DNA of 64,000 bases, taken from positions 32,001-96,000 of IMG/VR virus record IMGVR_UViG_3300046535_002148. The stretch is one strand, 5' to 3'. The DNA is from a virus. The first letter of the stretch is position 1, and each line of letters opens with the position of its first letter. A program made the translations under genes and the position numbers. The notes beneath the pieces are model-generated. The model saw only the letters and a program-made list of their open reading frames with translations, searched no databases and was not told where the DNA came from. Below, piece by piece: positions 1 through 64,000 of this stretch.

Positions 1-1
1 C

Positions 2-796
2 GTGCCCCCCGACCTGCTCGTTGAACCGGGCACGGTGCGCATTCCGCAGGAAGAAGTCAGGCCACAGAGTGGTGCCGTGAAGCTGCACCCGCATGACCTC
101 GTGCGCGGGCGCGATCTTGCTGGCCTTCATCAGGTAGGTCGAGATCGGGCCGGTCACGATGCCGAGCCGATTGGCGATGTCACGCACGCACTGCAGTGCG
201 GCTGGGTCCGTCGAGTCGATCGCGAACGAGGTGCGGTTGACGGTGCCGTCGGTGGCGAAGTACCCCATCAGCCAGCCGAGCAGGTCGGAGTCCGACCAGG
301 TTTCCAGGTCCGGCAGCTGCTTCCATGCTGGGTCGAGTCCGTTGACCCGGATGCCCTGCACCCCGCCAGCGGTCGGTTCGAGGTCGACAACGGTGCCATA
401 GGACTCGAAGTGGCGCAGGAGTTCCTGCTTCTCCCCCCACAGAGCGACGTGATGTCCGGAACCGTCGCCGAAGTACACGCCTCGCGCGATGCACCGGCTC
501 GACGCGACCCGGTGCTGCTCGGCGATGACGGCGTCGAGCTTGGCTCCCACGCGCAGGTCGCGCGTCAGCACCTCGTACCCGTCGACGATCCAGCGGTGCT
601 GGTCCGTGGCGTACAGGATCTTCTCGCGACGGTTGCGGGTCAGCTTGATCGCCCAGAGGCGCTGACGGCCGAAGTCACGAATCTTCGCGTGAACCCATTG
701 GCCACCCGACGTCAGGAGTTCGGCTTCCTGGTCCGCGACATCAGCGATCCGTCGAGTGCCTCCACGCGTGATGACGCCGGTGTCGCCGGCGAGGCA
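2..796 (-). mobile_element. Intein with LAGLIDADG homing endonuclease (C-terminal part outside the window)
   Basis: Block A CLAGDTGVIT, block B YATDQHRW, LAGLIDADG-like blocks ARGVYFGDG and GWLMGYFATDG. Confidence 0.85.
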
Positions 797-961
797 GTGG
801 TAGTAGCCGTCCTCGACGGAGACGTAAAGCTTCAATTTCCTGGAGCCGGCGTCCTCGCCGCAGCCGATGAAACAAGGCATCGCAATCTCGCGACCACCGG
901 ACACCGACTTGCCATGAAAGCCCTTGCTGGAAAGGTAAGCGACGACATCGAGATCACTCAC
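2..961 (-). CDS. DNA primase (N-terminal Zn-finger) interrupted by a LAGLIDADG intein; runs off the window edge
   Basis: Not in the ORF track; translated by hand from GTG 961: MSDLDVVAYLSSKG...IAMPCFIGC...KLYVSVEDGYYH|CLAGDTGVITRGG. This resembles a CHC2-type primase Zn-finger start. No stop before position 1. Confidence 0.7.
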   Translation of the reverse strand, partial: MSDLDVVAYLSSKGFHGKSVSGGREIAMPCFIGCGEDAGSRKLKLYVSVEDGYYHCLAGDTGVITRGGTRRIADVADQEAELLTSGGQWVHAKIRDFGRQRLWAIKLTRNRREKILYATDQHRWIVDGYEVLTRDLRVGAKLDAVIAEQHRVASSRCIARGVYFGDGSGHHVALWGEKQELLRHFESYGTVVDLEPTAGGVQGIRVNGLDPAWKQLPDLETWSDSDLLGWLMGYFATDGTVNRTSFAIDSTDPAALQCVRDIANRLGIVTGPISTYLMKASKIAPAHEVMRVQLHGTTLWPDFFLRNAHRARFNEQVGGH

Positions 962-1409
962 CACGCCACCCCCGGACCACGGCAACCGCTTCGGCCTCAG
1001 TTGCACAGTTCTTCCGCATGACGGCCCCGTCGTTCATCCACGCCGCCTTCCAGGCGCCATTGATGCGGTCGAAGCTGACACCGCGATACTCCGACGTCGA
1101 AGCGTCTCGATGGCCGATCTGGTTCTGCATGTTCCGCTGATGCGTCACCACCAGCAGGTTCGAGCGGCGGTTGTCGAGCTTGTTGCGGTTGTCGTGGTCG
1201 ACCACACGGCGGTCGCCGGGCTGCAAGCCGCAGATGTCGCGGTGCAGATAGCCTCCAGGCGCCTCGTGACCCCGGCGACGCACCGGATTGCGCATGACGT
1301 AGCCGTTCTTGCCCACGAACCACCGATGCGTGACGAACAGCGCGACGTCCTCGTCGTCGACGAGCACGATGTGCGGCACATCCTTCCGCCACACGACGAA
1401 CTCAGGCAC
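954..1409 (-). CDS. HNH endonuclease with C-terminal AP2-like domain
   Basis: YLHRDI...VVDHDNRNKLDNRRSNL...N, then SEYRGVSFDR..WKA. GTG at 1409 has a GAGGAGG RBS; the track start at 1454 is probably too far upstream. Confidence 0.85.
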   Translation of the reverse strand: MPEFVVWRKDVPHIVLVDDEDVALFVTHRWFVGKNGYVMRNPVRRRGHEAPGGYLHRDICGLQPGDRRVVDHDNRNKLDNRRSNLLVVTHQRNMQNQIGHRDASTSEYRGVSFDRINGAWKAAWMNDGAVMRKNCATEAEAVAVVRGWRGE

Positions 1410-1600
1410 CGGTCCTCCTCCCGAATGATCCTCAAAGCTGGCTTCGGGCATCATTTTCTTGAGCCCTGTCAGATCAAGCGTTCTGCGGTTGAGCGCTGAA
1501 GCGCCCCCAAAATTTTTCGCTTCGTCACTTCAATGGTGCAGCAATTCCAGAGCGGAGATCAGAATCCGCACCCGGTCCGGAACCGTGGTATGACGACCCG

Positions 1601-2062
1601 TCAGAACGGTGGCGCTTCCTGGCTGCCGCCTTCCATGGACGGGATCACCTCGGCGACCTCCTCCCACAACTTGGCGGGGTCCTTGCGGTCGGGCACCTTG
1701 CGGATGGTGATGTCCGCGGGCATGCCGGTGAGGTCGTCGGTGTCGAGGTTCATGCCGACCGGGACCTCGCGCTGCAGGATCGCCTCGGCCCAGTTGCGGA
1801 ACTTGTTGTCCGGGTGATTGGTCAGGCGGGCCTCGCAGGTGCCCTTGACGCGACGGTAGCTGCCGTCGGCGGGGTTGCGGGTCTCATGGTCCTGGACCTC
1901 CCACCACCACTCCAGCAGCAGCTTGGTCTGCTCGATGCCGGCGTTCTTGCCGTCCTTGGGGGTCCAGCGGATCTCGCGGGGCTCGATCGACTGCAGGACT
2001 GCGCGGTAGATCTTGTCCTCGTCGAGGCTGAGGTCTGGCTGTTCTTCTACTCCGAATTGCAT
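1601..2062 (-). CDS. Putative single-stranded DNA-binding protein
   Basis: Follows the Sak4-like gene, beta-rich, acidic C-terminus ending EAPPF. ATG at 2062. Confidence 0.6.
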   Translation of the reverse strand: MQFGVEEQPDLSLDEDKIYRAVLQSIEPREIRWTPKDGKNAGIEQTKLLLEWWWEVQDHETRNPADGSYRRVKGTCEARLTNHPDNKFRNWAEAILQREVPVGMNLDTDDLTGMPADITIRKVPDRKDPAKLWEEVAEVIPSMEGGSQEAPPF

Positions 2063-2088
2063 GGGGACTTCTTTCCAGCAGTGGGCGG

Positions 2089-3786
2089 TCAGGCGGACTT
2101 CTTCTGGCGCTGCAGGAAGCAGGTGCAGCAGATGTGGTTGCGGGCCTTGATGAAGGCCACGCGCAGGTAGCTCTCGACCTTCACGGGGCTCAGTGGCTCG
2201 CCACCGGTCAGCTCCACCGGGGGGACGGCCTTGATGTCGTTGCCGCACTGGCTGCAGTTGGCCGGTCGGTCACCCGGCGCGGGGGTGGACAGCTTGGGCT
2301 TCTCGGCCGGAGCCGCCGACGCGGCGGGCTCCTCGACCGCGGCATTGTTGGCTGCGACCTGCTGGGCCTTCTGCCCGATCTCCCCGGTGGTGGTGTTGAC
2401 CGGCTCGCCGGCGTCGGTGGTCGGGGACTCCCAGGAGTGCAGACCCCCGTGGTCCTTGTCCCAGACGCACAGATCGCCGCCGTCGGCCTTCATGCACTGC
2501 GGCAGGTTCGCCGCCTCGTTGAGGTCGTCCTCGGTGAAGGTTTCTGACGCTGCGTCAGTCAGCTCGTCGTCCACGTTCACTGGCGCGGACTTGGAGTCGC
2601 CGGAGGACGGCACGGCATCCTGAACAGGGCCGTCCGTCGAGCTCGGAGACTCCGTACCGGAGGTCGGCGACGCATCGTCCGGGGGCGTCTCGGTCTTCGC
2701 AGTAGCCGGGGCGTCGGTACCGGAGTCCTTCGCCTCGGTGATCTCCTGCCACTTCTTCAGTCCCCCGGCCTTGTCGATGGCCTCGATGAGCTCGGACTTC
2801 AGGGCGTTGCCCTTGGGGTTGAGCCCCATGTCGCGGGCGATGGTGACCAGTTCGACCTTGCTGCGTGAGGCCAACGGTGCCTCGGCCGGGGACTGCTGCG
2901 GCAGCGGTCCGCCCGACAGCGGGCCGACCGGGGCCGCATCGGTGACCGGCGGTGCACCGAAGGAGTCGGTGGCCGGCGGGATCTCGCCGATCTCCGCAGC
3001 GTTGGCGCCGGCCTTGTCCAGCTCGGCGATGCGCTCGTTGAGGCGGTCGAACAGGCCGAGGTAGTCGTTCTCGGAGAACGTCACCTCCATCCAGTCGGGC
3101 ATGATGCCCAGTCGATCCTTGAGGAACGGTCGTTCCGGGGTGGCCTTGAAGGTCAGGCCCCGCTTGCGGACCCGCTGACCGTCGACGGCGGCGTAGTAGC
3201 CGCCCATGAAGCAGGCGAGGTCGAGGTCGTTGAAGATGGTGTCCTTCGTCGACCCCTGCAACTGCAGGGCGAGTTCCTGGCGCTCGGAGGCCTGGTCGCC
3301 GACGCCCTCCTTGATCGTCTTCTCCTTGTAGTGGCAGTTGACGATCACGTTCATGTCGAGGTTGAGCAGTCGGGTGGTGAGCATCTGCATCTTCGACTCG
3401 AGGTATCCCCACGCCTCGTACCCGCGGAAGGACTCGGCGTTGGGGTTGCGCTGCAGCCACTCGTCCTGGACCAGTCGGGCGTAGCTGTCCAGGGTGTCGA
3501 CGCACACCGTCTGGAACTGGCGCTGGGCCCAGGGGCGCATGTTCTCGGTCTTGAGGAAGGCCAGGGCGTCGAGCATGTCCTGGCTGTTCTTGATGCGGGT
3601 GTAGGCCGCTCCGCGGTCGGCGGTGGAGGCCATGCCGCCCTCGCAGTCGAGGAACAGCGTCAACGGCCAGTAGGTGGCCATGCGGGTCTTGCCGATGCCG
3701 GGACCGCCGACGACCAACATCTTCAGCCGGGCGGTACCTCCTGGGGCGAATTGCTCCAGGCCGGTGCGTTGGATCTTCAGTCCCAT
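2089..3786 (-). CDS. Sak4/AAA_24-like ssDNA-annealing ATPase with long C-terminal extension
   Basis: Walker A GGPGIGKT, LFLDCEGG, TVCVDTL, NVIVNCH, LKDR. Tail has a Rho-N/SAP-like helix pair and Cys clusters. Confidence 0.8.
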   Translation of the reverse strand: MGLKIQRTGLEQFAPGGTARLKMLVVGGPGIGKTRMATYWPLTLFLDCEGGMASTADRGAAYTRIKNSQDMLDALAFLKTENMRPWAQRQFQTVCVDTLDSYARLVQDEWLQRNPNAESFRGYEAWGYLESKMQMLTTRLLNLDMNVIVNCHYKEKTIKEGVGDQASERQELALQLQGSTKDTIFNDLDLACFMGGYYAAVDGQRVRKRGLTFKATPERPFLKDRLGIMPDWMEVTFSENDYLGLFDRLNERIAELDKAGANAAEIGEIPPATDSFGAPPVTDAAPVGPLSGGPLPQQSPAEAPLASRSKVELVTIARDMGLNPKGNALKSELIEAIDKAGGLKKWQEITEAKDSGTDAPATAKTETPPDDASPTSGTESPSSTDGPVQDAVPSSGDSKSAPVNVDDELTDAASETFTEDDLNEAANLPQCMKADGGDLCVWDKDHGGLHSWESPTTDAGEPVNTTTGEIGQKAQQVAANNAAVEEPAASAAPAEKPKLSTPAPGDRPANCSQCGNDIKAVPPVELTGGEPLSPVKVESYLRVAFIKARNHICCTCFLQRQKKSA

Positions 3787-3833
3787 CAGCCGATCACCGG
3801 CCGCGGGTTCGATGGATTCATTCCGTCCCGTTC

Positions 3834-5771
3834 CTAAGCAGTCTTGAGTGGGTCACCGTGAAGGGCGTCAGGCAGTCCGCCCCCGCACACGGCTCGGTAG
3901 CTGCAGAAGTGGCAGTTCTCGCCAGAGATGGACAGCGGGTAGATCTCGTTCTTCACGGCTGCGGCCATCTGCTCCACGGCGAGCGTCAGTCGCCGGTAGT
4001 CGATCGGCCCACGCCAGCCGGCGTCGACGAACTTCATCTTGTGCATGTCGATCCAGGTGGCCCGACGCCCGGCGCCATGGAATCGCTCGTACAGATCGGT
4101 GCCCCGGTCCTCGCCGAAGCCGTCCTCGCCGCGCCAGCCGGTCCAGAACTCCTTCTTCGTGGAGGCGTAGCAGTTGTGCTGGACGACACCGGCACCCACG
4201 TAGGTGCTGGTGCCGGTGGTCATGTCGACGAGGTCCTGCTCGCCGACGGACTCGATGGCGACGATCCTGACTTCGGAGATCACGCGGACCGTGGTGTTGT
4301 CGAGGTCCTCGACCTTCCGGGCCAGGGCCGGTCGGATGGTGGCGGTGAAGGCCACACGCGTGGACTTGTCGCCGATGAGCTCGACGGACTTCGCACCGAC
4401 CCGACCTTCGAAGCCGAGCTGATTGAGGTGCTTGGCGATCGACTCAAGGACAGCGAAGTCCTTCTGGTAGAAGCTGATGACGTTGCTGTTCGTGCCCCTG
4501 CCGCCGTCGGTGTCGTACATTCCCGCAAGCCATCCGGCGACGTAGTCGTCACTTTCGGCCGCGCGCTCACACATGCTGCGGATCTGGTCGACGGCTGTCA
4601 CCGAGTGCGTCCGCAGCCCGGCCATGGGATTGCGCTGCCAGCCGCGACCGTCCGGTTCGCGGGTCCAGTCGAAGACCTGAACACCGAACTCGCGAAGGAA
4701 GGCGCGAAGGCGATCGAGGATGTCGGCGTCTGCGACGCCGACTCCGATGGTCCAGAAGGGAGTGTGTCCGGTGGGCCGGCTGATCGACCCGTCGCCGAGT
4801 GTGGCGCCAGCGATGTACCCGGCCATGTAGTCGGCGCTGCAGTAGTCGATCTCCCGCGGCTCCGGCATCACCTTGAAGACCTTGATGCCGGCGGTCTTGC
4901 GTCGAGGGTTGTCGAGGTTCTCGACGAGGTCCTCGACCGTCCGCCACGCCCATCCGCCCTCGCGCTGGGCCAGGAGCCGGTGTCCGGCGCCGACGGTGAA
5001 CTCGGTGCCGTCGTTGCAAGCCACCCGGAACGCAGGCTTCCGCGTGCGCCAGATGGCGTTGACGGTTGTACGACGCCAGTGACGACGACGGACGCCACCG
5101 TCAGTTTCCACGGGTTCCTCGTCGACACCCATGATCGTGTCGCCGACAGCCAGCTCACCGAACGGCTTCCAGCTGTAGTCACCCATGAGGATCGGGGTCT
5201 CGGGCGTTGCGCAGTAGCTGGTGAACTGGATGTTGTGCCGCAGGTACTCCGGCCGACGCATCGCGGACTTCCAGTCGTCGATGCACACCGCGGCCAGGCG
5301 GCGGTGGAAGCGGACGAGCAGTCGGTCGACCGTGCCGGCGATGATGTGCGGCTCGCCGAGGTCCTCGTCCCATGTGCCGTCGATCGGGACCGCGAAGCCG
5401 AACTCCAATGCGAGCATCTCGTGGTCGTCGTCGCGGATGAGCTCGGCGTACTGCTTGATCGCCTCGATGCCGCGGGCCCGGCACTCCCCGTAGGAGCGCT
5501 TGGGCAGCCACCCGTCGGCAGGGACCGGGTCGCAGATCGCCTCGATGTTGGCCGGGTGCCAGTAGTGGATGAACGAGGCGAGGGCGCGGGCCAGCGCCTC
5601 CTCGAAGGGGACGCCCTCGGCGCGCAGCCGCTCGAGGACCTGCAGTGCGTGGTGCAGGACGGAGCCGTACGCGGCCCCGCTGTTGGTGCGCCCCGGAACT
5701 CCGTTGCGGCCGAGGCCGTAGGCGTAGGCGCACCGCGCGTAGGACTGCAGGTCGGATGGATGGAACCTCAA
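3834..5771 (-). CDS. RecB/Cas4-like PD-(D/E)XK exonuclease containing an intein
   Basis: N-terminal SDLQSYARC, GSVLH, AGTVDRL, DDWKS, QFTSY motif, C-terminal CHFCSYRAVC Fe-S-type cysteines. Confidence 0.85.
   Translation of the reverse strand: MRFHPSDLQSYARCAYAYGLGRNGVPGRTNSGAAYGSVLHHALQVLERLRAEGVPFEEALARALASFIHYWHPANIEAICDPVPADGWLPKRSYGECRARGIEAIKQYAELIRDDDHEMLALEFGFAVPIDGTWDEDLGEPHIIAGTVDRLLVRFHRRLAAVCIDDWKSAMRRPEYLRHNIQFTSYCATPETPILMGDYSWKPFGELAVGDTIMGVDEEPVETDGGVRRRHWRRTTVNAIWRTRKPAFRVACNDGTEFTVGAGHRLLAQREGGWAWRTVEDLVENLDNPRRKTAGIKVFKVMPEPREIDYCSADYMAGYIAGATLGDGSISRPTGHTPFWTIGVGVADADILDRLRAFLREFGVQVFDWTREPDGRGWQRNPMAGLRTHSVTAVDQIRSMCERAAESDDYVAGWLAGMYDTDGGRGTNSNVISFYQKDFAVLESIAKHLNQLGFEGRVGAKSVELIGDKSTRVAFTATIRPALARKVEDLDNTTVRVISEVRIVAIESVGEQDLVDMTTGTSTYVGAGVVQHNCYASTKKEFWTGWRGEDGFGEDRGTDLYERFHGAGRRATWIDMHKMKFVDAGWRGPIDYRRLTLAVEQMAAAVKNEIYPLSISGENCHFCSYRAVCGGGLPDALHGDPLKTA
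4173..5213 (-). mobile_element. Intein (347 aa) with LAGLIDADG homing endonuclease
   Basis: C1 CATPETPILMGD, LAGLIDADG-like AGATLGDG and AGMYDTDG, end VVQHN followed by +1 Cys. Confidence 0.92.
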
Positions 5772-5835
5772 CTGCTCTGCACACCGCCCCGTGACGAGCC
5801 GTCAGATGGTTCCCTCCGGGAAGGCTGGACGCAGA

Positions 5836-6134
5836 AAAGGGGCCACACGAGGCCACGCCGGAACACGCCCAGCTGGCTGCTGGGCTGCTCGTGACGTGGT
5901 GCTTCGTGTGGCCCCTTCGGCGACCGCGCCGCCTGGCGCCAGGATCCGTGACCGAGCCGCGGACCCCGTCAATCCGGGGTGAACCGGACTGGGATGACAG
6001 GAACCGTACGCCCCGGCCACGAACAGGTGTCAAGCCCGGTCGGCGAGTCCCTGAAACCCGTTCGCCGGTCGGGTTTCCGTCCTCTGCGGCCGGTGGTGTC
6101 AGGTGGGGCGCAATGGGCTCCGGTGAACCCCGGA
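5836..6134. ncRNA. Candidate structured RNA or leader with terminator-like 3' hairpin
   Basis: Nested inverted repeats in a ~400-nt intergenic gap (see findings); no family recognised. Confidence 0.35.
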
Positions 6135-6182
6135 AACCTATAGTGCACAGCGAAAACGTCAGTTCCGACTAGAGTCGGGATC

Positions 6183-6581
6183 ATGGAGACGGGCGCGGTA
6201 CGAAACTCTCAAGCTGTCTCGGGACTTTTGTCTGATGATCCGTTGCGGGTGTCGGAGGGCCCGGCTAGGTTCTCCCGGGTGACGACGCGGTCGGGGGTCC
6301 GGGAGGACGCCAGCGAGGGCGAGCTGCAGGACGCGCTGAACCTCGCCGTGACGGTGTTCGGCCGGCGTGCGGTGATCACCGCGCTGAGACACGTACACCT
6401 CTTCGATCATCTGCGCAAGCGGGCCCGCGACCAGCTCACGATCGCCGAGACCGCCCATGCCGCCGGCGTGGAGTTCCTGCTGCACTTCAAGGTGTCGCCG
6501 CGCCCGAAGGCCGGGGACCGGGTGGTCATCTCCACCGAGATCCCGCCGGAGCAGCTGACGCTGCCGCCCACGGTGAGCTAG
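6183..6581 (+). CDS. Small divergently oriented protein, possible degenerate HTH regulator
   Basis: Lone plus-strand ORF between the tail and replication modules. LTIAETAHAAGVEFLLHF weakly resembles XRE C-terminal helices. True start may be a downstream GTG. Confidence 0.45.
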   Translation: METGAVRNSQAVSGLLSDDPLRVSEGPARFSRVTTRSGVREDASEGELQDALNLAVTVFGRRAVITALRHVHLFDHLRKRARDQLTIAETAHAAGVEFLLHFKVSPRPKAGDRVVISTEIPPEQLTLPPTVS

Positions 6582-7015
6582 AAGTCCCCCATGACGGCCT
6601 GCGGGATGTCACGCAGGGCGTTGGCCTGGAACGTCCAGGTATGGGTCAGGGTGTAGCTCGGCTCCGCGACGCTGATGGATTGCTGGGAATAGCTCGGGCG
6701 CACGATCGCGGCGAGGAAAACCCCGGTGTAGTAACCGCGGTCGTCGTTGAGCCAGCCCTGGACCAGGCCCTCGGCCAGCGGCCAGCGGTACTGGACGAGT
6801 GTCTGTCCGGGGTCGAGGACCGCGCAGTGCCCGACGGCGGGCATCTCCACGAAGCCGTAGCCGAACAGCAGGGCGGTGCTCGAGCTGAACTCGCCCCACC
6901 CGCTGGTGAAGGACAGCGCGGTCACGGTGACCTCGCCGCCGGCGTTGGCCTGGTGGTGCGCGATGTCGGCCCGGCGGGCCTCCATGGCCCTGAACGGGTT
7001 CTGGATGATCGTCAT
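6578..7015 (-). CDS. Minor tail/baseplate protein
   Basis: ATG 7015 overlaps the upstream stop (ATGA); last gene of the tail module. Confidence 0.55.
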   Translation of the reverse strand: MTIIQNPFRAMEARRADIAHHQANAGGEVTVTALSFTSGWGEFSSSTALLFGYGFVEMPAVGHCAVLDPGQTLVQYRWPLAEGLVQGWLNDDRGYYTGVFLAAIVRPSYSQQSISVAEPSYTLTHTWTFQANALRDIPQAVMGDF

Positions 7016-9210
7016 GAACTGATCAGCCCGATGCTCTTGAGGTAGTACTGCGTCTCGGCCGAGAGCTTGCTCGCGTCGATGACCCAGTTGCTGAACGGGT
7101 CGGTGCCCAGCCAGTTGGTCTCGAGGTCGTAGGTGTAGCGCCCGGTGCTGACGTCCAGGGTGCAGTTGATCGAACGGACGTAGTGCAGGTAGGACTCCCC
7201 CGTCATGCGCTCCCAGATCCGGACCTGGTCGTCGACCTGGATGGCCGGGTTGCCGGGGCAGGTGGCCGTACCGACCCGGTAGAGGAACATCTCCCGGACG
7301 CTGATCAGGTCGGCCATGATCTGGCACTCCTGGTCGGTGCTGAAGTCCTGGTCGATGTAGAGCCGGACCCGGCGCATCCCGCTGGGGTGGGGGTTGAAGC
7401 CCGGCGCCAGACCGCCGACGGTGCCGGAGGTGTCGGCGACGAAGTTGCGTTCGCGGACGTTGCGACCGGAGAGTTTGACCTTGTACGCGAGCAGGGTCGT
7501 TTCCTCGTCGAGCTCGACGTACTCCTGCACGCGGCCGACGTCCTCACCGGCGTCGGACTGGCTGACGTAGTTGCCGGGCTGCCAGATGTTGGGTGAGCGC
7601 CAGACCGCGCCGCCGCCCTCGTCGATGTAGAAGATGTAGCCGACGATGTCGCGCACGAAGCTGATGACGTTCATCAGTGGCTGCTTGTCGAAGTTGCCCT
7701 TGTCCAGCTTGGTGATGCTGGCGGTGCCGGTCTGCTCGAGGTCGCCCCACACCCGCCCGGCCGGCAGGACAGGGTCCGGGGCGTCAGGAGTGAACACGGC
7801 GCCGTTGCCGTCGCTCTGGGTCTGGAAGTTCAGGCCGGTGTTCGCCTCCGGCCAGTAGAAGCCGCCCCAGGCACACACCCACTTGACGATGTCGGTGAGG
7901 TCGGCGTAGTTGCCTTCCAGGTGGGTGCGGACCAGGCCGGTGGCCGGGTCGGTGTCCGGGACCATGGTCGTGGTCACCGAGCTGACCTGCATGGCGCACA
8001 GGCCGGCGCGCCATTTGTAGTCACCCAGGCCGCTGTTGGTCAGGGAGGTGAAGGTGACCCGGACCCGCTGGGCGTTGGCGATCGCCGCGGGCAGCTGGAT
8101 GACGGCGTCGGAGTCCTTGTTGACGGTGACGGCGTGGACGAAGGGGATGTCGCTGCCGTTGTTGATGACCTGGCCGTTGATCTTCTTGCTGTAGGCGGGG
8201 ATCTTCTGCGACCCGAGCCAGTTGGCGCCGTCGCTGACCGAGATGTAGATCCGGTAGGGCCCGCCCCAGACCTTGAGCCGTACTGCGGTCAGGGTGCGGC
8301 TGCTGAAGGTGCCGGTGATCCACTCGTAGCCGGGCTTGGACCAGCACCCGGTCGAGAGCCAGTAGGTGGTCAGGCTGGTGTCGAAGGCGTGGGAGCCGTA
8401 GTGCCCGAAGACCCCGCCGTTGCGGTCGACGTACTCGTACTTGCCGTCCTTGAGGCCGCGTCCGACGAAGGTCTTGTTCGAGTCGTTGCCGTAGGTCGGC
8501 CAGGCCCAGGTCAGTTGCGTCTGCGGGATGTTGGGGTTGTTGACGGAGTGGACCGGATCCCATTCCAGTGGGTAGTCGGTCTCACGTGGAATGACCGGCG
8601 GGAACGCGATCTGGTCGAGCAGCAGCCGCCCGAGGTCGCGGCACTGGATGGTGATCAGTCCGTCGTGGGTGAACTCGACGTCGTCGATGAGCCAGACGCC
8701 GCTGGCGTACATGTGCGGGTCGCCCTCGGGGGCGATGGAGTAGTCCGCGCCGTAGCCCTCATAGGTGCGGATGACCCGGTCGGGGACCAGGACGCTCTGC
8801 CACTCGTTGGGGTCGAGGCTCCAGCGTTCGCTGGCCTCGGGGTCGACGCCGTAGTTCGGGGTGTACCAACCCTCGCGCTCGAAGTACTGGTCGTCCTCGG
8901 GGACCTCTCCCATCGGGAGGATCTCGCAGTTCCACAGCGTCAGCGTCATGGTGGCGGCATCGGTGTCGACGCTGCGGCTCCATGTCATCGACTTGATGTT
9001 GGGCAGCTCGATCGGGACGTGGGACTGCCCGAAGGTCGCAGTGGTGAAGTTGCCGAGGCCGTAGCGCTGGACCCCGTTGAGCATCGTGAACTGGTACGGG
9101 ACCTTCTTGATCGACAGCTTCTGGACGGTGGCCCGGCAGCGGGGCGCCTGGGTGCCGGTCTTGTCCCCCGAGACCCAGGCCTGGGCGGTGTCGTTGTCGA
9201 CGATCCTCAC
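7012..9210 (-). CDS. Tail tip hub (Tal/gp27-like) protein with inserted beta-sandwich domain
   Basis: GTG 9210 coupled to the upstream stop. Follows Dit-like genes. Hub-like motifs ITIQCRDLGRLL, FYIDEGG, GNPAIQVDDQVRI. Confidence 0.65.
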   Translation of the reverse strand: MRIVDNDTAQAWVSGDKTGTQAPRCRATVQKLSIKKVPYQFTMLNGVQRYGLGNFTTATFGQSHVPIELPNIKSMTWSRSVDTDAATMTLTLWNCEILPMGEVPEDDQYFEREGWYTPNYGVDPEASERWSLDPNEWQSVLVPDRVIRTYEGYGADYSIAPEGDPHMYASGVWLIDDVEFTHDGLITIQCRDLGRLLLDQIAFPPVIPRETDYPLEWDPVHSVNNPNIPQTQLTWAWPTYGNDSNKTFVGRGLKDGKYEYVDRNGGVFGHYGSHAFDTSLTTYWLSTGCWSKPGYEWITGTFSSRTLTAVRLKVWGGPYRIYISVSDGANWLGSQKIPAYSKKINGQVINNGSDIPFVHAVTVNKDSDAVIQLPAAIANAQRVRVTFTSLTNSGLGDYKWRAGLCAMQVSSVTTTMVPDTDPATGLVRTHLEGNYADLTDIVKWVCAWGGFYWPEANTGLNFQTQSDGNGAVFTPDAPDPVLPAGRVWGDLEQTGTASITKLDKGNFDKQPLMNVISFVRDIVGYIFYIDEGGGAVWRSPNIWQPGNYVSQSDAGEDVGRVQEYVELDEETTLLAYKVKLSGRNVRERNFVADTSGTVGGLAPGFNPHPSGMRRVRLYIDQDFSTDQECQIMADLISVREMFLYRVGTATCPGNPAIQVDDQVRIWERMTGESYLHYVRSINCTLDVSTGRYTYDLETNWLGTDPFSNWVIDASKLSAETQYYLKSIGLISS

Positions 9211-10151
9211 GAGACCCTCCGGGTGAGAAAGGTCCGGGCCTGGTAGGTGGCGCGCCAGGTCTCCTTGGCCGAGGGCCGCTGCTCGGTGATGTTCAACTCG
9301 ATGAACATCACTTCCCAGGTGCGCTGGAAGTGGTCGCGCACGAGGAGGAAGTTCGGCTTGTTCGACCAACGCCGCAGCTCCTCGTACATGGCCTGGCCGC
9401 GGATGACCCCGTTGAAGGTCCATTCGACCGGGCTGCGGCCGGTGCGGCGGGTCAGTGGGATGCCGGCGGTGCCGAGGGTCTCCAGCGCCTTGCTGGGGTG
9501 AGGGGTCGTCATCTGCCGGGGGTTGACCGGCATCTGCCACGTCTCGTTGAGGACGGGGTCGGTGAAGGTCCAGCGGTAGTTGGCCGGCGCCGGCGCGATG
9601 GCCGTGGGGATGTTGATGTTGTCGAACGCCGCGGCACCGGGAGCGGTCTCGGTCCCGTAGTAGCCGCAGAACAGGTCGAGGGTCACTGCGGTGAGCGGGA
9701 AGGTGCCCGTGGCCACCGAGTGCCGGGTCGTCCAGGCGACGCCGTCCCCGGAGGTCTCGAAGTAGACGGTGCCGTTGGATTCACGGATGCGCCACCCGGA
9801 GTGGACAGCCGGGTCGAAGGTGGTGCTCGACTGCGTCTGGACCCCGCCGATGATCGCGCGGAAGGTGAATACGCCGCCTGAGATGAAGATCTGCAGTTTG
9901 TTGCCGGTCCCGCCCTGCAGTTCGAAGCCGGACTCGATGGTGCCGTTGCCCGCGTCCGGGATGCCCCGCACGGTGAGGTAGGCCGCGGACCCGGTCAGGT
10001 CGTAGGAGCTGACGGTGCCGATCGAGGAGTAGGCAGGCGTACACGGCAGGGAGAGGTATCCGCTGGCGGTCGAGGGTGACCCGGCGGTACCCCAGACAGC
10101 AGGGTCCAGTGGTCCGTCGAAGTTCTCGACGAGCGTGGAGATCGACGCCAT
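9207..10151 (-). CDS. Minor tail protein: lectin-like N-domain plus Dit-like C-domain
   Basis: WRIRESNGTVYFETSGDG beta domain; C-terminal RWTFTDP..MPVNP..WTFNG..VRDHF. Confidence 0.55.
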   Translation of the reverse strand: MASISTLVENFDGPLDPAVWGTAGSPSTASGYLSLPCTPAYSSIGTVSSYDLTGSAAYLTVRGIPDAGNGTIESGFELQGGTGNKLQIFISGGVFTFRAIIGGVQTQSSTTFDPAVHSGWRIRESNGTVYFETSGDGVAWTTRHSVATGTFPLTAVTLDLFCGYYGTETAPGAAAFDNINIPTAIAPAPANYRWTFTDPVLNETWQMPVNPRQMTTPHPSKALETLGTAGIPLTRRTGRSPVEWTFNGVIRGQAMYEELRRWSNKPNFLLVRDHFQRTWEVMFIELNITEQRPSAKETWRATYQARTFLTRRVS

Positions 10152-10224
10152 CGGCCGCTACCGGTCCAGTCCCGAGGTGCCCGTCACCCTTGGGTGGTTC
10201 GGCCCGTCCGGGGTCGACGGCAAA

Positions 10225-13200
10225 TCACGTTTGGACTGGGCCGCGGTAGATCAGGAAGCTCAGCTCGTAGTCGTGGGCCCACGGCGCAGTGGCGTTGCGG
10301 TGAGGGGTCGCGTTGAACGAGACCACGGTCACGACCCAGCCCCGGCCACGGTGGTCGACCACCCAGAACCGTCGGTTCAACCCCGAGAAGGCGAGCAGCT
10401 TCTCGTAGTGCTCCTGGGTCTCGAGGTAGCCCTTGCAGGACCAGTTCTGCGCCGGGCGGGTGCCCTCCCAGAAGACGAGCTGGCCGTGCGGGGACGTGGT
10501 GGCGTCGGAGGTGACCGGGCGCACGCCGAACGGGGATGTCATCTCACTGGGGTTCCACGGCACCTGGTAGGTGCCCAGCCCGCCGGGCATCGGGTCCTGG
10601 AACACCCAACGCTGCACCGACCCGGTGGTGTCGGGCAGGTCGGTGGGCGCGATCTCCAGAGCCGAGGGGGCGCCCAGGGGCGGGGAGACGACGGTCAGGG
10701 TGGATGACGCGCTCTCGGCGGTGACGTTGCTCGAGCCCGAGGCGATCGCGGTGAGGGTGTACGTGCCCGGCTGGAGCAGTCGGGCGATCGGCAGGGAGAA
10801 CTCGACCAGTCCTCCGGTCTCGTCGGTCATGACGTAGAAGGGCGGATTGCCGTTGCCGTTGGCCTGCAGCGGTGTGGCCGCGGCGCCGTTGGCGGTGATG
10901 GGGTCACCGTCGAGCTCGAAGGTGACCGTGATGCCGCGGTTGAAGTTGAGCAGGGTCGCCACAACCGCCCCGGGGGTACGGAACAGCCGGGTCTCCTGCA
11001 GGTGCAGTACGCCGTCGTAGGGGGCGGGCAGCATCGCCCAGTCGACGTTGACGTTGACCATCGAGCTGCCGGCGGTGCGCAGCACACGGATGTAGGTGTC
11101 GACGCCGCCGGAGACGGGGACCTCGACCTGCTGCCCCTGGCTGGTCGAGACCCGCTGGATGGTGTCGAGGTAGGAGCCCTGGTAGACGTCGATGATGTAG
11201 CCGGCGTTCGTGGTCAGGGAGCTGATGCGTAGCACGCCGTTGTTGGGTGTGGTGTACCGGGCCCAGTAGCTCTTGGTGCCGCCGTTGAGGTCGGGTTCAC
11301 CGGTCTGCACGGTCGTGTTGGCGATGTCGGCCGGGAAGGTGCCGGAGAGGAAGTCGCCTCCTGCGGACAAGACATAGGGCGCCTCGAAGTGGTCGCCGAT
11401 GCTGTAGGTGCTCGGCAACTGCATCAGCTTGCCCGGCAGGACCTGCACCATCGCCGTCTGTCCGGCGAGGTTGAGGAACCGGTTGGCCAGGGTGATGTTC
11501 GAAGGCGGTGCTGTCTGCAGGATCGTGGCTGTGGCGCCGCTGAGGTCCAGGGCGAAGTAGCCGGCGGCGACGCTCGTCGAGGCGGTGGCACCGGTCAGAG
11601 GCCCGGACACCTTGGCGGTGGCACCGCTGATCGCGTTGTACGGATCGACCGCCGCACCGATGTTGACCGTGGCGGTCGGGGTCTGGATGTCGTCGGGCTG
11701 CAGCGAGTACACGGCCTCCGAGCGGGAGGCGGTGATGGTGGCGGCAGTCGCGGTGACCGCGGTGATCGTGACGCTGCCGATCGTCCGGGCGGTCTTGTAG
11801 AGCCGGTCGGCCTCGCTGACGGTCAGTTCGCGTCGCCAGATCGCGACCTCGTCGATCGTGCCCTTGAAGGCCGTCTTGCCTGCCCATGCGCGTCCGATGT
11901 ACCACTGCTTGGCGTTGGCGTAGGTCCCCAGGACCAGACTGCCGGTGATCGTGCGGGAGTAGGACATGACCCCGTCGACGAAGATCTTCAGTGTCGACAG
12001 ACCACTGCCGTCGGGACTGCTGACGGTCAGCACGAGGTGTCGGGGCAGGTTGTTGTTGAGCTTGACGCCGGTGGTCAGTGTCGTGTTGACCCCGTCGGTG
12101 GCGGTGGGGCAGTTGAAGACCAGGCCGTTGGTGTTGTCGTGCGTGAGCCACCATTGCCGCTGTCCGGCGCCGTTGGAGTAGTAGCGGCCCATGACGAACA
12201 TGTCAGCGGTGGAGTCGGTCTTCATGATGAAGGTGACCGAGAGGCCCGGGAGGGCGTCCATCCACGAGACGAGGCTGGAGTAACCGGGGAAGTCGACCGA
12301 GCTGGTGAGGGCCTCGATCGCCAGGTCGTTGTCACCGACGACCATGCCCGGGGAGAACTTGATGTTGGTGTTCGGGGCGTAGGTGGCGAACGCGGTGTCG
12401 TTCCCCATCTCGTCGGTCAGGACCTTGCCGGTGACCGGGGCGACGGTGGCGCCCGGGGTCTGGGTGGTCTCGGCGGAGAACGCGCTGCCCAGGGCCGGCC
12501 CGGAGGTGGTGACCGCCCGGACGACGTACTTCCACTTGATCGTGTCCGCGGGCCCGACGTGGGTGTAGCTGGTGCCGCCGGAGGCGACGGAGGCCAGCAA
12601 CGTGTAGGTGTTGTCGTCCTGAGAGGCCCAGACCTCGGTCTTGTACTCGGCGTACCCGACGTGGTTGGTCCAGGTGATGACCTGGTTCGCGCCCGAGGAG
12701 CTGCGCAGGACGTTGGTCGGCGTCCCCGGTGTGGTCCAGATGTAGCCGGAGGTCGAGTAGGCCGAGGACCCGATGCTGTTGTTGCCACGGACCGCGTAGT
12801 TGTACCGGCTGTTGGCCGCGATGGCGTTGTCGGTGTAGCTGGTGGCGGTCGCCGCCAGGGTCGCCAAACCGGCGCCGTTGCGCAGCAGGGTGATGCTCGT
12901 GTACGGCTCACCGGAGGTGTAGTGGTCGGCCCAGGTGACGGACGCCGAGGCGTCGGAGTTGCGGCTGGCCGCGCACCCGGTCGGCGCGGCCGGCGCGCCG
13001 TAGGGACGGGTAGGAACGGTGGAGACGAGCGACTTGGTCGGGGTGACGCCGTTGAACGCCCCGGAGACGGTGGCGGTGAAGGTGACTCCGCCGGGGCTCG
13101 AGCCGTAGTTGGAGTAGGTGTAGGTGTAGCTCTTGGTCGCGCGCAGTTGCGCGCCGCCGCTGTCGTTGTTGGTGTAGCTGGTCGTGCCGCTGATGTCGTC

Positions 13201-13371
13201 GGAGTAGGTCAGCGTCTGGCTGTCGCTGTAGCTGTACTGGTTCTCGGTGTAGATGCTGATGGTCGCGACAGCGGTGGAGCTGGTGTGGGCCGGCGTGCTC
13301 CAGGACACGTCGATGCCGACGCGCATGCCGTTGCCGCCTGAATAATCCCAGCTTCCCCAACTGATGGCCAT
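10225..13371 (-). CDS. Large minor tail protein (FN3-like repeats, LamG-like domain, C-terminal Dit-like domain)
   Basis: FN3 pattern PAAPTG...YNYAVRGNN; LamG pattern IFVDG...FKGTIDEVAIWRREL; C-terminus RWVFQDP..VPWNP..WSCKG..VVDHR. Confidence 0.7.
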   Translation of the reverse strand: MAISWGSWDYSGGNGMRVGIDVSWSTPAHTSSTAVATISIYTENQYSYSDSQTLTYSDDISGTTSYTNNDSGGAQLRATKSYTYTYSNYGSSPGGVTFTATVSGAFNGVTPTKSLVSTVPTRPYGAPAAPTGCAASRNSDASASVTWADHYTSGEPYTSITLLRNGAGLATLAATATSYTDNAIAANSRYNYAVRGNNSIGSSAYSTSGYIWTTPGTPTNVLRSSSGANQVITWTNHVGYAEYKTEVWASQDDNTYTLLASVASGGTSYTHVGPADTIKWKYVVRAVTTSGPALGSAFSAETTQTPGATVAPVTGKVLTDEMGNDTAFATYAPNTNIKFSPGMVVGDNDLAIEALTSSVDFPGYSSLVSWMDALPGLSVTFIMKTDSTADMFVMGRYYSNGAGQRQWWLTHDNTNGLVFNCPTATDGVNTTLTTGVKLNNNLPRHLVLTVSSPDGSGLSTLKIFVDGVMSYSRTITGSLVLGTYANAKQWYIGRAWAGKTAFKGTIDEVAIWRRELTVSEADRLYKTARTIGSVTITAVTATAATITASRSEAVYSLQPDDIQTPTATVNIGAAVDPYNAISGATAKVSGPLTGATASTSVAAGYFALDLSGATATILQTAPPSNITLANRFLNLAGQTAMVQVLPGKLMQLPSTYSIGDHFEAPYVLSAGGDFLSGTFPADIANTTVQTGEPDLNGGTKSYWARYTTPNNGVLRISSLTTNAGYIIDVYQGSYLDTIQRVSTSQGQQVEVPVSGGVDTYIRVLRTAGSSMVNVNVDWAMLPAPYDGVLHLQETRLFRTPGAVVATLLNFNRGITVTFELDGDPITANGAAATPLQANGNGNPPFYVMTDETGGLVEFSLPIARLLQPGTYTLTAIASGSSNVTAESASSTLTVVSPPLGAPSALEIAPTDLPDTTGSVQRWVFQDPMPGGLGTYQVPWNPSEMTSPFGVRPVTSDATTSPHGQLVFWEGTRPAQNWSCKGYLETQEHYEKLLAFSGLNRRFWVVDHRGRGWVVTVVSFNATPHRNATAPWAHDYELSFLIYRGPVQT

Positions 13372-13400
13372 GCCGCTCCCCTATCGAACGGGCGGGTTGC

Positions 13401-14153
13401 TCACGAGGAGCTCCCCATCCGGAAGTAGACGTACGGCGCCATTCCGACGACGAGGTCCCGGTAGGTCGGGCGGACCATGCCCACGGTGATTCCCGGTGTC
13501 TGAGGGGCCGTCACATTTCCGGTGGCGCCGGTGAGGACCGGATTGGCGAGGAAGTTGTCCACCACGACGACGAGGCCGGAGTTGGTGTTGCCGGTGGAGC
13601 GGATCGCGCGCGCGCCGACCTTGCCGGGGTTGCCGGCCAGGTCGGTGTCGGCCGCAGTCACGTCCCACGTGCTCGGCTCGGTGCCGGTCCAGGCCCGTCC
13701 CTGCAGGGTGGAGCCGGCGATGTTGAACCGGGTCCGGTAGACGGTGTTGGCCGCTGCCGTGAAGGTGGATCCCATGGCCAGGGTGGTGAAGGTGCCGGCG
13801 ACCCTCTTGACCAGCGAGACGTAGTAGGTGCCGTCGGTGAGGAAGTTCAACGCGAGCTTGTAGAAGTTCTGGTCGTCCAGGGCGCGGGCCATGGAGCCGC
13901 ACGAAACGCTGGCCCCGGTGGGCAGTGCGGTGATCTGGTACTCCGCGTAGACGTCGAGGTCGAGCACGGTGACCGGGTTGAAGGCATGGTCGGACGTGCC
14001 GGCCGTGCCCATGGCCATGCGACCGGTGGTCCCGTTGACGGAGAAGTCGGCCGCGGTGGTGAGGGTCCAGGCCGCGCCGGTCTCAGGGGTGCCCCACGAC
14101 CCGGCAGCGACCGTCCGGGTGAACGTGTCACGGACGAGCGCGAGATCTACCAT
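13401..14153 (-). CDS. Minor tail protein
   Basis: DTFTRTVAAGSWG...RAWTGTEPSTW beta-rich virion domain; position after the tape measure gene. Confidence 0.6.
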   Translation of the reverse strand: MVDLALVRDTFTRTVAAGSWGTPETGAAWTLTTAADFSVNGTTGRMAMGTAGTSDHAFNPVTVLDLDVYAEYQITALPTGASVSCGSMARALDDQNFYKLALNFLTDGTYYVSLVKRVAGTFTTLAMGSTFTAAANTVYRTRFNIAGSTLQGRAWTGTEPSTWDVTAADTDLAGNPGKVGARAIRSTGNTNSGLVVVVDNFLANPVLTGATGNVTAPQTPGITVGMVRPTYRDLVVGMAPYVYFRMGSSS

Positions 14154-14157
14154 CGGA

Positions 14158-14589
14158 TCAGGCGACGACCAGCTGGACGAGCCCGGTCGTGGGCACGGCG
14201 ATCTTCACGTCCTGCGCCGAGGCGGAGTACGTGGCCTCGAAGTCCATGTAGGACAGCAAGGGCTTGGTGCCGGAGTTCTGGTACAGGACCAGGTACCGGA
14301 TGTTCGCCAGGGTGACGGCGGTGAAGGTGATCGGCGTGACCGTGGTGGTGAGCTTGAGGGTGTTCGTGGTGCCGTCGTAACTGGCGGTCTTTCCGGTCAG
14401 CGCCACCCCACCGGCGGTGTAGTTGGTGCCGGTGCACTCACCGGACAGGTCGGTCCAGTACCGGTGGGTGTCCTGGTTGGGCACGTAGGTCGAGGTGAAC
14501 AACGCGGCGTTGATGGCGTTGGCGGTGTAGTTCAGCTCGGCGTTCACCAGGGACAGCGTGAGCGGTCCGTATGCGCGGGCGATGGTCAT
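14158..14589 (-). CDS. Minor tail protein
   Basis: GTNYTAGGVALTGKT...ITF motif of small actinophage tail/fibre proteins; directly after the tape measure gene. Confidence 0.55.
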   Translation of the reverse strand: MTIARAYGPLTLSLVNAELNYTANAINAALFTSTYVPNQDTHRYWTDLSGECTGTNYTAGGVALTGKTASYDGTTNTLKLTTTVTPITFTAVTLANIRYLVLYQNSGTKPLLSYMDFEATYSASAQDVKIAVPTTGLVQLVVA

Positions 14590-14665
14590 GCTGAGGTCTC
14601 CCGGAGTCGTGAGTTGACCCTGGTTTCATCGACTGGCCCCGGCGGGCCAGCAAACTGACCGAGCA

Positions 14666-17600
14666 TCATTTCTTCGTCGCCGTCGTCATGGACTGCGTGG
14701 CCGTCGGTCCGAAGGTGTCGGCGAGGACCTTCTGCATCGTCGGGATGTCGGCGCCGTTGACGTAGATGTTCACCGTCTGCGCGTTGCCCTGGGCGTACTG
14801 GCCGTAGTTCGCGGCCTGGGCGCCGATAAAGCGCCGGACCTCGTACTCGGTCGGGAGCTTGACGTCGCCGATGTTGAACTGGCCGGACATGGCGTCGCGG
14901 GCGTCCTTGAGCAGCCCGTCGATCTGGTCGAGCTCCTGCTGCTGCTGGTACGTGCGGTCCTTGACCGCGGACAGGCGGTCGTGCTCGTTCGACAGGTACT
15001 TGATGTACTGCGCGTGCGTGATCCGCCCGAGGTGATCGGCGGTCTGCACGGCCGAGAGGTTCTTGTCGAAGGCCGCGGCCTCCTCGGAGGCCTGTTGGGT
15101 CTTGACGTCGAGCTGGTCGGCGGAGATGACCTCGTCGAGCCCGGCGATCTGGGTGCCGAGCGCCTTCTTCTGTGAGGCGCTGACCGCGGCGTTGTACTGC
15201 TTGACCAGGTTGTCGCGCGCGGCCTTGTCGGTGGCCAGCTGCTTGTTCACGGCAGCAAGTTGGCTCTCGTACTTGGCCTTGTTCTTCTTGCTGTGCGACT
15301 TGGCGATCAGGTCCTCGAGCGCCTGCTGCTTCTTGTAGTCGGCGGAGACCTTGGCCCCGGCGGAGTCACGCTTCTTGGCCAGGGCGGCGATGCTGGCTGC
15401 GTCGGACCTCTGCTCGGCGACCAGGGCGGCGCGGCTCTTCAGGTCGGTGTTCAGCTTCGACCGGGCCTGCTGGGTGTTCGCCTTGGCCTGGACCAGCGGG
15501 TCGGTGATGTCGCTGCCGAGCAGGTACAGGGTCTTGGCGTAGTCGCGTTGCGCGGTCGCGTAGGCGTCCTGGGCGGAGTGGAGCTCGGTGAGGGCCTGGT
15601 AGTAGGCCGCGGATTCGGCACCGGCGAACTTCAGGGCGTTCTTCACCTTGTCGGTGGCGTCGGCCATCTTGGCGCTGGCGGATGCCACGCTGGCGCCGCT
15701 GGGCACCCGCGACGCGCGCCGGGAGGACGCCACCTCGGCCGCGGCGTCGGCGATCGTGGACTGCTGCTGGTTGATCTGGTCGGTGAGCTCGTAGTACTCC
15801 TGCGTGCCCTTGGTCGTCAGATTCCGCTTGGACGTCAGGTTGGTCAGCGCGATCTGGTCGCGCTTGAGGTTGTCCCCGGGCCGGGTCGCGGCCAACTGCT
15901 GGGCATTGGTGCGGGCGACCGTCGACTGGGCGATCTGCAGGCTGAGCTGCTTGACCTCGGCGAGGGCCTGGTAGTACTCCGGCTGCCCCTTCGGGTAGAA
16001 CTTCTTGCCGGCGGTGGCCCCGATCAGCTGCGCCCGGAGCTGACTCAACTGCGACTTCGGGTCGGCGTTGGCCTGCGCCTGCGCCTGGACCAACTGGACC
16101 GCAGCGACCTGCGCCAGCCTCTCCTGGGCCGAGGCGACGTCGATGTTGGACTGCATCTGGCCTGAGGTCAGCGCGCCGCTACTGCTGCCGCTCTTCTTGG
16201 CGCCGGCGGCAGCGGCCTTGCTGGCACTGCCCAGGTTGCTGATCTGCGACGTGAGGTCGTTGCGCTGGCGGATCAGTGCGCCGACGTCGGAGGGGTCGGC
16301 GGTCTTGATCTGGTCGTTGATGCTCTTGACCTGACTCTCCAGGTCCGCCTTGGAGATCCCGTCGGTGATGGAGCTGCCGAACAGCGCCGTCGCGTTGGAC
16401 ATGCGCGTGCCACGCGCCTCACCGGAGGAGCGTTCGAACATCTGGTCGAAGACCGCCGCGGCGCTGCTCGCCGTGCTGGTGCCCAGCAGGGCCCGCAGTG
16501 ACTTGTTCTCCCCGCCCGAGAGCTCCTGCCAGAGGTAGCCGAGCTGGGCGTCGAGGTCGGTCTCCTTGAGGCCGTGCTTCTTGGCGTAGGCCTGCAGGTC
16601 CGTTCGCCGGCCACCCTCCCACTGGGCGATGCCGATCGCCTTCTCGCCGGCGTTGTACGAGGTCGGGGAGAAGCCGGACTCGACCTGGAAGTTGCCCAGC
16701 ACGCCGGAGACCTGCGCCTTGCTCAGGCCCTTGCCCAGCAGGAACTTCGCGATGTACGCCGCGTTGGAATCGGAGGTTCCGGCCGCCCCGGTGGACAGTG
16801 GTGCCCCACCCGGGTAGACCGCGCCGTCGGCCGTGCCCCCGGTACTTGCGGTGGTGATGGAACCGAGCGCGGCGTTGACCCCGTCGATGATCTGCTGGCC
16901 GGCCTGCTTGCCGGTGTCCTGCCAGGGCAGGCCGGCGAAGGCGTCCAGGGCTGCGTTGCCGGCACCGACGATGTCGCCCTTGGCGATCAGCTCCTGGATC
17001 TGGTCTCCGCCGGGCAGTCCCTGGCCGGCGCCGAGTCCGCTCAGGTCACCTCCGGCGACCTGGTTCTGGTAGCGCTGCTTCTGCAGGGCCAGGTCCAGTG
17101 CGTTCTGCGCCTGGGCGAGGCTGCCCCGGGCGCCGGCGCCCTTGAGCTGGATCTCGTACTCCTTCTGCGACTCCAGCGCGTCGGCGAGTTCGCGGCGGGC
17201 CTGCAGTTCCTGCTGAACGGTCGCCTCGGTGACATCCATGTGGGTCGAGGCGGCGTTGGCCTCCTCCTGCAGGATTCCGGCGAGCTTCTGGCGTGCGATG
17301 GTGACCGGGTCGGCCGCGCGGTAGTCGCTCTGGTCGAAGATCCCGGCGCTGCGGGCCTGAAGTACGGCGGCGGCGTTGCCGTACTGCGAGTCCTGCGCCT
17401 TCTGGTTGAGGCGCTGGATGTTGCTCGATTGCAGGAAGTCCGAGCCGGTCTGGTCCAACCCGAGGACGTTGGTCGGGTCGAAGTCGGTCTTGAGCTTGTC
17501 CAGCCATCCCTGCCCGAAGGTCTGGGTGAGGATGTCGCGGGTCTTCGGGTCGACGTTGACCCCGCCGACGGCGACCTGGTTCTGCGCGAGCCGGTCGGCC

Positions 17601-20600
17601 AGTTCCTTCATCTGATCGTCCGTCAGCTTGCCGCCGCGCTGCGGGTTGATGCCGTTGGCGCCGAAGTAGTCGGTGACGATCTTCTTCGTGGAGTCGTTCA
17701 GTTTCTGGACGTCGCCGGCCGAGACATTCATCTCGAGCAGGCGTCGGGCGAAGGCGTTGTAGTCGTTCTTGTCGGCGGCGTCGTTGAGGCCCTTGTCGAT
17801 CAGGTTGGTGTCGTCGCCCTTGCGGATCAACTGCTTGAAGTAGTCGCCGAACCCGGGGCTCTTGATGTTTCCCTTGGCCAGGGTGATGTCGCCGAGGTCT
17901 GCACCGGACTGCTTCAGCGCGTCTGCGACGGCGTTGACGACCGTGTCGCTCTTCGGTGATCCGTAGAGGCCGGTGAGGTCGGCGATGGTCGAGTCGTAGC
18001 GCGATGCGATCAGGGTGCCCGGCTTCGCGCTGGACAGGTCACCGAGTGCCTTGTTGACCAGGTCGACGCTGTGCGCGGCGCTGACCCCGTGGTCGTCGAG
18101 GGCCTGGAAGGAGGCCTTCAGCCCGTCGATGGAGAAGTCCTGGAAGGGCTGCGCGTAGGGGTCGTCGGTGGATGCCTGCGCCGCGGCGGTGATCCGCGCC
18201 TTCTGTGCGTCGGCCTCCTTCTGCTTCGCGTCGGCGGCGTCGAGCAGTGCCTGACCCTGTGCGCCTCGGCCCTGCTGTCCGAACAGCTTGCCGACGTCGT
18301 CCTGGATGGAGCCGAAGAACCCACCGGCCGCGCTCTTGTAGTCCTGTCCGGCCTGGCGCAGCTCCTGGATGCCGGCCTGCAGGTCATCGACGGTCTTGGC
18401 CTGGTTGATCGCGATGAAGGCGTCGCGACTGGTCGCCTGGGCGTCGCTGGCCAGCTTCGACTTGTCGTTGTAGCCCTGGTAGACCTGGTCGGCGATGGTG
18501 ACGGCGATGAAGCCGCCGATTGCCTTGTTCGTGGCGCCGCCGAGAAGCCCCCGGACCCCGCCGCCGCGGCGCGACCCGACGGCGTTGAGAGCCCCGCTCG
18601 CCTCGAGTTCCGCGGCGTACTCGGCGTTGAGTCTGGCCGTGGCGGCGGCGAGGGCATCGGTGCTGAGAGTCAGCCGCAGGTTCAGGTCGTTGATGGCCAC
18701 GCCGGCTGCGGCGTAGCGCTCCTGGGCGTCGGTGACGGCCAGCAGTTCGGTCTGCAGTCGGCGCTCGACGATCTCGAGTTCCTGCTGCGCCCGGGCGTCG
18801 AGGTTCGTCGCCCGCACCGCGTTGATCTCTGCCTCGGTCCGCAGGGCGATCTCGCGGGCGATGCCGGCCTCGACCTGTGCCCGGGCCTGGATTGCCTGCT
18901 GTGCCGCCTTCTCGGCGGCGACCTCTTCCTTGAGGGCGCCCTGGAACGCGCCGATGCCGGGGTGCTCGATGGCGATCGGCTTCTTGCCCAGGGCGCGGCC
19001 GAGCCGACCGGGCTGGCTGCCCGGCAGGAAGACTGTGCTCTTCGGGATCCCGTCGGTCCCGCCGACCGCCCCGGCTCCGCCACCGATCGGGGTGCCGCCG
19101 GCGCCGGCGATGAACGCGCCACCGGAGGCGCGGTTGCGCAATGCGTTGTAGGCCTTGACCGCAAGGATGAGCTCGCCGAGGGTGATCAGCGCGCCGGAGA
19201 CGTAGCGTCCGAGGCCACCGAAGGCGCTGTTGAAGGCCTGGCCCATGTATCCGACGGCACCGGTGATGTCCGAGACGACCTTCAGGACGTGCTCGAGGAC
19301 GTCCAGCCCGACGCCGATGCCGGCGCCGAGCCCGGTGCGGGCGAGGTTGATCTGGATGTTCTTGACGTCGCCGGAGATGCGGCGGTAGAGCCCGGCGAGG
19401 TCGGCCTGCTTCTTGTTGAACAGGTCCGCGCCGGCCCCGACGTTCTTCAGGTCCTCCCCGGAGCGCTGCAGGATCGACTCGGCCTCGCTCAGCGCGACCG
19501 TGAACTCGCGGGCGTTGGCCGGGCCACCCAGTCGGGCGGTGAGGGCGCGTTGCTGGTCGAGGGGCACCTTGCCGGACTGGAACTGCTTCTGCAGTTGCGC
19601 CATCTGCTGCAGGATGCTCTGGTCGGTGTCGATGCCCAGGCCCGTGAGGATCTTCTGTGCGCCGGCGCCGTTGAAGATCTGGGTGATCTTGCCGATGCGG
19701 GTGGCGACGGTCTGGCCCGACTGGTCGGTCCGAGCTGTGATGGCGCCGATGAGGTCCGCGGCCTCGTTCAGCCCGATGCCGGCGCCGTGGGCGACCTCGG
19801 CGACGTTGGCCAGGCCCTGGGAGACCTGGCCGAGGTCACCGGTGTAGCGCCGGGCGTTGGCGATCGCGTCGGAGACCTGGTTGAGCTGGTTGGCTGCCAG
19901 GCCGTAGGAGCTGGCGATCGCCAGGACGTCCCCGGCTCGGTCGTGCACGTCCGAGCCGGTGTTGACCGCCACCTGCGCGGCGACGGTGGCGGTCTGCAGG
20001 GCGGTCTGGACCTTTTCCTGCTGCGGCGCCTCGGGTGCGGAGAGGACGCGCACGCCGCGGGCGGCGACGTCGAGGTACTGCCCGACGTTGGAGCCGGACA
20101 GCCGCGCCAGCCGCTCCAGGGACGGGGTGACCTCGTTGTCGATGACCGACCGGTAGCCGCGGAAGTCCTCCCCGCCGGTGGCCAGCGCCGAGGCGAGGTC
20201 GGTCAGGGAGTCGGTGTAGTCCAGGACCTGCTGCTTGGTCCCGCCCAGGGCGGAACTGACGCCGTAGATGATGCTGGACAGTGCGCCGTACTTGACCAGG
20301 CTGCCCGCGGTGCCGGCGATGCCGGTCAGGTCCGGGGCCAGGCTGCCGCCGGCGTGGAACCCGCGCGAGCTCAGTCCCCCGAGGAAGGCGTCGAAGGGGC
20401 CGCGCGGCGGGTTCGGACCGCTCGGGCCGCTGCCTCCTCCGCCTCCACTGCCGCCACCGCCGCCGTAGAAGGACTGCAGCCGCTGCTGGGCGTTGTTGGC
20501 GATCTGCGCTGCCGGGAGGATCGCTTCGGCGCGCAGCTGGGCGGCGGCGCGCTCGGCCGAGGTGGCGAGCAGGCGCATGGCCGGGCCCGCGCCGGACTGG

Positions 20601-22630
20601 GTGACCTGGTCGACGGCAGCGGCGCCGCGCTTGAGCTCGGCCTGGAACGCGGCGTAGGCAGCGCGCTCGGCCTCGATCGTCGCGCGGGCGTCGTCGACCC
20701 GGCTCAGCTGCCGTTCGGCGGATTTGACGGCCCTGGACGCATCGTTGATGGTGCCGGACTTGCGTCGCTCCGGGTCCAGGACATCGCCCTGGGCGAAGGC
20801 CAGCCGTGCCTCGGCCAGACGGCGGTCCTCAGCGAGCTTGGCTCGCCGCTCCGGGGTCAGCGACGCCCGCTGGTCCTTGGGGTCGGCGAGGACGGCCTTG
20901 CGCAGCGCGGCCTGGGCGCGTTGGAACTCGGTGAGCTGCGTCCGGCCGGGGCCGGCCTGGCGCGCGGCCTGCAGCTGCTCCTCGGCGAGGACCAGCTTGG
21001 CGGTGGCGACGGTCTCCTGCTGGCGCAGCGCGGCCAGCTGCGCTTCCTGCTTCTGGTAGTTCGGGGGCAGGACCGGCTTGTCACGGCGCAGGACGTCGGC
21101 GAGAGCGGCGCGCTGGGCGTCGCGCATCGCGTTGGAGTTCGGGCCGGCCAAGGCGCCGAGCGCGCCGCTGGGACTGGCCACGGTGCCAGCCAGCGACCGG
21201 ACCGCCTGCAGCGACGTGGCGCGCATGGCCGACGGGACGACCGATGCCAGGAGTCCCAGCGATCCGCTGGTCGGGGTCGGCGAGCCGAGCAGGGAGGTGC
21301 GCAGCATCTGCTGGGCGCGGAGGGCGGCGGCTGCCGCGGCCGAACGCTGCTGGGCTGCCGCGGCGTTGGCGGCTGCCTGCGCGTCGTATCCCTGTTGGCT
21401 CAGGTCCAGGCCCAGCAGGGAGGACCGCTGCCGCTGCGAATTCAGGAACGCCTGTCGCGCCGAGGGCAGCGAGGCAGCAAATGCGCCGAAGGACTGGCTC
21501 GACGAGAGCACGCCGCGCACCGAGCGCTCGACGCTCTGGCCGACGCCGACGCCGAACTGACGCGCCAGGAAGATCGGTGGCGTGGTGTTGCGCGATGCCA
21601 GGGTGCTGAGGTTCTGCCCGGCCGAGAAGACCTCGCGCAGTGCGCGCTCGACCTTCTGGCCCTGGACGATGCCCAGTTGGCGCGCGGCGTCGACCGGGCT
21701 CATCGGCTTGGGGCGCAGCGACTCGATCTGCACTGGGGTCAGGTTCGGCCCGAGCGCGGACTGGACCGGGTAGGCCGGCGGCTTCGGCTGCAGGGCGGCG
21801 ATCTGACTTGAGGTCAGTCGGGGGCCGAACGCGGCCGGCTGGCTGATCCGCGTGGCCATCGAGCCGAGGCTCTGGCCGGCCGCGACGAATCCGCGCAAGG
21901 AACGCTCGATCGCCGGGCTCTGCGCGGTGACGCCGAGCTGTCGGGCTGCCTCTACAGGACTCAGTGCGGGCGGGGACGGGGTGAACGGCCGAGTGCCCGA
22001 CATCTGGTTGAGCGTCCGGCTCGGGGAGTACTGCCCGCGCCGGGCCTGCCGCAGGGCCTCCTCGGCGGCGTCACGCTCGGCCCGGTACTGGGCCGAGGCG
22101 TACCCGGAGATCCTGGTCGCTTCCGCTGTTGCAGGCTTGCCCCGGGAGAGGGTGACGTAGTTGCGCGGCAGGACCACGCCCTCGGAACTGATCTGCCGGT
22201 AGGCGTCCCGGGTGGCCCTGCGGGTGCCCTCGACCAAGGACCTGGTCAACGGCGCGGGGTCGAAGGACGACAGCGGGACGCCTTGGCGGGCGAGCTGGCG
22301 GTAGAAGTTGCCGGTGACCTTCTCGATCTCGGCAAGCTGCTGGCGCTGGGCCTTGACCAGGCTGTCACCGCCCGGTACGACGGTGGCGCCGCGGGCGGTC
22401 TGCGCGATCTCGCTCTGGATCCGGCGCATCGTGCTCGGCACGATCTGGCCGGCACGCTCGAGGTCGGCGATGAACTGGTTCAGGGCAGTGCTGAGCCCCT
22501 TGCCGCCACTGCCGAACCCCGCGCGCTGCACCGAGGCGACCGAGTTGGAGATCTCGGCCATGCTCGACTTGATGAGGTCGGCAGCGACCGGAGCTGACGA
22601 GGCGTCAAATACGAACTCCATACCAGTCAT
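14666..22630 (-). CDS. Tape measure protein with tail lysozyme domain
   Basis: 2654 aa, Ala-rich and helical, follows the chaperone. GVLGNFQVESGF...GIAQWEGGRR...AQLGYLWQEL is a phage tail lysozyme motif (~16390-16760). Confidence 0.92.
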   Translation of the reverse strand: MTGMEFVFDASSAPVAADLIKSSMAEISNSVASVQRAGFGSGGKGLSTALNQFIADLERAGQIVPSTMRRIQSEIAQTARGATVVPGGDSLVKAQRQQLAEIEKVTGNFYRQLARQGVPLSSFDPAPLTRSLVEGTRRATRDAYRQISSEGVVLPRNYVTLSRGKPATAEATRISGYASAQYRAERDAAEEALRQARRGQYSPSRTLNQMSGTRPFTPSPPALSPVEAARQLGVTAQSPAIERSLRGFVAAGQSLGSMATRISQPAAFGPRLTSSQIAALQPKPPAYPVQSALGPNLTPVQIESLRPKPMSPVDAARQLGIVQGQKVERALREVFSAGQNLSTLASRNTTPPIFLARQFGVGVGQSVERSVRGVLSSSQSFGAFAASLPSARQAFLNSQRQRSSLLGLDLSQQGYDAQAAANAAAAQQRSAAAAAALRAQQMLRTSLLGSPTPTSGSLGLLASVVPSAMRATSLQAVRSLAGTVASPSGALGALAGPNSNAMRDAQRAALADVLRRDKPVLPPNYQKQEAQLAALRQQETVATAKLVLAEEQLQAARQAGPGRTQLTEFQRAQAALRKAVLADPKDQRASLTPERRAKLAEDRRLAEARLAFAQGDVLDPERRKSGTINDASRAVKSAERQLSRVDDARATIEAERAAYAAFQAELKRGAAAVDQVTQSGAGPAMRLLATSAERAAAQLRAEAILPAAQIANNAQQRLQSFYGGGGGSGGGGGSGPSGPNPPRGPFDAFLGGLSSRGFHAGGSLAPDLTGIAGTAGSLVKYGALSSIIYGVSSALGGTKQQVLDYTDSLTDLASALATGGEDFRGYRSVIDNEVTPSLERLARLSGSNVGQYLDVAARGVRVLSAPEAPQQEKVQTALQTATVAAQVAVNTGSDVHDRAGDVLAIASSYGLAANQLNQVSDAIANARRYTGDLGQVSQGLANVAEVAHGAGIGLNEAADLIGAITARTDQSGQTVATRIGKITQIFNGAGAQKILTGLGIDTDQSILQQMAQLQKQFQSGKVPLDQQRALTARLGGPANAREFTVALSEAESILQRSGEDLKNVGAGADLFNKKQADLAGLYRRISGDVKNIQINLARTGLGAGIGVGLDVLEHVLKVVSDITGAVGYMGQAFNSAFGGLGRYVSGALITLGELILAVKAYNALRNRASGGAFIAGAGGTPIGGGAGAVGGTDGIPKSTVFLPGSQPGRLGRALGKKPIAIEHPGIGAFQGALKEEVAAEKAAQQAIQARAQVEAGIAREIALRTEAEINAVRATNLDARAQQELEIVERRLQTELLAVTDAQERYAAAGVAINDLNLRLTLSTDALAAATARLNAEYAAELEASGALNAVGSRRGGGVRGLLGGATNKAIGGFIAVTIADQVYQGYNDKSKLASDAQATSRDAFIAINQAKTVDDLQAGIQELRQAGQDYKSAAGGFFGSIQDDVGKLFGQQGRGAQGQALLDAADAKQKEADAQKARITAAAQASTDDPYAQPFQDFSIDGLKASFQALDDHGVSAAHSVDLVNKALGDLSSAKPGTLIASRYDSTIADLTGLYGSPKSDTVVNAVADALKQSGADLGDITLAKGNIKSPGFGDYFKQLIRKGDDTNLIDKGLNDAADKNDYNAFARRLLEMNVSAGDVQKLNDSTKKIVTDYFGANGINPQRGGKLTDDQMKELADRLAQNQVAVGGVNVDPKTRDILTQTFGQGWLDKLKTDFDPTNVLGLDQTGSDFLQSSNIQRLNQKAQDSQYGNAAAVLQARSAGIFDQSDYRAADPVTIARQKLAGILQEEANAASTHMDVTEATVQQELQARRELADALESQKEYEIQLKGAGARGSLAQAQNALDLALQKQRYQNQVAGGDLSGLGAGQGLPGGDQIQELIAKGDIVGAGNAALDAFAGLPWQDTGKQAGQQIIDGVNAALGSITTASTGGTADGAVYPGGAPLSTGAAGTSDSNAAYIAKFLLGKGLSKAQVSGVLGNFQVESGFSPTSYNAGEKAIGIAQWEGGRRTDLQAYAKKHGLKETDLDAQLGYLWQELSGGENKSLRALLGTSTASSAAAVFDQMFERSSGEARGTRMSNATALFGSSITDGISKADLESQVKSINDQIKTADPSDVGALIRQRNDLTSQISNLGSASKAAAAGAKKSGSSSGALTSGQMQSNIDVASAQERLAQVAAVQLVQAQAQANADPKSQLSQLRAQLIGATAGKKFYPKGQPEYYQALAEVKQLSLQIAQSTVARTNAQQLAATRPGDNLKRDQIALTNLTSKRNLTTKGTQEYYELTDQINQQQSTIADAAAEVASSRRASRVPSGASVASASAKMADATDKVKNALKFAGAESAAYYQALTELHSAQDAYATAQRDYAKTLYLLGSDITDPLVQAKANTQQARSKLNTDLKSRAALVAEQRSDAASIAALAKKRDSAGAKVSADYKKQQALEDLIAKSHSKKNKAKYESQLAAVNKQLATDKAARDNLVKQYNAAVSASQKKALGTQIAGLDEVISADQLDVKTQQASEEAAAFDKNLSAVQTADHLGRITHAQYIKYLSNEHDRLSAVKDRTYQQQQELDQIDGLLKDARDAMSGQFNIGDVKLPTEYEVRRFIGAQAANYGQYAQGNAQTVNIYVNGADIPTMQKVLADTFGPTATQSMTTATKK

Positions 22631-22636
22631 GGATCG

Positions 22637-23727
22637 CTACCTCCCTCGCCGTAATCCCTTGGTGGCTTCGTTCTGTTCGAGCGGTACTTGTTCGATCGGT
22701 TCCCGGTCGGTGCTCGAGGAGGAGTACTTCTCCCGCACCCGGTCGAAATGCTCGGAGAGCGCTTCGTCGTCGAGGTAGATCGACTCCGGTGGCTGGTCCT
22801 CCTCCCGCATCTCGTGCCAACCGAGGATCGCTAGGGCGTGGGAGACGGCGACGCTGAGGTACCAGGGTCCGCAACGGGGATCACGTCCGGGCCAGAGGCT
22901 GTCGACGCCTCCTCCTCGTTTGAGGGCAGAGACGACGCGGATGAACTCTGCGGCCTGTCCGAGTTTTTTGCGTCCCTGGGCGTCATGTTCAGTTGGCTCA
23001 GGGCGGCGTGGATCTCCTCGATCAGGTCATCCGGCGCGTCGCGCACTTCCCGCCGGTTCTCGAAGACCTGCACGTGGTGGTTGTCGCAGGAGCTGTGGTC
23101 CCAGATGCCGTCGGTCGACTGTGTCCCGTCGCAGCAGCGAGCGGCGAAGAAGACTTCGGACAGCCGGTGTTCGGCCAGGGCGACGCCGGCGCCGCGCTGG
23201 TCGATGTAGAGCTTCACGAAGGCGTCGCGCACCTCGACGTCGCTCATGGCCTCGAACTTCTTGCGGTGGTCCTCCAGCGCTTCGTCGATGAGCTGGCCGG
23301 ACTCCACCAGGTAGTCCTGGTTGATCTTGTCGAGAAGTTGGCGCTCCGGGTCGCTGGGCTCCCGCGACAGGATTTCGTCCTGGCGGGCGGAGATGGCCAA
23401 CCGTTCCGTCCAGTCCGGGTCGTTGGCGATGGTCTCGTTGGCTCTGACCAGCGACTCGGGGTACTTCGCGTCGACCAGCTGCTCGATGATCCGCTCGCGG
23501 CCGATGACGAAGAAGCTGGCCTCGACCTTGGCGAGCTCGTCACTGCCGTGCTCCTGCAGGGCCATGACCATGCGGGCACGTGCACCGCGTCCGTCCTCGC
23601 GTGCAGCCTCGACCTCGAAGGAGTTGAGGACCTGGACCCACATGATGGTGCCGTCGCGCAGGGTGAGTTCGCGCCCGCGGACGTAGAGGTCGGTGACGCG
23701 TCGGTACTTCATCCGGTTCAGCGCCAT
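22637..23727 (-). CDS. Tail assembly chaperone -1 frameshift product (gpGT-like)
   Basis: A -1 shift at AAAAAAC (22969-22963) opens a frame KLGQAAEFIRV...QPPESIYLDDEALSEHF...RGR* that stops at 22637, just before the tape measure ATG. Confidence 0.75.
22831..23727 (-). CDS. Tail assembly chaperone (gpG-like)
   Basis: Between major tail and tape measure genes; ATG 23727 (MALNRMKY); contains slippery site A AAA AAC. Confidence 0.75.
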   Translation of the reverse strand: MALNRMKYRRVTDLYVRGRELTLRDGTIMWVQVLNSFEVEAAREDGRGARARMVMALQEHGSDELAKVEASFFVIGRERIIEQLVDAKYPESLVRANETIANDPDWTERLAISARQDEILSREPSDPERQLLDKINQDYLVESGQLIDEALEDHRKKFEAMSDVEVRDAFVKLYIDQRGAGVALAEHRLSEVFFAARCCDGTQSTDGIWDHSSCDNHHVQVFENRREVRDAPDDLIEEIHAALSQLNMTPRDAKNSDRPQSSSASSLPSNEEEASTASGPDVIPVADPGTSASPSPTP

Positions 23728-23870
23728 GGGGCGCCGCCAGGTGCAGACATGGGTGTGCTCCGTCCGGTCCTGTTCCAGTCCCACACAGACCCCCGGTGGG
23801 GGCCCCGTTCCTGTTCCACTGGGCTGCATCGGCATCGCCGCGACGGACGGCGAATCGGACCGGACATGGC

Positions 23871-23900
23871 GCAGGGCCCGGTGACGAAGCCGGGCCCTGC
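23871..23900 (-). terminator. Hairpin after the major tail gene
   Basis: GCAGGGCCCGG...CCGGGCCCTGC, perfect 11-bp stem. Confidence 0.55.
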
Positions 23901-23923
23901 GGTTTGCTGACTACCCCTCAGGC

Positions 23924-25135
23924 TTACGGACTGTCCGATTTGTAAACGTTGAGGATGCCCGCGTCGGACTCGAAGTTCAGGCTCATGCTCAGCTTCTGCT
24001 GGACCTGGCCGGAGTAGCCCGGCAGCGTGAACCGGGCGTCGGGGACCTCGATGGTCTTGATGGTCGAGCCGTTGGTCGGGCTCTTGAGCTTGATGAGCAG
24101 GCTCAGCGGGGTACTGGTGTACGGGCCGACGGCCTCGTTGGTGGCCGAGACCCCGGAGATCTGGCGGATGCGGGTCATGAGCTCGGCGACGTCGCGGGGC
24201 TTGATGTCGATGGAGCCGGAGACCTGCGGGACGTCGTAGTCCTGGGAGACGACGTAGTAGTTGCCGAACTCCTCGTCGCGGTCGAGGTTCACGCGGTACT
24301 CGACGTTGACCGCCTGGACCGAGGGCCACTTGAAGCCGGCGGTGTTGCCACCGACGTAGACCTCGATGTTCTTGCCCTTGATGGCAGAGGGCCTGGTCGC
24401 GGAGTCCACGGCGTGCGAGGCCTGTGGGTAGTTCGCGACGACCGCGCTCTGGTAGGAGATGCGGACCTTCTCGGCGACCGGGACCGCGGCCAGGATCGTG
24501 ACGGCGGTGGCGGTCTCGGTGTAGTCGACGCCCTTCACCAGTCGCTTGCCGGCGGTGACCAGCGAGACGCCCAGGGCGTAGCGGGTACCGGCGATCGCGT
24601 CGCCGTTGTAGGCGATCGGGGCGTTGGTGAAGTTGATCGCCTGGTTGGCGACGTTGGTGCCCACCGTCTCCTGGACGTAGGCCGACGCGCCCGCGTAGTA
24701 GATGGAGTCCCCGCGCAGGGTGGCGGTCTGGCTGGCGTTGTCGCGGATACCGAAGCGGTAGCTCAGCGACTCCAGCATCAGGTACGGGATGACGACCGAA
24801 CCCGAGACGTCGTACAGGTTGGTGTCGGTGCGCCCACGCTTGAACTCGTTGGCGATGTCCATGGGCAGCGACCGCGAGATGTCGTACTTGGTCGCGTTGA
24901 TGTCGGTGGCGAAGTCCTTGCCGACCAGCATGGCTTCGAACTCAGGGGAAACGTCGAAGCTCTCGTTGGAGAAGCTCAGATCCGGGGTGTCGCGAACCGT
25001 CGCGACGGACTGGTAATTACCCAGCTCGAAGACCTTGTCGGTCGGGATGTTGACCTGTCCCGGACCCGCGGTCTGAACTCGGTCAACCAGGATCTGGTTG
25101 CCGATAGTGATGATGTCGCCAGCCTTCAGCGCGAT
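23924..25135 (-). CDS. Major tail (tube) protein, probable ATC start
   Basis: Position before chaperone and tape measure genes; tube-like ELGN/EEFGN repeats. GGAGG RBS lies 9 nt before ATC-GCG-CTG-AAG. Confidence 0.75.
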   Translation of the reverse strand: MALKAGDIITIGNQILVDRVQTAGPGQVNIPTDKVFELGNYQSVATVRDTPDLSFSNESFDVSPEFEAMLVGKDFATDINATKYDISRSLPMDIANEFKRGRTDTNLYDVSGSVVIPYLMLESLSYRFGIRDNASQTATLRGDSIYYAGASAYVQETVGTNVANQAINFTNAPIAYNGDAIAGTRYALGVSLVTAGKRLVKGVDYTETATAVTILAAVPVAEKVRISYQSAVVANYPQASHAVDSATRPSAIKGKNIEVYVGGNTAGFKWPSVQAVNVEYRVNLDRDEEFGNYYVVSQDYDVPQVSGSIDIKPRDVAELMTRIRQISGVSATNEAVGPYTSTPLSLLIKLKSPTNGSTIKTIEVPDARFTLPGYSGQVQQKLSMSLNFESDAGILNVYKSDSP

Positions 25136-25236
25136 GACTACTGCCCTCCAGATTTGGCGCCGGGCGCCGGCGCGACCGGGGTAATGCCGCCGTTGCTGGA
25201 GGTGTCGGCACCGTCGAGGGAGGCGCCAAAAAGGAC

Positions 25237-25992
25237 TCAGCCCTCGATGTAGCGATCGGGCGTAGGGGGCAGTCGGCGCGGCAACTCGCCGGGCCTGGCG
25301 TTGCGTCGGAACTGGTCGAACCGCGCCGCCTGGTCGGCGTGCTGGAAGCCGAAGGCTCTGCGCATCGCGGGCCTGATGCCGCGGCCGGCGTTGCTGTAGA
25401 CCAACTCGAAGATGTGGTCGGTGTTCAGCCACTTGTCGCGCAGATCGTCCATGGCGTCGCCGATGTAGCGGAACGGAACCCTCGGGCCCACCAGCGCCTG
25501 AATGACCGGCCCCTTGCGCATCTGGACGAACCGAACGGCGTTGTTGGCCCCTTCTCGCGGCCTTTCGTAACGGGTGTTTCCGCGTCGGCTCTGCAGCATG
25601 AACAGGCCTTGGAGTTGCTGTTTGCGACCCTCAGCTCCGACCTCGAGCTGGCGCCAGTACATGGTCGCCTTGCGGTCGAGGAAGGACTCGTTGTTGACGT
25701 CGAAGCCGTTGAGGGTGACGTGGCGGTTCTCGTCGGAGAGCAGGGCCTGCGCCAGAGGGCTCGCCGAGAACGGGCGCCGCTGCGGTCGCCGGTGCTCCCG
25801 GACGGAGTCACGCAGCTTCTCGCGCTCCTTCTTCTGCAGCTCGATGGCCAGGGCCGTGTTGACCTTGAGCATGATCTGGTCGATGCGCGCCGCGTCGCTG
25901 GTCAACCGTTCGCATTGGCGGCGGATGTTCGTGGTGTCGATCCGGGGGACCTTGAGGATCGGCCCGGAGAGTCGCCCACTGCTGTTAGCCAC
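25237..25992 (-). CDS. Neck/tail-completion protein (basic, HK97 gp10-like position)
   Basis: YWRQLEVG motif; located in the neck module. Confidence 0.45.
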   Translation of the reverse strand: MANSSGRLSGPILKVPRIDTTNIRRQCERLTSDAARIDQIMLKVNTALAIELQKKEREKLRDSVREHRRPQRRPFSASPLAQALLSDENRHVTLNGFDVNNESFLDRKATMYWRQLEVGAEGRKQQLQGLFMLQSRRGNTRYERPREGANNAVRFVQMRKGPVIQALVGPRVPFRYIGDAMDDLRDKWLNTDHIFELVYSNAGRGIRPAMRRAFGFQHADQAARFDQFRRNARPGELPRRLPPTPDRYIEG

Positions 25993-26269
25993 CGAGCTTC
26001 TCCACGATCTGGCGCTGGGAGGCATGCATGGCCTCGATCAGCTTCAGGGCGCGGTCGTTGCGCATCTGGTCCTGGTCGACGACCTTGAGGATGTCGCGCA
26101 CGAAGTCGGTGTAGGCGTCGGCGGCGTCGAAGACCTTCTGCCGGAAGCCGTCACGCTCATCGTCGGTGAGCTTCGGGTAGAACTCGCGCTCGGCGTGCCC
26201 GAGTACGGAGGCGATGAAGCGTTTGCGCTGCTCCAGCATGAGCCGGACCACCATGTCGTCACGGGGCAA
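25985..26269 (-). CDS. Hypothetical protein
   Basis: Typical codon usage; overlaps the next gene. Confidence 0.55.
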   Translation of the reverse strand: MPRDDMVVRLMLEQRKRFIASVLGHAEREFYPKLTDDERDGFRQKVFDAADAYTDFVRDILKVVDQDQMRNDRALKLIEAMHASQRQIVEKLGG

Positions 26270-26278
26270 GACAGGTCC

Positions 26279-26791
26279 TCACTGGAAGCGCACTGAGGCG
26301 GGGGCCTTGACCACCCGCCAGTACCGACGGATGTCCGGGGAGCCCATGGACGCAGCCGGACGCTCGACGAAGACCTGCTCCCGCTCGACCCAGATGATCT
26401 CGGCGGTCTCGGTGCCGTCGGCAACTGACGTGTAGTCACGCAGGTTGAGGGCGAGGTCGCTGAGGATGCCCTTCACGTCGCTGGCGATGGACGTCGCGAT
26501 GGCGGCGTTCGCGCCGTAGACGTCGACGAAGACCGGGAACACGACCTCCCACAGTCCCCCGGTCGAGGCGCCCATCTCCATCGGCTGGTCGGGCTCCTCA
26601 TCGCCCAGGGTGATGGCAACGGTGTTGGCCTTGATCTCCTTGCCGGCCTCGTCGGGCTGGAACTCGAGGAACGTGATCGGGACCGTGTCGAAGTTGACCG
26701 GGGCGTTGACCCAGCCAAGTGATGCGAGCTGCGCTTCGACGTGATCGGCGAGGGTCTTGTGCACATGCCTCGGCCTGAACCGCAGCGCCAT
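26279..26791 (-). CDS. Putative tail terminator
   Basis: Size, synteny and VFVDVYG pattern. Confidence 0.5.
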   Translation of the reverse strand: MALRFRPRHVHKTLADHVEAQLASLGWVNAPVNFDTVPITFLEFQPDEAGKEIKANTVAITLGDEEPDQPMEMGASTGGLWEVVFPVFVDVYGANAAIATSIASDVKGILSDLALNLRDYTSVADGTETAEIIWVEREQVFVERPAASMGSPDIRRYWRVVKAPASVRFQ

Positions 26792-27231
26792 CAGAGCTCG
26801 TTCTCGGCGACGAAGACCATCTGGTAGACGCCGACGTCGTAGAGACCGACCGGCGGGGCGGTGCGTCGGTAGAGGTACTTGTCGCCGCCGGCGATCACGT
26901 AGGAGCAGCCCTTCACCTGGTCGTACTCCTCATCGAGCAGGGTGATGTTGAGCTTGGTCGCGGTGACCGTGCCGAAGGGCACCGTCTCCCCCTCGTGGTC
27001 GATCCACTCCACGGCACAGGGCACGCGGACCTCGCGGCGCGGTGACTGGGTCACGGTCGCAGTGGGGTCGAACGGGGTGTTCTCGTCGTCGGTCGGTCTG
27101 TTGTAGATCAGCTGCTTCGGGAAGCAGAAGATGACCTGCTCGCTGGACTTGGGCGCCGCGCCGAGCTCCATCACCATGCGGATGTTGGTCCGGAACTCGT
27201 CGCCGTCGAAGTCGGCACTGGATCCCGCCAT
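26791..27231 (-). CDS. Putative head-to-tail stopper
   Basis: Synteny; VPCAVEW...LNITLL beta pattern. Confidence 0.45.
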   Translation of the reverse strand: MAGSSADFDGDEFRTNIRMVMELGAAPKSSEQVIFCFPKQLIYNRPTDDENTPFDPTATVTQSPRREVRVPCAVEWIDHEGETVPFGTVTATKLNITLLDEEYDQVKGCSYVIAGGDKYLYRRTAPPVGLYDVGVYQMVFVAENEL

Positions 27232-27239
27232 CGCTCACC

Positions 27240-27758
27240 TCACAGCAATCCGCCGACCGGATCGTGGTAATCCGATCGACCGTGGAGCCAGTTGAGGTCG
27301 TAGCTGGCGATGGAGCGGGCGACGCTGGCATCGGCCATGTAGACGGCGCTCGCGACGCCGTAGTTCGTGGACAGGGTGATCACCTGCTGCTTCTCCGCCT
27401 CGTACTGCTTGAGCAGTTCGACGAGGACCTGGCTGGCGTAGTCCTGCTCGGACACGACGCCGGGGGCCTCGTAGCGGACGTGGCTCTTGCGGTTGGCGAT
27501 CTGGGTGCGCAGGATCCGGGCGCCGGTGAACAGCACGACGACAGATCCCTGCTCGATGCTGATGTCCGGGGTGACGGTGTAGTCGTCCAGGTCGAGATCG
27601 GCGCTGCCGAACAGGCCGAAGCGGCGGGCCTCGGCCCAGCCGTCGGCGAGGGCCTCGGTGAGGTCCAGGTCGGAGGCGTCCGGGAAGTAGGTGTCGAACT
27701 GTCCCGGGGGCGCCACGAAGCGCTTCAGGGATCCCACCAGCGCAGCCAACTGACTCAT
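27240..27758 (-). CDS. Putative head-to-tail adaptor
   Basis: Helical, first neck gene. ATG 27758 lies 7 nt after a promoter-like -10, so possibly leaderless. Confidence 0.45.
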   Translation of the reverse strand: MSQLAALVGSLKRFVAPPGQFDTYFPDASDLDLTEALADGWAEARRFGLFGSADLDLDDYTVTPDISIEQGSVVVLFTGARILRTQIANRKSHVRYEAPGVVSEQDYASQVLVELLKQYEAEKQQVITLSTNYGVASAVYMADASVARSIASYDLNWLHGRSDYHDPVGGLL

Positions 27759-27912
27759 GTTGGGGGTATCGGGCCGTGGGTGGCCCGGCGAAAACGGCAC
27801 CGGGGCCCGGGCGGTCACGGCGCTCGGGCCCCGGTTCGGGGTCGCGCTCTCGGCCGGATCGGCGACCGGGGCGACGGTGGGGATAAAACTCCGGAGCTGG
27901 CTCCGGAGTTCT

Positions 27913-28464
27913 TCAGCTCAGGGGTGTGGCTGCGCGGTTGGGGTTGGCTTCCTCGCGGATGGCCTTCTGGCTCTTCGACTGCTTGTAGCGGGCGTCGATG
28001 ATCTCGGAGAGGATCTCCATCTGCTCCATGGTCGCCTCCTTGCCACCGACATCACGCAGGCGGCGCAGGACGAGCTCGCTGCTGATGTCCTCGATGGTGG
28101 CACGGAAGACCTCACCGTCCTTGACCGTGAAGAACTCCTTCAACTCCTCGAGGGTCAGGTGGTAGGTGGAGTCGATGTCCGGGACGTAGTCCTCCGGGGC
28201 GCCGTCGACGCGCAGGAACTTCAGGGCGCCGTTGCGGAACGGATTGGAGGTGGACATCTCCTCCACGATCTGCTGCTCGTTGTAGCGGCGGTCGTCGATG
28301 CTGATGCGCAGGAACTTGGAGCCGCCGTCGGAGCCGCCGACCTTCTGCTTGGTGTAGCCCTTCGTGCGCGGGTCCATCTGCCAGACCCAGATCGTGCCGG
28401 GTCCGGTGACCTGCCAGGTCTCGGTGCCCTCGGTGTAGATGTAATCGGTGAGCGCAGTTGCCAT
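27913..28464 (-). CDS. Hypothetical protein (probably virion assembly)
   Basis: Well-formed ORF with RBS and its own late-type promoter motif. Confidence 0.5.
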   Translation of the reverse strand: MATALTDYIYTEGTETWQVTGPGTIWVWQMDPRTKGYTKQKVGGSDGGSKFLRISIDDRRYNEQQIVEEMSTSNPFRNGALKFLRVDGAPEDYVPDIDSTYHLTLEELKEFFTVKDGEVFRATIEDISSELVLRRLRDVGGKEATMEQMEILSEIIDARYKQSKSQKAIREEANPNRAATPLS

Positions 28465-28527
28465 TCCATGTCCCTTCACGACTTGTTGTTTCCGCTATCG
28501 ACCTTTCCAGCGAAAACTGAAAGTGCG

Positions 28528-28881
28528 TCAGGCGCCGGGGCTCTGCCCGGGGGCGTGCTTGGCTGAGGACGGGCCGATCGTGGTGATCTGCTCGAGGGTC
28601 TGTACGCCTGAGGGCAGCGGCTTGAGCAGGTGGGCGTAGGAGGTCTGCGCGGCGATGACCACGGCGGCGATGGACGCCATGGCCGAGGTCGCGGAGAAGT
28701 CGACCTCGCCGTTGAACAGGGCGTTGCCCAGGCCGACCAGGACGCTGATGACCAGGGCGACCGCGCGGCGCGTCTTGTCGTTCCAGCGGGCCTGGTTGAT
28801 GACGGCCACGAGGTAGGGGGTGACCACGCCGAGGATGAGACCCCAGCTGGCGGCGGTAGTCATGGTGCCGTTGTTGTCCAT
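28528..28881 (-). CDS. Holin-like membrane protein
   Basis: Three hydrophobic segments; PYLVAVINQARW motif seen in actinophage holins. Confidence 0.65.
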   Translation of the reverse strand: MDNNGTMTTAASWGLILGVVTPYLVAVINQARWNDKTRRAVALVISVLVGLGNALFNGEVDFSATSAMASIAAVVIAAQTSYAHLLKPLPSGVQTLEQITTIGPSSAKHAPGQSPGA

Positions 28882-28889
28882 CGGAATCC

Positions 28890-29141
28890 TCAGCCCCGTA
28901 GGGCGACCGGGCGCCGGCTCTTGCGACGCTTCATGAGTTTGCCGAGCTTCTTCGGGCTGCGGATCACGTCCTCGCCCTTGGACAGCGGCGCGGTTGAACG
29001 CACCGGCTGCTGCCGGGCGTCGTTGTCGCGGGTCCGCTGCTCCGGGCTGCGTCGCAGGCAGCTCTTCGAGCAGTAGGCGCTGTCCTCGGACAGGTAGGCC
29101 ATGGTGGTGATGGGCGCCTTGCAGTGCTTGCAGTTGGTCAT
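28890..29141 (-). CDS. Small Zn-finger, basic protein
   Basis: CKHC...YCSKSC followed by a Lys/Arg-rich tail. Confidence 0.5.
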   Translation of the reverse strand: MTNCKHCKAPITTMAYLSEDSAYCSKSCLRRSPEQRTRDNDARQQPVRSTAPLSKGEDVIRSPKKLGKLMKRRKSRRPVALRG

Positions 29142-29223
29142 CGTGTTCGGCGTATGGTGCCGCGGCCCGTGAGGTGCGTTGACGCTGTTGTCATCGACCG
29201 GTCGGGCGCCCGCCGCAAACGAG

Positions 29224-29910
29224 TCAGGTCTTGATGATGTGGTACAGCGCGAGGTACGGGTCCTGCGTCGGCACTGCGTTGGGAGTTGCCGATCCGGTCG
29301 TTCCGGTGTTGCTCGGCGTGGTCGAACCGGTGTTGCCCGGTGTCGTGGATGCAGTGGTGCCCGAGACAGTGTGTGTGTGAGCCGAACCAGCGACCGTGAA
29401 GTCCGTGAAAGTACCCGTCGTCTGGCCGACGGGCCGGGTCGTTGCTGTCGGGCTCGCGTCGAAGGCGGTCGCCGCGCTCGCTGGGATCGCATTGCTGCTG
29501 CTCGTGGCGGAGAAGGTGTGCGTGTGCGCGGCCGACGTGTGCGTGTGCGCAGCTGACGTGTGGTCATGCTGGGGCAGCTCGCTGATGGTCAGTGTGTAGC
29601 TCGCAGTGCCACCCACTGCCGCCAAGGCCACGCCGGCCCCCGCGACGGCCGGGTTGTCACCGGCGCCGATCGCAACGCGTTGGCGCATGTCGGGCAGGCG
29701 GAACTCCGTCGCCAGCTCGCCCCCGGTGTTGTACGTCGTGCCGATCACGGCGAACAGCGCCGCGTAGGTGGCCCGCAACTGCTTGGTGCCGTCGCAGATC
29801 AACCAGCCGCTGGGGGCGGTGCTGCCCGCGAACTGCATCATCGCCCCCGGCGGCGTGCTGGCCCCGGGGGGGCTGACCTGGTCCAGGTTCAGGGTGGTGC
29901 CCAATCGCAT
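29224..29910 (-). CDS. Tail-collar domain fibre protein
   Basis: PPGAMMQFAGSTAPSGWLICDG...LFAVIGTTY...FRLPDMR, HxH metal motifs, PYLALYHIIK. Confidence 0.85.
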   Translation of the reverse strand: MRLGTTLNLDQVSPPGASTPPGAMMQFAGSTAPSGWLICDGTKQLRATYAALFAVIGTTYNTGGELATEFRLPDMRQRVAIGAGDNPAVAGAGVALAAVGGTASYTLTISELPQHDHTSAAHTHTSAAHTHTFSATSSSNAIPASAATAFDASPTATTRPVGQTTGTFTDFTVAGSAHTHTVSGTTASTTPGNTGSTTPSNTGTTGSATPNAVPTQDPYLALYHIIKT

Positions 29911-29911
29911 C

Positions 29912-30226
29912 TCAGGCCAGCTGGCCGGAGATCGTCACCTTGTAGCCCTGGGCAGGGCCGGAGCCGCGGTCGACGAAGCGACCGTCACCGTCCTTCCACA
30001 TGGGAAGGACGGTCTCGGTGGCGACGACGTTCTTCTGCAGCTTGAAGCCGTGCGCGTCGGCCGAGGCCTTCCACTCGGCCTTGACCGCGGCGATCACGGC
30101 CTTGCGCTTCTTGTCGGTGTCGAATGCCGCAAGCTCGGCGACCTTGCTGTAGCTCCACATCTGGGGTGCAGGCATGAGGGCGGCGATCCTTTCCTTGATG
30201 GCCTGGATGATGTGCTTCAGATTCAC
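29912..30226 (-). CDS. Hypothetical protein
   Basis: Coupled ORF; shares a WSY...W..A...G pattern with its upstream neighbour. Confidence 0.55.
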   Translation of the reverse strand: MNLKHIIQAIKERIAALMPAPQMWSYSKVAELAAFDTDKKRKAVIAAVKAEWKASADAHGFKLQKNVVATETVLPMWKDGDGRFVDRGSGPAQGYKVTISGQLA

Positions 30227-30723
30227 GGTGTCGTGGTCCCGTCCGGCGACGTCGTCAAATCCGGGAGGGCAGTGGTGACCGGCTGGATGACCTCGCCCAT
30301 GGCCGCAGCGTCGCCGGTGACCTCCTGGATGACACCGGAGGCGTCGATGACGACCTCCAGGCCGTCAGTGCCGGTGCTCGCGCTGGTGTCGACGGCCGGG
30401 TCGGGGAAGGTGACCTCGCCGGTGACGGTGAGCATGAAGGCCTCCGGCTCCACACCGTCGACGGTCTGGTCGTCCAGGACGCCGGTGACCGGTAGCGGCC
30501 ACATCGGGGCGACGGTCTCGATGGTGGTCTCGGGGTTCGGGACGTAGCCGGCGTCGCGGGCCGTCGATTCCCAGTACTGGTGCACGACGGTGGCGAGCTG
30601 GGCTCGCGCTGTCGGGTTGGTCTGCCATTTGGCGGTGGAGAGAAACTCTCCGTAGCTCCACAGCATGACTTCGTATCCCCCTCGGTCCTCGATGGTGAGA
30701 TTCCCTTGTCCTGCGTCGGCCAT
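30223..30723 (-). CDS. Hypothetical protein
   Basis: ATG 30723 overlaps the upstream stop (TGATG). Confidence 0.55.
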   Translation of the reverse strand: MADAGQGNLTIEDRGGYEVMLWSYGEFLSTAKWQTNPTARAQLATVVHQYWESTARDAGYVPNPETTIETVAPMWPLPVTGVLDDQTVDGVEPEAFMLTVTGEVTFPDPAVDTSASTGTDGLEVVIDASGVIQEVTGDAAAMGEVIQPVTTALPDLTTSPDGTTTP

Positions 30724-32027
30724 CAGAAGATCCCTGCCAGTCGCAGGTCGAATGGAGAGCCGACGGACTTCTTCACCTCGATGGCGGCGATGGTGTGCCC
30801 GCCGGCGAAGTTGGTGGTGAAGCCGAGGTTCTTGGCCCCGACTGGGCCGGCGTCGGGGTACCAGGCCGCGTAGGCGGTGTAGTTGCCGGAGCTGTTCGTG
30901 TAGACGATCTCCCCGCCGTTGCCGGCGCTCGGGGTGTAACCGTTCACCGCGTTCCAGACGCGGCTGGTTCCGGCGACGCCGGACCAGTCGGCCATGATCA
31001 CCAGGATGCCGGAGTTCGCCGCGGTGGTGCTCAGGGCCAGCGCGGGCGGCGTCGACCCGGAGCCGGTGGTCAGGGCCGAGGCGCCGGGCACGCCGTTGGC
31101 GAAGCGGGCCACCGCGGTGCCCCAGGTGCCGCCGACGCTGCCGGTCACGGCCTGGGAGTAGGTCCAGGTGGCCCCGGCGGCGACCGGTGCCGACCACAGC
31201 CCGGCGCGGCAGCGCGAGGCGGTGCCCAACTGCTGCTGCTGGGTCCAGGTCACCGCCCCGCCGGTCGGGGTGGCGAAGACCTCGGCGTCCTCCTCGTCCA
31301 TGGACAACGCGACCAGCAGGTCCCCGGCCGCGGCGGTCACCGACACGGTGCGCGGGGAGGTGGTGGCGTTGAACCCGGCGTCGTACTTGCCGAGGTAGGA
31401 CATCGCGCCCCCGCCGCCGACCACCGGGGGGACGTAGTTGACGTGGTCGACGTAACCCGCCGGGGGCACACCGGAGGCCGATTGCAACCACACCAGCGGG
31501 ATGGAGTAGTCCAGGAGGTCCGGGGTCCAGGGGTGCCCGCAGGAGGCGAACTGGGTCCAGTTGGTGCCGTCGGCGCTGTAGTCGTAGTAGAAGTACCCGT
31601 TCGATTCGCGCACCCGCACCCAGTCCGCCGCCGCGACCGGGGCCGAGTCGGTGTAGACGCCACCGGCGATGCGGGTGCGCGCGAACATCGTCGTCCCGGT
31701 GTAGACGACCCCGCAGTAGATGAAGCTGGCGGGCATGTTGGCCAGGTTCACCGCGACCAGCAGGTAGGTGTTGGCCGGCAGCGACGGCCGGTTGGGCACG
31801 TTGTAGAAGATCGAGCTGCCGCGCATGTTGAAACGGCCGTTCGCGTTCACCAACGTGTTGTACGGACTGGCGGAGGCGTCCAGGAGCACCACGCCGTTGG
31901 GCGTCGTGGCCACACCGGAGTAGACGGTCCAGCGACTCAGCGACCCGAAGGAGTCGATGAACTTCTCGATCTTCGGCAGGGTGGAGACGTAGGTGTCGTT
32001 GCGGCCCTCGAGCAGCAGCAGCGTCAC
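30723..32027 (-). CDS. Fibre/receptor-binding-like virion protein
   Basis: GTG 32027 coupled. WVRVRESNGYFYYDYSADGTNW domain is paralogous to 9207-10151; second domain TVSVTAAAGDLLV. Confidence 0.6.
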   Translation of the reverse strand: MTLLLLEGRNDTYVSTLPKIEKFIDSFGSLSRWTVYSGVATTPNGVVLLDASASPYNTLVNANGRFNMRGSSIFYNVPNRPSLPANTYLLVAVNLANMPASFIYCGVVYTGTTMFARTRIAGGVYTDSAPVAAADWVRVRESNGYFYYDYSADGTNWTQFASCGHPWTPDLLDYSIPLVWLQSASGVPPAGYVDHVNYVPPVVGGGGAMSYLGKYDAGFNATTSPRTVSVTAAAGDLLVALSMDEEDAEVFATPTGGAVTWTQQQQLGTASRCRAGLWSAPVAAGATWTYSQAVTGSVGGTWGTAVARFANGVPGASALTTGSGSTPPALALSTTAANSGILVIMADWSGVAGTSRVWNAVNGYTPSAGNGGEIVYTNSSGNYTAYAAWYPDAGPVGAKNLGFTTNFAGGHTIAAIEVKKSVGSPFDLRLAGIF

Positions 32028-33064
32028 AGCGGTTCCTCGGTGTACTCCACCGCGATGGTCCAGCTGCCGCTGGTGCCGATGGCGGTGCCGTTGTTGATCA
32101 CGAGGCCTTCGGCCGCGCCGCGCAGCACCGGGCACTTGGACGGTCGGGTGCCACCGAAGTCCCACGTGACCAGCGTGCCGGTGGTGGCCACCGAGCCACG
32201 CCAGATGCGGACGTTGCCCACCACCGTGCCGGGGGTGGAGGCGACAGTGTACCCGGTGGAGGATGCCGAGCTTGCCGGCTGGGTGCTGTCCACCGCCGCA
32301 ACGTTGGTCGCCGCGGTCGTCCCGCCGGAGTTGGCGGTGCTGCGCTTCTGGACCGTCCAGGTGGTGGTGGTGGCCGCACCGGCGATGCAGAGCACCTCGA
32401 TGCGGGTGACACGAATGAGCTTGGTCGCCGAACCGGACAGGCGGAACACGTCCGAGGCGATCGTGGTGCTCATGTTGGAGACGGAGGCGACGAAGGTGTC
32501 CTTCTGCCCGTCGATGATGGCCACGGTGGGACTGGGGTCGTAGAGGAACGGGCCCTGGGTGATGTAGGCCGCGACGGTTCCCTGCGTGGTGGCAGCCCCG
32601 GTCTGACGCACCCTCACGTACTGGTAGCCCGGGGCGATGTAGTTCCACGCGTACACCCCGTTGGCCGGCAACGTGGTGGTGATGTCGATGCGGGTGCCGT
32701 CGGTGCGGACCGCGTCGATGGGGAACCAGTTGGTGTTGTCCAGGCTGGCCTCGAAGGCGACCGGCACGTTGACCGAACCGCCCGAGGCGAGGATCACGAT
32801 GGTGCCGTTACCAGAGGAACCGATGGCGGTGGACACCGAGATCCCCGAACCGGTCAACGCCCCGGTCACCGTCGCAGCGCCACCGGCGGACCCGGCGAAG
32901 TTGACGTCGAGCATCGTCTTGGACCCGCTGGCGCTGAACGTGGCGATATCGGCGTCACCCACGCCGCCGGGCACCACGACCTGGCGGTGGTCGCCGCCGG
33001 TGACGGTGCGGGTGTCGATGTTCGCACCCGACCCCGGGGTGACTGCAACGGAACCGTCGGCCAT
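32024..33064 (-). CDS. Beta-rich virion protein
   Basis: Gly/Thr/Ser-rich; FEASLDNTNW...YVRVR spike-base-like motif. Confidence 0.55.
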   Translation of the reverse strand: MADGSVAVTPGSGANIDTRTVTGGDHRQVVVPGGVGDADIATFSASGSKTMLDVNFAGSAGGAATVTGALTGSGISVSTAIGSSGNGTIVILASGGSVNVPVAFEASLDNTNWFPIDAVRTDGTRIDITTTLPANGVYAWNYIAPGYQYVRVRQTGAATTQGTVAAYITQGPFLYDPSPTVAIIDGQKDTFVASVSNMSTTIASDVFRLSGSATKLIRVTRIEVLCIAGAATTTTWTVQKRSTANSGGTTAATNVAAVDSTQPASSASSTGYTVASTPGTVVGNVRIWRGSVATTGTLVTWDFGGTRPSKCPVLRGAAEGLVINNGTAIGTSGSWTIAVEYTEEPL

Positions 33065-33076
33065 CAGAAGCCCTTC

Positions 33077-34606
33077 CTAGTACCCACGGACGAATCCGAT
33101 GACGTAGAACAGGTCATCGGCCGAGTCGTAGGTCGCGGTCATGAAGTCCACGGCGCCGGCCGTGCTGGACAGGGTGGCGTTGGCGATGTCGGTGCCGAAA
33201 CGGAACTTGTTGCCCAGCGCCAGCGTGCGGGAGCCGGTCGCGTCCTGCTTGATCTTCCAGAGCAGCTTCTGGCCGTCGACGGCGCCGACCGGGTTGGCCA
33301 GGGTCCGGTTGCCGCCCAGGGTCACGCGGAAGTTGCTGCCCTGGGTGGCGTTGGTGGTGATGGTCGCGGCGTCGGTGAGGGTCACCGGTGCGCTCGGCTG
33401 GGTCCAGCCGTCGACCGGGGCGATCGTCGACATGATGAACTCGGCCATCATGCGGTTGCCGAGATCGTTGAAGTGAACGCCGTCCCCGTAACCGATGCCG
33501 TACGGGTCGGTTCCGGTCAACCCGAAGTAGTCGCCGAGGGCGATGCCCATGTCGATGAGGATCACGGCGCGGGTTGCTGCCGCTGCCTGGATCGCCGTCC
33601 GCGCGGTCTGCCAGGTCCCGGCGTTCGCGCCGTTGAACATCGACGGGATGCACAGGAAGAACGCCGGCAACTTGGCCGAGCAGGCGGTGTTGATGCGGTC
33701 GATGATCGTGGCGAGGTCCGCTTGGAGCTGGGCCGGGGTGCGACTCTGCGCGATGTCGTTGGTACCCAGGTTGAGAATCACCGCATCCGGTGCGACCGCC
33801 GCGATGCTCGCATCCCAGGTGTTGGTGCCCGCAGCTACGAAGTCCGAGGCCTTGTAGCCGGCGTGTGAGGCGTCCCAGACCCGGACGCCGGTGGACTCGT
33901 CGCCGTTGTAGACGTACACACCTTCGATGATCGAGGTGGTACTGGCGCCGGTGTTGATGATCGTGAGGGTGTGGCTGCCGGCCGTCAGGTTGCGGATCTG
34001 GACCTTGCGCCCGCCGATGGAGGTGGCGTTCGCGGAGTCGACGACCGTGGCGCTGCCGCCGTCGATGGCCCAGGAGAACGTCCCGAGCCCGGTGCCCTGG
34101 GCGAAGAAGATGTCGGCCCCGGTGCCGGTGAACGTGTAGGTGACCGTCTTGCCTGTGGAGGTCAACCAGGAGTCGCGCATGCCGAGGCCGAAGCCGACGC
34201 CCGCGACGTACCCGGACGGGTTGGAGTAGACCGGGTTGGTGGTCCACGTCGTACTGAAGCCGTACTGGGACGGCAGATAGCCCGACCTCCCGGACACCCC
34301 CAGCTTGTTGCCGAGGGTGGTGGCGAGTTGGTCGGCGTACCGCTTGGCCTTCGCTGAGACGTAAGCGCCTTCGGAGATGGAGTCACCCATCACGACGATG
34401 TCGACGCTCTTGCGGGCGATGGCTGCCGTCAACGGCCGGAACGTGGCGCGGTCCCCGTTGCCAGGAGTGACCGGGACGATGATCCCGTTGGGCTGGCGGA
34501 CCTTCACCACGCCGTTCTCGGCATACAGCAGCGCGCCCCCGGTCGGACTGGACCCGGGGGCGGACCCGACGTTCGCCAGGTGCTGGACCGCCTTGATGAA
34601 CTTCAT
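33077..34606 (-). CDS. Virion-associated SGNH/GDSL esterase
   Basis: Blocks VMGDSISEG, HAG, NLGTND, DGVHFN; C-terminal FRVTLGGNRTLANP...IKQDATGSRTL fibre domain. Confidence 0.85.
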   Translation of the reverse strand: MKFIKAVQHLANVGSAPGSSPTGGALLYAENGVVKVRQPNGIIVPVTPGNGDRATFRPLTAAIARKSVDIVVMGDSISEGAYVSAKAKRYADQLATTLGNKLGVSGRSGYLPSQYGFSTTWTTNPVYSNPSGYVAGVGFGLGMRDSWLTSTGKTVTYTFTGTGADIFFAQGTGLGTFSWAIDGGSATVVDSANATSIGGRKVQIRNLTAGSHTLTIINTGASTTSIIEGVYVYNGDESTGVRVWDASHAGYKASDFVAAGTNTWDASIAAVAPDAVILNLGTNDIAQSRTPAQLQADLATIIDRINTACSAKLPAFFLCIPSMFNGANAGTWQTARTAIQAAAATRAVILIDMGIALGDYFGLTGTDPYGIGYGDGVHFNDLGNRMMAEFIMSTIAPVDGWTQPSAPVTLTDAATITTNATQGSNFRVTLGGNRTLANPVGAVDGQKLLWKIKQDATGSRTLALGNKFRFGTDIANATLSSTAGAVDFMTATYDSADDLFYVIGFVRGY

Positions 34607-36186
34607 CAGCCGGCGACGGTGACCCGCAGAGCAGCTGCCGAGTATGCGAAGTCCGAGGTGACGCCGATGGAGTTCGCGTCGATCACGCGGACCCCGAGCT
34701 CGACCAATGCACCACCGGTCGTCTCCTTGAACGCGGGCGGCAGGATGTCGGTGGTGTTGAGGTTGTGAGTGACCGTCACCTCGACACCGGCGGTCAAAGC
34801 GACCATGTCGGCGGCGTACTTGCCGAGGGTGCCGAGGTTGGCCCGGGCAGCCGCGGCGGTGGTGGCGCCGGTGCCACCGTTGGCGATGGCGATCGTGGTG
34901 CCGTTCCAGGTACCGGTCGCGATCGTGCCGAGCGTGGTGATCGAGGTCTGGCCCGCGTAGGTGGCGGCGATGTCGATCGTGGCGCCGGAGACGGTGACCC
35001 GGTTGGTGGTGCCGGTGTAGGTGGTCCCGGCCGCGCCCCACTGGTTGATCGCCAACGACGTGGTGCCGAGGGTGATCGGGTTCGGGGTCGAGACCTTCCA
35101 CTGGCTCGCGCCGTAGGTGGTGCCCTCCTCCACCATCCAGAACGCCTCGGAACTGACGGTGTCCGTGGCGCGGGACCAGGCCCCGGCCGCGGCGACGTAC
35201 GGGCCGTTCTGGCTGGCGGTGGTCTGCCCGACCGCGAGGACGCGGTCACCGGCGATCGGGGTGACGCCGTCGATCGCCGCCAGGCCCGACAGCCCCAGGT
35301 TGCCGGTCGCGACCAGGCGCACGCTCGGCTTGTTGTCGATGCCGGCCTGCGCGGCCTGGAGATCGGCGAGTCGCACGGCGTCGGAGGTCTGGACCGGGGC
35401 GCCCAGACCAGTGAGGATCTGGCCGTTCATGTTGACGCTGGCCGTCGGTACGGCGACCTGGTCCAGCCGGTAGTTGCCCGGCATCGCCTGGGTTGCGCCG
35501 TTGCCCAGGGTGCGCAGGGATGCGAGGCCGGCGATGCCGTCCTTGTTCGCTGCGGCGATGTTGACGTCGGTGATCGTGGCCGCGGCGATCTTGACACCGG
35601 CCCCTGCCGGTCCGCCGGTGACAGACCCGTCGGTCGGCACACGCTGGTCCGACAGGCGGGAGTCGTTACCGGCGGCAGCCTGCGCGGCCCCGGTGCCGAG
35701 GGTTCGCAGTGAGGCGACGCCCGCTGCACCGTCCTTGTTGGCCGCGGCGATCTGAACGTCGGTGATCGTGGCGCTGGCGATGTTCGCCGCGGTGATGGTG
35801 GCCGCAGCGATCTTGACCCCGGCACCAGCGGTGCCACCGGTGACCGAGGCGTCGGTGGGGACACGCTGGTCAGAAAGACGCGCGTCGTTGCCGACGGTCA
35901 CCGTGGACGCGGTGGAGCCGAGTGGGATCTGCGCGATCGGGACCGTGCCACCCGCGCCGAGTGATGCGTAACCGTTCGCGACGCCCTTGTTGGTCAGCAG
36001 TTCGGCGCCGGTCAACGACGAGAGGACCCAGGAACCGTTCTCATAGACCTTGAAACGGTTGACGCTGGTGTCGTACCAGAGCTGACCGTTGACCGGGGAC
36101 GACGGCGCGGACGATGCCGACTCGGGCACAAGCCCGAGGACCGGGATCTTCCGGTGGTCGTACTGGACGGAGATCTTCTTGGCCAC
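34606..36186 (-). CDS. Fibre/decoration protein with internal duplication
   Basis: KGVANGYASL, NDxRLSD twice, IDGVT..AGDRVL..GQT..QNGPY, IANGGTGATTAAAARANLG, VTHNL fibre motifs. Confidence 0.75.
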   Translation of the reverse strand: MAKKISVQYDHRKIPVLGLVPESASSAPSSPVNGQLWYDTSVNRFKVYENGSWVLSSLTGAELLTNKGVANGYASLGAGGTVPIAQIPLGSTASTVTVGNDARLSDQRVPTDASVTGGTAGAGVKIAAATITAANIASATITDVQIAAANKDGAAGVASLRTLGTGAAQAAAGNDSRLSDQRVPTDGSVTGGPAGAGVKIAAATITDVNIAAANKDGIAGLASLRTLGNGATQAMPGNYRLDQVAVPTASVNMNGQILTGLGAPVQTSDAVRLADLQAAQAGIDNKPSVRLVATGNLGLSGLAAIDGVTPIAGDRVLAVGQTTASQNGPYVAAAGAWSRATDTVSSEAFWMVEEGTTYGASQWKVSTPNPITLGTTSLAINQWGAAGTTYTGTTNRVTVSGATIDIAATYAGQTSITTLGTIATGTWNGTTIAIANGGTGATTAAAARANLGTLGKYAADMVALTAGVEVTVTHNLNTTDILPPAFKETTGGALVELGVRVIDANSIGVTSDFAYSAAALRVTVAG

Positions 36187-36201
36187 CGCCGTTCTTCCTT
36201 T

Positions 36202-36618
36202 CTAGTAGAGGATCTGGACGACGCCGGCCTCGGGGTAGAACCATTCGAGGAGCACCGTGTTCTCGTCGAGGACGACTGGGTCGCCCTCCTTCTCCGTGAC
36301 CCCGTCGAGCTCGAAAGCCGTGATCTCGACTGCACGGGTGTTGAGTCCGTGGTTGACCACCCACTCGGCAGTGGCCGCGGCGAAGGTGACGTACATGTGG
36401 CGGGCCCCGGCCGCGCCGTCGACGCCGGGCAGGCCCTGGGCGCCTTGCGGACCGGCGATGCCTTGCGGTCCAGCGGGCCCGGTGGTGCCCTGCGGGCCCA
36501 GAGGTCCGGGGATGCCGCGGGGGCCGGTGTTGTAGAGGACAGTCCACGGCGAGGCCGGGTCCTCCTGGCGGACCTCGACCTGCTCGTCGCCGGTGACGGT
36601 GACGTTGATGTCAGCCAC
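36202..36618 (-). CDS. Collagen-like virion protein
   Basis: Gly-X-Y run ([13 protein letters not shown]...) followed by WVVNHGL. Confidence 0.7.
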
Positions 36619-36964
36619 GGGTCACTGCCGGGCGGAACTCGACGTCGCCCTCGATCAGCCGGACGACCTCGGAGGCGTCGGCGATCGTGTGCAGCTCGAG
36701 GTCGTAGACGCCCTTCTTGGCGGAGATGGTGTCGGTGACGTCTGCGCCGATCCACAGCATCAGGGCGCCTGGGACGGCCTCGATGCGTCCGTTGGCGAGG
36801 TTGAGGGTGAGCAGCGGATCGGGGTCGCTCAGGCGCTGCCGGATCTGCATGACCGGCGAGATGCCGACGAAGCTCATGGGCGAGCCGTCGGCGTTGTAGC
36901 AAGCGATCGTCTTGCGGAAGGTCGCGCCGACCTCGATGACGAGCTTCACCCTCGCGGCGGTCAT
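36611..36964 (-). CDS. Fibre-anchoring/upper-baseplate-like small protein
   Basis: LVIEVGATF...MQIR...GVYDLEL...RLIEG pattern common in phage fibre clusters. Confidence 0.55.
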   Translation of the reverse strand: MTAARVKLVIEVGATFRKTIACYNADGSPMSFVGISPVMQIRQRLSDPDPLLTLNLANGRIEAVPGALMLWIGADVTDTISAKKGVYDLELHTIADASEVVRLIEGDVEFRPAVTRG

Positions 36965-37021
36965 CCGACCTCCGCGCGCACCAGTCCCGTCATCCTCGGT
37001 GTATCGACCGGGCGCGGCACC

Positions 37022-37687
37022 TCAGGAAAAGGCGTTCAGGTGCATGTCCAGGCAAGTGCCGAGCCAATGTCCATATGCCGGGGGCAAGGCCTCCCGCAGC
37101 TCGAAGTGATCGTCGATCCAGTCGATCTGCTTGGCGACCTGGATCTCCTCGACGGTGGCCTTGCCGCCGCCCTCGCCGTACGCCGCAACGTATGGACCGT
37201 CGTAATAGACGCCGTGACGCCAGCCGCGGACCCGGCCGCGGTGCGGGACGTGGGTGGGCTTGTCGGTGGTCCAGTTGCCCAGCTCGAAGTAACGGTGCAT
37301 CAGGACCCCGAGGCCGAACATCTCCCCGCACAGCGTGATGTCCTTGCGCACCGGGGCGCCCTGCACGTTCTCGATGACCCAAGGGATGTCGTAGCGCTGG
37401 AGGAACTCGCGGGTCGGCCCGATCAGGTCGACGTGGTTGTGAGGCCGGTCCTTGTTCGTCCCCTTGGTCGGGGCCGAGTGGATCTGACAGGGCGGGCTGG
37501 CGTGGATGGCGTCGAAGCGGTCGACGAACCAGCTGCTGGACAGGACCTCGAGGGCGTCGGCCTGGATGAACTCGAAGGGGTAGCTCGGGCGCGGTTCGAT
37601 GTCGACGCCGACGACCTCCCAGCCGGCGCGGGCGTAGCCGACCGCCCCTCCCCCGGCACAACAGAACAGATCGAGCAGCCGCGGCAC
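37022..37687 (-). CDS. Compact C5-cytosine DNA methyltransferase
   Basis: LDLFCCAGG (motif I), HASPPCQ (IV), IENV (VI), EALPPAY (X-like). Confidence 0.88.
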   Translation of the reverse strand: MPRLLDLFCCAGGGAVGYARAGWEVVGVDIEPRPSYPFEFIQADALEVLSSSWFVDRFDAIHASPPCQIHSAPTKGTNKDRPHNHVDLIGPTREFLQRYDIPWVIENVQGAPVRKDITLCGEMFGLGVLMHRYFELGNWTTDKPTHVPHRGRVRGWRHGVYYDGPYVAAYGEGGGKATVEEIQVAKQIDWIDDHFELREALPPAYGHWLGTCLDMHLNAFS

Positions 37688-37694
37688 TGATCTC

Positions 37695-37820
37695 CTACGG
37701 GTTGGGTGAGCGCACGACGGCGCAGAGGATCTCGGTGGCCTCCTCGCGGCTGAAGCCGCTCTGGATCAGCAGCTCGTGGAAGCGCTTGAGCTGCTTGGCC
37801 GTGGACTCGTGCGGACGCAT
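37695..37820 (-). CDS. Small protein (41 aa), probably leaderless
   Basis: Hand translation MRPHESTAKQLKRFHELLIQSGFSREEATEIL...; TACCGT -10 lies 6 nt before the ATG. Confidence 0.55.
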   Translation of the reverse strand: MRPHESTAKQLKRFHELLIQSGFSREEATEILCAVVRSPNP

Positions 37821-37895
37821 CGGACGACGGTATGACGTCGCGTCAGTTCCTCGTGGGGGCGCAGTTTTCTCCCGAGCCGGCTTGGGAGTTTGCTG

Positions 37896-38060
37896 TCAGT
37901 GGGTCTGTGCGTAGTCGTGGATGTGGACCAGCACCAGCAGGAGCAGGCCCAGGGCGATCCAGTTGATCTGCCTGGCCCGGGCCGGCATCCCCACGTCGAT
38001 CGTGGCGATCCCGAAGGCGATGGCGGCGAAGATCCAGAGGATCAGGTCGATGGTGTCCAT
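37896..38060 (-). CDS. Small two-TM membrane protein
   Basis: MDTIDLILWIFAAIAFGIA...INWIALGLLLLVLV. Confidence 0.6.
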   Translation of the reverse strand: MDTIDLILWIFAAIAFGIATIDVGMPARARQINWIALGLLLLVLVHIHDYAQTH

Positions 38061-38872
38061 GCCAAGACATCGACCGGGGCGTCGATGCCGACGACATCCG
38101 ACTGCTGCTTGAGGTAGCGGATCGCGGCTTCCAACTTCTCGACGGAGTCGCGGAACAACCCCAAGCCGTTGTTGCACCCGTGGCAGAGCAAACCCCGGAT
38201 GCACTTGCCGCAGGTCTTCGTCGGGTGCGCGCAGCAGGCGTGGTCATGATCGACCACCGGCTCCAACATCGCCTCCGAGCAGATCGCGCACCGACCCTGC
38301 TGAGCGATGAGCATCGCGGCCCAGGCGTCCGGCGTGAGACCGAACTTCTTGGAAAGGTGCGAGTGCCACGAGATCACGCGCAACTGCACCGCGCGATCTC
38401 GTCCATGCACTTCGGTACAGGTAGCGCAGCGGTACTGCCAACCAGCACCGCGCCGGTGGTAGTCGTCCAGCGGCTTCACGATCCCGCAGTTGGTGCACCG
38501 ACGAAGGCCCTGGTTGAGCAACGCCACGCGCTGACGTCTGAGCGCGCCAACTTGAGGATCTGCAACCTCTCGCGCGTCCCTGCGCCGTTCGGTCTGCGCC
38601 GCCGTGTCCGCCGATCGCTTGCAACGAGTCGAGCAGTAGACCCGGTCTGGACCGCTACCGCTCATCCACTCCATGCGCGCCCCACAGATGGCGCAGTCCG
38701 CCGTCCGCTTCTCGGGGCGCTCCCGGGTCCGGTCGTTGTAGGCCTTCTGGTAGACGGCGCGACAGGGCTTGCACCAGGACCCGCGTGCCGCCCGCTCGTT
38801 GATGCCGCACTTCGTGCACAACGAAGCCCCCGCCGGTCCGACGGGGGCTTCGTTCGTTTCGATGATCGTCAT
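38042..38872 (-). CDS. Endonuclease VII-family (homing) endonuclease with Zn-fingers
   Basis: QQGRCAIC...VDHDH...IRGLLCHGCNNGLG..RD...AAIRYL. Confidence 0.88.
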   Translation of the reverse strand: MTIIETNEAPVGPAGASLCTKCGINERAARGSWCKPCRAVYQKAYNDRTRERPEKRTADCAICGARMEWMSGSGPDRVYCSTRCKRSADTAAQTERRRDAREVADPQVGALRRQRVALLNQGLRRCTNCGIVKPLDDYHRRGAGWQYRCATCTEVHGRDRAVQLRVISWHSHLSKKFGLTPDAWAAMLIAQQGRCAICSEAMLEPVVDHDHACCAHPTKTCGKCIRGLLCHGCNNGLGLFRDSVEKLEAAIRYLKQQSDVVGIDAPVDVLAWTPST

Positions 38873-38933
38873 GCAGGGTCTGTCGACCCAGTTACCCGCT
38901 CAGTCAAGTTTCATCGTGAGCAAGCAGTCCGTA

Positions 38934-39911
38934 TCAGGGCGTGACCGAGCTGTCGACCAGGCGTCGTGCCTGCTCCGGGTGGTGCACCAGGCCACCGATG
39001 TCCTTGCGGCACCGGTAGTGGGTGTAGTCCACCGTGTTCTCGTCCCAGGACTTGACCTGCATGCCGCCGTACATCGCGAACCGGCCGACGTCGCCGCCGA
39101 AGATCCACAGTTCGTTGGCGGGGATGAAGCTCTCGCCGTCGTCGTCGGTGTAGTTGACGACCTGCTGGACGGTCGCGGCCTTGTAGACACCGAGGCGTCC
39201 ACGCGACCGGACCTCCGCCGTGGCCTCGGGGTCGAACCCGAGGTTGAAGTCGGAGATCTTGTCGACCATCGAGGCGCGCCCGATGATCGTGACCGGCACC
39301 GGCGCGGCACCGTTCGGCTTGATGGCGTCGCGGACCTCACGGAGCGCGGCGTCGACCTCGGGCTTGGACAGACCCGCCGTGGCCACGTAGTACGGGCTGG
39401 TGGAGGGGACGGCCATCTGCAGCATCTCGAAGATGCGGCGGTTGACCTCGGCCTCGAGGCGCATCTGGCCGAGTGAGACCAGGTCCTCCATCGCCGTCGC
39501 GAAGTTCATACGGAGCTTGTCCGTGTGCTCCGAGACGTGGAAACCGATGGTGTCGCGCGGGAGGGTCCAGTCCTCCTCGCGGATCTGGCTTTCCTCGATG
39601 TAGCCACCACGGGAGGTGTAGAACACCTTCATCCCGCGACGCTCGGTCAGCTGGAACCGGTCGAACTCACCGACGTTCTCGACGCGGAAGTACTTCGAGA
39701 ACTCGTTGGTGAAGGTGAACTGGTAGTCGAGGACGTTGCTGATGTCCTGGGCAACCTGGCGCTGCCAGTTGTGGTTGCTCCAGTTCTCGCGGGCCTCTTC
39801 GTTGAACTTCGCGCGCAGAGCGGCGAGCTCCTCGACCTTGCCCTTGTCCTGACCCCAGGGGTCAACGGACCCACGAGTGTTCATGAGCTGCGACGCAGTA
39901 GTCGTCGTCAT
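38934..39911 (-). CDS. Major capsid protein
   Basis: 325 aa, follows scaffold and decoration genes, strongly biased codon usage. Confidence 0.75.
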   Translation of the reverse strand: MTTTTASQLMNTRGSVDPWGQDKGKVEELAALRAKFNEEARENWSNHNWQRQVAQDISNVLDYQFTFTNEFSKYFRVENVGEFDRFQLTERRGMKVFYTSRGGYIEESQIREEDWTLPRDTIGFHVSEHTDKLRMNFATAMEDLVSLGQMRLEAEVNRRIFEMLQMAVPSTSPYYVATAGLSKPEVDAALREVRDAIKPNGAAPVPVTIIGRASMVDKISDFNLGFDPEATAEVRSRGRLGVYKAATVQQVVNYTDDDGESFIPANELWIFGGDVGRFAMYGGMQVKSWDENTVDYTHYRCRKDIGGLVHHPEQARRLVDSSVTP

Positions 39912-39929
39912 ATCGAGTGACCCCCTTCC

Positions 39930-40466
39930 TTACTTGTTGAGGACGACCTCGACACGGCCACCAGCCGCGTCGAACTCGACGACCTCACCGATCGAGGTGG
40001 CGGACTGCGGGTCGGCGACGTCGATGAACTTCGCGCCGTCCCAGGCAAGGCCCCGGCCAATGGCCACCGACGCGGTGGCGAACATGGTCACGGCCGGGAT
40101 GACGCGACCATCGCTGCGCGTCTGCGAGGGCGTGTTCCGGAACCAGACCTTCACGCCGGCACCGTTGGTGACGACGGAGAGTCGGCCGGGGATGCACTTG
40201 CCCCGCTCGAAGGAGTCGATCCGCATCGACTGGTAGATCGTGCGGTCCCAGACCTCTTCCTGCACGAGCAGGCCGCAGGTGTGCGGACGCGGCTTGGCGT
40301 TCGCGGCGGCGACCTTGAGGAAGTTCGGCGCGCTGGTGTCCTGCTCGACGAGCGTCCCGCACAGAAGGACGGGACCGCTTGCCGGAGTCCGGAGTCGGCC
40401 GTTCGAGTTGCGCATGGACTCGTCAGAGATGCGGAACCCGAAGTTCAGACCGTAATCGCTGGCCAT
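39930..40466 (-). CDS. Capsid decoration/cement protein
   Basis: ATG 40466 with GGAGG RBS; between scaffold and capsid genes. Confidence 0.6.
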   Translation of the reverse strand: MASDYGLNFGFRISDESMRNSNGRLRTPASGPVLLCGTLVEQDTSAPNFLKVAAANAKPRPHTCGLLVQEEVWDRTIYQSMRIDSFERGKCIPGRLSVVTNGAGVKVWFRNTPSQTRSDGRVIPAVTMFATASVAIGRGLAWDGAKFIDVADPQSATSIGEVVEFDAAGGRVEVVLNK

Positions 40467-40479
40467 TTCCCCTCCTTCC

Positions 40480-41229
40480 TTAGCGGTTGGCGGCGAGGAG
40501 CCGCATGAACGTGGTCTGGCCACCGGACGTGTCTGACGGGCCGTCACCAGCGCCCCGGAAGGCCGCGGTCTCACGCGCCGCCTTCTCGGACTTCTTGGCG
40601 TCGTCCTCGTCGTCGTCGGTCATGAAGGCCGGCTTCTCCTTGCCGTCCTTCTTGTCCTTCTTGACGGCACCGGCGGTCTCCTTGAGGTCGGCGATCGCCG
40701 CCTCGAAGGCCTCGGCCGACATCTCGGCCCAGCGCTGAATGCGCTCGTCGGTGAAGTACTTCTCGTCGAGACCGGCAAGTTCGGTCTTCGCCTTCTCTGC
40801 GCGCTCGGCGCGGAGCTTGGCGATCTCCTCCTTGCGGGCGACCTCGGCCTTGTGGCCGTCGAACTCCTTCTGGAGTTCCTCGGTGGCCTTCTCCGCAGCC
40901 GACTTCTCGGCCTCGACCTTGTCGATGCGAGAGAGCAGGTCCGCCTTCTCCGACTCCAGACCGTTGATCTGGTCCTGGAGTGCGGACTTCTCCGTCTCCA
41001 GCTTGTCCCTGTCCGCGTTGAGGGTGGCGGTCTGCCGCTTCACCTCTGCGTCGAGGACCGCCGCGTGCTCATTCGCGGTGTAAGTCCGCTCGTCGGGCAT
41101 GACGGCTTCTCCCTCCTTCGCAATTTCCGGGTCGACGGCCCGGCAGAAGGAGCAGGGAGCGTGCGAAGCGCCCTCCGGCTTGAGAGCCAGAAGGGCGTCG
41201 TGCGCTTCTTGTGCCGTCCGCGTCGCCAT
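40480..41229 (-). CDS. Scaffolding protein
   Basis: Charged coiled coil between protease and capsid genes; start uncertain. Confidence 0.7.
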   Translation of the reverse strand: MATRTAQEAHDALLALKPEGASHAPCSFCRAVDPEIAKEGEAVMPDERTYTANEHAAVLDAEVKRQTATLNADRDKLETEKSALQDQINGLESEKADLLSRIDKVEAEKSAAEKATEELQKEFDGHKAEVARKEEIAKLRAERAEKAKTELAGLDEKYFTDERIQRWAEMSAEAFEAAIADLKETAGAVKKDKKDGKEKPAFMTDDDEDDAKKSEKAARETAAFRGAGDGPSDTSGGQTTFMRLLAANR

Positions 41230-41276
41230 CTCGATGTGGGGCATCGGCGATCGCGGAGATCTCTGAAATTTGCCCC

Positions 41277-42530
41277 TCAGGCAGAAGCGATGACTGCCGC
41301 CATGAGGTTCTGCCACTCCTCGGGGGACATCCCGTTCGCGGCCTCGAATGTGCTTTCCGCGGCCTGCTCGGCCTGCTTCATGACAACGGCGTCGGCATGT
41401 GCCCAGCCCGGTCGTGCGGGCGGGAGAATCAGTGCCGACCCGAGGAACGTGGGGTTGTTGAAATGACGCACGGAGGACCGTTCACGGATGTGGTCGCAGC
41501 CGGCGCCCTTCACCATGTCCATGTAGCCGACGGATTCCCCGCAGCCGCTCTCCCCGGCGCAGGTGACGGTCTCGGAGATGCACTCCATGGACTGCCAGAC
41601 CTTGCCCCATTCCGAGGCCTGCTCGACGAGCTGGGCCTCCTGGGGGTAGAGCCAGGTCCACATCGCCGACTGGGTGCGGATGTAGGGGAACTTCCGTCCG
41701 CCGTCGTCAGCCTTCTCCTGCGGGTAGACCATCTGGGCGCCGACGATGGTGCCGACGACCGACCGGGCCTCGTGCAGCCAGTTGAGCGGACCGTTGAGCA
41801 CTGAGGGCTGCCCGAACTCCAGATCCGCGGTGCTCCACAGGGCGCCGTTGCGGTTGGGCTCCTCGGAGCCGACCAACGCACCCTCGATCCAGAGGTAGTG
41901 CGGGTTGTCGGCCCGTCCGACGTTCTCCACGGGCGCGGCGAGCAGGGTCTTGCCGGCGACCTGGAGGACGACGGGCTGGGTGGTCGAGGTGTCGGGGGTG
42001 GCGTTGACGACGAGCCGCGCGGCTTCCTTGATGGCGGGCAGGTGGACGCCGTCGATGTTGAACACGACGGTGGTGCCCTCCGCGGCCTTCTCGTTCTTGC
42101 CGACGATCCCCTTGGCCCAGGCCGCACCGGCATCCCCGCCCCAGGCGAGCCAGGCCACGTAGCCGGGGGTCTCCTTGCCGGCGTCGCTCCAGCCGTTCTT
42201 CTTGTCCCCGGCGTGGCGGCTGAAGAACGAGTGCATCCGGCGGATCGTGGCCAGAGATACCGCAGTGCCGGCGGCGAGCTGCTTGGCCCGGGCGCGGCCG
42301 ACGTCGGTGAACCCGCCTCCGGCCTTGCCGTCGGCGATCAGCTGCAGCGCACGCCTGGCGGCGCTGCGCACTCCCTCGGGCGGGCTGTAGGTGTCCTCGG
42401 CCTCTTCCGGCAGGACGAGCGCGTCCTCGTCATCGGCGTAGGCGAGCAGTACGTCCATCGCCTGCTCGACGTTGCGCTGCTCGCCGAACTGCTTGGCCTT
42501 CTCGATGAGCTCGTCCCAGTAACCAGTCAT
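41277..42530 (-). CDS. Capsid maturation protease-like protein with extra N-terminal domain
   Basis: PNRNGALW...PLNWLH..VVG...SMEC...FLGSAL..PARPG. N-domain RRMHSFFSRH...VAWLAWGGDAG. Confidence 0.65.
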   Translation of the reverse strand: MTGYWDELIEKAKQFGEQRNVEQAMDVLLAYADDEDALVLPEEAEDTYSPPEGVRSAARRALQLIADGKAGGGFTDVGRARAKQLAAGTAVSLATIRRMHSFFSRHAGDKKNGWSDAGKETPGYVAWLAWGGDAGAAWAKGIVGKNEKAAEGTTVVFNIDGVHLPAIKEAARLVVNATPDTSTTQPVVLQVAGKTLLAAPVENVGRADNPHYLWIEGALVGSEEPNRNGALWSTADLEFGQPSVLNGPLNWLHEARSVVGTIVGAQMVYPQEKADDGGRKFPYIRTQSAMWTWLYPQEAQLVEQASEWGKVWQSMECISETVTCAGESGCGESVGYMDMVKGAGCDHIRERSSVRHFNNPTFLGSALILPPARPGWAHADAVVMKQAEQAAESTFEAANGMSPEEWQNLMAAVIASA

Positions 42531-44305
42531 GCCTGGTCCATCGACTCGTCGTCGTCGTTCGTGGACTCCGAGGCCTTCGTGCTGGGGTTACCGCCCGGCC
42601 CGCGCGGCGCGGCCTTCTTCGCCGGGTTGTTCGCGGTCCTGCCGCCACCGACAGGTCGCCCACCGCGCGCGCCCGAGACGCCCGGGGGTTCTCCGGTGTT
42701 GTTGGGTCCGGGCTTCTGCGCTGCCGGCTTGGCCGGGGTGGCGGGCGGGGGCTTCTCCTCCGGCTGTTTGCCCTCACCGGTCGGACCACCGGGCATCTGA
42801 CCCGGCATCAGGACGGTCTTGAAGACGTCGTCGTAGAACTCCCCTTCGACCTCCAGGCGCATGGCCTCGGTGGCCTGGTCGAGGCCGAAGTACTCGAGGA
42901 TCGTCTCCCGGGAGAGCTCGCGGGATGCGCGCAACGACAGCAGGCCCTGGATCTGGGACTGGTCGAAGGCCAGGGAGATGTTGCGGGGGGTGAAGACCAG
43001 GCTCGGTTCGGCGGTGAAGACGTCGGCGTTCTTCGGGTGCTGGCAGATCGCGTGGGCGATCTCGCGCTCGATGGTCCGCGAGAGCATGTGCCGGCGGTTG
43101 TCCATGACGCGGGCGACGATCTCGCTGATGGTCACCTGGGTCTCGTTGCGCTGGCCGCGGCCACCGACGGTCAGGGTGCCGAGCAGGCGGGACAGGATCT
43201 GGTTGTTGATGACCTCGTACTTGTCCGGCTGCAGAGTGAGGTCTGTTTTGGGCGCGACGATGTCGATGTTGAGGCGGTGGTCGGCGATGATGACCGGCGT
43301 GCGGGCGATGACGCTGTAGTTGTCGCGGAGGTTCTGCAGCTCCTCCGGCCGGGCGGGCATCTTGTCGTCGCCCTTGCGCACCAACAGGATGTAGTTGGCG
43401 TTGCCGATCAGGGCCGCGCGGTCGGACTGCATCAGCTGGGTCTTCATGTCCAGCAGCTGGAAGCAGCTCTTGAGGCGCGGTTCGGGGAACGGCTCGTAGT
43501 CCGCCTTGGTCGCGGTGTGCCGGAAGACCCACTCGGGGTCCATCATCAGCAGGTTGTTGACGTCGACGTTCCAGGTGACGAGCTTGCGGACGTCCTCCGG
43601 CGGCGGGGTGTAGGTGCCGGTGAAGAACGCGATCATCAGCGGGTCGTCGATCTGCTTCTCGAAGGCCCGCTGGTAGTACCCGACCTCCTCGGTGTTGGAG
43701 GCCCAGCACAGCCGGTCCCCACCAAGGGGTCCGAGGTCGACAGGGATGCAGCGCGCGGGGTTCAGCGTGCGCAGCGCGATCGGGCACCAGATGCGGAAGG
43801 TGCGCTTGCGGCGGTTGCCGCCCTTGGTCTTTCCGCGGACGGTGTAGGTCTTCCAACCCCAGATCTTGGCCACGACGGTCTGGGAGATCGTGAACTCCTC
43901 GCGCCACATGGAGCGCACGACCTGGTCGAGGTTGACGTCGCGGGACCACTGGTTGAAGACGTCGGCCTCGTCGCCCTCCTCGGACTCCCACTTCAGTCCC
44001 TGGAAAGCGATGGCCTCGGTGATCTCGGAGACGCCGGAGACGATGGAGTCGTACTTGAGGGCGTGCCGGGCTGCGCGCATCTCGTCGTAAGGGTTGTCCG
44101 GGGGGACGTAGGCGCCCTTGTCGAACATGTTCGAGCGGCTGGTCGCGGCGCGGGCGTTGTCGACCCAACGGGAGAGCTGGGACGCCAGTTGGCGGACCTC
44201 CGCGTTCTCGGTGATCGCGGCCGAGGAGATCTCGGTGGTGTTCCACATCTGCATCGGGCGCCCGGCGACGGGCAGGTCGGAGACGACCTCGATCGGCTCA
44301 GCCAC
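42527..44305 (-). CDS. Portal protein
   Basis: Size, synteny, LSRETILEYFGLD motif, low-complexity Pro/Gly tail. Confidence 0.75.
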   Translation of the reverse strand: MAEPIEVVSDLPVAGRPMQMWNTTEISSAAITENAEVRQLASQLSRWVDNARAATSRSNMFDKGAYVPPDNPYDEMRAARHALKYDSIVSGVSEITEAIAFQGLKWESEEGDEADVFNQWSRDVNLDQVVRSMWREEFTISQTVVAKIWGWKTYTVRGKTKGGNRRKRTFRIWCPIALRTLNPARCIPVDLGPLGGDRLCWASNTEEVGYYQRAFEKQIDDPLMIAFFTGTYTPPPEDVRKLVTWNVDVNNLLMMDPEWVFRHTATKADYEPFPEPRLKSCFQLLDMKTQLMQSDRAALIGNANYILLVRKGDDKMPARPEELQNLRDNYSVIARTPVIIADHRLNIDIVAPKTDLTLQPDKYEVINNQILSRLLGTLTVGGRGQRNETQVTISEIVARVMDNRRHMLSRTIEREIAHAICQHPKNADVFTAEPSLVFTPRNISLAFDQSQIQGLLSLRASRELSRETILEYFGLDQATEAMRLEVEGEFYDDVFKTVLMPGQMPGGPTGEGKQPEEKPPPATPAKPAAQKPGPNNTGEPPGVSGARGGRPVGGGRTANNPAKKAAPRGPGGNPSTKASESTNDDDESMDQA

Positions 44306-44672
44306 GGCTCATGTCCAAGTCCTGGCGACGGACCTCGAGCATCCGCGAGGCGGTCTTCCACTGCCGGTCGCACTCGGCGAGGGCCCGCTCGGCCTCCTGG
44401 GTGCGGACCTGCTTCCACTCGCGCCGGCCTTCGACGCGGAACAGGTGCACGCACATCTCGCTCAGGCGTGCGCTGATCGCGGAGAGGGTGAGCATCGCCT
44501 GGTCGGGCTCCATGGCCCAGAGCTCACGCAGGCGGCTCAGGCAGTAGTCGATCTCGGCCTGGACCTTGTCCTTGCTCTCCAGCACCCCTGACGAGAGATT
44601 CGCCGCGACGTCGGGGACCAGGTCGGCGACGAACCCCGCCCGGCTGGTCCCCTCGACGGTGAACGTGCCCAC
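44298..44672 (-). CDS. Hypothetical helical protein
   Basis: GGAGG RBS; overlaps the portal start. Confidence 0.55.
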   Translation of the reverse strand: MGTFTVEGTSRAGFVADLVPDVAANLSSGVLESKDKVQAEIDYCLSRLRELWAMEPDQAMLTLSAISARLSEMCVHLFRVEGRREWKQVRTQEAERALAECDRQWKTASRMLEVRRQDLDMSRG

Positions 44673-44737
44673 ATGCCCTCCAGAACTCGGTTCTGGTGGG
44701 CCGCATCGTCGTTTTGGTCCGAGGAACTAAAAAATCC

Positions 44738-44905
44738 CTATCCGAAGGCGATCCCGCCGCCTGGCCACTCCTCGCCGTAGGGGTTTGCGCCGACGATGCC
44801 GTCGTTCTTCGCGGTGGCGACCGCGCCCTCGAACCAGGCCCGGAACAGCTGGTCGCGGATGTTGCTCTGGCAGTAGGGGCAGCAGTCCTTCGCGGGGTCG
44901 AGCAC
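44738..44905 (-). CDS. Small Cys-containing protein
   Basis: AGGAG RBS, GTG 44905, CCPYC. Confidence 0.5.
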   Translation of the reverse strand: MLDPAKDCCPYCQSNIRDQLFRAWFEGAVATAKNDGIVGANPYGEEWPGGGIAFG

Positions 44906-44912
44906 GGTGCTC

Positions 44913-45671
44913 CTAGATCGGGGTGCGGGCCAGCGCGAGCATGGCCTGGGCGTAGAGCTGACACACGCGGGACTCGGTGACATTCAGGGCCTCGGCGACG
45001 ACGCCGAAGCTGCAGCCGTCGTAGTGGTGAAGGGTCACGACGATGCGCAGGTTCTCGGCGAGCTTGCCGATGGCGTGGGCGAACAGGACCTTGGCCTCGG
45101 CGATGACCGCAGCGGTTTCCGGGGACTCTGCGCGCTGGTCGTCGATGAGCTCGGCCAGCGGGAGGCGGTCGCCCTTGCGGCCGACGGAGACCTCTTCGTC
45201 CAGCGGGTGGAAGTTGGCCGCGGAGACGTCGCGGGCGATGTCGGAGACCTCTTGCTCGCTGATCTCCAGGGCGCGGGCGAGCTCGCCGCGGTTGGGGGGC
45301 CTGCCGAGTTCGGCCTCCAGGCGCAGGAACGCGCCGTCGATCTCCCGTGCCCGGGCACGCACCGAGCGGGGCACCCAGTCCACGGCGCGCAGGCCGTCGA
45401 CGATCGCACCGCGGATGCGGGTCATGCTGTAGGTCTGGAACTTGATGCCGCGCTCGGGCTCGTAGCGCTCGATCGCATCGAGCAGCCCGAGGTTGCCCCA
45501 GCTGACCAGGTCGTCGCGGTCGACGTGCCCGGGGATGTTGCCGGCGACCATGCGGGCGACGTAGTTGACCAGCGGCTGGTAGTGGCGGGCGATCAGTTCC
45601 CGCAGCGCGGGATCGCCGACCTCCTTGTACCGCGCCCAGATCTCCGGGTCGACGGCTTCCATCATCGACAT
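44913..45671 (-). CDS. Sigma-70 family sigma factor, FliA/WhiG type
   Basis: DDLVSWGNLGLLDAIERYEPERGIKFQTY..TRIRGAIVDGLRAVDWVPRSVR (region 2), ELGRPP (region 3), LNVTESRVCQ (region 4). Confidence 0.93.
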   Translation of the reverse strand: MSMMEAVDPEIWARYKEVGDPALRELIARHYQPLVNYVARMVAGNIPGHVDRDDLVSWGNLGLLDAIERYEPERGIKFQTYSMTRIRGAIVDGLRAVDWVPRSVRARAREIDGAFLRLEAELGRPPNRGELARALEISEQEVSDIARDVSAANFHPLDEEVSVGRKGDRLPLAELIDDQRAESPETAAVIAEAKVLFAHAIGKLAENLRIVVTLHHYDGCSFGVVAEALNVTESRVCQLYAQAMLALARTPI

Positions 45672-47326
45672 CAGACGAACAGGTCCAGGATCGGACCGCC
45701 GTCGTCGGGGCCCTCGATGATCTTCTGGATCGGCGGGATGAACTTGGCCGCGGTGACCATCTTCAAGGCGTCGAGGGTGTGGAAGGAGCCGCCGCCGAAG
45801 ACCCGCCGGGTGCCGTAGGGCGAGCCGTTGTCCTTCTGCACCGTGTAGGTCTGGCCCTGCATCTCCATGATGATCTCGTTGTCGAAGGGCAGCTTGATCT
45901 TCTGCAGGTCGACGTAGTCGTTACGCAGCCAGTCGGTGGAGGCCTCGACGACGTTGCGCATGATGGCGAGGTCGGCCCGGGACTCGCCGTACTTCAGCTC
46001 ACGGTCCTCGAACCCGACCGGGTAGTTCTTGCTGAAGTTGTAGCCGTGGATGCGCGTCCCGATCCCCTCGTAGCGCGACAGCTGGTCGACCAAGGGGAAC
46101 CCGACGCCGGTCTGGTCGATGCCGAAGCTGACCAGGCTGTCGCCGTAGTGCCGGAACAACAGCTCGACGACGAACATCTGGTCGTCGATGTTGATGCGCT
46201 GCAGGTGGACACGGGTCAGGACATGCAGCTCGTCGGAGCCCTTGACCTGCCCGACGATGATGATCTCGCTGGGGTGATTGGTGACGCCGACGTCCATGCC
46301 GCCGTAGAAGGCCTCGTACCCGTGCGGGGCGCCGACCTCCTTGCGGTTGCGGTGCTGGCTCCAGCCGCTGATGTGCTCACCGGGCAGGTGGATCATGTTG
46401 CGGATCGCTTCCTGCCGACGGTCCGCCTCCTTGGGCAACTGCTCGACGATGATCGGGACGCGGGTGTAGACCTCGCTGTTGTAGCGCGAGGACTCCTCGA
46501 GGTCGATGCAGGCGTTGAGCTTGGCCAGTACGAAGACCACGCTGCTGGCGTCGCCGTGCTCGCCGTAGATGTTGCGCTTGTAGTTGATGTGCTGCCGCGA
46601 CCCGCCGAGCTGCTTGATCTTCTCCCGGCGCTCCTGCTCCGACCAGTGCGGGCGCATCATCGCCATGGGCCGGTGGACGGTCCAGGTCACGTCGGCGCTG
46701 GACTTCGAGCCCTCGGTGATCTCGAAGAAGTTGTCACGCACGCCCTTGGGCACGCCGTGGCAGCGCCAGGTGGCGCCGGGCAGGCCGCGGTTGAGGGTGT
46801 CGACGATCTCGGTCCAGCCTGCGGTCGGGTAGTCCTGGGCCTCGTCGAGCTCGATGGAGATGACGTGCTGGCCCTTGACGCCCTTGCCGTCCTTGTTGGG
46901 CAGGCGGGAGACGATCATCGTGCCGTTCTTGAACTTGGTCTGCCAGTGCGGCTGGCGGTTCATGCCGTTGCCCTTGCCGGCGGGCAACATCTCCCGCAGG
47001 ATCCGGGTGCTCAGCAGTCGACCTTCGATCGCGTCGGTGAGCGGCCGGAGGTGGTTCAGTTCCGGGGCGGTGACCAGCATCTTCTGGCCGCTGTAGGTGA
47101 ACGGGAACGAGCAGGACCGCATGGTGATCGACACGGTCTTGCCGGTGGCACGGGCGCCCTGGTCGACCTGGTGGCTGTCGCTGCACCGGTACCAGGAGTG
47201 CTGGAAGGGCCAGGCGCGGTAGCACCCGGAGTCGGTCTCCGGGTCGTACCAGGAGAACTCGGCGAGGTCGAGACCGCTGGGGTCGGTGAGCAGCGCCCAC
47301 AGGTACAGCTCTTCTTCTGACGGCAT
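45671..47326 (-). CDS. Terminase large subunit
   Basis: Walker A ARATGKT, LVTAP, Walker B ELDEAQ, nuclease motifs GGMDVG, IDQTGVG, HTLDAL. ATG 47326. Confidence 0.88.
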   Translation of the reverse strand: MPSEEELYLWALLTDPSGLDLAEFSWYDPETDSGCYRAWPFQHSWYRCSDSHQVDQGARATGKTVSITMRSCSFPFTYSGQKMLVTAPELNHLRPLTDAIEGRLLSTRILREMLPAGKGNGMNRQPHWQTKFKNGTMIVSRLPNKDGKGVKGQHVISIELDEAQDYPTAGWTEIVDTLNRGLPGATWRCHGVPKGVRDNFFEITEGSKSSADVTWTVHRPMAMMRPHWSEQERREKIKQLGGSRQHINYKRNIYGEHGDASSVVFVLAKLNACIDLEESSRYNSEVYTRVPIIVEQLPKEADRRQEAIRNMIHLPGEHISGWSQHRNRKEVGAPHGYEAFYGGMDVGVTNHPSEIIIVGQVKGSDELHVLTRVHLQRINIDDQMFVVELLFRHYGDSLVSFGIDQTGVGFPLVDQLSRYEGIGTRIHGYNFSKNYPVGFEDRELKYGESRADLAIMRNVVEASTDWLRNDYVDLQKIKLPFDNEIIMEMQGQTYTVQKDNGSPYGTRRVFGGGSFHTLDALKMVTAAKFIPPIQKIIEGPDDGGPILDLFV

Positions 47327-47337
47327 CGTGATCGCGC

Positions 47338-47589
47338 TCAAGGACGCACTCCCGAGAAAGGACGGACGTTGCCGAGCTCGCGCATGAACCCGAGGTAGGC
47401 CATGAGGTCCTTGGCGCCGTGGCGCCGGGCGAAGCCGGGGACGATGACGTACTCGCAGTCGTGGTAGCCGCGGATGCGAGCGATCGAGTCGACGTAGATC
47501 CACTGCTGCCTGCACAGGCCGCGGTTCTCGGCCCAGTACTGGGCGGCGTACCAGCTGTGGGCGAAGACCAGGACGGGCTGGCGCTTCAC
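47338..47589 (-). CDS. Hypothetical protein
   Basis: Coupled small ORF. Confidence 0.5.
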   Translation of the reverse strand: MKRQPVLVFAHSWYAAQYWAENRGLCRQQWIYVDSIARIRGYHDCEYVIVPGFARRHGAKDLMAYLGFMRELGNVRPFSGVRP

Positions 47590-48179
47590 GCGTCGCGCTC
47601 CCGCAGTCGCATGAAGTCCCGCAGGACGATGCTGGACATCTGGGGGTTCTCGCTGAGCACGTGGCCGACGAGTTCGGCGAGGAACAGGGCCCGGTACTCG
47701 AGGAAGTAGCCGGGCGAGACCTTCGCGTGCTCCGCGATCCGCTCCATGATCGCCATGTCCGGGCGGTACGGGATGACCTCGCCGGCGCGCTTGATCTGCT
47801 CCCCGGCCAGGAGCTTGGACAGGGTGCCCTGGCTGATGCCGGACTTCAGGGCGAACTGGCGTTGGGACCGTTCGCCGAGCAGCTTGCGGAACGCTTCGGG
47901 GAACGGGTCCATGGAGAACCGCGTCGGGAAGACGGTCTCCAGGACGACGTCCAGGCTGGCGAAGCGGGGTGGGCGCCGTCCGGTGCCGTTCTTGCGGGCG
48001 CCGCTGTTGCGGTCCTGGTCGTCCTTGACGGCGTTGAAGGCGTCACCGAGCAGCTTGCCCAGGGTGGCCATCCCGGCCGGTCCGTCGAAGTGGCGGATCC
48101 ACTCCCCCGCGCTGATGTCCGCGCAGTGCGGGTACAGCGCTTTCGCGTTGGCGTAGTCAGCTCGTGGGATAGGACTCAC
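47586..48179 (-). CDS. XRE-family helix-turn-helix protein
   Basis: SQRQFALKSGISQGTLSKLLAG...PDMAIMERIAE...VSPGYF. Confidence 0.8.
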   Translation of the reverse strand: MSPIPRADYANAKALYPHCADISAGEWIRHFDGPAGMATLGKLLGDAFNAVKDDQDRNSGARKNGTGRRPPRFASLDVVLETVFPTRFSMDPFPEAFRKLLGERSQRQFALKSGISQGTLSKLLAGEQIKRAGEVIPYRPDMAIMERIAEHAKVSPGYFLEYRALFLAELVGHVLSENPQMSSIVLRDFMRLRERDA

Positions 48180-48471
48180 CTGCCATGCAGCCGCAGGCGC
48201 GCTCGCCCCCGTCGATGTCGACGTAGGCGGCGAGGCAGGGCTCCCCGAGGTGGGCCCGGTGCATGCACTCGTACTGGCAGTGCCCGCGGGTGATGCGCGG
48301 GTTGGAGACCAGGAGCGTGTTGATGACCTCGACCCAGAGCTCGAGGTCGATCGTCATCCGCCCCACGAATTTCCCGAGCATCCAGACCTCGACGTGGACC
48401 TCATCGCCCACGACGAGTTCGTCGAAGTGAATTCCCTGACTCCTGCCGGTGTCTCGCCGGATCATCCACAT
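48157..48471 (-). CDS. Hypothetical protein with Cys/His-rich tail
   Basis: ATG 48471 with purine-rich RBS; C..C.H..H...C...CGC. Confidence 0.5.
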   Translation of the reverse strand: MWMIRRDTGRSQGIHFDELVVGDEVHVEVWMLGKFVGRMTIDLELWVEVINTLLVSNPRITRGHCQYECMHRAHLGEPCLAAYVDIDGGERACGCMAGESYPTS

Positions 48472-48503
48472 GCCGAGGCTGCCCTTCTCCGCTTCAGCGG
48501 CAG

Positions 48504-49124
48504 TTACATCTCGCGAATCCACAGGGCCTGCTGGTTGTTCTGGAAGAACTCGTCGAGCTCGTCGAACTCGGGAATGGCCACGGTCCGGATCCACTCGAGG
48601 ATGTCGTTCTCGGAGTTGAATCCCAGTCGCTGTCGCTCCTCGCCGTCGGACCGGTCGTAGGTCTGCACGATCGACTTGAGCTCGTTGAACAGGGCGATGG
48701 TCTTGCCCAGTTGCTCCTGGCGGTGGACGCCGAAGATCTTCGCCCGGCGCTTGACCTCGTCGAACCACTTGCTGAAGTTGCCGTCGTTGGCCGCGGCGTC
48801 CCGGACGGACTTCGCCAGGCCCATCGAGTGCTTGATCTTGTTGATCTGATCGCTGTAGGACTTCAGGTCTGACGACACGTCACCGGTGTTGACCTCATCG
48901 CCGTAGTAGTCGGTACCGCGACCGAGCCACTGGGTCCACCGGAAGACCATGAGCTCGAGGGCGAGGAGCCGGTCGACGTCACGCAGGTCGGTGACGTCGG
49001 TGAAGCGGGTCTGCTGGACGTAGGCGTCCCGGGTCTCCTTCAGCCACATCGCCTCGTCGCGGGTCATCACGGTCAACGTCTTGTTGGAGACCAGACGTAC
49101 CTCGAACCCTGCAGGTGAGGTCAA
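48504..49124 (-). CDS. Putative terminase small subunit
   Basis: Helical, MGLAKSVR motif, upstream of the large subunit. TTG 49124 with GAAGGAAG RBS. Confidence 0.5.
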   Translation of the reverse strand: MTSPAGFEVRLVSNKTLTVMTRDEAMWLKETRDAYVQQTRFTDVTDLRDVDRLLALELMVFRWTQWLGRGTDYYGDEVNTGDVSSDLKSYSDQINKIKHSMGLAKSVRDAAANDGNFSKWFDEVKRRAKIFGVHRQEQLGKTIALFNELKSIVQTYDRSDGEERQRLGFNSENDILEWIRTVAIPEFDELDEFFQNNQQALWIREM

Positions 49125-49354
49125 CGAACTTCCTTCCCGATCCAGCTTCGGAGTTTCACCGAACGGGAATGACCATAAGCCAGGGTGATGCGACGCTCGC
49201 TTCGGAAATTTGGCCCTCGGTAGCTTCATTCAGAGCGTAAATATCCGATGTTCCGGTCTGCATTTGCCACCCGACGACAGAATGCGACTCAATTACCGGA
49301 TCGGCGATTTCGGGGCAGCGGAAATGCTCGAAAGATTTTGCTTTCCCGGGCGTG

Positions 49355-49876
49355 TCAGGCGCTCCTGGGCAGTCGCGGGTTGCACCCACCGCACAGCCGT
49401 CGCCCGGCCGCGATCAGGACCGAGGAGCCGCAACGGGTGCAGGGGCGCACGGCGTCGACGCCGCGGGTCATGGTGGTCTCGTGGTCGGCGAAGGCCAGGA
49501 CGGTGCGGGGGTTGTCGGCGTCCAACTCGAGCACGCCGGACAGCGAGGTGATCTGACTGTCGTCCTTGAAGACGATGCCGTTGGCGGCATCGCAGACGTG
49601 CTTGAGCAGGTTGTCGACGTCGACCCGGCGGCGGGTGGAGCGGTAGAACACCGCGATCAGTGCGACGTTGCCCGTGAACATCGGGATGCGCTTGAGGCGG
49701 AAGCCTGTGGCCTGCTCCGCAACCTTGTCCTTGGGGTCGTGGTAGGCCCTGCCGTTCGGGGCGAACCGCGGCCGGGCCTTCGAGTGAGGCTCCCCCGGGA
49801 CGACCGCGAACTCGACCCGGGTGAAGTGGCGGTTGAAGGCGTGCATGAGGGCCAGAACCTCGTCGGTGTAGTCCAT
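49355..49876 (-). CDS. rusA: RusA-family Holliday junction resolvase
   Basis: GEPHSKARPR...DVDNLLKHVCDAANGIVFKDDSQI. Confidence 0.9.
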   Translation of the reverse strand: MDYTDEVLALMHAFNRHFTRVEFAVVPGEPHSKARPRFAPNGRAYHDPKDKVAEQATGFRLKRIPMFTGNVALIAVFYRSTRRRVDVDNLLKHVCDAANGIVFKDDSQITSLSGVLELDADNPRTVLAFADHETTMTRGVDAVRPCTRCGSSVLIAAGRRLCGGCNPRLPRSA

Positions 49877-50065
49877 TCTGACGTTTTCGACGGATCGTCA
49901 GATCCGATCGAGCTTCTAGACTGACCCCGTGAAGCAGCTGGAACTCGCGGTCGATCTGACCCCGGTGGAGGCGCTGCGCATCCTGTTCGACGGCTCGACG
50001 GTCTGGCGTCGTCGCAGCGACCGCCTCCGGCCCATCGAGGACGTCCCCCTGACCGGCGACCTGCT

Positions 50066-50767
50066 CTAAGCCAGTCGCGGCAGCTCAGTGGTCTGGCCGC
50101 AGGCCTGGTACATGACCTGCTCACCGAGGTACTTCGTGAAGGCCGGCGGGATCGCCTGCGCCAACTCGACCTTGGACATCCACCAGATGTCCATCGCCTT
50201 GCACCAGAGTTCGAACTCGTTCCTGCCGAGACCCTGCCCACGCCCGTAGACCCCGATCACCGGCGACATGTAGACCACCGGCTTGCCCGAGTGATAGCGA
50301 CGGGTCGGGTACATCGGCGAAGCAGCGTCCTGCCGGGCGTGCTGGCACTCGGGCTGGAACAGGTCGAGGTTGGACTCGAACAGGCGATGCCGCCGGACCC
50401 CCAGCTCGAACATCGAGCCGCACAGCACGATCGGGTCGTACAGCGGGGCTCCGGGCACGTTCTCGATGACATAGGGCCGCGGCAGTCGGAGCCCACGCAG
50501 CGCGTCACGGGTCGCCCCCACCAGGTCGGTGTGCTCCGGACCGGAGAAGGCCTTGAGGCTGGTGTGGACCTTGCAGGGTGGGCTGGCGTGGATGACGTCG
50601 AACTCGTGCCCGTGCTGCCGGATGAACTCCACGGCATCGCCCTGCACGAACTCGAACGGCGGGTAGTTGGGCTGGGGCTCGATGTCGATCCCCACCACCT
50701 CGAAGCCCGCCTGGTGGTACCCCATGGTGGCGCCGCCGGCCCCACAGAACGCATCGAGCAGAAGCAT
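50066..50767 (-). CDS. Compact C5-cytosine DNA methyltransferase
   Basis: LDAFCGAGG, HASPPC, IENV, RRHRLF, QAIPPAF. Confidence 0.88.
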   Translation of the reverse strand: MLLLDAFCGAGGATMGYHQAGFEVVGIDIEPQPNYPPFEFVQGDAVEFIRQHGHEFDVIHASPPCKVHTSLKAFSGPEHTDLVGATRDALRGLRLPRPYVIENVPGAPLYDPIVLCGSMFELGVRRHRLFESNLDLFQPECQHARQDAASPMYPTRRYHSGKPVVYMSPVIGVYGRGQGLGRNEFELWCKAMDIWWMSKVELAQAIPPAFTKYLGEQVMYQACGQTTELPRLA

Positions 50768-50799
50768 CCACTCGGGATCGTCCCGATCGAGGCGAAACC

Positions 50800-51087
50800 T
50801 CAGTCCTGCTCGAGGAACAGCGCCCGCAGGACCTTGCGGACAGAGTCCTCGTCCACGCCGGTCATCCGCGCCAGCTGCGCAGTCGGGTCACTGCCGCCCG
50901 GTCGAATCGCCCAGGGGGCGACCGGGTACTCCGGGTCCAGGTAGTCGCGTTCCATCCGCCGCAGATCGCCCACGAGCAGCCACAGCGACGTAGGTGCAGC
51001 AAAGCCTTCCGGCAGGTACGGGTGGACCTGCCCCGGATCCGGTTGCCAGGTCAGCCCGTTGCGCGCCAGTGCTCGGCGATAGGACAT
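50800..51087 (-). CDS. Hypothetical protein
   Basis: ATG 51087; part of a run of small genes. Confidence 0.5.
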   Translation of the reverse strand: MSYRRALARNGLTWQPDPGQVHPYLPEGFAAPTSLWLLVGDLRRMERDYLDPEYPVAPWAIRPGGSDPTAQLARMTGVDEDSVRKVLRALFLEQD

Positions 51088-51100
51088 CCAGCCGCCGATG

Positions 51101-51355
51101 TCAGAACTCCCGTCCGCCCGGCGGCGTCCAGCCCTGGCGCTCCAGCCAAGCCTTGGTGCCCTCCTCCAGCGCGATCTCCGGGCCATTGAGCTCCAGGTCG
51201 ACGCATTGGGGTCGCAACTCCAGGGTCAGGTAGCAGGTGCCCCCGACAGCAGCACTGAAGCGCAGGGACCGCACGTTGAGTCGCTGGCCGTCGATCTCGA
51301 CGAAGCCGGTACTGCAGTGGCGGTCCAGCTCGATGCGGACGTTGGGTCCGGTCAC
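51101..51355 (-). CDS. Hypothetical protein
   Basis: GTGA overlap with the upstream gene. Confidence 0.5.
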   Translation of the reverse strand: MTGPNVRIELDRHCSTGFVEIDGQRLNVRSLRFSAAVGGTCYLTLELRPQCVDLELNGPEIALEEGTKAWLERQGWTPPGGREF

Positions 51356-51756
51356 TCGCCCTCCCGGAGGTAGGCCGTCTCCGCGGGCTGCTGGATGGCC
51401 TCGACGGTCGCGGCGAACCGAAGACGCTGAGCCTCGACGCCGGCCAGCCCGACCGTGCCCATGAGCGGCTCGGTGACCTCGAGCCAGACGTCCTCCACGG
51501 GCTCGTGCTCGATCTGACCGGCCGTCAGGACGGCCTCGTAGACGCCTCCGGCGACCAGCGGCCACGGGATGTTGTCCGGGGACGTGGGGCCGACCAGCCG
51601 CGCCGCGGTGACGATGGCCAGGGAGGTGTCCGCCGCCGAGATGCTCCAGGAGCCGTTGACCGCGTTGCGCAGGTCCTCGCCCAGGTCGTGCCAGAGGACC
51701 ATCTGCATGTCCTCCACCCACTCGTGGAGCTGGGCGTGATCAGAGGTCAGGGGCAT
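51352..51756 (-). CDS. Hypothetical protein
   Basis: GGAGG RBS, ATG 51756. Confidence 0.55.
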   Translation of the reverse strand: MPLTSDHAQLHEWVEDMQMVLWHDLGEDLRNAVNGSWSISAADTSLAIVTAARLVGPTSPDNIPWPLVAGGVYEAVLTAGQIEHEPVEDVWLEVTEPLMGTVGLAGVEAQRLRFAATVEAIQQPAETAYLREGE

Positions 51757-52006
51757 GACGCGCCTCCGAGACGTAGAGCCAGAGCGGCCCCGAGTCCAGG
51801 GGGTTGGGCTGGCGTACGTAGCGGGTGGACTCGCTGGAGTCATCGGCAGCGACGTTGAAGACCGCGGACATGACGAACGCCGGGAGCTCGATCTCGGCCG
51901 GAGGGTCCATCAAGTCGGCGTCGAGATCGAGCTGGTGTCCATGGGCGGGGCCACCGATGAGCTGGACGGGGATCAACGCGCGGCGTCCGGGATGGTGCTC
52001 ATGCAA
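51740..52006 (-). CDS. Hypothetical protein
   Basis: LIGGPAHG motif of small phage proteins. Confidence 0.5.
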   Translation of the reverse strand: MHEHHPGRRALIPVQLIGGPAHGHQLDLDADLMDPPAEIELPAFVMSAVFNVAADDSSESTRYVRQPNPLDSGPLWLYVSEARHAPDL

Positions 52007-52053
52007 CGACGGTAGTCGTTTCGGCCGACAAGCTCGAGCCCCGAGTTTCCCAG

Positions 52054-52563
52054 CTAGGACTTGACTTTCTCCCCGAGAACTACACGGTCGCGAGCAAGAT
52101 CCAGCGCTCGCCGGGCGTCGGCGAGCGCCAGCTGCTGCCGGGCGACCGCCGCCTCCATCCGGGACAGCTCATCGAGGAACAGGTGCTCGTGCTGGGACTC
52201 GACGGTCGCGGCCCGCTCGATCATCGCCAGGGCGTCGGCGACGACGTCGCCGGAGGCGACCGGCCGCTGCTGGGGCCTGCGGTTGGCCCACCTGGCCAAG
52301 GCGCGCTCCCACCCCGGACCCTTGAGCTCGACGTAGCCGGTCCTGGCGCTGCGCAGCCGGGTGCTCAGCGCCTTCCTGGCCTCGTCGTCGACGGTGCAGG
52401 TGGCCCAGGTGTCCGGCGACATGGCGCAGGCTCCGCGCTCGGTGTCGACGTAGACGTCCATGTGCCCGATCGAGGCGAACAGCACCACGTGGAAGCGCGC
52501 GTCGAGGTACTCGCCGGTGTCGTGCTTCGCCAGGTCGCCCGGCAGGAAGTACAGGTCGTCCAT
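52054..52563 (-). CDS. Hypothetical protein with C-terminal coiled coil
   Basis: GAGGAGG RBS; TACGCT -10 upstream. Confidence 0.6.
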   Translation of the reverse strand: MDDLYFLPGDLAKHDTGEYLDARFHVVLFASIGHMDVYVDTERGACAMSPDTWATCTVDDEARKALSTRLRSARTGYVELKGPGWERALARWANRRPQQRPVASGDVVADALAMIERAATVESQHEHLFLDELSRMEAAVARQQLALADARRALDLARDRVVLGEKVKS

Positions 52564-52942
52564 GGGAGCCCTCCTCGTGGGCCGAGCAGCGTAGCCGAAA
52601 CGTCAGTTCCCTTGCTGGGGAACGAACCCGGGACGGGGGTTCCCGCGATCTCCCTAGGCTCCGTTCATCCCCGTGGGGGGAAAGGGGGGCGCGGCCGAGC
52701 GCAGCGGAGAGCGGAGTGACGAGCGACAGCGAGTCTCGAAGCCTTGGTTGAAGCAGCTGTTGACGACAAAGACGCCCCCCCTCCTGCGCTTCGCTTGGAG
52801 CTGACTCGTCTCGTCGCTGCGCTCCTCAACAAGTCAGTCCCCCCCGGGGGACCGACCTTTGGGCGTGGCGTCCAACGTACGCGACGCGCGACCAGCGATC
52901 TGAGCCGCGACGTTCCCCAGCCAGCTTGGGAGTTTCTTCCGC

Positions 52943-53323
52943 TCATAGCGGAAGCACGCTGACGCCGTACTGCGCGAAGTGTTCGTCGCTGGTGGCGACG
53001 GTGTACCGACCCTCCAGCGCCTGGGCGATGATCAGCCGGTCCCACGGGTCGCGGTGCAGCCACGGCAGACCCTCGTAGCGGACCACGTGGGTGTCCTCGA
53101 TCCCCAGCCTCGTCAGCCCGCCGGCGTGGACCATCTCCAGCAACCGGGGCGGGCGCACCAGCTTCCCGACGGACACTTTGGTGGCGATCTCCAACAGCGA
53201 GATGACCGAGTAGGCGACCTCGGAGGCCGCTTCGATCCGGGCGACAGTCTTCGGGGCCACGTTCCCGACCCCGATGCGCAGCAGTGCCACGGTGTCCAGC
53301 AGCAGGCGTTCGTGACGCGGCAC
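52943..53323 (-). CDS. vapC: PIN-domain (VapC-like) toxin
   Basis: LLLDT...SVISLLEIATK...GKL...HRDPWDRLIIAQA...TSD. Confidence 0.9.
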   Translation of the reverse strand: MPRHERLLLDTVALLRIGVGNVAPKTVARIEAASEVAYSVISLLEIATKVSVGKLVRPPRLLEMVHAGGLTRLGIEDTHVVRYEGLPWLHRDPWDRLIIAQALEGRYTVATSDEHFAQYGVSVLPL

Positions 53324-53325
53324 GT

Positions 53326-53562
53326 CTACTCGCCCTCGATCAGCAGCTCGGCCAGCTCGCCGTCGGCCGAGCTGAACGCCGCCTCATCGAAGCTCCACAC
53401 ATCGCCGAACCAGCCGAACATCGACATCCGGTCACTCGTGGCGACCTTCACCAAGGTGAAGCGCTCGTTGTTGCGCGTGATGACGACCTCCTCCCCGGCG
53501 CGGGCTGCATCGAGCAGCTTGCTCAGGTTGGACTTGGCCTCGTGGACGTTCGCGGTCTGCAT
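53326..53562 (-). CDS. Phd/YefM-family antitoxin
   Basis: MQTANVHEAKSNLSKLLDAARAGEEVVITR. Confidence 0.9.
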   Translation of the reverse strand: MQTANVHEAKSNLSKLLDAARAGEEVVITRNNERFTLVKVATSDRMSMFGWFGDVWSFDEAAFSSADGELAELLIEGE

Positions 53563-53597
53563 CCGCCTAGAGTAGCTAACCGGGCTAGTCTTGTCAG
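53563..53597 (-). promoter_or_regulatory. Leaderless housekeeping-type promoter of the TA operon with probable operator
   Basis: CTGACA-17 nt-TACTCT-6 nt-ATG; TAGC-N7-GCTA inverted repeat overlaps the spacer. Confidence 0.65.
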
Positions 53598-54274
53598 GGG
53601 GTCCAGAAAGGGATCGGCGGCAGGTCCACGATCGGCGGCGTCGACGGCGAGGGCTCCGGAGTCGGACTGGGAGCCACCGCGGGCTCTCCAGCCGGCCCCT
53701 GCGGTCCTGCCGGTCCTGCCGGGCCGGTGTCGCCCTGAGGACCTTGCGGCCCGGTGTCGCCCTGGGTGCCCTGTGGGCCCGTGTCACCCTGCGGGCCCGG
53801 CGGGCCCTGGGGGCCGGTCGCCCCGGTGTCGCCCTTCGCCCCCTGCTGACCCGAGGTCCCGGCCTGGCCGGGCACCCCGGCCGCGGGCGGGTGGGCCGCG
53901 AGGTACGCCGCGACAGCTGCCGAGAGGTCCGAAGCGCTGGGTGCAGGGCCCTGCGCGCCGGTCTCGCCCTTCTGTCCAACCGCCCCGGGGATGGGTGGCG
54001 CCGGCGCTGCGACCTTCGGCGCGATGCCCTTCTGGATCAGCTGCCCGCGCAGGGTGTTGATGTCCGTGTTCGCGGAGTTGACCTGGTTGGTCAACTGCTC
54101 GACCCGGTTGTCCGAGGTCTGGTTGCGGGAGTCCTGCTTGGCCTGGACCCAGGCGGTGTACGCGATGCCGAGGACGGAAAGCAGGAGGACCACGACGACC
54201 CAGGCCGTCCGTCGACGCGCCTCCACCGGAACCGCATGCGTCCGGGGAGCAGGCTCATCAGTCTGTAGCGTCAC
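53594..54274 (-). CDS. Membrane-anchored collagen-like protein
   Basis: N-terminal TM, coiled coil, GPQGDT repeats, Pro-rich tail. Confidence 0.75.
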
Positions 54275-54617
54275 CGCGCTCCCCCTGTACCAGCTCGATT
54301 GCAGCCCGTCGCTGCTGATCCACGCCGCGCTGGTTCTCGGCCTCTACGTAGCGCTGGTAGCGCCAGTCCCCCGGGTTGGCCATCCGCTGGTCGCGCTCCT
54401 CGCGGTCGCGCAGCAGCTGTTCGGCCCGGTCCGCCCGGGCCTCCGCGGCCTTGGTCCGCTCGTTCTCGCGGTCGGCCGCGTTCTTCTGCAGCTCCGTGTT
54501 GAGTCGGGTCAGCTGCCAGTTCTGGCGCAGGAGGTAGATCACGATCCCCGCCATCCCGGAGCCACCGACGAGCAGCGGCGAGACTGCCGCAGGGTCCACA
54601 GATGGCAACTCGCTCAC
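54258..54617 (-). CDS. Single-TM coiled-coil protein (lysis-associated?)
   Basis: Hydrophobic N-terminal segment followed by a charged coiled coil. Confidence 0.55.
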
Positions 54618-54634
54618 CCCCGCGTCGGGCTGCC

Positions 54635-54790
54635 TCAGCTGACCTTCCGGCCATTGCCCGGGTACATGACGACATCGAATCTCTGGACCAGGGATCCGTC
54701 CTTCAGGGTCGCCGGTGAGATCTCGACGTCCTGGAAGTACTTCCGCCCGTACTCGTCTCCGGCCGGGGTGACGAACGTGCTGACGGCCAT
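54635..54790 (-). CDS. Small hypothetical protein (51 aa)
   Basis: Hand translation MAVSTFVTPAGDEYGRKYFQ...; TAATG coupling. Confidence 0.5.
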   Translation of the reverse strand: MAVSTFVTPAGDEYGRKYFQDVEISPATLKDGSLVQRFDVVMYPGNGRKVS

Positions 54791-54960
54791 TACGACCCCT
54801 TCTCGGTCTGCAGAAGAGAGGTCTCCGTGGCCTTCTCTGTGGTCATCGGCTGGTGCAATTCGTCATTCGCGCTACGCCCGCACTCACACACGCCGGCCTT
54901 CTCGGCGTAGCCGTGCGGAAGGTCGAACCGATCGACCCCGAGTTCTCGCTGAATCTCCAT
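54790..54960 (-). CDS. Small hypothetical protein (56 aa)
   Basis: GGAGG RBS; MEIQRELG...H...CECG...H. Confidence 0.5.
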   Translation of the reverse strand: MEIQRELGVDRFDLPHGYAEKAGVCECGRSANDELHQPMTTEKATETSLLQTEKGS

Positions 54961-55007
54961 GTCGAAACCTCCAATCTCCTTCTTGGGGTATCGACCGGGA
55001 ACGCACC

Positions 55008-55040
55008 GAAGACCAGCCGGGATCCGCCCAGCTGGTCTTC
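55008..55040 (-). terminator. Hairpin after the acidic-protein genes
   Basis: GAAGACCAGC...GCTGGTCTTC 10-bp stem. Confidence 0.5.
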
Positions 55041-55051
55041 GGTTGGGAGCG

Positions 55052-55420
55052 TCAGGCCTTGGCGGCGGCTGCGGTCTTCGGCTCCGGCTTGTCGTCGTCG
55101 GACTTGGCCTCCACGGGCCGAGTCTCCGCGTGCCGAGGCGCGTGGCGAGCCTTCGGCTTGTCGTCGTCGTCCTCAGGCTCCTGGTTCTCCTGGAGGCTCT
55201 GCGGGGTGACGTAGTCCTTCGGGTCTCCGTGCCGGGACTGCAGCGGGACCGAGTCCGGCCAGTCCTCGTGGTCCGGCTTGTTGAAGTCGAGCTCGCCTGC
55301 GATCTCCTTGGCCCGCTTCTCGTCGGCCTCCTTGATCGCCGCGAAGCGCTCCTTGTTGACCTTGTCGACCTCGGCCTGGATCTTCGGGTCGACCTTCTCG
55401 GCGCTCACGTCGTCAGCCAT
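55052..55420 (-). CDS. Charged low-complexity protein
   Basis: GGAGG RBS, ATG 55420; Asp/Glu/Lys-rich. Confidence 0.55.
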   Translation of the reverse strand: MADDVSAEKVDPKIQAEVDKVNKERFAAIKEADEKRAKEIAGELDFNKPDHEDWPDSVPLQSRHGDPKDYVTPQSLQENQEPEDDDDKPKARHAPRHAETRPVEAKSDDDKPEPKTAAAAKA

Positions 55421-55712
55421 TGAGGTCCTCCTCGGTGTTGGCCTGCTCGCCGGTGTTCGCCGCCGTCGAGGTAGGGCCCTGGGCGTCCTCGACGGTCGGC
55501 TGCTCGGCCTCGCCGTCGGGCTCGACGCCGTACTCCGGGTCACCGGCGGTGCCGTCGAGCTCCGCCTTCTCCTCCTCGGTGGGCGGGGCCTCCGGGTCGC
55601 TGATGCTGCCCTTGGCGCCGGTGCCGAGCGTGCGCTCGACGTCGTCCTGGGGCTCGCCGTCGACGAGCACGGGCTCGGTTGCCGGAGTCTGATCCGGCTG
55701 GGTCTTGGCCAT
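55413..55712 (-). CDS. Highly acidic small protein
   Basis: AAGGAGG RBS; Asp/Glu/Pro/Thr-rich. Confidence 0.6.
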   Translation of the reverse strand: MAKTQPDQTPATEPVLVDGEPQDDVERTLGTGAKGSISDPEAPPTEEEKAELDGTAGDPEYGVEPDGEAEQPTVEDAQGPTSTAANTGEQANTEEDLNG

Positions 55713-55848
55713 GGGGGACCTCCTTCAACTAGGAGATCGACCTGACGGCCATGGACGACAACAGAACGGCTCAGCGGGCCGCACGCACTCGAAACTGACG
55801 TTTCGTCAGTTCGATCATGCCTCTGACCTGCGATTTCACGGACTCAAA

Positions 55849-55900
55849 TGATACTCAACCGGAACCCTAGCCATCCCACTTCGGTTCTGCTTGAATATCA
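55849..55900. other. Putative attP site of the serine integrase
   Basis: 52-bp dyad: TGATACTCAA/TTGAATATCA and GAACC/GGTTC symmetric about 55874-55875; just upstream of the integrase. Confidence 0.7.
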
Positions 55901-55936
55901 ATCGGTCCTGCAAAGAGTTTCCGCAGGTCAGACAGG

Positions 55937-57715
55937 GTGACCGCCTTCGCCAACATCGGCTTGACCGGCGGCATCACTGGCAGATCCATGCTGCTGTCCC
56001 CCTCGGAGGGCTCGTTGTCCAAGGCTCAACCCGTGCTCACCGGCCAGGCTAGATTGAGCCGCCTTCGGCGCCGCAAGCCGGATCGCGACGAGCGGCTGGG
56101 CGTGTCGTACGCCCGGTACTCCGAGGAGATCCAGGGCTCCATCCCGGAGCAGGAAGGCACCAACCGCGGTGTCGCCGCGGACTTCGACGTGAAGATCGTC
56201 GACTACTTCAGGGACGAGGCGATCTCCCGGTCGATCCAGGAGCGGCCGGGCCTCATGGCGATGCTGATCTACCTGGAGGCGCACCCCGAGGTCGGCTTCA
56301 TCGTCATCAACGAGCTGGAGCGCCTGACCGCCGGCGTGTCCCAGCGCGGCGAGATCACCGAGATCTGCCAGCGTCTCCACGTCACCTTGCTGACGGAGGA
56401 CATGGATGACATCGACCCGTTCGACGAAGAGAAGATGCAGGAGGCCGACAAGCGGGCTGTCGAGGCCAAGGGTGAGGTCCTCAAGGTCCAGCGACGTGTG
56501 CGTCGCACCATGAAGCAGAAGTTCGGTCCGGAGACCCAGCGGGTGTCCATGCGGCCCGCCTTCGGCACCCGGATGAAGCCGCTGCTCGGTCCCGACGGCA
56601 AAGCGCTGCAGCCAGGGATGAAGCTCGTCGATGAGAACGGCCGGACGATCCGTTCCGGTGAGCTGGAGAAGGACCCCAACGAATTTCCGCATCTCCAGGC
56701 CATGTTCAAGATGGCGGACGAGGGAAAGACCGACGCCGAAATCGCGCGGCATCTGACTGACCGCATCCCGACGAAGTCCGGCAACAGGATGTGGCGGGCC
56801 AACACGGTGGCCGGGATTTTGACGAACCCGCTCTACAAGGGCGAGTACACCTGGGGGAAACAGGCCGTCCGCCGGTACAGCAACGGCAAGACCTATCTGG
56901 AGGAACGCCCCGAGGGTGACCCTGGCAGGGTCACCAAGCAGTTGTCGTCGGGGCCGTTCATCCCGGTCGAGCTGTGGGAGCGGGTGAACGAGCGCCGGAA
57001 GGCTCGTCTCGACACGCTGCGCTTCAAGCGGCGTACCCGCGATGTCCAGCTGTTCGACGAGCGCATGTTCTGCCTGGAGTGCGGCTACAAGCTCTACGGG
57101 ATGATGGCCAACGCAGGACGCCCGGAGCCGAAGCGCCGCTACAAGCCGGTCCGGTTCAACTACGCCTGCAACAACGCACGGCGGGGGAACACGACCAAGC
57201 CGGGGTTCAAGCCTCCGTGCGAGAAGTCGCGGATCATGAGCGACTACCACCTGTTCGACGCCCTGGCCGCAGCCCTGGACAGCGATGCCGAGCGGTACGT
57301 CACGGTCTACCGAGCAGCGGTCAACGCCGATCACGTGGTGGCCCGCAAGGCGGAGCTGGAGAAGCACATCCGCGTCGCGGAGGCCAAGCTCGAGCGGGCG
57401 GTCAACCTGCACCTGGACGACCCCGAGATGATGCCGCGGCCGAAGCTGGACAAGCTGAAGGCCGAGACGGCCGAGGAGATCGAAAAGGCCCGCCAGGAGC
57501 TGGCAGGCCTCACGGTTGAGCGGGCGATCAGCGTGCCCGAGCAGGACGAGATGTTGCTGCGCCCCGTGGTCGAGCTGGTGGAGCAGCTACGCGACCTCAC
57601 CACGCCGGTGGAACTTCGCCGTCAGCTGCTTTCCCGAGCCGGCATCGAGCGGTTCTACGTCCACCGTCCACACGTAATGATCGAGTTCAGCAAGGGGTAC
57701 GCCGGCGTCGAGTAG
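55937..57715 (+). CDS. Large serine recombinase (integrase)
   Basis: YARYS catalytic motif, RPGL, ERLT, recombinase domain ILTNPLYKG, Zn-ribbon CLECG...YAC, coiled coil. Start uncertain. Confidence 0.93.
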   Translation: MTAFANIGLTGGITGRSMLLSPSEGSLSKAQPVLTGQARLSRLRRRKPDRDERLGVSYARYSEEIQGSIPEQEGTNRGVAADFDVKIVDYFRDEAISRSIQERPGLMAMLIYLEAHPEVGFIVINELERLTAGVSQRGEITEICQRLHVTLLTEDMDDIDPFDEEKMQEADKRAVEAKGEVLKVQRRVRRTMKQKFGPETQRVSMRPAFGTRMKPLLGPDGKALQPGMKLVDENGRTIRSGELEKDPNEFPHLQAMFKMADEGKTDAEIARHLTDRIPTKSGNRMWRANTVAGILTNPLYKGEYTWGKQAVRRYSNGKTYLEERPEGDPGRVTKQLSSGPFIPVELWERVNERRKARLDTLRFKRRTRDVQLFDERMFCLECGYKLYGMMANAGRPEPKRRYKPVRFNYACNNARRGNTTKPGFKPPCEKSRIMSDYHLFDALAAALDSDAERYVTVYRAAVNADHVVARKAELEKHIRVAEAKLERAVNLHLDDPEMMPRPKLDKLKAETAEEIEKARQELAGLTVERAISVPEQDEMLLRPVVELVEQLRDLTTPVELRRQLLSRAGIERFYVHRPHVMIEFSKGYAGVE

Positions 57716-57823
57716 CGCCTTCTGCGCCTTGTGGATCGCGACCGCCTCGGCGATGCGGTCGATCTGGGTGGAGCTCAACCGCTCCTCGCCCCACATGACC
57801 CTTCGGTTCGGGGTCTCGTCCAT
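57587..57823 (-). CDS. Small protein overlapping the integrase 3' end (possible directionality factor)
   Basis: TGATG-coupled to the Xis-like gene; convergent overlap with the integrase. Confidence 0.35.
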   Translation of the reverse strand: MDETPNRRVMWGEERLSSTQIDRIAEAVAIHKAQKALLDAGVPLAELDHYVWTVDVEPLDAGSGKQLTAKFHRRGEVA

Positions 57824-58089
57824 CACTCGAACTCCATCTGGCCCTCGCAGGTCCACGCCGCGGGGGTCTTCTCCTTGGTCTCGGTCACGAGGTTGTCCTC
57901 GATGAACCGGGCGACGTCGACCGGCCGGAGCCGGATCGACCGCCCGATCCTGACGTGCTGGAGCCGGCCGTCCTCGACCAATCGGTAGACCCCGCGGGCA
58001 CTGATCGAGTACAGGGCCGCGACGTCCTTGATCGACAGAAGGACCATGTCCTCCTCAGCGACCTCGGGGGTCTCGACGGTGCTGACCAC
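57823..58089 (-). CDS. Excisionase-like (HTH_17/MerR-like) DNA-binding protein
   Basis: LLSIKDVAALYSISARGVYRLVEDGRLQHVRIGRSIRL. Confidence 0.85.
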   Translation of the reverse strand: MVSTVETPEVAEEDMVLLSIKDVAALYSISARGVYRLVEDGRLQHVRIGRSIRLRPVDVARFIEDNLVTETKEKTPAAWTCEGQMEFE

Positions 58090-58306
58090 GCAGAGCTCCT
58101 CGGATGAAGTGATGCGACTGTCGCTTCACTTTCTGGGGCGGGACGAGGCCCGGGCCCTCGGCAGTACGGCCCGGACCTCTGTCACCCGCATGTCCGTGGA
58201 GGACGGACGTCTCCGACGCTAGGTCGAGGCCCAGGAGCCTGGCGAACGTCCTCGGTGAAGTCCGCGCCAGAAACTCCCGGGCTGGCTTGGGAGTTCTCAG
58301 GGGGAC

Positions 58307-59005
58307 CTACTGCTTGACGGTGAAGTGGTACTTCGCGCCGAGCTTGGTGAGCGACTGGATGCCCGCCACCCCGTCCCAGGGCTTGCCGACGCCGCAGCGC
58401 TGCTGCCACTTGGCGTAGCCGGTCTTGTTCGCCGGGAGCCCCTCGTGGACGAGCGCCGTGGCCACCGGACCGACGTAGGTGCCGTGAGCATGCAGGGTTC
58501 CGAGCACGTCGGACAGGTCGATGACGACGGCCTTGACCGCGGGTTTGGCGGCTGCCTGCTTGCTCGCGAGGTAGGCCTCCCAGGTGGTGACGGGCAGCTT
58601 CATGTCGCGGTGACGGTCCAGGCCGTTGCTCGCCAGCCCGTTGCGCCCGGCCCGCAGCGAGGCGACCTGGCGCGCGGCAATCGCCGCCAGCTCCTTGCAG
58701 CCGACGGCCACAGCGTGGATGTGCTCCGGCCACGGGCCCTCGCTGGGGAACCGGTGCCAGGCGGCGAACCCGACGATGCGCAACGCCCGGACCCGCTTGT
58801 TGATCTGCGTCAAGGTCAGGCCGCGGACCGAGAAGTCGATGCAGCCGCCGCCGTTGTGGGTGCCGGCCGAGGCGGCGACGGTGGTGTTGTACGAGCCCTG
58901 GGTGACCGTCAGCGGGCCACCGAGCTTCTCGGCCTCGGCGATCATCGCCGCGGTGCGGGTGTCGGTGGTGTAGCGGCCCTGGACCGTGGTTCGGGTCAGG
59001 GCCAT
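58307..59005 (-). CDS. Endolysin, Zn-peptidase (M15-like) with C-terminal wall-binding region
   Basis: QGSY...SAGTHNGGGCID...WHR...HIHAV; C-terminal YAKWQ...DGVAG..SLTKL. Confidence 0.8.
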   Translation of the reverse strand: MALTRTTVQGRYTTDTRTAAMIAEAEKLGGPLTVTQGSYNTTVAASAGTHNGGGCIDFSVRGLTLTQINKRVRALRIVGFAAWHRFPSEGPWPEHIHAVAVGCKELAAIAARQVASLRAGRNGLASNGLDRHRDMKLPVTTWEAYLASKQAAAKPAVKAVVIDLSDVLGTLHAHGTYVGPVATALVHEGLPANKTGYAKWQQRCGVGKPWDGVAGIQSLTKLGAKYHFTVKQ

Positions 59006-59358
59006 CAGTCGGCCGCTGCGTTCGGGTCAGTGTCCGCTGCCGGGGAGGCGTCGGGCTGGGCCTGACCGGCGTCCTCGGCGTCGTTGAGTTCGGCGCCCTC
59101 AGCGGCCTCGGTGGCGTCGTCCGGGGCGTCGGGCAGATCGTCCAGCTCCGGCTCGGTGCTGGTGTCCGCGGTGTTGGACGGGTCGGTCTCGCCGGTCGGC
59201 CACGGGATGATCTCTTCCTGCGGCGCGTCGGGACCGGCGGTGCCGGCCGTGCCGGCGTTGGCGTCGGCGTCGGAGTTGTCGTCCGGGAAGTCGGCGGGCA
59301 GGCCGGTGTCGTCCGGCACCGGGGGAACCTCGGTGTCGGGGCCCTCGGGAGTGCTCAT
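59005..59358 (-). CDS. Extremely acidic low-complexity protein
   Basis: Asp/Glu/Pro/Ala-rich, no Lys or Arg; TGATG-coupled to the endolysin. Confidence 0.6.
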   Translation of the reverse strand: MSTPEGPDTEVPPVPDDTGLPADFPDDNSDADANAGTAGTAGPDAPQEEIIPWPTGETDPSNTADTSTEPELDDLPDAPDDATEAAEGAELNDAEDAGQAQPDASPAADTDPNAAAD

Positions 59359-59420
59359 CGGTGTCCCTCTCTCTGTTGGCGGTACAGAGAGGTGGATCGA
59401 CGAGCTCGGAGACGGCAGCG

Positions 59421-59468
59421 AAAAGGAAGGAGCCCCTGCGAGGCCGGGGAGGCGGCGCAGGGGCTCCG
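59421..59468 (-). terminator. Intrinsic terminator
   Basis: GGAGCCCCTGCG...CGCAGGGGCTCC stem followed by TTCCTTTT on the minus strand. Confidence 0.65.
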
Positions 59469-59521
59469 GTGCAGGTGGCCCAGGGGGGCGGACTGACGCT
59501 CCGGTCGGGGCTACCTACAGA

Positions 59522-59650
59522 TCAGGCGCAGGCGACGATCGGCTCGGGCGCCAGCGGGACGTGGATGTGCAGCGTCTGGGTGCAGCCGGTCTCGAAGTCG
59601 AGGTCCCACTCGACCCAACAGCTACGGCAGAACATGCGGATACCCGTCAT
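59522..59650 (-). CDS. 42-aa Cys/His peptide
   Basis: AAAGGAGG RBS; MTGIRMFCRSCWVEWDLDFETGCTQTLHIH... Confidence 0.55.
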   Translation of the reverse strand: MTGIRMFCRSCWVEWDLDFETGCTQTLHIHVPLAPEPIVACA

Positions 59651-59742
59651 GACCCTCTCCTCCTTTCCCTGTGCGACGGCTTGATGGGGTCATCGGCACG
59701 GTGACGGGAAAGTGAAGCGAGGGTCGCATCACTTGTGCACCG

Positions 59743-60135
59743 CTAGCCCACGAAGTCGTGCGCCAGCACGAAGGCGTCGGCATCCCAGGCGCTGTGCCCG
59801 CCCTCGGCCTCGAAGACCACCCAGTCCCCCGGTTGGGCCTGGTGGACGCGGGCGTCGGGGCCGGTGAGGGTCATCGGGACCTCGGTGGCGAAGGCCTCCA
59901 TGACCAGACCCCGCCGGCTGATGGTCATCGTGACCACCGAGAGGTCGACGAAGTCGCGGAAGTTGCCCTCGTCGGTGGGCAGGTCCAGACAGGTCCGGAT
60001 GCACTGTTCACGGCCCCCGTCGATGGCCAGGTAGCCGCAGGGGCACATCTGGGACTCCTTCGGCGTCTCGGAGACCAGCTCGGTCAGGCAGCGCCCGCAA
60101 CGGGCCCGGTTCACGATGATTCGGTGAGCGCTCAT
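59743..60135 (-). CDS. Zn-ribbon phage protein
   Basis: NRARCGRC...CPCGYLAIDGG. Confidence 0.65.
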   Translation of the reverse strand: MSAHRIIVNRARCGRCLTELVSETPKESQMCPCGYLAIDGGREQCIRTCLDLPTDEGNFRDFVDLSVVTMTISRRGLVMEAFATEVPMTLTGPDARVHQAQPGDWVVFEAEGGHSAWDADAFVLAHDFVG

Positions 60136-60606
60136 CCTCAGTCATCGGCGCCGGACAGCCAACATTTTGGTTACGCTCAGTGAACACCGCAGGTCCGAGC
60201 CTTGATCAACTGACCCGCGACATAGAACGTTCTACAACTTATCGACGCCGCAACATGTTTGCTGTGCCACTAACCCGTTGACCTGTGGATATCGTTCCGA
60301 AGCTGGCTCGGGAGATCGGAACCTGTGGCGCACGACTCAATCAGAACGTCGAATTGGACGCAACTATCACCAACATTCGGTAAAGCCCAGATGGTCCGCA
60401 GGTAACTTCTGATGGTGCCGAGGTTTGACCCAGCCTTGCGCTGTGTAATCAGTAAAGGACCACCGGGCTGTTCCGCAGACGCCCCTCCGGCCCATGCCCT
60501 CCAGGTATGCCGTCGGAGCGCCTGGTGGCAAAGCCGGGGGGCGACGCGGCGGATCCGGCCAGCAAGGGCCAGGCCCGAGACGCCTCCCGAGTCCCTGGAG
60601 CGACCG

Positions 60607-60789
60607 GTGTTGATCGTTCTTCCCGAAATCCTGACGTCGCGCACCTCTGTGGAGACCGCCTGCGCAAGAGCGCTGCACGCGCTGTCCTCGGTCCATCCCC
60701 CGAAGGAGTGCCAGGGCCAGTACGAGGATCTCGTCCATGAGCTGAGCCGGCTGCGCTCGCGCCTGCAGTCCGACCACCTGGCCTGCTGA
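60607..60789 (+). CDS. Small hypothetical protein
   Basis: GGAG RBS before GTG/TTG; 3' part of track ORF 60412-60789. Confidence 0.4.
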   Translation: MLIVLPEILTSRTSVETACARALHALSSVHPPKECQGQYEDLVHELSRLRSRLQSDHLAC

Positions 60790-60867
60790 TTCTGCCCTAC
60801 TGAGGGCCCATCAGGTTCCGATTCACGCGGCACTTCGTGCTTCCTCAGATCGGACGAGGCTTCATGC

Positions 60868-61638
60868 ATGAGCGTGATGGAGGAGCGGCTGCGCGCCGCC
60901 AGTGAGAAGATCAGGATCCTCAAGACCGAGACGGCCAAGTCCGCACAGGGGTTGCCCGGCTACGGCGACATCCACCCGACGTTGGAGCTGTGGCGCGGCG
61001 CCGAGCCGGTCGGGTTCGCCGTCGCCCACGCGATCGACAAGGAGACCGGGCTGGCCCTGTGCCGGATGCTCGCCTCCGGCATGGACGCCGACATGATCTT
61101 GCTGGCCAACGACACGATCCGCAGTACCCACGAGAACAACCCCATGACCGGGGAGCCGTGGAAGGCCGGCGACATGCAGGACCTGATGGAGAACCACGAG
61201 GGCCTGGAGAAGGGCTGGGTCAAGGAGTGCGTCTCGATCTGGGCCGCGAACCGCGCCGGTGACCACCAGTCCGCGAACTGGTGCTACCGGATCTCCGGCC
61301 GCGGTACCGACGAGGTCGCGATCGAGTGGGCAGAGCTGGACGTCCTGCCAGCGAACTCCGGCAGCGGCTACATCATCGACAAGCTCGTCGAGGCCGCGAC
61401 CATGACCTCCATGGGCGAGACCATGGCCAGGTACGGCGTCACCCACGCCACCTTCGGCATCTCCGAGGAGCACGCCCGCGCGATCCAGGACTGCCAGACC
61501 GCCGAGATGACCATGGGCGCGCTGCAGATCGACGGCCGGCCCGGCGTCTCGATCGCGCTGTTCTCCGAGCCGGACACCGAACGGCGCGCCGTCATCATGG
61601 AGAAGTTCCCCGACAGCATCGTCCAGAGCCACTTCTGA
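60868..61638 (+). CDS. Hypothetical protein
   Basis: 256 aa, typical codon usage, heads a coupled plus-strand operon. Confidence 0.65.
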   Translation: MSVMEERLRAASEKIRILKTETAKSAQGLPGYGDIHPTLELWRGAEPVGFAVAHAIDKETGLALCRMLASGMDADMILLANDTIRSTHENNPMTGEPWKAGDMQDLMENHEGLEKGWVKECVSIWAANRAGDHQSANWCYRISGRGTDEVAIEWAELDVLPANSGSGYIIDKLVEAATMTSMGETMARYGVTHATFGISEEHARAIQDCQTAEMTMGALQIDGRPGVSIALFSEPDTERRAVIMEKFPDSIVQSHF

Positions 61639-61775
61639 TGGGCGAGGCGCTGGAGATCGCAGGGGCGACGGCGGTCAGCTGCCGACTCTGTCACGGGACC
61701 GGCCTGTTCGACGGCGACCTTCCGTGTCCCAACGGTTGCCCGGCCCGGAAACCTGACGAGCCTTCAGATGAGTGA
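61638..61775 (+). CDS. Small Zn-finger peptide
   Basis: TGATG coupling; CRLCHGTG...CPNGC. Confidence 0.45.
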   Translation: MGEALEIAGATAVSCRLCHGTGLFDGDLPCPNGCPARKPDEPSDE

Positions 61776-62334
61776 CGTGTTCTACGTCAGCGACCTGCAC
61801 ATCGGCCACAGCTACATGGCCCAGCTGCGGGACTACGAATCGGTCCAGGACCACGACGAGGACCTGGCACTGGCCTGGGTCAAACAGGTCCGGTCCCGTG
61901 ACATCGTCTGGGTGCTCGGCGACGTGGCGATGAACCCGGCCGCGGGGATGGCCTGGATCCGCAAGATGCCCGGCACCAAGCACCTCGTCGCCGGCAACCA
62001 CGACCGCTGTCATCCCGGCCACCGGGACGGCTACAAGTACCTGCGCCAGTACCTCGACGGGTTCGAGTCGGTGCAGCCCTTCGCACGCCACCGGATCGCC
62101 GGCACCAACATCGCGCTGTCGCACTACCCGTACGCCGCCGACCACACCGAGCAGCCGCGGGAGATGCAGTGGCGACTGCGCGAGCTGGGGATGCCTTTGC
62201 TGCACGGGCACACCCACTCCCCCGTCGTTCGCACCAGCGAGCTGGAGATGCACGTCGGTTGGGACGCCCACGGTTCCCTGGTGCACCGCGACCTGGTCGC
62301 GAAGGAATTCGACCTCGGCAGGAGAGAACAGTGA
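61768..62334 (+). CDS. Calcineurin-like metallophosphoesterase
   Basis: SDLHIGH, LGD, GNHD, SHYP, HGHTH. Confidence 0.92.
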   Translation: MSDVFYVSDLHIGHSYMAQLRDYESVQDHDEDLALAWVKQVRSRDIVWVLGDVAMNPAAGMAWIRKMPGTKHLVAGNHDRCHPGHRDGYKYLRQYLDGFESVQPFARHRIAGTNIALSHYPYAADHTEQPREMQWRLRELGMPLLHGHTHSPVVRTSELEMHVGWDAHGSLVHRDLVAKEFDLGRREQ

Positions 62335-62648
62335 ACGACCCCTGGAAGGACCCGGACATGAAGGCGTGGGTCGCCCACGCCCAGGAGACGCTGGTCCCGA
62401 TGCTCGGCGACTCGAGCATGACGGTCAGCCTCTGCCCCGATGCCGGGAACGGCGACATCAAGTACGCCGTCGAGCTGGGCCTCTCGATCATGATGAACAA
62501 ACCCATCGTCCTGCTGGCACGCGTGGAGGACGACATCCCGCCGAAGCTGCGGGCCGTCGCCGACGAGATCGTCGTCGGCGAGATCGACGACCCGTACGTG
62601 CGGTCCCGGCTGCACGCGGCGATCGACCGGATCCAGAACAACCTCTGA
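62331..62648 (+). CDS. Small protein resembling the nucleoside 2-deoxyribosyltransferase fold
   Basis: GTGA coupling; AVELGLSIMMNKPIVLL motif. Confidence 0.45.
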   Translation: MNDPWKDPDMKAWVAHAQETLVPMLGDSSMTVSLCPDAGNGDIKYAVELGLSIMMNKPIVLLARVEDDIPPKLRAVADEIVVGEIDDPYVRSRLHAAIDRIQNNL

Positions 62649-62658
62649 CCCCAAGGGA

Positions 62659-63210
62659 TCAGGCAGGGTCGAACCATGAGGCCGGGCGCATGTCGCCGAT
62701 CGCCATCTTGACGTTGAGCTGATCGGCCGGGTGCTCGATGCCGTCCATCTGCGGCTGCCACAGCAGCTCGACGTCGGTGTCATCACACAGCGACCCGACG
62801 ATCTCGTCCCAGTCGAAGTCCGCCAGGTCCGGGTCCGAGGACTCCGGCAGCGCCTCGAAGACGGCAAGTTCTTCTACCTCCAGATCGCCGGCGTCGATGT
62901 GGTCGTAGCAGGAGGACTGGAGCACGACCTCGGCTGCGACGGACCCGAGGTCCCTTTCGCCGGTGCGCAGGGACTCCTCGACGCGCCGATACCACCCGAG
63001 CATCTGGATCCACCATTCGCGGGGCTGATTGCGGACCATCGGCGGCAGATCGACCGGGACCGGCTCGCGGCCCTCGTGCTCATCCCACTCCGAGAGCCAA
63101 CGTTCGAGCATGTGGCCGGAGACCATGACGTCCTGCCACAGCAGAAATCGCGTGCGCTCGGTCAACGGCCAGTGGGCATGCGGGTTGGGGATGAAGCCGG
63201 ATGCAGTCAC
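62659..63210 (-). CDS. Hypothetical acidic protein
   Basis: Open ORF with plausible composition; start uncertain. Confidence 0.55.
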   Translation of the reverse strand: MTASGFIPNPHAHWPLTERTRFLLWQDVMVSGHMLERWLSEWDEHEGREPVPVDLPPMVRNQPREWWIQMLGWYRRVEESLRTGERDLGSVAAEVVLQSSCYDHIDAGDLEVEELAVFEALPESSDPDLADFDWDEIVGSLCDDTDVELLWQPQMDGIEHPADQLNVKMAIGDMRPASWFDPA

Positions 63211-63300
63211 ATCGAAAACGGTAGGTCGTCGGCACGTGCGCCGGAAGGAGTTCCGCAGATCAGCTGCTCGATCGGCGTCGATTCCGGCTCTCCGGACAGC

Positions 63301-63341
63301 AATGAACCCCGGCGCCCCACCACAAGTCCCCGGGGTTCATT
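63301..63341. terminator. Hairpin terminator
   Basis: AATGAACCCCGG...CCGGGGTTCATT 12-bp stem, downstream of the vWA gene. Confidence 0.6.
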
Positions 63342-63350
63342 GGTCTGGAT

Positions 63351-63998
63351 CTACCGTACTCGTTGCTTGATCAAGCGCAGCCACGGAATGAGCTCGTGGG
63401 TCAGGCCGTCGTAGAGCTGCTCGTCGCTGACCTGCCGCGGGATCTTCGCGTGGAAGGCCGAGGCGTTGTCGATCGCGCGGCCGGGGAGATTCGACAGCGT
63501 GCCGAGGTACCCGACGTCGTTGCCGAACCCGACGAAGGCGAAGAACAACTCGTCCTGCTCGGAGCAGTCGCGCAGCAGCTGCTCGGTCGCGCCGCGGTCG
63601 CCCGGGGCGCCGTCGGTCTGGAAGATGACGAATCCCGGGACGCCAGCGTTGCTCGCGCGATGCAGGTCGCGGACCTTCTGCATCGCCGGTGCGTAGCGGG
63701 TACCGCCCCAGCTGGCCTTGCGGTGCTGCCGTTCGACCACCCCGGCGTAGGCGTTGATGTCGACGTCGAAGGGCTCGTACACGTCGTCGTGGAACAACAC
63801 CGTCGGCACGATGCCGTCGTCGTCGAGGTTGGCGCTCAGGCCGAGGGCCTGTTCGGCCAGGCGTTGGACGTCACCGTCGCTGTAGAACATCTCCATGGAC
63901 CCGGAATGGTCCAGGACCAGGTAGACAGCGACCTTCTCGTCACCGGAGGCACCCGCCTTCTCAAGCGACACCTTGGCGGTCTTGATCAGATCGACCAT
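63351..63998 (-). CDS. vWA domain protein (TerF C-terminal-like)
   Basis: MIDAS LVLDHSGSM, LDDDG, GGTRYAP, FQTDG, FFAFVGFG, R.IDNA. May extend beyond the window. Confidence 0.85.
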   Translation of the reverse strand: MVDLIKTAKVSLEKAGASGDEKVAVYLVLDHSGSMEMFYSDGDVQRLAEQALGLSANLDDDGIVPTVLFHDDVYEPFDVDINAYAGVVERQHRKASWGGTRYAPAMQKVRDLHRASNAGVPGFVIFQTDGAPGDRGATEQLLRDCSEQDELFFAFVGFGNDVGYLGTLSNLPGRAIDNASAFHAKIPRQVSDEQLYDGLTHELIPWLRLIKQRVR

Positions 63999-64000
63999 CG

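Follow-up and report, generated by a model that had tools for sequence, protein, structure and literature searches.

A FliA/WhiG-family sigma factor with replaced RsiG and c-di-GMP contact residues in the packaging module of a temperate-looking soil actinophage

The locus and its phage genome

The window, a stretch of 64,000 nucleotides that was analysed as a whole, covers bases 32001–96000 of a virus record in IMG/VR, whose full length is 134,639 bp and whose completeness is 92% (CheckV). The record represents a large (134.6 kb), temperate-looking actinophage from soil, and a serine recombinase is among its genes. A sequencing-run search found that the phage DNA was carried only by soil and rhizosphere metagenome runs, with no RNA run among those containing it, and the best protein identity in INPHARED was 33%, with no DNA match to the phage.

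On the minus strand of the window, a gene encoding a sigma factor of the FliA/WhiG family lies between the gene of a large terminase (TerL) and a short orphan ORF, which is followed by conserved head-module genes (Table 1). The gene upstream of the sigma gene is a large terminase by its predicted fold, as the AlphaFold2 model (pLDDT 72.6) was matched by Foldseek to T4 gp17, D6E TerL, HK97 TerL and Sf6 gp2, with E values of 1.9e-13 to 1e-10. Its sequence evidence is weak, with one PHROG match (E 1.8e-5), no Pfam match and no PDB sequence match with a terminase profile; 789 homologues were found at E ≤ 1e-10. The 197-aa HTH_3 protein encoded ahead of TerL is possibly the small terminase, and no Pfam or PHROG match was obtained for the 592-aa protein.

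Table 1 Features of the sigma factor locus (positions in the window)
Feature	Position	Strand	Basis
Conserved protein, 592 aa, at the portal position (so named from synteny alone)	42527..44305	-	Conserved order in related viral loci
Conserved head-module protein, 124 aa; directly after TerL in related phages	44298..44672	-	tblastn
Orphan ORF, 55 aa, with a CCPYC motif	44738..44905	-	GTG start 8 nt past the sigma stop, GGAG before it
FliA/WhiG-family (sigma-28, group 3) sigma factor, intact, 252 aa	44913..45671	-	ORF with ATG start; Pfam; TIGR02479; 6pfv
Region 2.1 helix PLVNYVARMV, sigma residues 33–42	45546..45575	-	HMMER alignment; clade-wide table
R29 codon, corresponding to L50 of S. venezuelae WhiG	45585..45587	-	6pfv alignment
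TGATG overlap of the TerL stop (TGA) and the sigma start (ATG), base 45671 in common	45669..45673	-	ORF ends and sequence
Large terminase TerL, 551 aa from an internal ATG (mechanical ORF to 47515)	45671..47326	-	Fold match
HTH_3 protein, 197 aa, ahead of TerL in most relatives	47586..48179	-	Pfam HTH_3; synteny

The sigma gene and the 55-aa ORF, which was inserted together with it, form an accessory cassette of patchy distribution that separates the TerL gene from the conserved head gene beyond it. In the two relatives that were compared in full (G405 and G407), the homologue of the 124-aa head-module protein directly follows TerL, and none of five large relatives (104–138 kb, 84–100% complete) had a FliA_WhiG or Sigma70_r2 match, these five being distant, with 34–36 of 159 proteins in common at about 42% identity. 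The phage genome itself gave exactly one such match. Among 64 related viral terminase loci, 8 had a sigma-28-like gene within 10 kb of TerL, inside the flanks examined, and in a second locus set such a gene was near packaging genes in 5 of 39 sigma-bearing loci. A search for homologues of the 55-aa ORF had a single candidate, which was the ORF itself (1 of 1), and tblastn gave no match to the ORF in any fetched locus. Among the 128 phage proteins, Pfam (E ≤ 1e-4) detected neither an anti-sigma domain nor a GGDEF or EAL domain.

Three joints in contigs of the sequencing runs were considered as sigma-less variants and rejected, because their sides were short (21–31 letters) and the depth was low.

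Identity and DNA-reading residues of the sigma factor

The frame, the family scores and the structural match confirm that the encoded protein is a real and intact member of the FliA/WhiG family. Pfam placed Sigma70_r2 at residues 27–99 (E 7e-15), r3 at 110–185 (1.7e-6) and r4 at 200–247 (1.2e-8); regions 2, 3 and 4 are thus present and region 1.1 is absent, which is the group 3 architecture. With the NCBIfam model FliA_WhiG (TIGR02479), the score was 201.3 bits, above the cut-off of 189.6, with the same outcome when repeated on the genome, whereas the WhiG equivalog model NF004935 gave 248.5 bits, below its cut-off of 343. Among solved structures, the best relatives were the WhiG chains in two crystals of the RsiG-(c-di-GMP)2-WhiG complex, 6pfv (E 3.6e-63) and 6pfj (E 3.6e-62), and residues 10–247 align to the 6pfv chain. 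The third-position GC content of the gene (GC3 0.94) was similar to that of its neighbours.

At the junction with TerL, the minus strand reads ...GTC TGA TG TCG ATG..., and no Shine-Dalgarno-like run was seen upstream of the sigma ATG, which, together with the overlap, fits termination–reinitiation coupling. An earlier note, made from the sequence of the window, had described an intact group 3 sigma coupled to a terminase through TGATG; the intact sigma and the TGATG overlap hold, the identity of the upstream gene as a terminase coming from the fold match.

According to PMC12784957, the Pseudomonas aeruginosa sigma-28 recognises the -10, extended -10 and -35 elements through residues Y76, R80, D87, R97, S224 and Q228. 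Their counterparts in the phage sigma, which we mapped by motif, are Y81, R85, D92, R102, S234 and Q238, and all six are invariant in alignment A1. Since these residues are kept, the phage sigma, with the host core RNA polymerase, should read promoters of the sigma-28/WhiG type, of the form TAAA/TCAA-N15-17-GCCGATAA.

The docking surface for RsiG and c-di-GMP

In the WhiG of Streptomyces venezuelae, Lys57, Gly61 and Arg62 are described as the contacts to c-di-GMP (PMC7005675, PMC8325347), which are the K, G and R of PLVKYVAGRV that the earlier note had named, and any side chain at position 61 would clash with c-di-GMP (PMC7005675). The HMMER alignment paired the helix PLVNYVARMV of the phage sigma with PLVKYVAGRV of 6pfv (chain residues 54–63), so that K57 reads N36, G61 reads R40 and R62 reads M41. 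The change of all three contacts, which the earlier note had put at about this place, was thus located exactly, and the rest of region 2 stays WhiG-like, as do the DNA-reading residues.

Other contacts on the sigma-2 side were also replaced. L50 of the S. venezuelae protein, which goes into a hydrophobic pocket of RsiG (PMC7005675), has an arginine (R29) in its place, and R43 reads A. Two RsiG contacts of the S. venezuelae WhiG, Pro26 and Leu29, are part of its N-terminal extension (PMC7005675). The phage sigma is without the N-terminal extension of cellular WhiGs, its alignment starting with residue 10, which pairs with chain residue 31, and E5 and D8 take the places of P26 and L29, so these contacts are not conserved. 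On the sigma-4 side, most RsiG contacts were kept, namely T235 (T213), L236 (L214), Y239 (Y217) and I223, and the altered ones were E240, which reads D218, and L242, which reads C220. Residual binding of RsiG is therefore possible.

Among the best 111 cellular homologues listed, K57 and R62 were present in all 111, and G61 and L50 in 108 each; the 30 best copies from Actinomycetota genomes all had K, G and R. In the seven-member clade of phage-type sigmas to which our protein belongs, K57, R62 and L50 were found in none, and all seven had an arginine at the place of G61, which was also the case in 5 of 8 other phage sigmas. Within the clade, the place of K57 reads N, L, S, N, A, V and L, and that of L50 reads R, T, G, I, N, T and T. 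G61 and R62 were also conserved in FliA proteins of phyla in which RsiG is not known (Selenomonadaceae, one Desulfobacteraceae row and one Armatimonadia row), so these residues may serve some other purpose, and losing them may have a meaning other than escape from an anti-sigma factor.

A preprint (10.64898/2026.01.14.699351) describes WhiG homologues without the contact residues (WhiG1) as failing to bind RsiG in two-hybrid assays. Judged from its residues at the S. venezuelae contact positions, the phage sigma should likewise be one that RsiG plus c-di-GMP is unable to sequester.

The phage-type clade

The seven phage-type sigmas are rare and form a monophyletic group (SH-aLRT 100) on a long stem. 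The sister pair of the clade (P0013/P0117, support 95–97) keeps the K/R, G, R and L residues, which places the loss of the contacts on the clade stem as a derived change; being derived and common to all seven members, it is more than a single-sequence accident. A phylogeny against FliA and WhiG, as the earlier note had suggested, thus showed the contact change to be derived relative to the sister pair, but it did not separate a WhiG1 from a WhiG2 origin: the clade fell outside the 33-row WhiG2-type group in the tree, and neither its grouping with the flagellar-cluster (WhiG1-type) rows (p-AU 0.61) nor that with the WhiG2-type rows (p-AU 0.17, the group being taken with the viral rows L003 and L006 that are nested in it) was rejected by the AU test.

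Perhaps, then, there was no escape to speak of, either as the lineage was never under RsiG or as the host is without it, and the changes in region 2.1 reflect drift or adaptation to another partner, such as a FlgM-like anti-sigma factor, a phage protein like the cysteine-rich 55-aa ORF product, or a different contact to the core polymerase. We regard this, with all its proposed partners together, as quite unlikely. The unrejected grouping with flagellar-cluster copies is in its favour, as is the existence of WhiG1 homologues that are naturally without K57, G61 and R62 (rows L193–L195, which are near flagellin, FliD and rod genes), and the invariant arginine at the place of G61 suggests a new constraint and not a plain loss. 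However, a derived loss after the sister pair speaks against a lineage that was never bound, and the identity of the phage sigma was highest (up to 49%) to copies with RsiG-type residues, compared with 34–39% to the flagellar-cluster copies examined. Moreover, the variability at the places of K57 and L50 is what would be expected of an abandoned interface, and the 55-aa ORF, which has no homologue, is not a conserved partner. The L163 copy adjoins flagellin, FliD and rod genes; the phage sigma instead adjoins TerL and head genes, with no flagellar cluster.

That the gene is a decaying or inactive host capture, or a decoy that merely competes for the core polymerase, would go with its accessory, patchily distributed insertion and with its score under the WhiG equivalog cut-off. 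We consider this very improbable, as the frame is intact with a GC3 like that of the neighbouring genes, 71 columns are invariant across the seven clade proteins, which are 52–63% identical, all sigma-28 DNA-contact residues are kept, and identical copies of the gene were found in contigs of four metagenome runs.

Two clade members are probably on terminase-bearing contigs, going only by equal longest-contig sizes (12,499 bp for both P0005 and the terminase P0121; 9,926 bp for both P0004 and the terminase P0210). A metagenome scan gave 80 loci, all at ≤48% identity and none of them the contigs of P0002–P0007, and single-protein scans of viral contigs found no neighbours of these proteins. A scan of genome contigs with clade-specific patterns returned mostly FliA genes of Selenomonadaceae, Planctomycetota and Armatimonadia, with no prophage copy of the clade.

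Search for promoters in the phage genome

If the sigma served the phage's own genes, its promoters could be expected among them. The strict WhiG2 promoter pattern occurred 6 times in the 134.6-kb genome against 4.2 expected, and the WhiG1 pattern 7 times against 8.8 expected; a loose sigma-28 scan gave 130 sites against 105 ± 9 expected, the shuffled controls preserving dinucleotides only approximately and ignoring codon structure. A -10-like word was intergenic in 35 of 163 occurrences, just the proportion of intergenic DNA in the genome, and neither 7–10-mer enrichment nor the counts of -35/-10 dyads and -10 words revealed a sigma-28 promoter motif above chance in the phage genome. Around the sigma gene, the scan found no promoter-like site and 2 terminator-like sites against 2.4 expected, and folding of the sequence that follows the 55-aa ORF had a z of -0.15.

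The sigma may nevertheless be a dedicated late-gene, or self-amplifying, factor for a few phage promoters, in which case insulation from the anti-sigma factor would merely be needed for the job and host genes would not be the purpose. The gene is located in the packaging module, and the sigma-28-like genes near TerL in other loci (the 8 of 64 and 5 of 39 given above) often precede it on the same strand, which is the usual arrangement for late activators. A few sigma-28-like -10 words were also identified ahead of genes of the phage, namely GTCGATAA at window position ~60246 (-), which has CACA at N16, GTCGATAG at ~28502 (-), and CGATGAAA at 14631 and 38916. We nonetheless hold such a role to be unlikely, since there is no repeated promoter motif of the sigma-28 type and the counts are at chance level. 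Furthermore, the gene is inside the late packaging operon and not ahead of it, so that the sigma would be translated with the late proteins and not before them, and the five large relatives, which share this head module and have no sigma, indicate that the module is expressible without one. The DNA-reading residues, being the same as in cellular WhiG, make no new specificity evident. The proposal of the earlier note that the sigma drives the phage late promoters is not supported, given the promoter counts, the place of the gene in the operon and the sigma-less relatives.

The phage genome contains repeated palindromes and motifs. These are real, and no link between them and the sigma was found; the self-contained circuit that the earlier note had built from a promoter motif and two operator families did not find support.

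Proposed role of the phage sigma

The explanation that we tentatively prefer, as possible and short of probable, is a sigma-28-type factor that is insensitive to RsiG and c-di-GMP, is made late, and has host promoters of the WhiG/FliA type as more likely targets than the late genes of the phage. The phage would encode a functional, phage-adapted FliA/WhiG sigma as an insert in its packaging module, with translation probably coupled to TerL, so that the sigma would be made late in infection. Its docking surface for RsiG and the bridging c-di-GMP dimer is replaced (K57N, G61R, R62M, L50R and R43A, with the N-terminal extension gone), and RsiG with c-di-GMP would then be unable to hold the sigma, which would be active once made. 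As the phage shows no promoter enrichment and related phages do without the sigma, promoters of the host WhiG/FliA regulon would be the likeliest targets, that is, genes of development, pili or motility and c-di-GMP turnover, possibly along with a few phage sites. Late expression, insensitivity to RsiG and host targets are what we infer here. One objection to the preferred explanation is that a sigma made late has little time to reprogram the host before lysis, and the sigma-28-like genes near packaging genes in other loci would be equally compatible with a sigma for late transcription.

A bolder version has a temperate actinophage that domesticated a host WhiG and rewrote its RsiG surface, so that an always-on WhiG would fire the regulon whatever the second-messenger state, including sporulation septation, pili or flagella and c-di-GMP enzymes. 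Going by the residues, this is on the unlikely side, if still a serious candidate; if true, nature would have produced a variant that escapes its anti-sigma factor, and a phage would have taken over the development of actinobacteria.

In Streptomyces, the RsiG-(c-di-GMP)2-WhiG switch acts as the late checkpoint in development, and it serves as a model of second-messenger control of a sigma factor; a natural WhiG-like protein in which the sigma-2 contacts to c-di-GMP and RsiG are replaced and DNA reading is intact offers a ready test of which contacts matter. We found no published description of a phage gene of this kind. The carriage of host developmental sigmas by phages, so far of the SigF/G type in Bacillus, would be extended to the sigma-28 family and to phages of Actinomycetota. 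Should the sigma act on host promoters, sporulation, motility or c-di-GMP signalling of actinobacteria in soil could be under phage influence; if it is only a late-gene sigma, it would still be an example of a captured host sigma insulated from the host anti-sigma factor.

Comparison with known systems

Siphophages of Gram-positive bacteria have late activators of the RinA/ArpU type, on which late transcription depends; these are small proteins that resemble region 4, and their genes precede terS. They resemble our case in being sigma-like regulators at the packaging module, whereas the phage sigma is a full three-domain sigma-28, is encoded downstream of terL and is absent from related phages.

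With the sigma-WhiG of S. venezuelae (6pfv/6pfj; PMC7005675), the phage sigma shares the three-domain group 3 architecture, the DNA-reading residues and most of the sigma-4 contacts to RsiG. It differs in the replacement of K57, G61, R62, L50 and R43, in the absence of the N-terminal extension, and in being phage-borne, fused into a terminase operon and below the equivalog cut-off. The WhiG1 clade, as described in the preprint 10.64898/2026.01.14.699351, is similarly without the K57/G61/R62 set, but the phage sigma is outside a flagellar cluster, is 34–39% identical to such copies and has a sister pair with WhiG2-type residues.

Bacillus phages encode homologues of sporulation sigma factors of the SigF/SigG type (Schwartz et al., 10.1101/2021.11.12.468384), and the searched text of that paper contained no mention of WhiG or FliA. 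As described there, these too are phage-borne versions of a host alternative sigma for development or dormancy and are distinct from the classical middle and late phage sigmas; the sigma reported here differs from them in being of the FliA/WhiG and not the SigF/SigG kind, in belonging to another host phylum, and in having its anti-sigma interface rewritten.

The sigma gene and its insertion site

Exactly one sigma-70-family gene was found in the whole record, and the earlier note had taken it for an intact group-3 sigma translationally coupled to the terminase. The intact frame and the overlap were confirmed: the ORF has 252 codons, sigma-70 regions 2, 3 and 4 were all detected in Pfam, and the TGATG at its start joins its ATG to the TGA that ends the upstream ORF, with base 45671 common to both. 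The protein scored above the NCBIfam cut-off of the FliA/WhiG family (201.3 vs 189.6 bits) and under that of the WhiG equivalog (248.5 vs 343). No promoter or terminator signal was detected in a scan around the gene, which fits its co-transcription with the packaging genes.

Sequence evidence for the upstream gene being a terminase was a single PHROG match (E 1.8e-5), with no Pfam match and no PDB sequence match. Its AlphaFold2 model (23 homologues, pLDDT 72.6) matched the large terminases of T4 (gp17), D6E, HK97 and Sf6 with E values of 1.9e-13 to 1e-10; by this predicted fold, the gene is a large terminase (TerL). We identified 789 TerL homologues at E<=1e-10, some on contigs of 130–138 kb. 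Terminase homologues of relatives were often enlarged by inteins or split (P0121, P0164, P0174-P0177; split matches in the fetched loci L262, L275, L286, L290 and L297).

Among 64 viral loci fetched with the terminase profile, the majority gene order was HTH protein, TerL, orf124 (a conserved 124-aa head-module gene), a 592-aa protein at the portal position and a 417-aa protein. A sigma-28-like gene lay inside the available flanks of the terminase in 8 of them, on variable strands and at variable positions, never between terL and orf124; five of these eight genes also had Arg at the place of WhiG G61. None of five large relatives (104–138 kb, 84–100% complete) had a FliA/WhiG or Sigma70_r2 match anywhere. 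The two that were compared in full are distant, since only 36 and 34 of the 159 crudely called genes of the phage are shared with them, with identities of about 42%. In both, TerL is followed by a gap of 300–400 bp and then orf124, and in our phage this gap is filled by the sigma gene and a 55-aa ORF. These comparisons show that the sigma is an accessory insertion at the terL-head junction; the 55-aa ORF, for which no homologue was found in 5.8 billion proteins, was inserted together with it.

Two related sigmas are probably on terminase-bearing contigs as well, judging from equal longest-contig sizes: 12,499 bp for both the sigma P0005 and the terminase P0121, and 9,926 bp for both the sigma P0004 and the terminase P0210. 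Exact copies of the sigma region were present on contigs of four soil/rhizosphere metagenome runs, one of them possibly the source sample, and no isolate or RNA run was listed among the runs with this region.

Loss of the c-di-GMP contact residues and of sigma-2 contacts to RsiG

Over residues 10–247, the phage sigma is closest among solved structures to WhiG in the RsiG-(c-di-GMP)2-WhiG complex of Streptomyces venezuelae, with E 3.6e-63 for the chain in crystal 6pfv and 3.6e-62 for that in 6pfj. The earlier note had named the K, G and R of PLVKYVAGRV as the nucleotide contacts and had read all three as changed in the phage. This agrees with Gallagher et al. (PMC7005675) and Schumacher et al. 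(PMC8325347), who give Lys57, Gly61 and Arg62 as the residues of WhiG that touch the c-di-GMP dimer; the former add that, at position 61, a side chain of any kind would collide with the nucleotide. The changes were seen in the HMMER alignment to 6pfv, in which PLVNYVARMV (residues 33–42, window 45546-45575) pairs with PLVKYVAGRV, so that K57, G61 and R62 become N36, R40 and M41.

Among the protein-protein contacts itemised in section 14 of PMC7005675, L50 is inserted into an RsiG pocket. On the sigma-2 side of the phage protein, L50 is replaced by R29 and R43 by A22, the P26 and L29 positions fall on E5 and D8, ahead of the aligned part, and H51 and Y58 are retained. On the sigma-4 side I223, T235, L236 and Y239 are retained, with E240 changed to D, L242 to C and T232 to I.

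Of 8000 candidates scored in a search of 5.8 billion proteins, 6601 were relatives at E<=0.001. Six of them (P0002-P0007; 248–251 aa, 53–63% identical) group with the phage sigma, and the next matches are cellular WhiG-type proteins of 257–362 aa with at most 50% identity. In a library of 1.84 billion representatives, P0006 alone stands for the whole group (441 bits, vs 267 bits for the next match). The resulting 7-member clade had an SH-aLRT of 100 and a long stem in the trees, with the pair P0013/P0117 as its sister (support 95–97).

K57, G61, R62 and L50 were conserved in 111, 108, 111 and 108, respectively, of the top 111 cellular matches among those listed, in 30, 30, 30 and 27 of the 30 best copies from Actinomycetota genomes (7 of these rows being from genomes flagged unpublished) and in 78, 61, 76 and 49 of 80 metagenome loci. 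None of the seven clade members had any of the four. All carried Arg at the G61 place, with N,L,S,N,A,V,L at that of K57, M,M,M,Q,L,L,M at that of R62 and R,T,G,I,N,T,T at that of L50. The sister pair retains K/R, G, R and L, which places the loss on the clade stem. On these alignments and trees, the contacts to c-di-GMP and the sigma-2 contacts to RsiG are replaced across the clade as a derived change, after which two of the four positions drift as in an abandoned interface and the new Arg at the G61 place is fixed.

One of the main rival readings is that nothing was escaped, and that the lineage or its host lacks RsiG or the sigma adapted to another partner; we consider this unlikely. Two points weigh against escape from RsiG towards host targets: FliA proteins from phyla in which RsiG is not known to be used conserve G61 and R62 too, and most sigma-4 contacts are retained.

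Relation to WhiG1 and WhiG2

In a preprint by Denis et al. 2026 (10.64898/2026.01.14.699351), actinobacterial homologues form two groups: WhiG1, linked to flagellar clusters, not bound by RsiG and with K57/G61/R62 not conserved, and WhiG2, under RsiG regulation. Our comparison used three Actinomycetota MAGs with two copies each. The weaker copy adjoins flagellin, FliD and rod genes and is without the contact residues. The phage sigma was 34–39% identical to these flagellar-cluster copies vs 41% to the strong copies of those MAGs, and its identity reached 49% with other copies bearing the contacts. In AU tests, neither its union with flagellar-cluster copies (p = 0.61) nor that with WhiG2-type rows (p = 0.17) was rejected. 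In one uncultured Actinomycetota MAG (locus L163, G002:C1:506098-518742) the second FliA/WhiG copy is beside flagellin, FliD, rod genes and an EAL-HDOD protein, an arrangement resembling a WhiG1-type locus next to a c-di-GMP phosphodiesterase-like gene.

Promoters and repeated motifs

According to PMC12784957, in the Pseudomonas aeruginosa sigma-28 open complex Q228 and S224 read the -35 element, R97 the extended -10 and R80, Y76 and D87 the -10. By our own motif-based mapping, their equivalents in the phage sigma are Q238, S234, R102, R85, Y81 and D92, invariant over the clade and cellular WhiGs; given this invariance, the phage sigma should still read sigma-28/WhiG-type promoters.

The earlier note had proposed that the sigma drives the phage late promoters and/or redirects host sporulation or motility genes; the promoter scans gave no support for the former. 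The consensus given in the preprint text for WhiG2, T(A/C)AA-N16-GCCGATAA, occurred 6 times in the whole phage genome vs 4.2 expected, and that for WhiG1, CTCA-N16-17-GCCGAACT, 7 times vs 8.8, the sites of both lying mostly within genes. A looser sigma-28 scan gave 130 vs 105 +/- 9, and 35 of 163 -10-like words were intergenic, equal to the genome's intergenic share. The phage genome is without an excess of sigma-28 promoters. The top sigma-28-like site is single and compatible with chance.

We tentatively favour the reading that the sigma would be produced late through its coupling to TerL, would not be sequestered by RsiG-c-di-GMP and would act mainly on host sigma-28/WhiG-type promoters. 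This reading is weakened by the little time that a late-made sigma has before lysis. That it is instead the phage's own late or self-amplifying sigma seems unlikely with no excess of its promoters in the genome.

Unbiased word counts yielded three elements. CTCCSRAGCYRGCTYSGGAG is a near-perfect 20-bp palindrome with about 17 sites across the record, mostly intergenic and commonly flanked by AAA/TTT; its copies could be operators of one family or bidirectional hairpins. The GGAACTGACGTTTYCG word forms the full palindrome CTGACGTTTCGTCAG at window 55795. The GTTTCCGCT word lies 0–25 nt upstream of start codons, often with TAGNNT next, and its sites are candidates for leaderless-type early promoters or for half-sites of operators. 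Repeats do exist, and nothing ties any of the three to the sigma; the self-contained circuit of sigma, promoter motif and two operator families proposed in the earlier note is not supported.

Other features of the phage genome

The record to which the window belongs (134,639 bp, IMG/VR virus, 67% G+C) is 92% complete by CheckV and also encodes a ligase. The phage is probably temperate, as it has a large serine recombinase and HTH_17 proteins. A scan of 128 phage proteins detected no GGDEF, EAL or anti-sigma domain. The SpoVS-like gene gives the phage a second gene linked to development. The methyltransferase paralogues lie within and next to the structural module. No tRNA was detected in the window by ARAGORN.

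Coordinates of the features (window, or G000:C1 for the whole record)
Feature	Position	Strand	Remarks
Phage sigma	window 44913-45671	-	
55-aa ORF	window 44738-44905	-	GTG start 8 nt past sigma stop, GGAG before start, CCPYC motif
Toprim-DnaB primase-helicase	G000:C1:29263-33006 (window up to 1006)	-	1247 aa; interrupted by intein with HNH and LAGLIDADG domains
DNA methyltransferases (paralogous)	window 37022-37687, 50066-50767	both -	phrog_363, E 1.6e-37 and 5e-36
Large serine recombinase	window 55937-57715	+	
HTH_17 (excisionase/Xis-like) protein	window 57823-58089	-	two further HTH_17 proteins near right end
SpoVS-like protein	G000:C1:100816-101130	-	104 aa; outside window; Pfam SpoVS (stage V sporulation protein S), E 1.3e-8
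Ro60/TROVE-domain protein	G000:C1:107968-109560	+	outside window
tRNA-type GTTCGAAT T-arms	G000:C1 105852, 114735, 114880, 128058		outside window
Top sigma-28-like site, CACA-N16-GTCGATAA	window ~60246	-	7/8 match in -10; 111 nt upstream of DUF7695 gene (59743-60135); adjoins palindrome copy
CTCCSRAGCYRGCTYSGGAG palindrome	window 27889-27908, 37869-37888, 52913-52932, 58274-58293, 60295-60314		about 12 more across G000:C1
GGAACTGACGTTTYCG word	window 6162, 49878, 52606, 55795; G000:C1:107900		intergenic
GTTTCCGCT word	G000:C1:123498, 125318, 127516, 132497, 132996, 133910; window 28491, 52938		palindromic at window 52938-52952

Comparison with known systems

In a full-text literature search, no publication on a WhiG/FliA-type sigma encoded by actinophages came up. 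The closest concept is that of the SigF/SigG-like factors encoded by Bacillus phages; a term search of the text on these (10.1101/2021.11.12.468384) found neither WhiG nor FliA.
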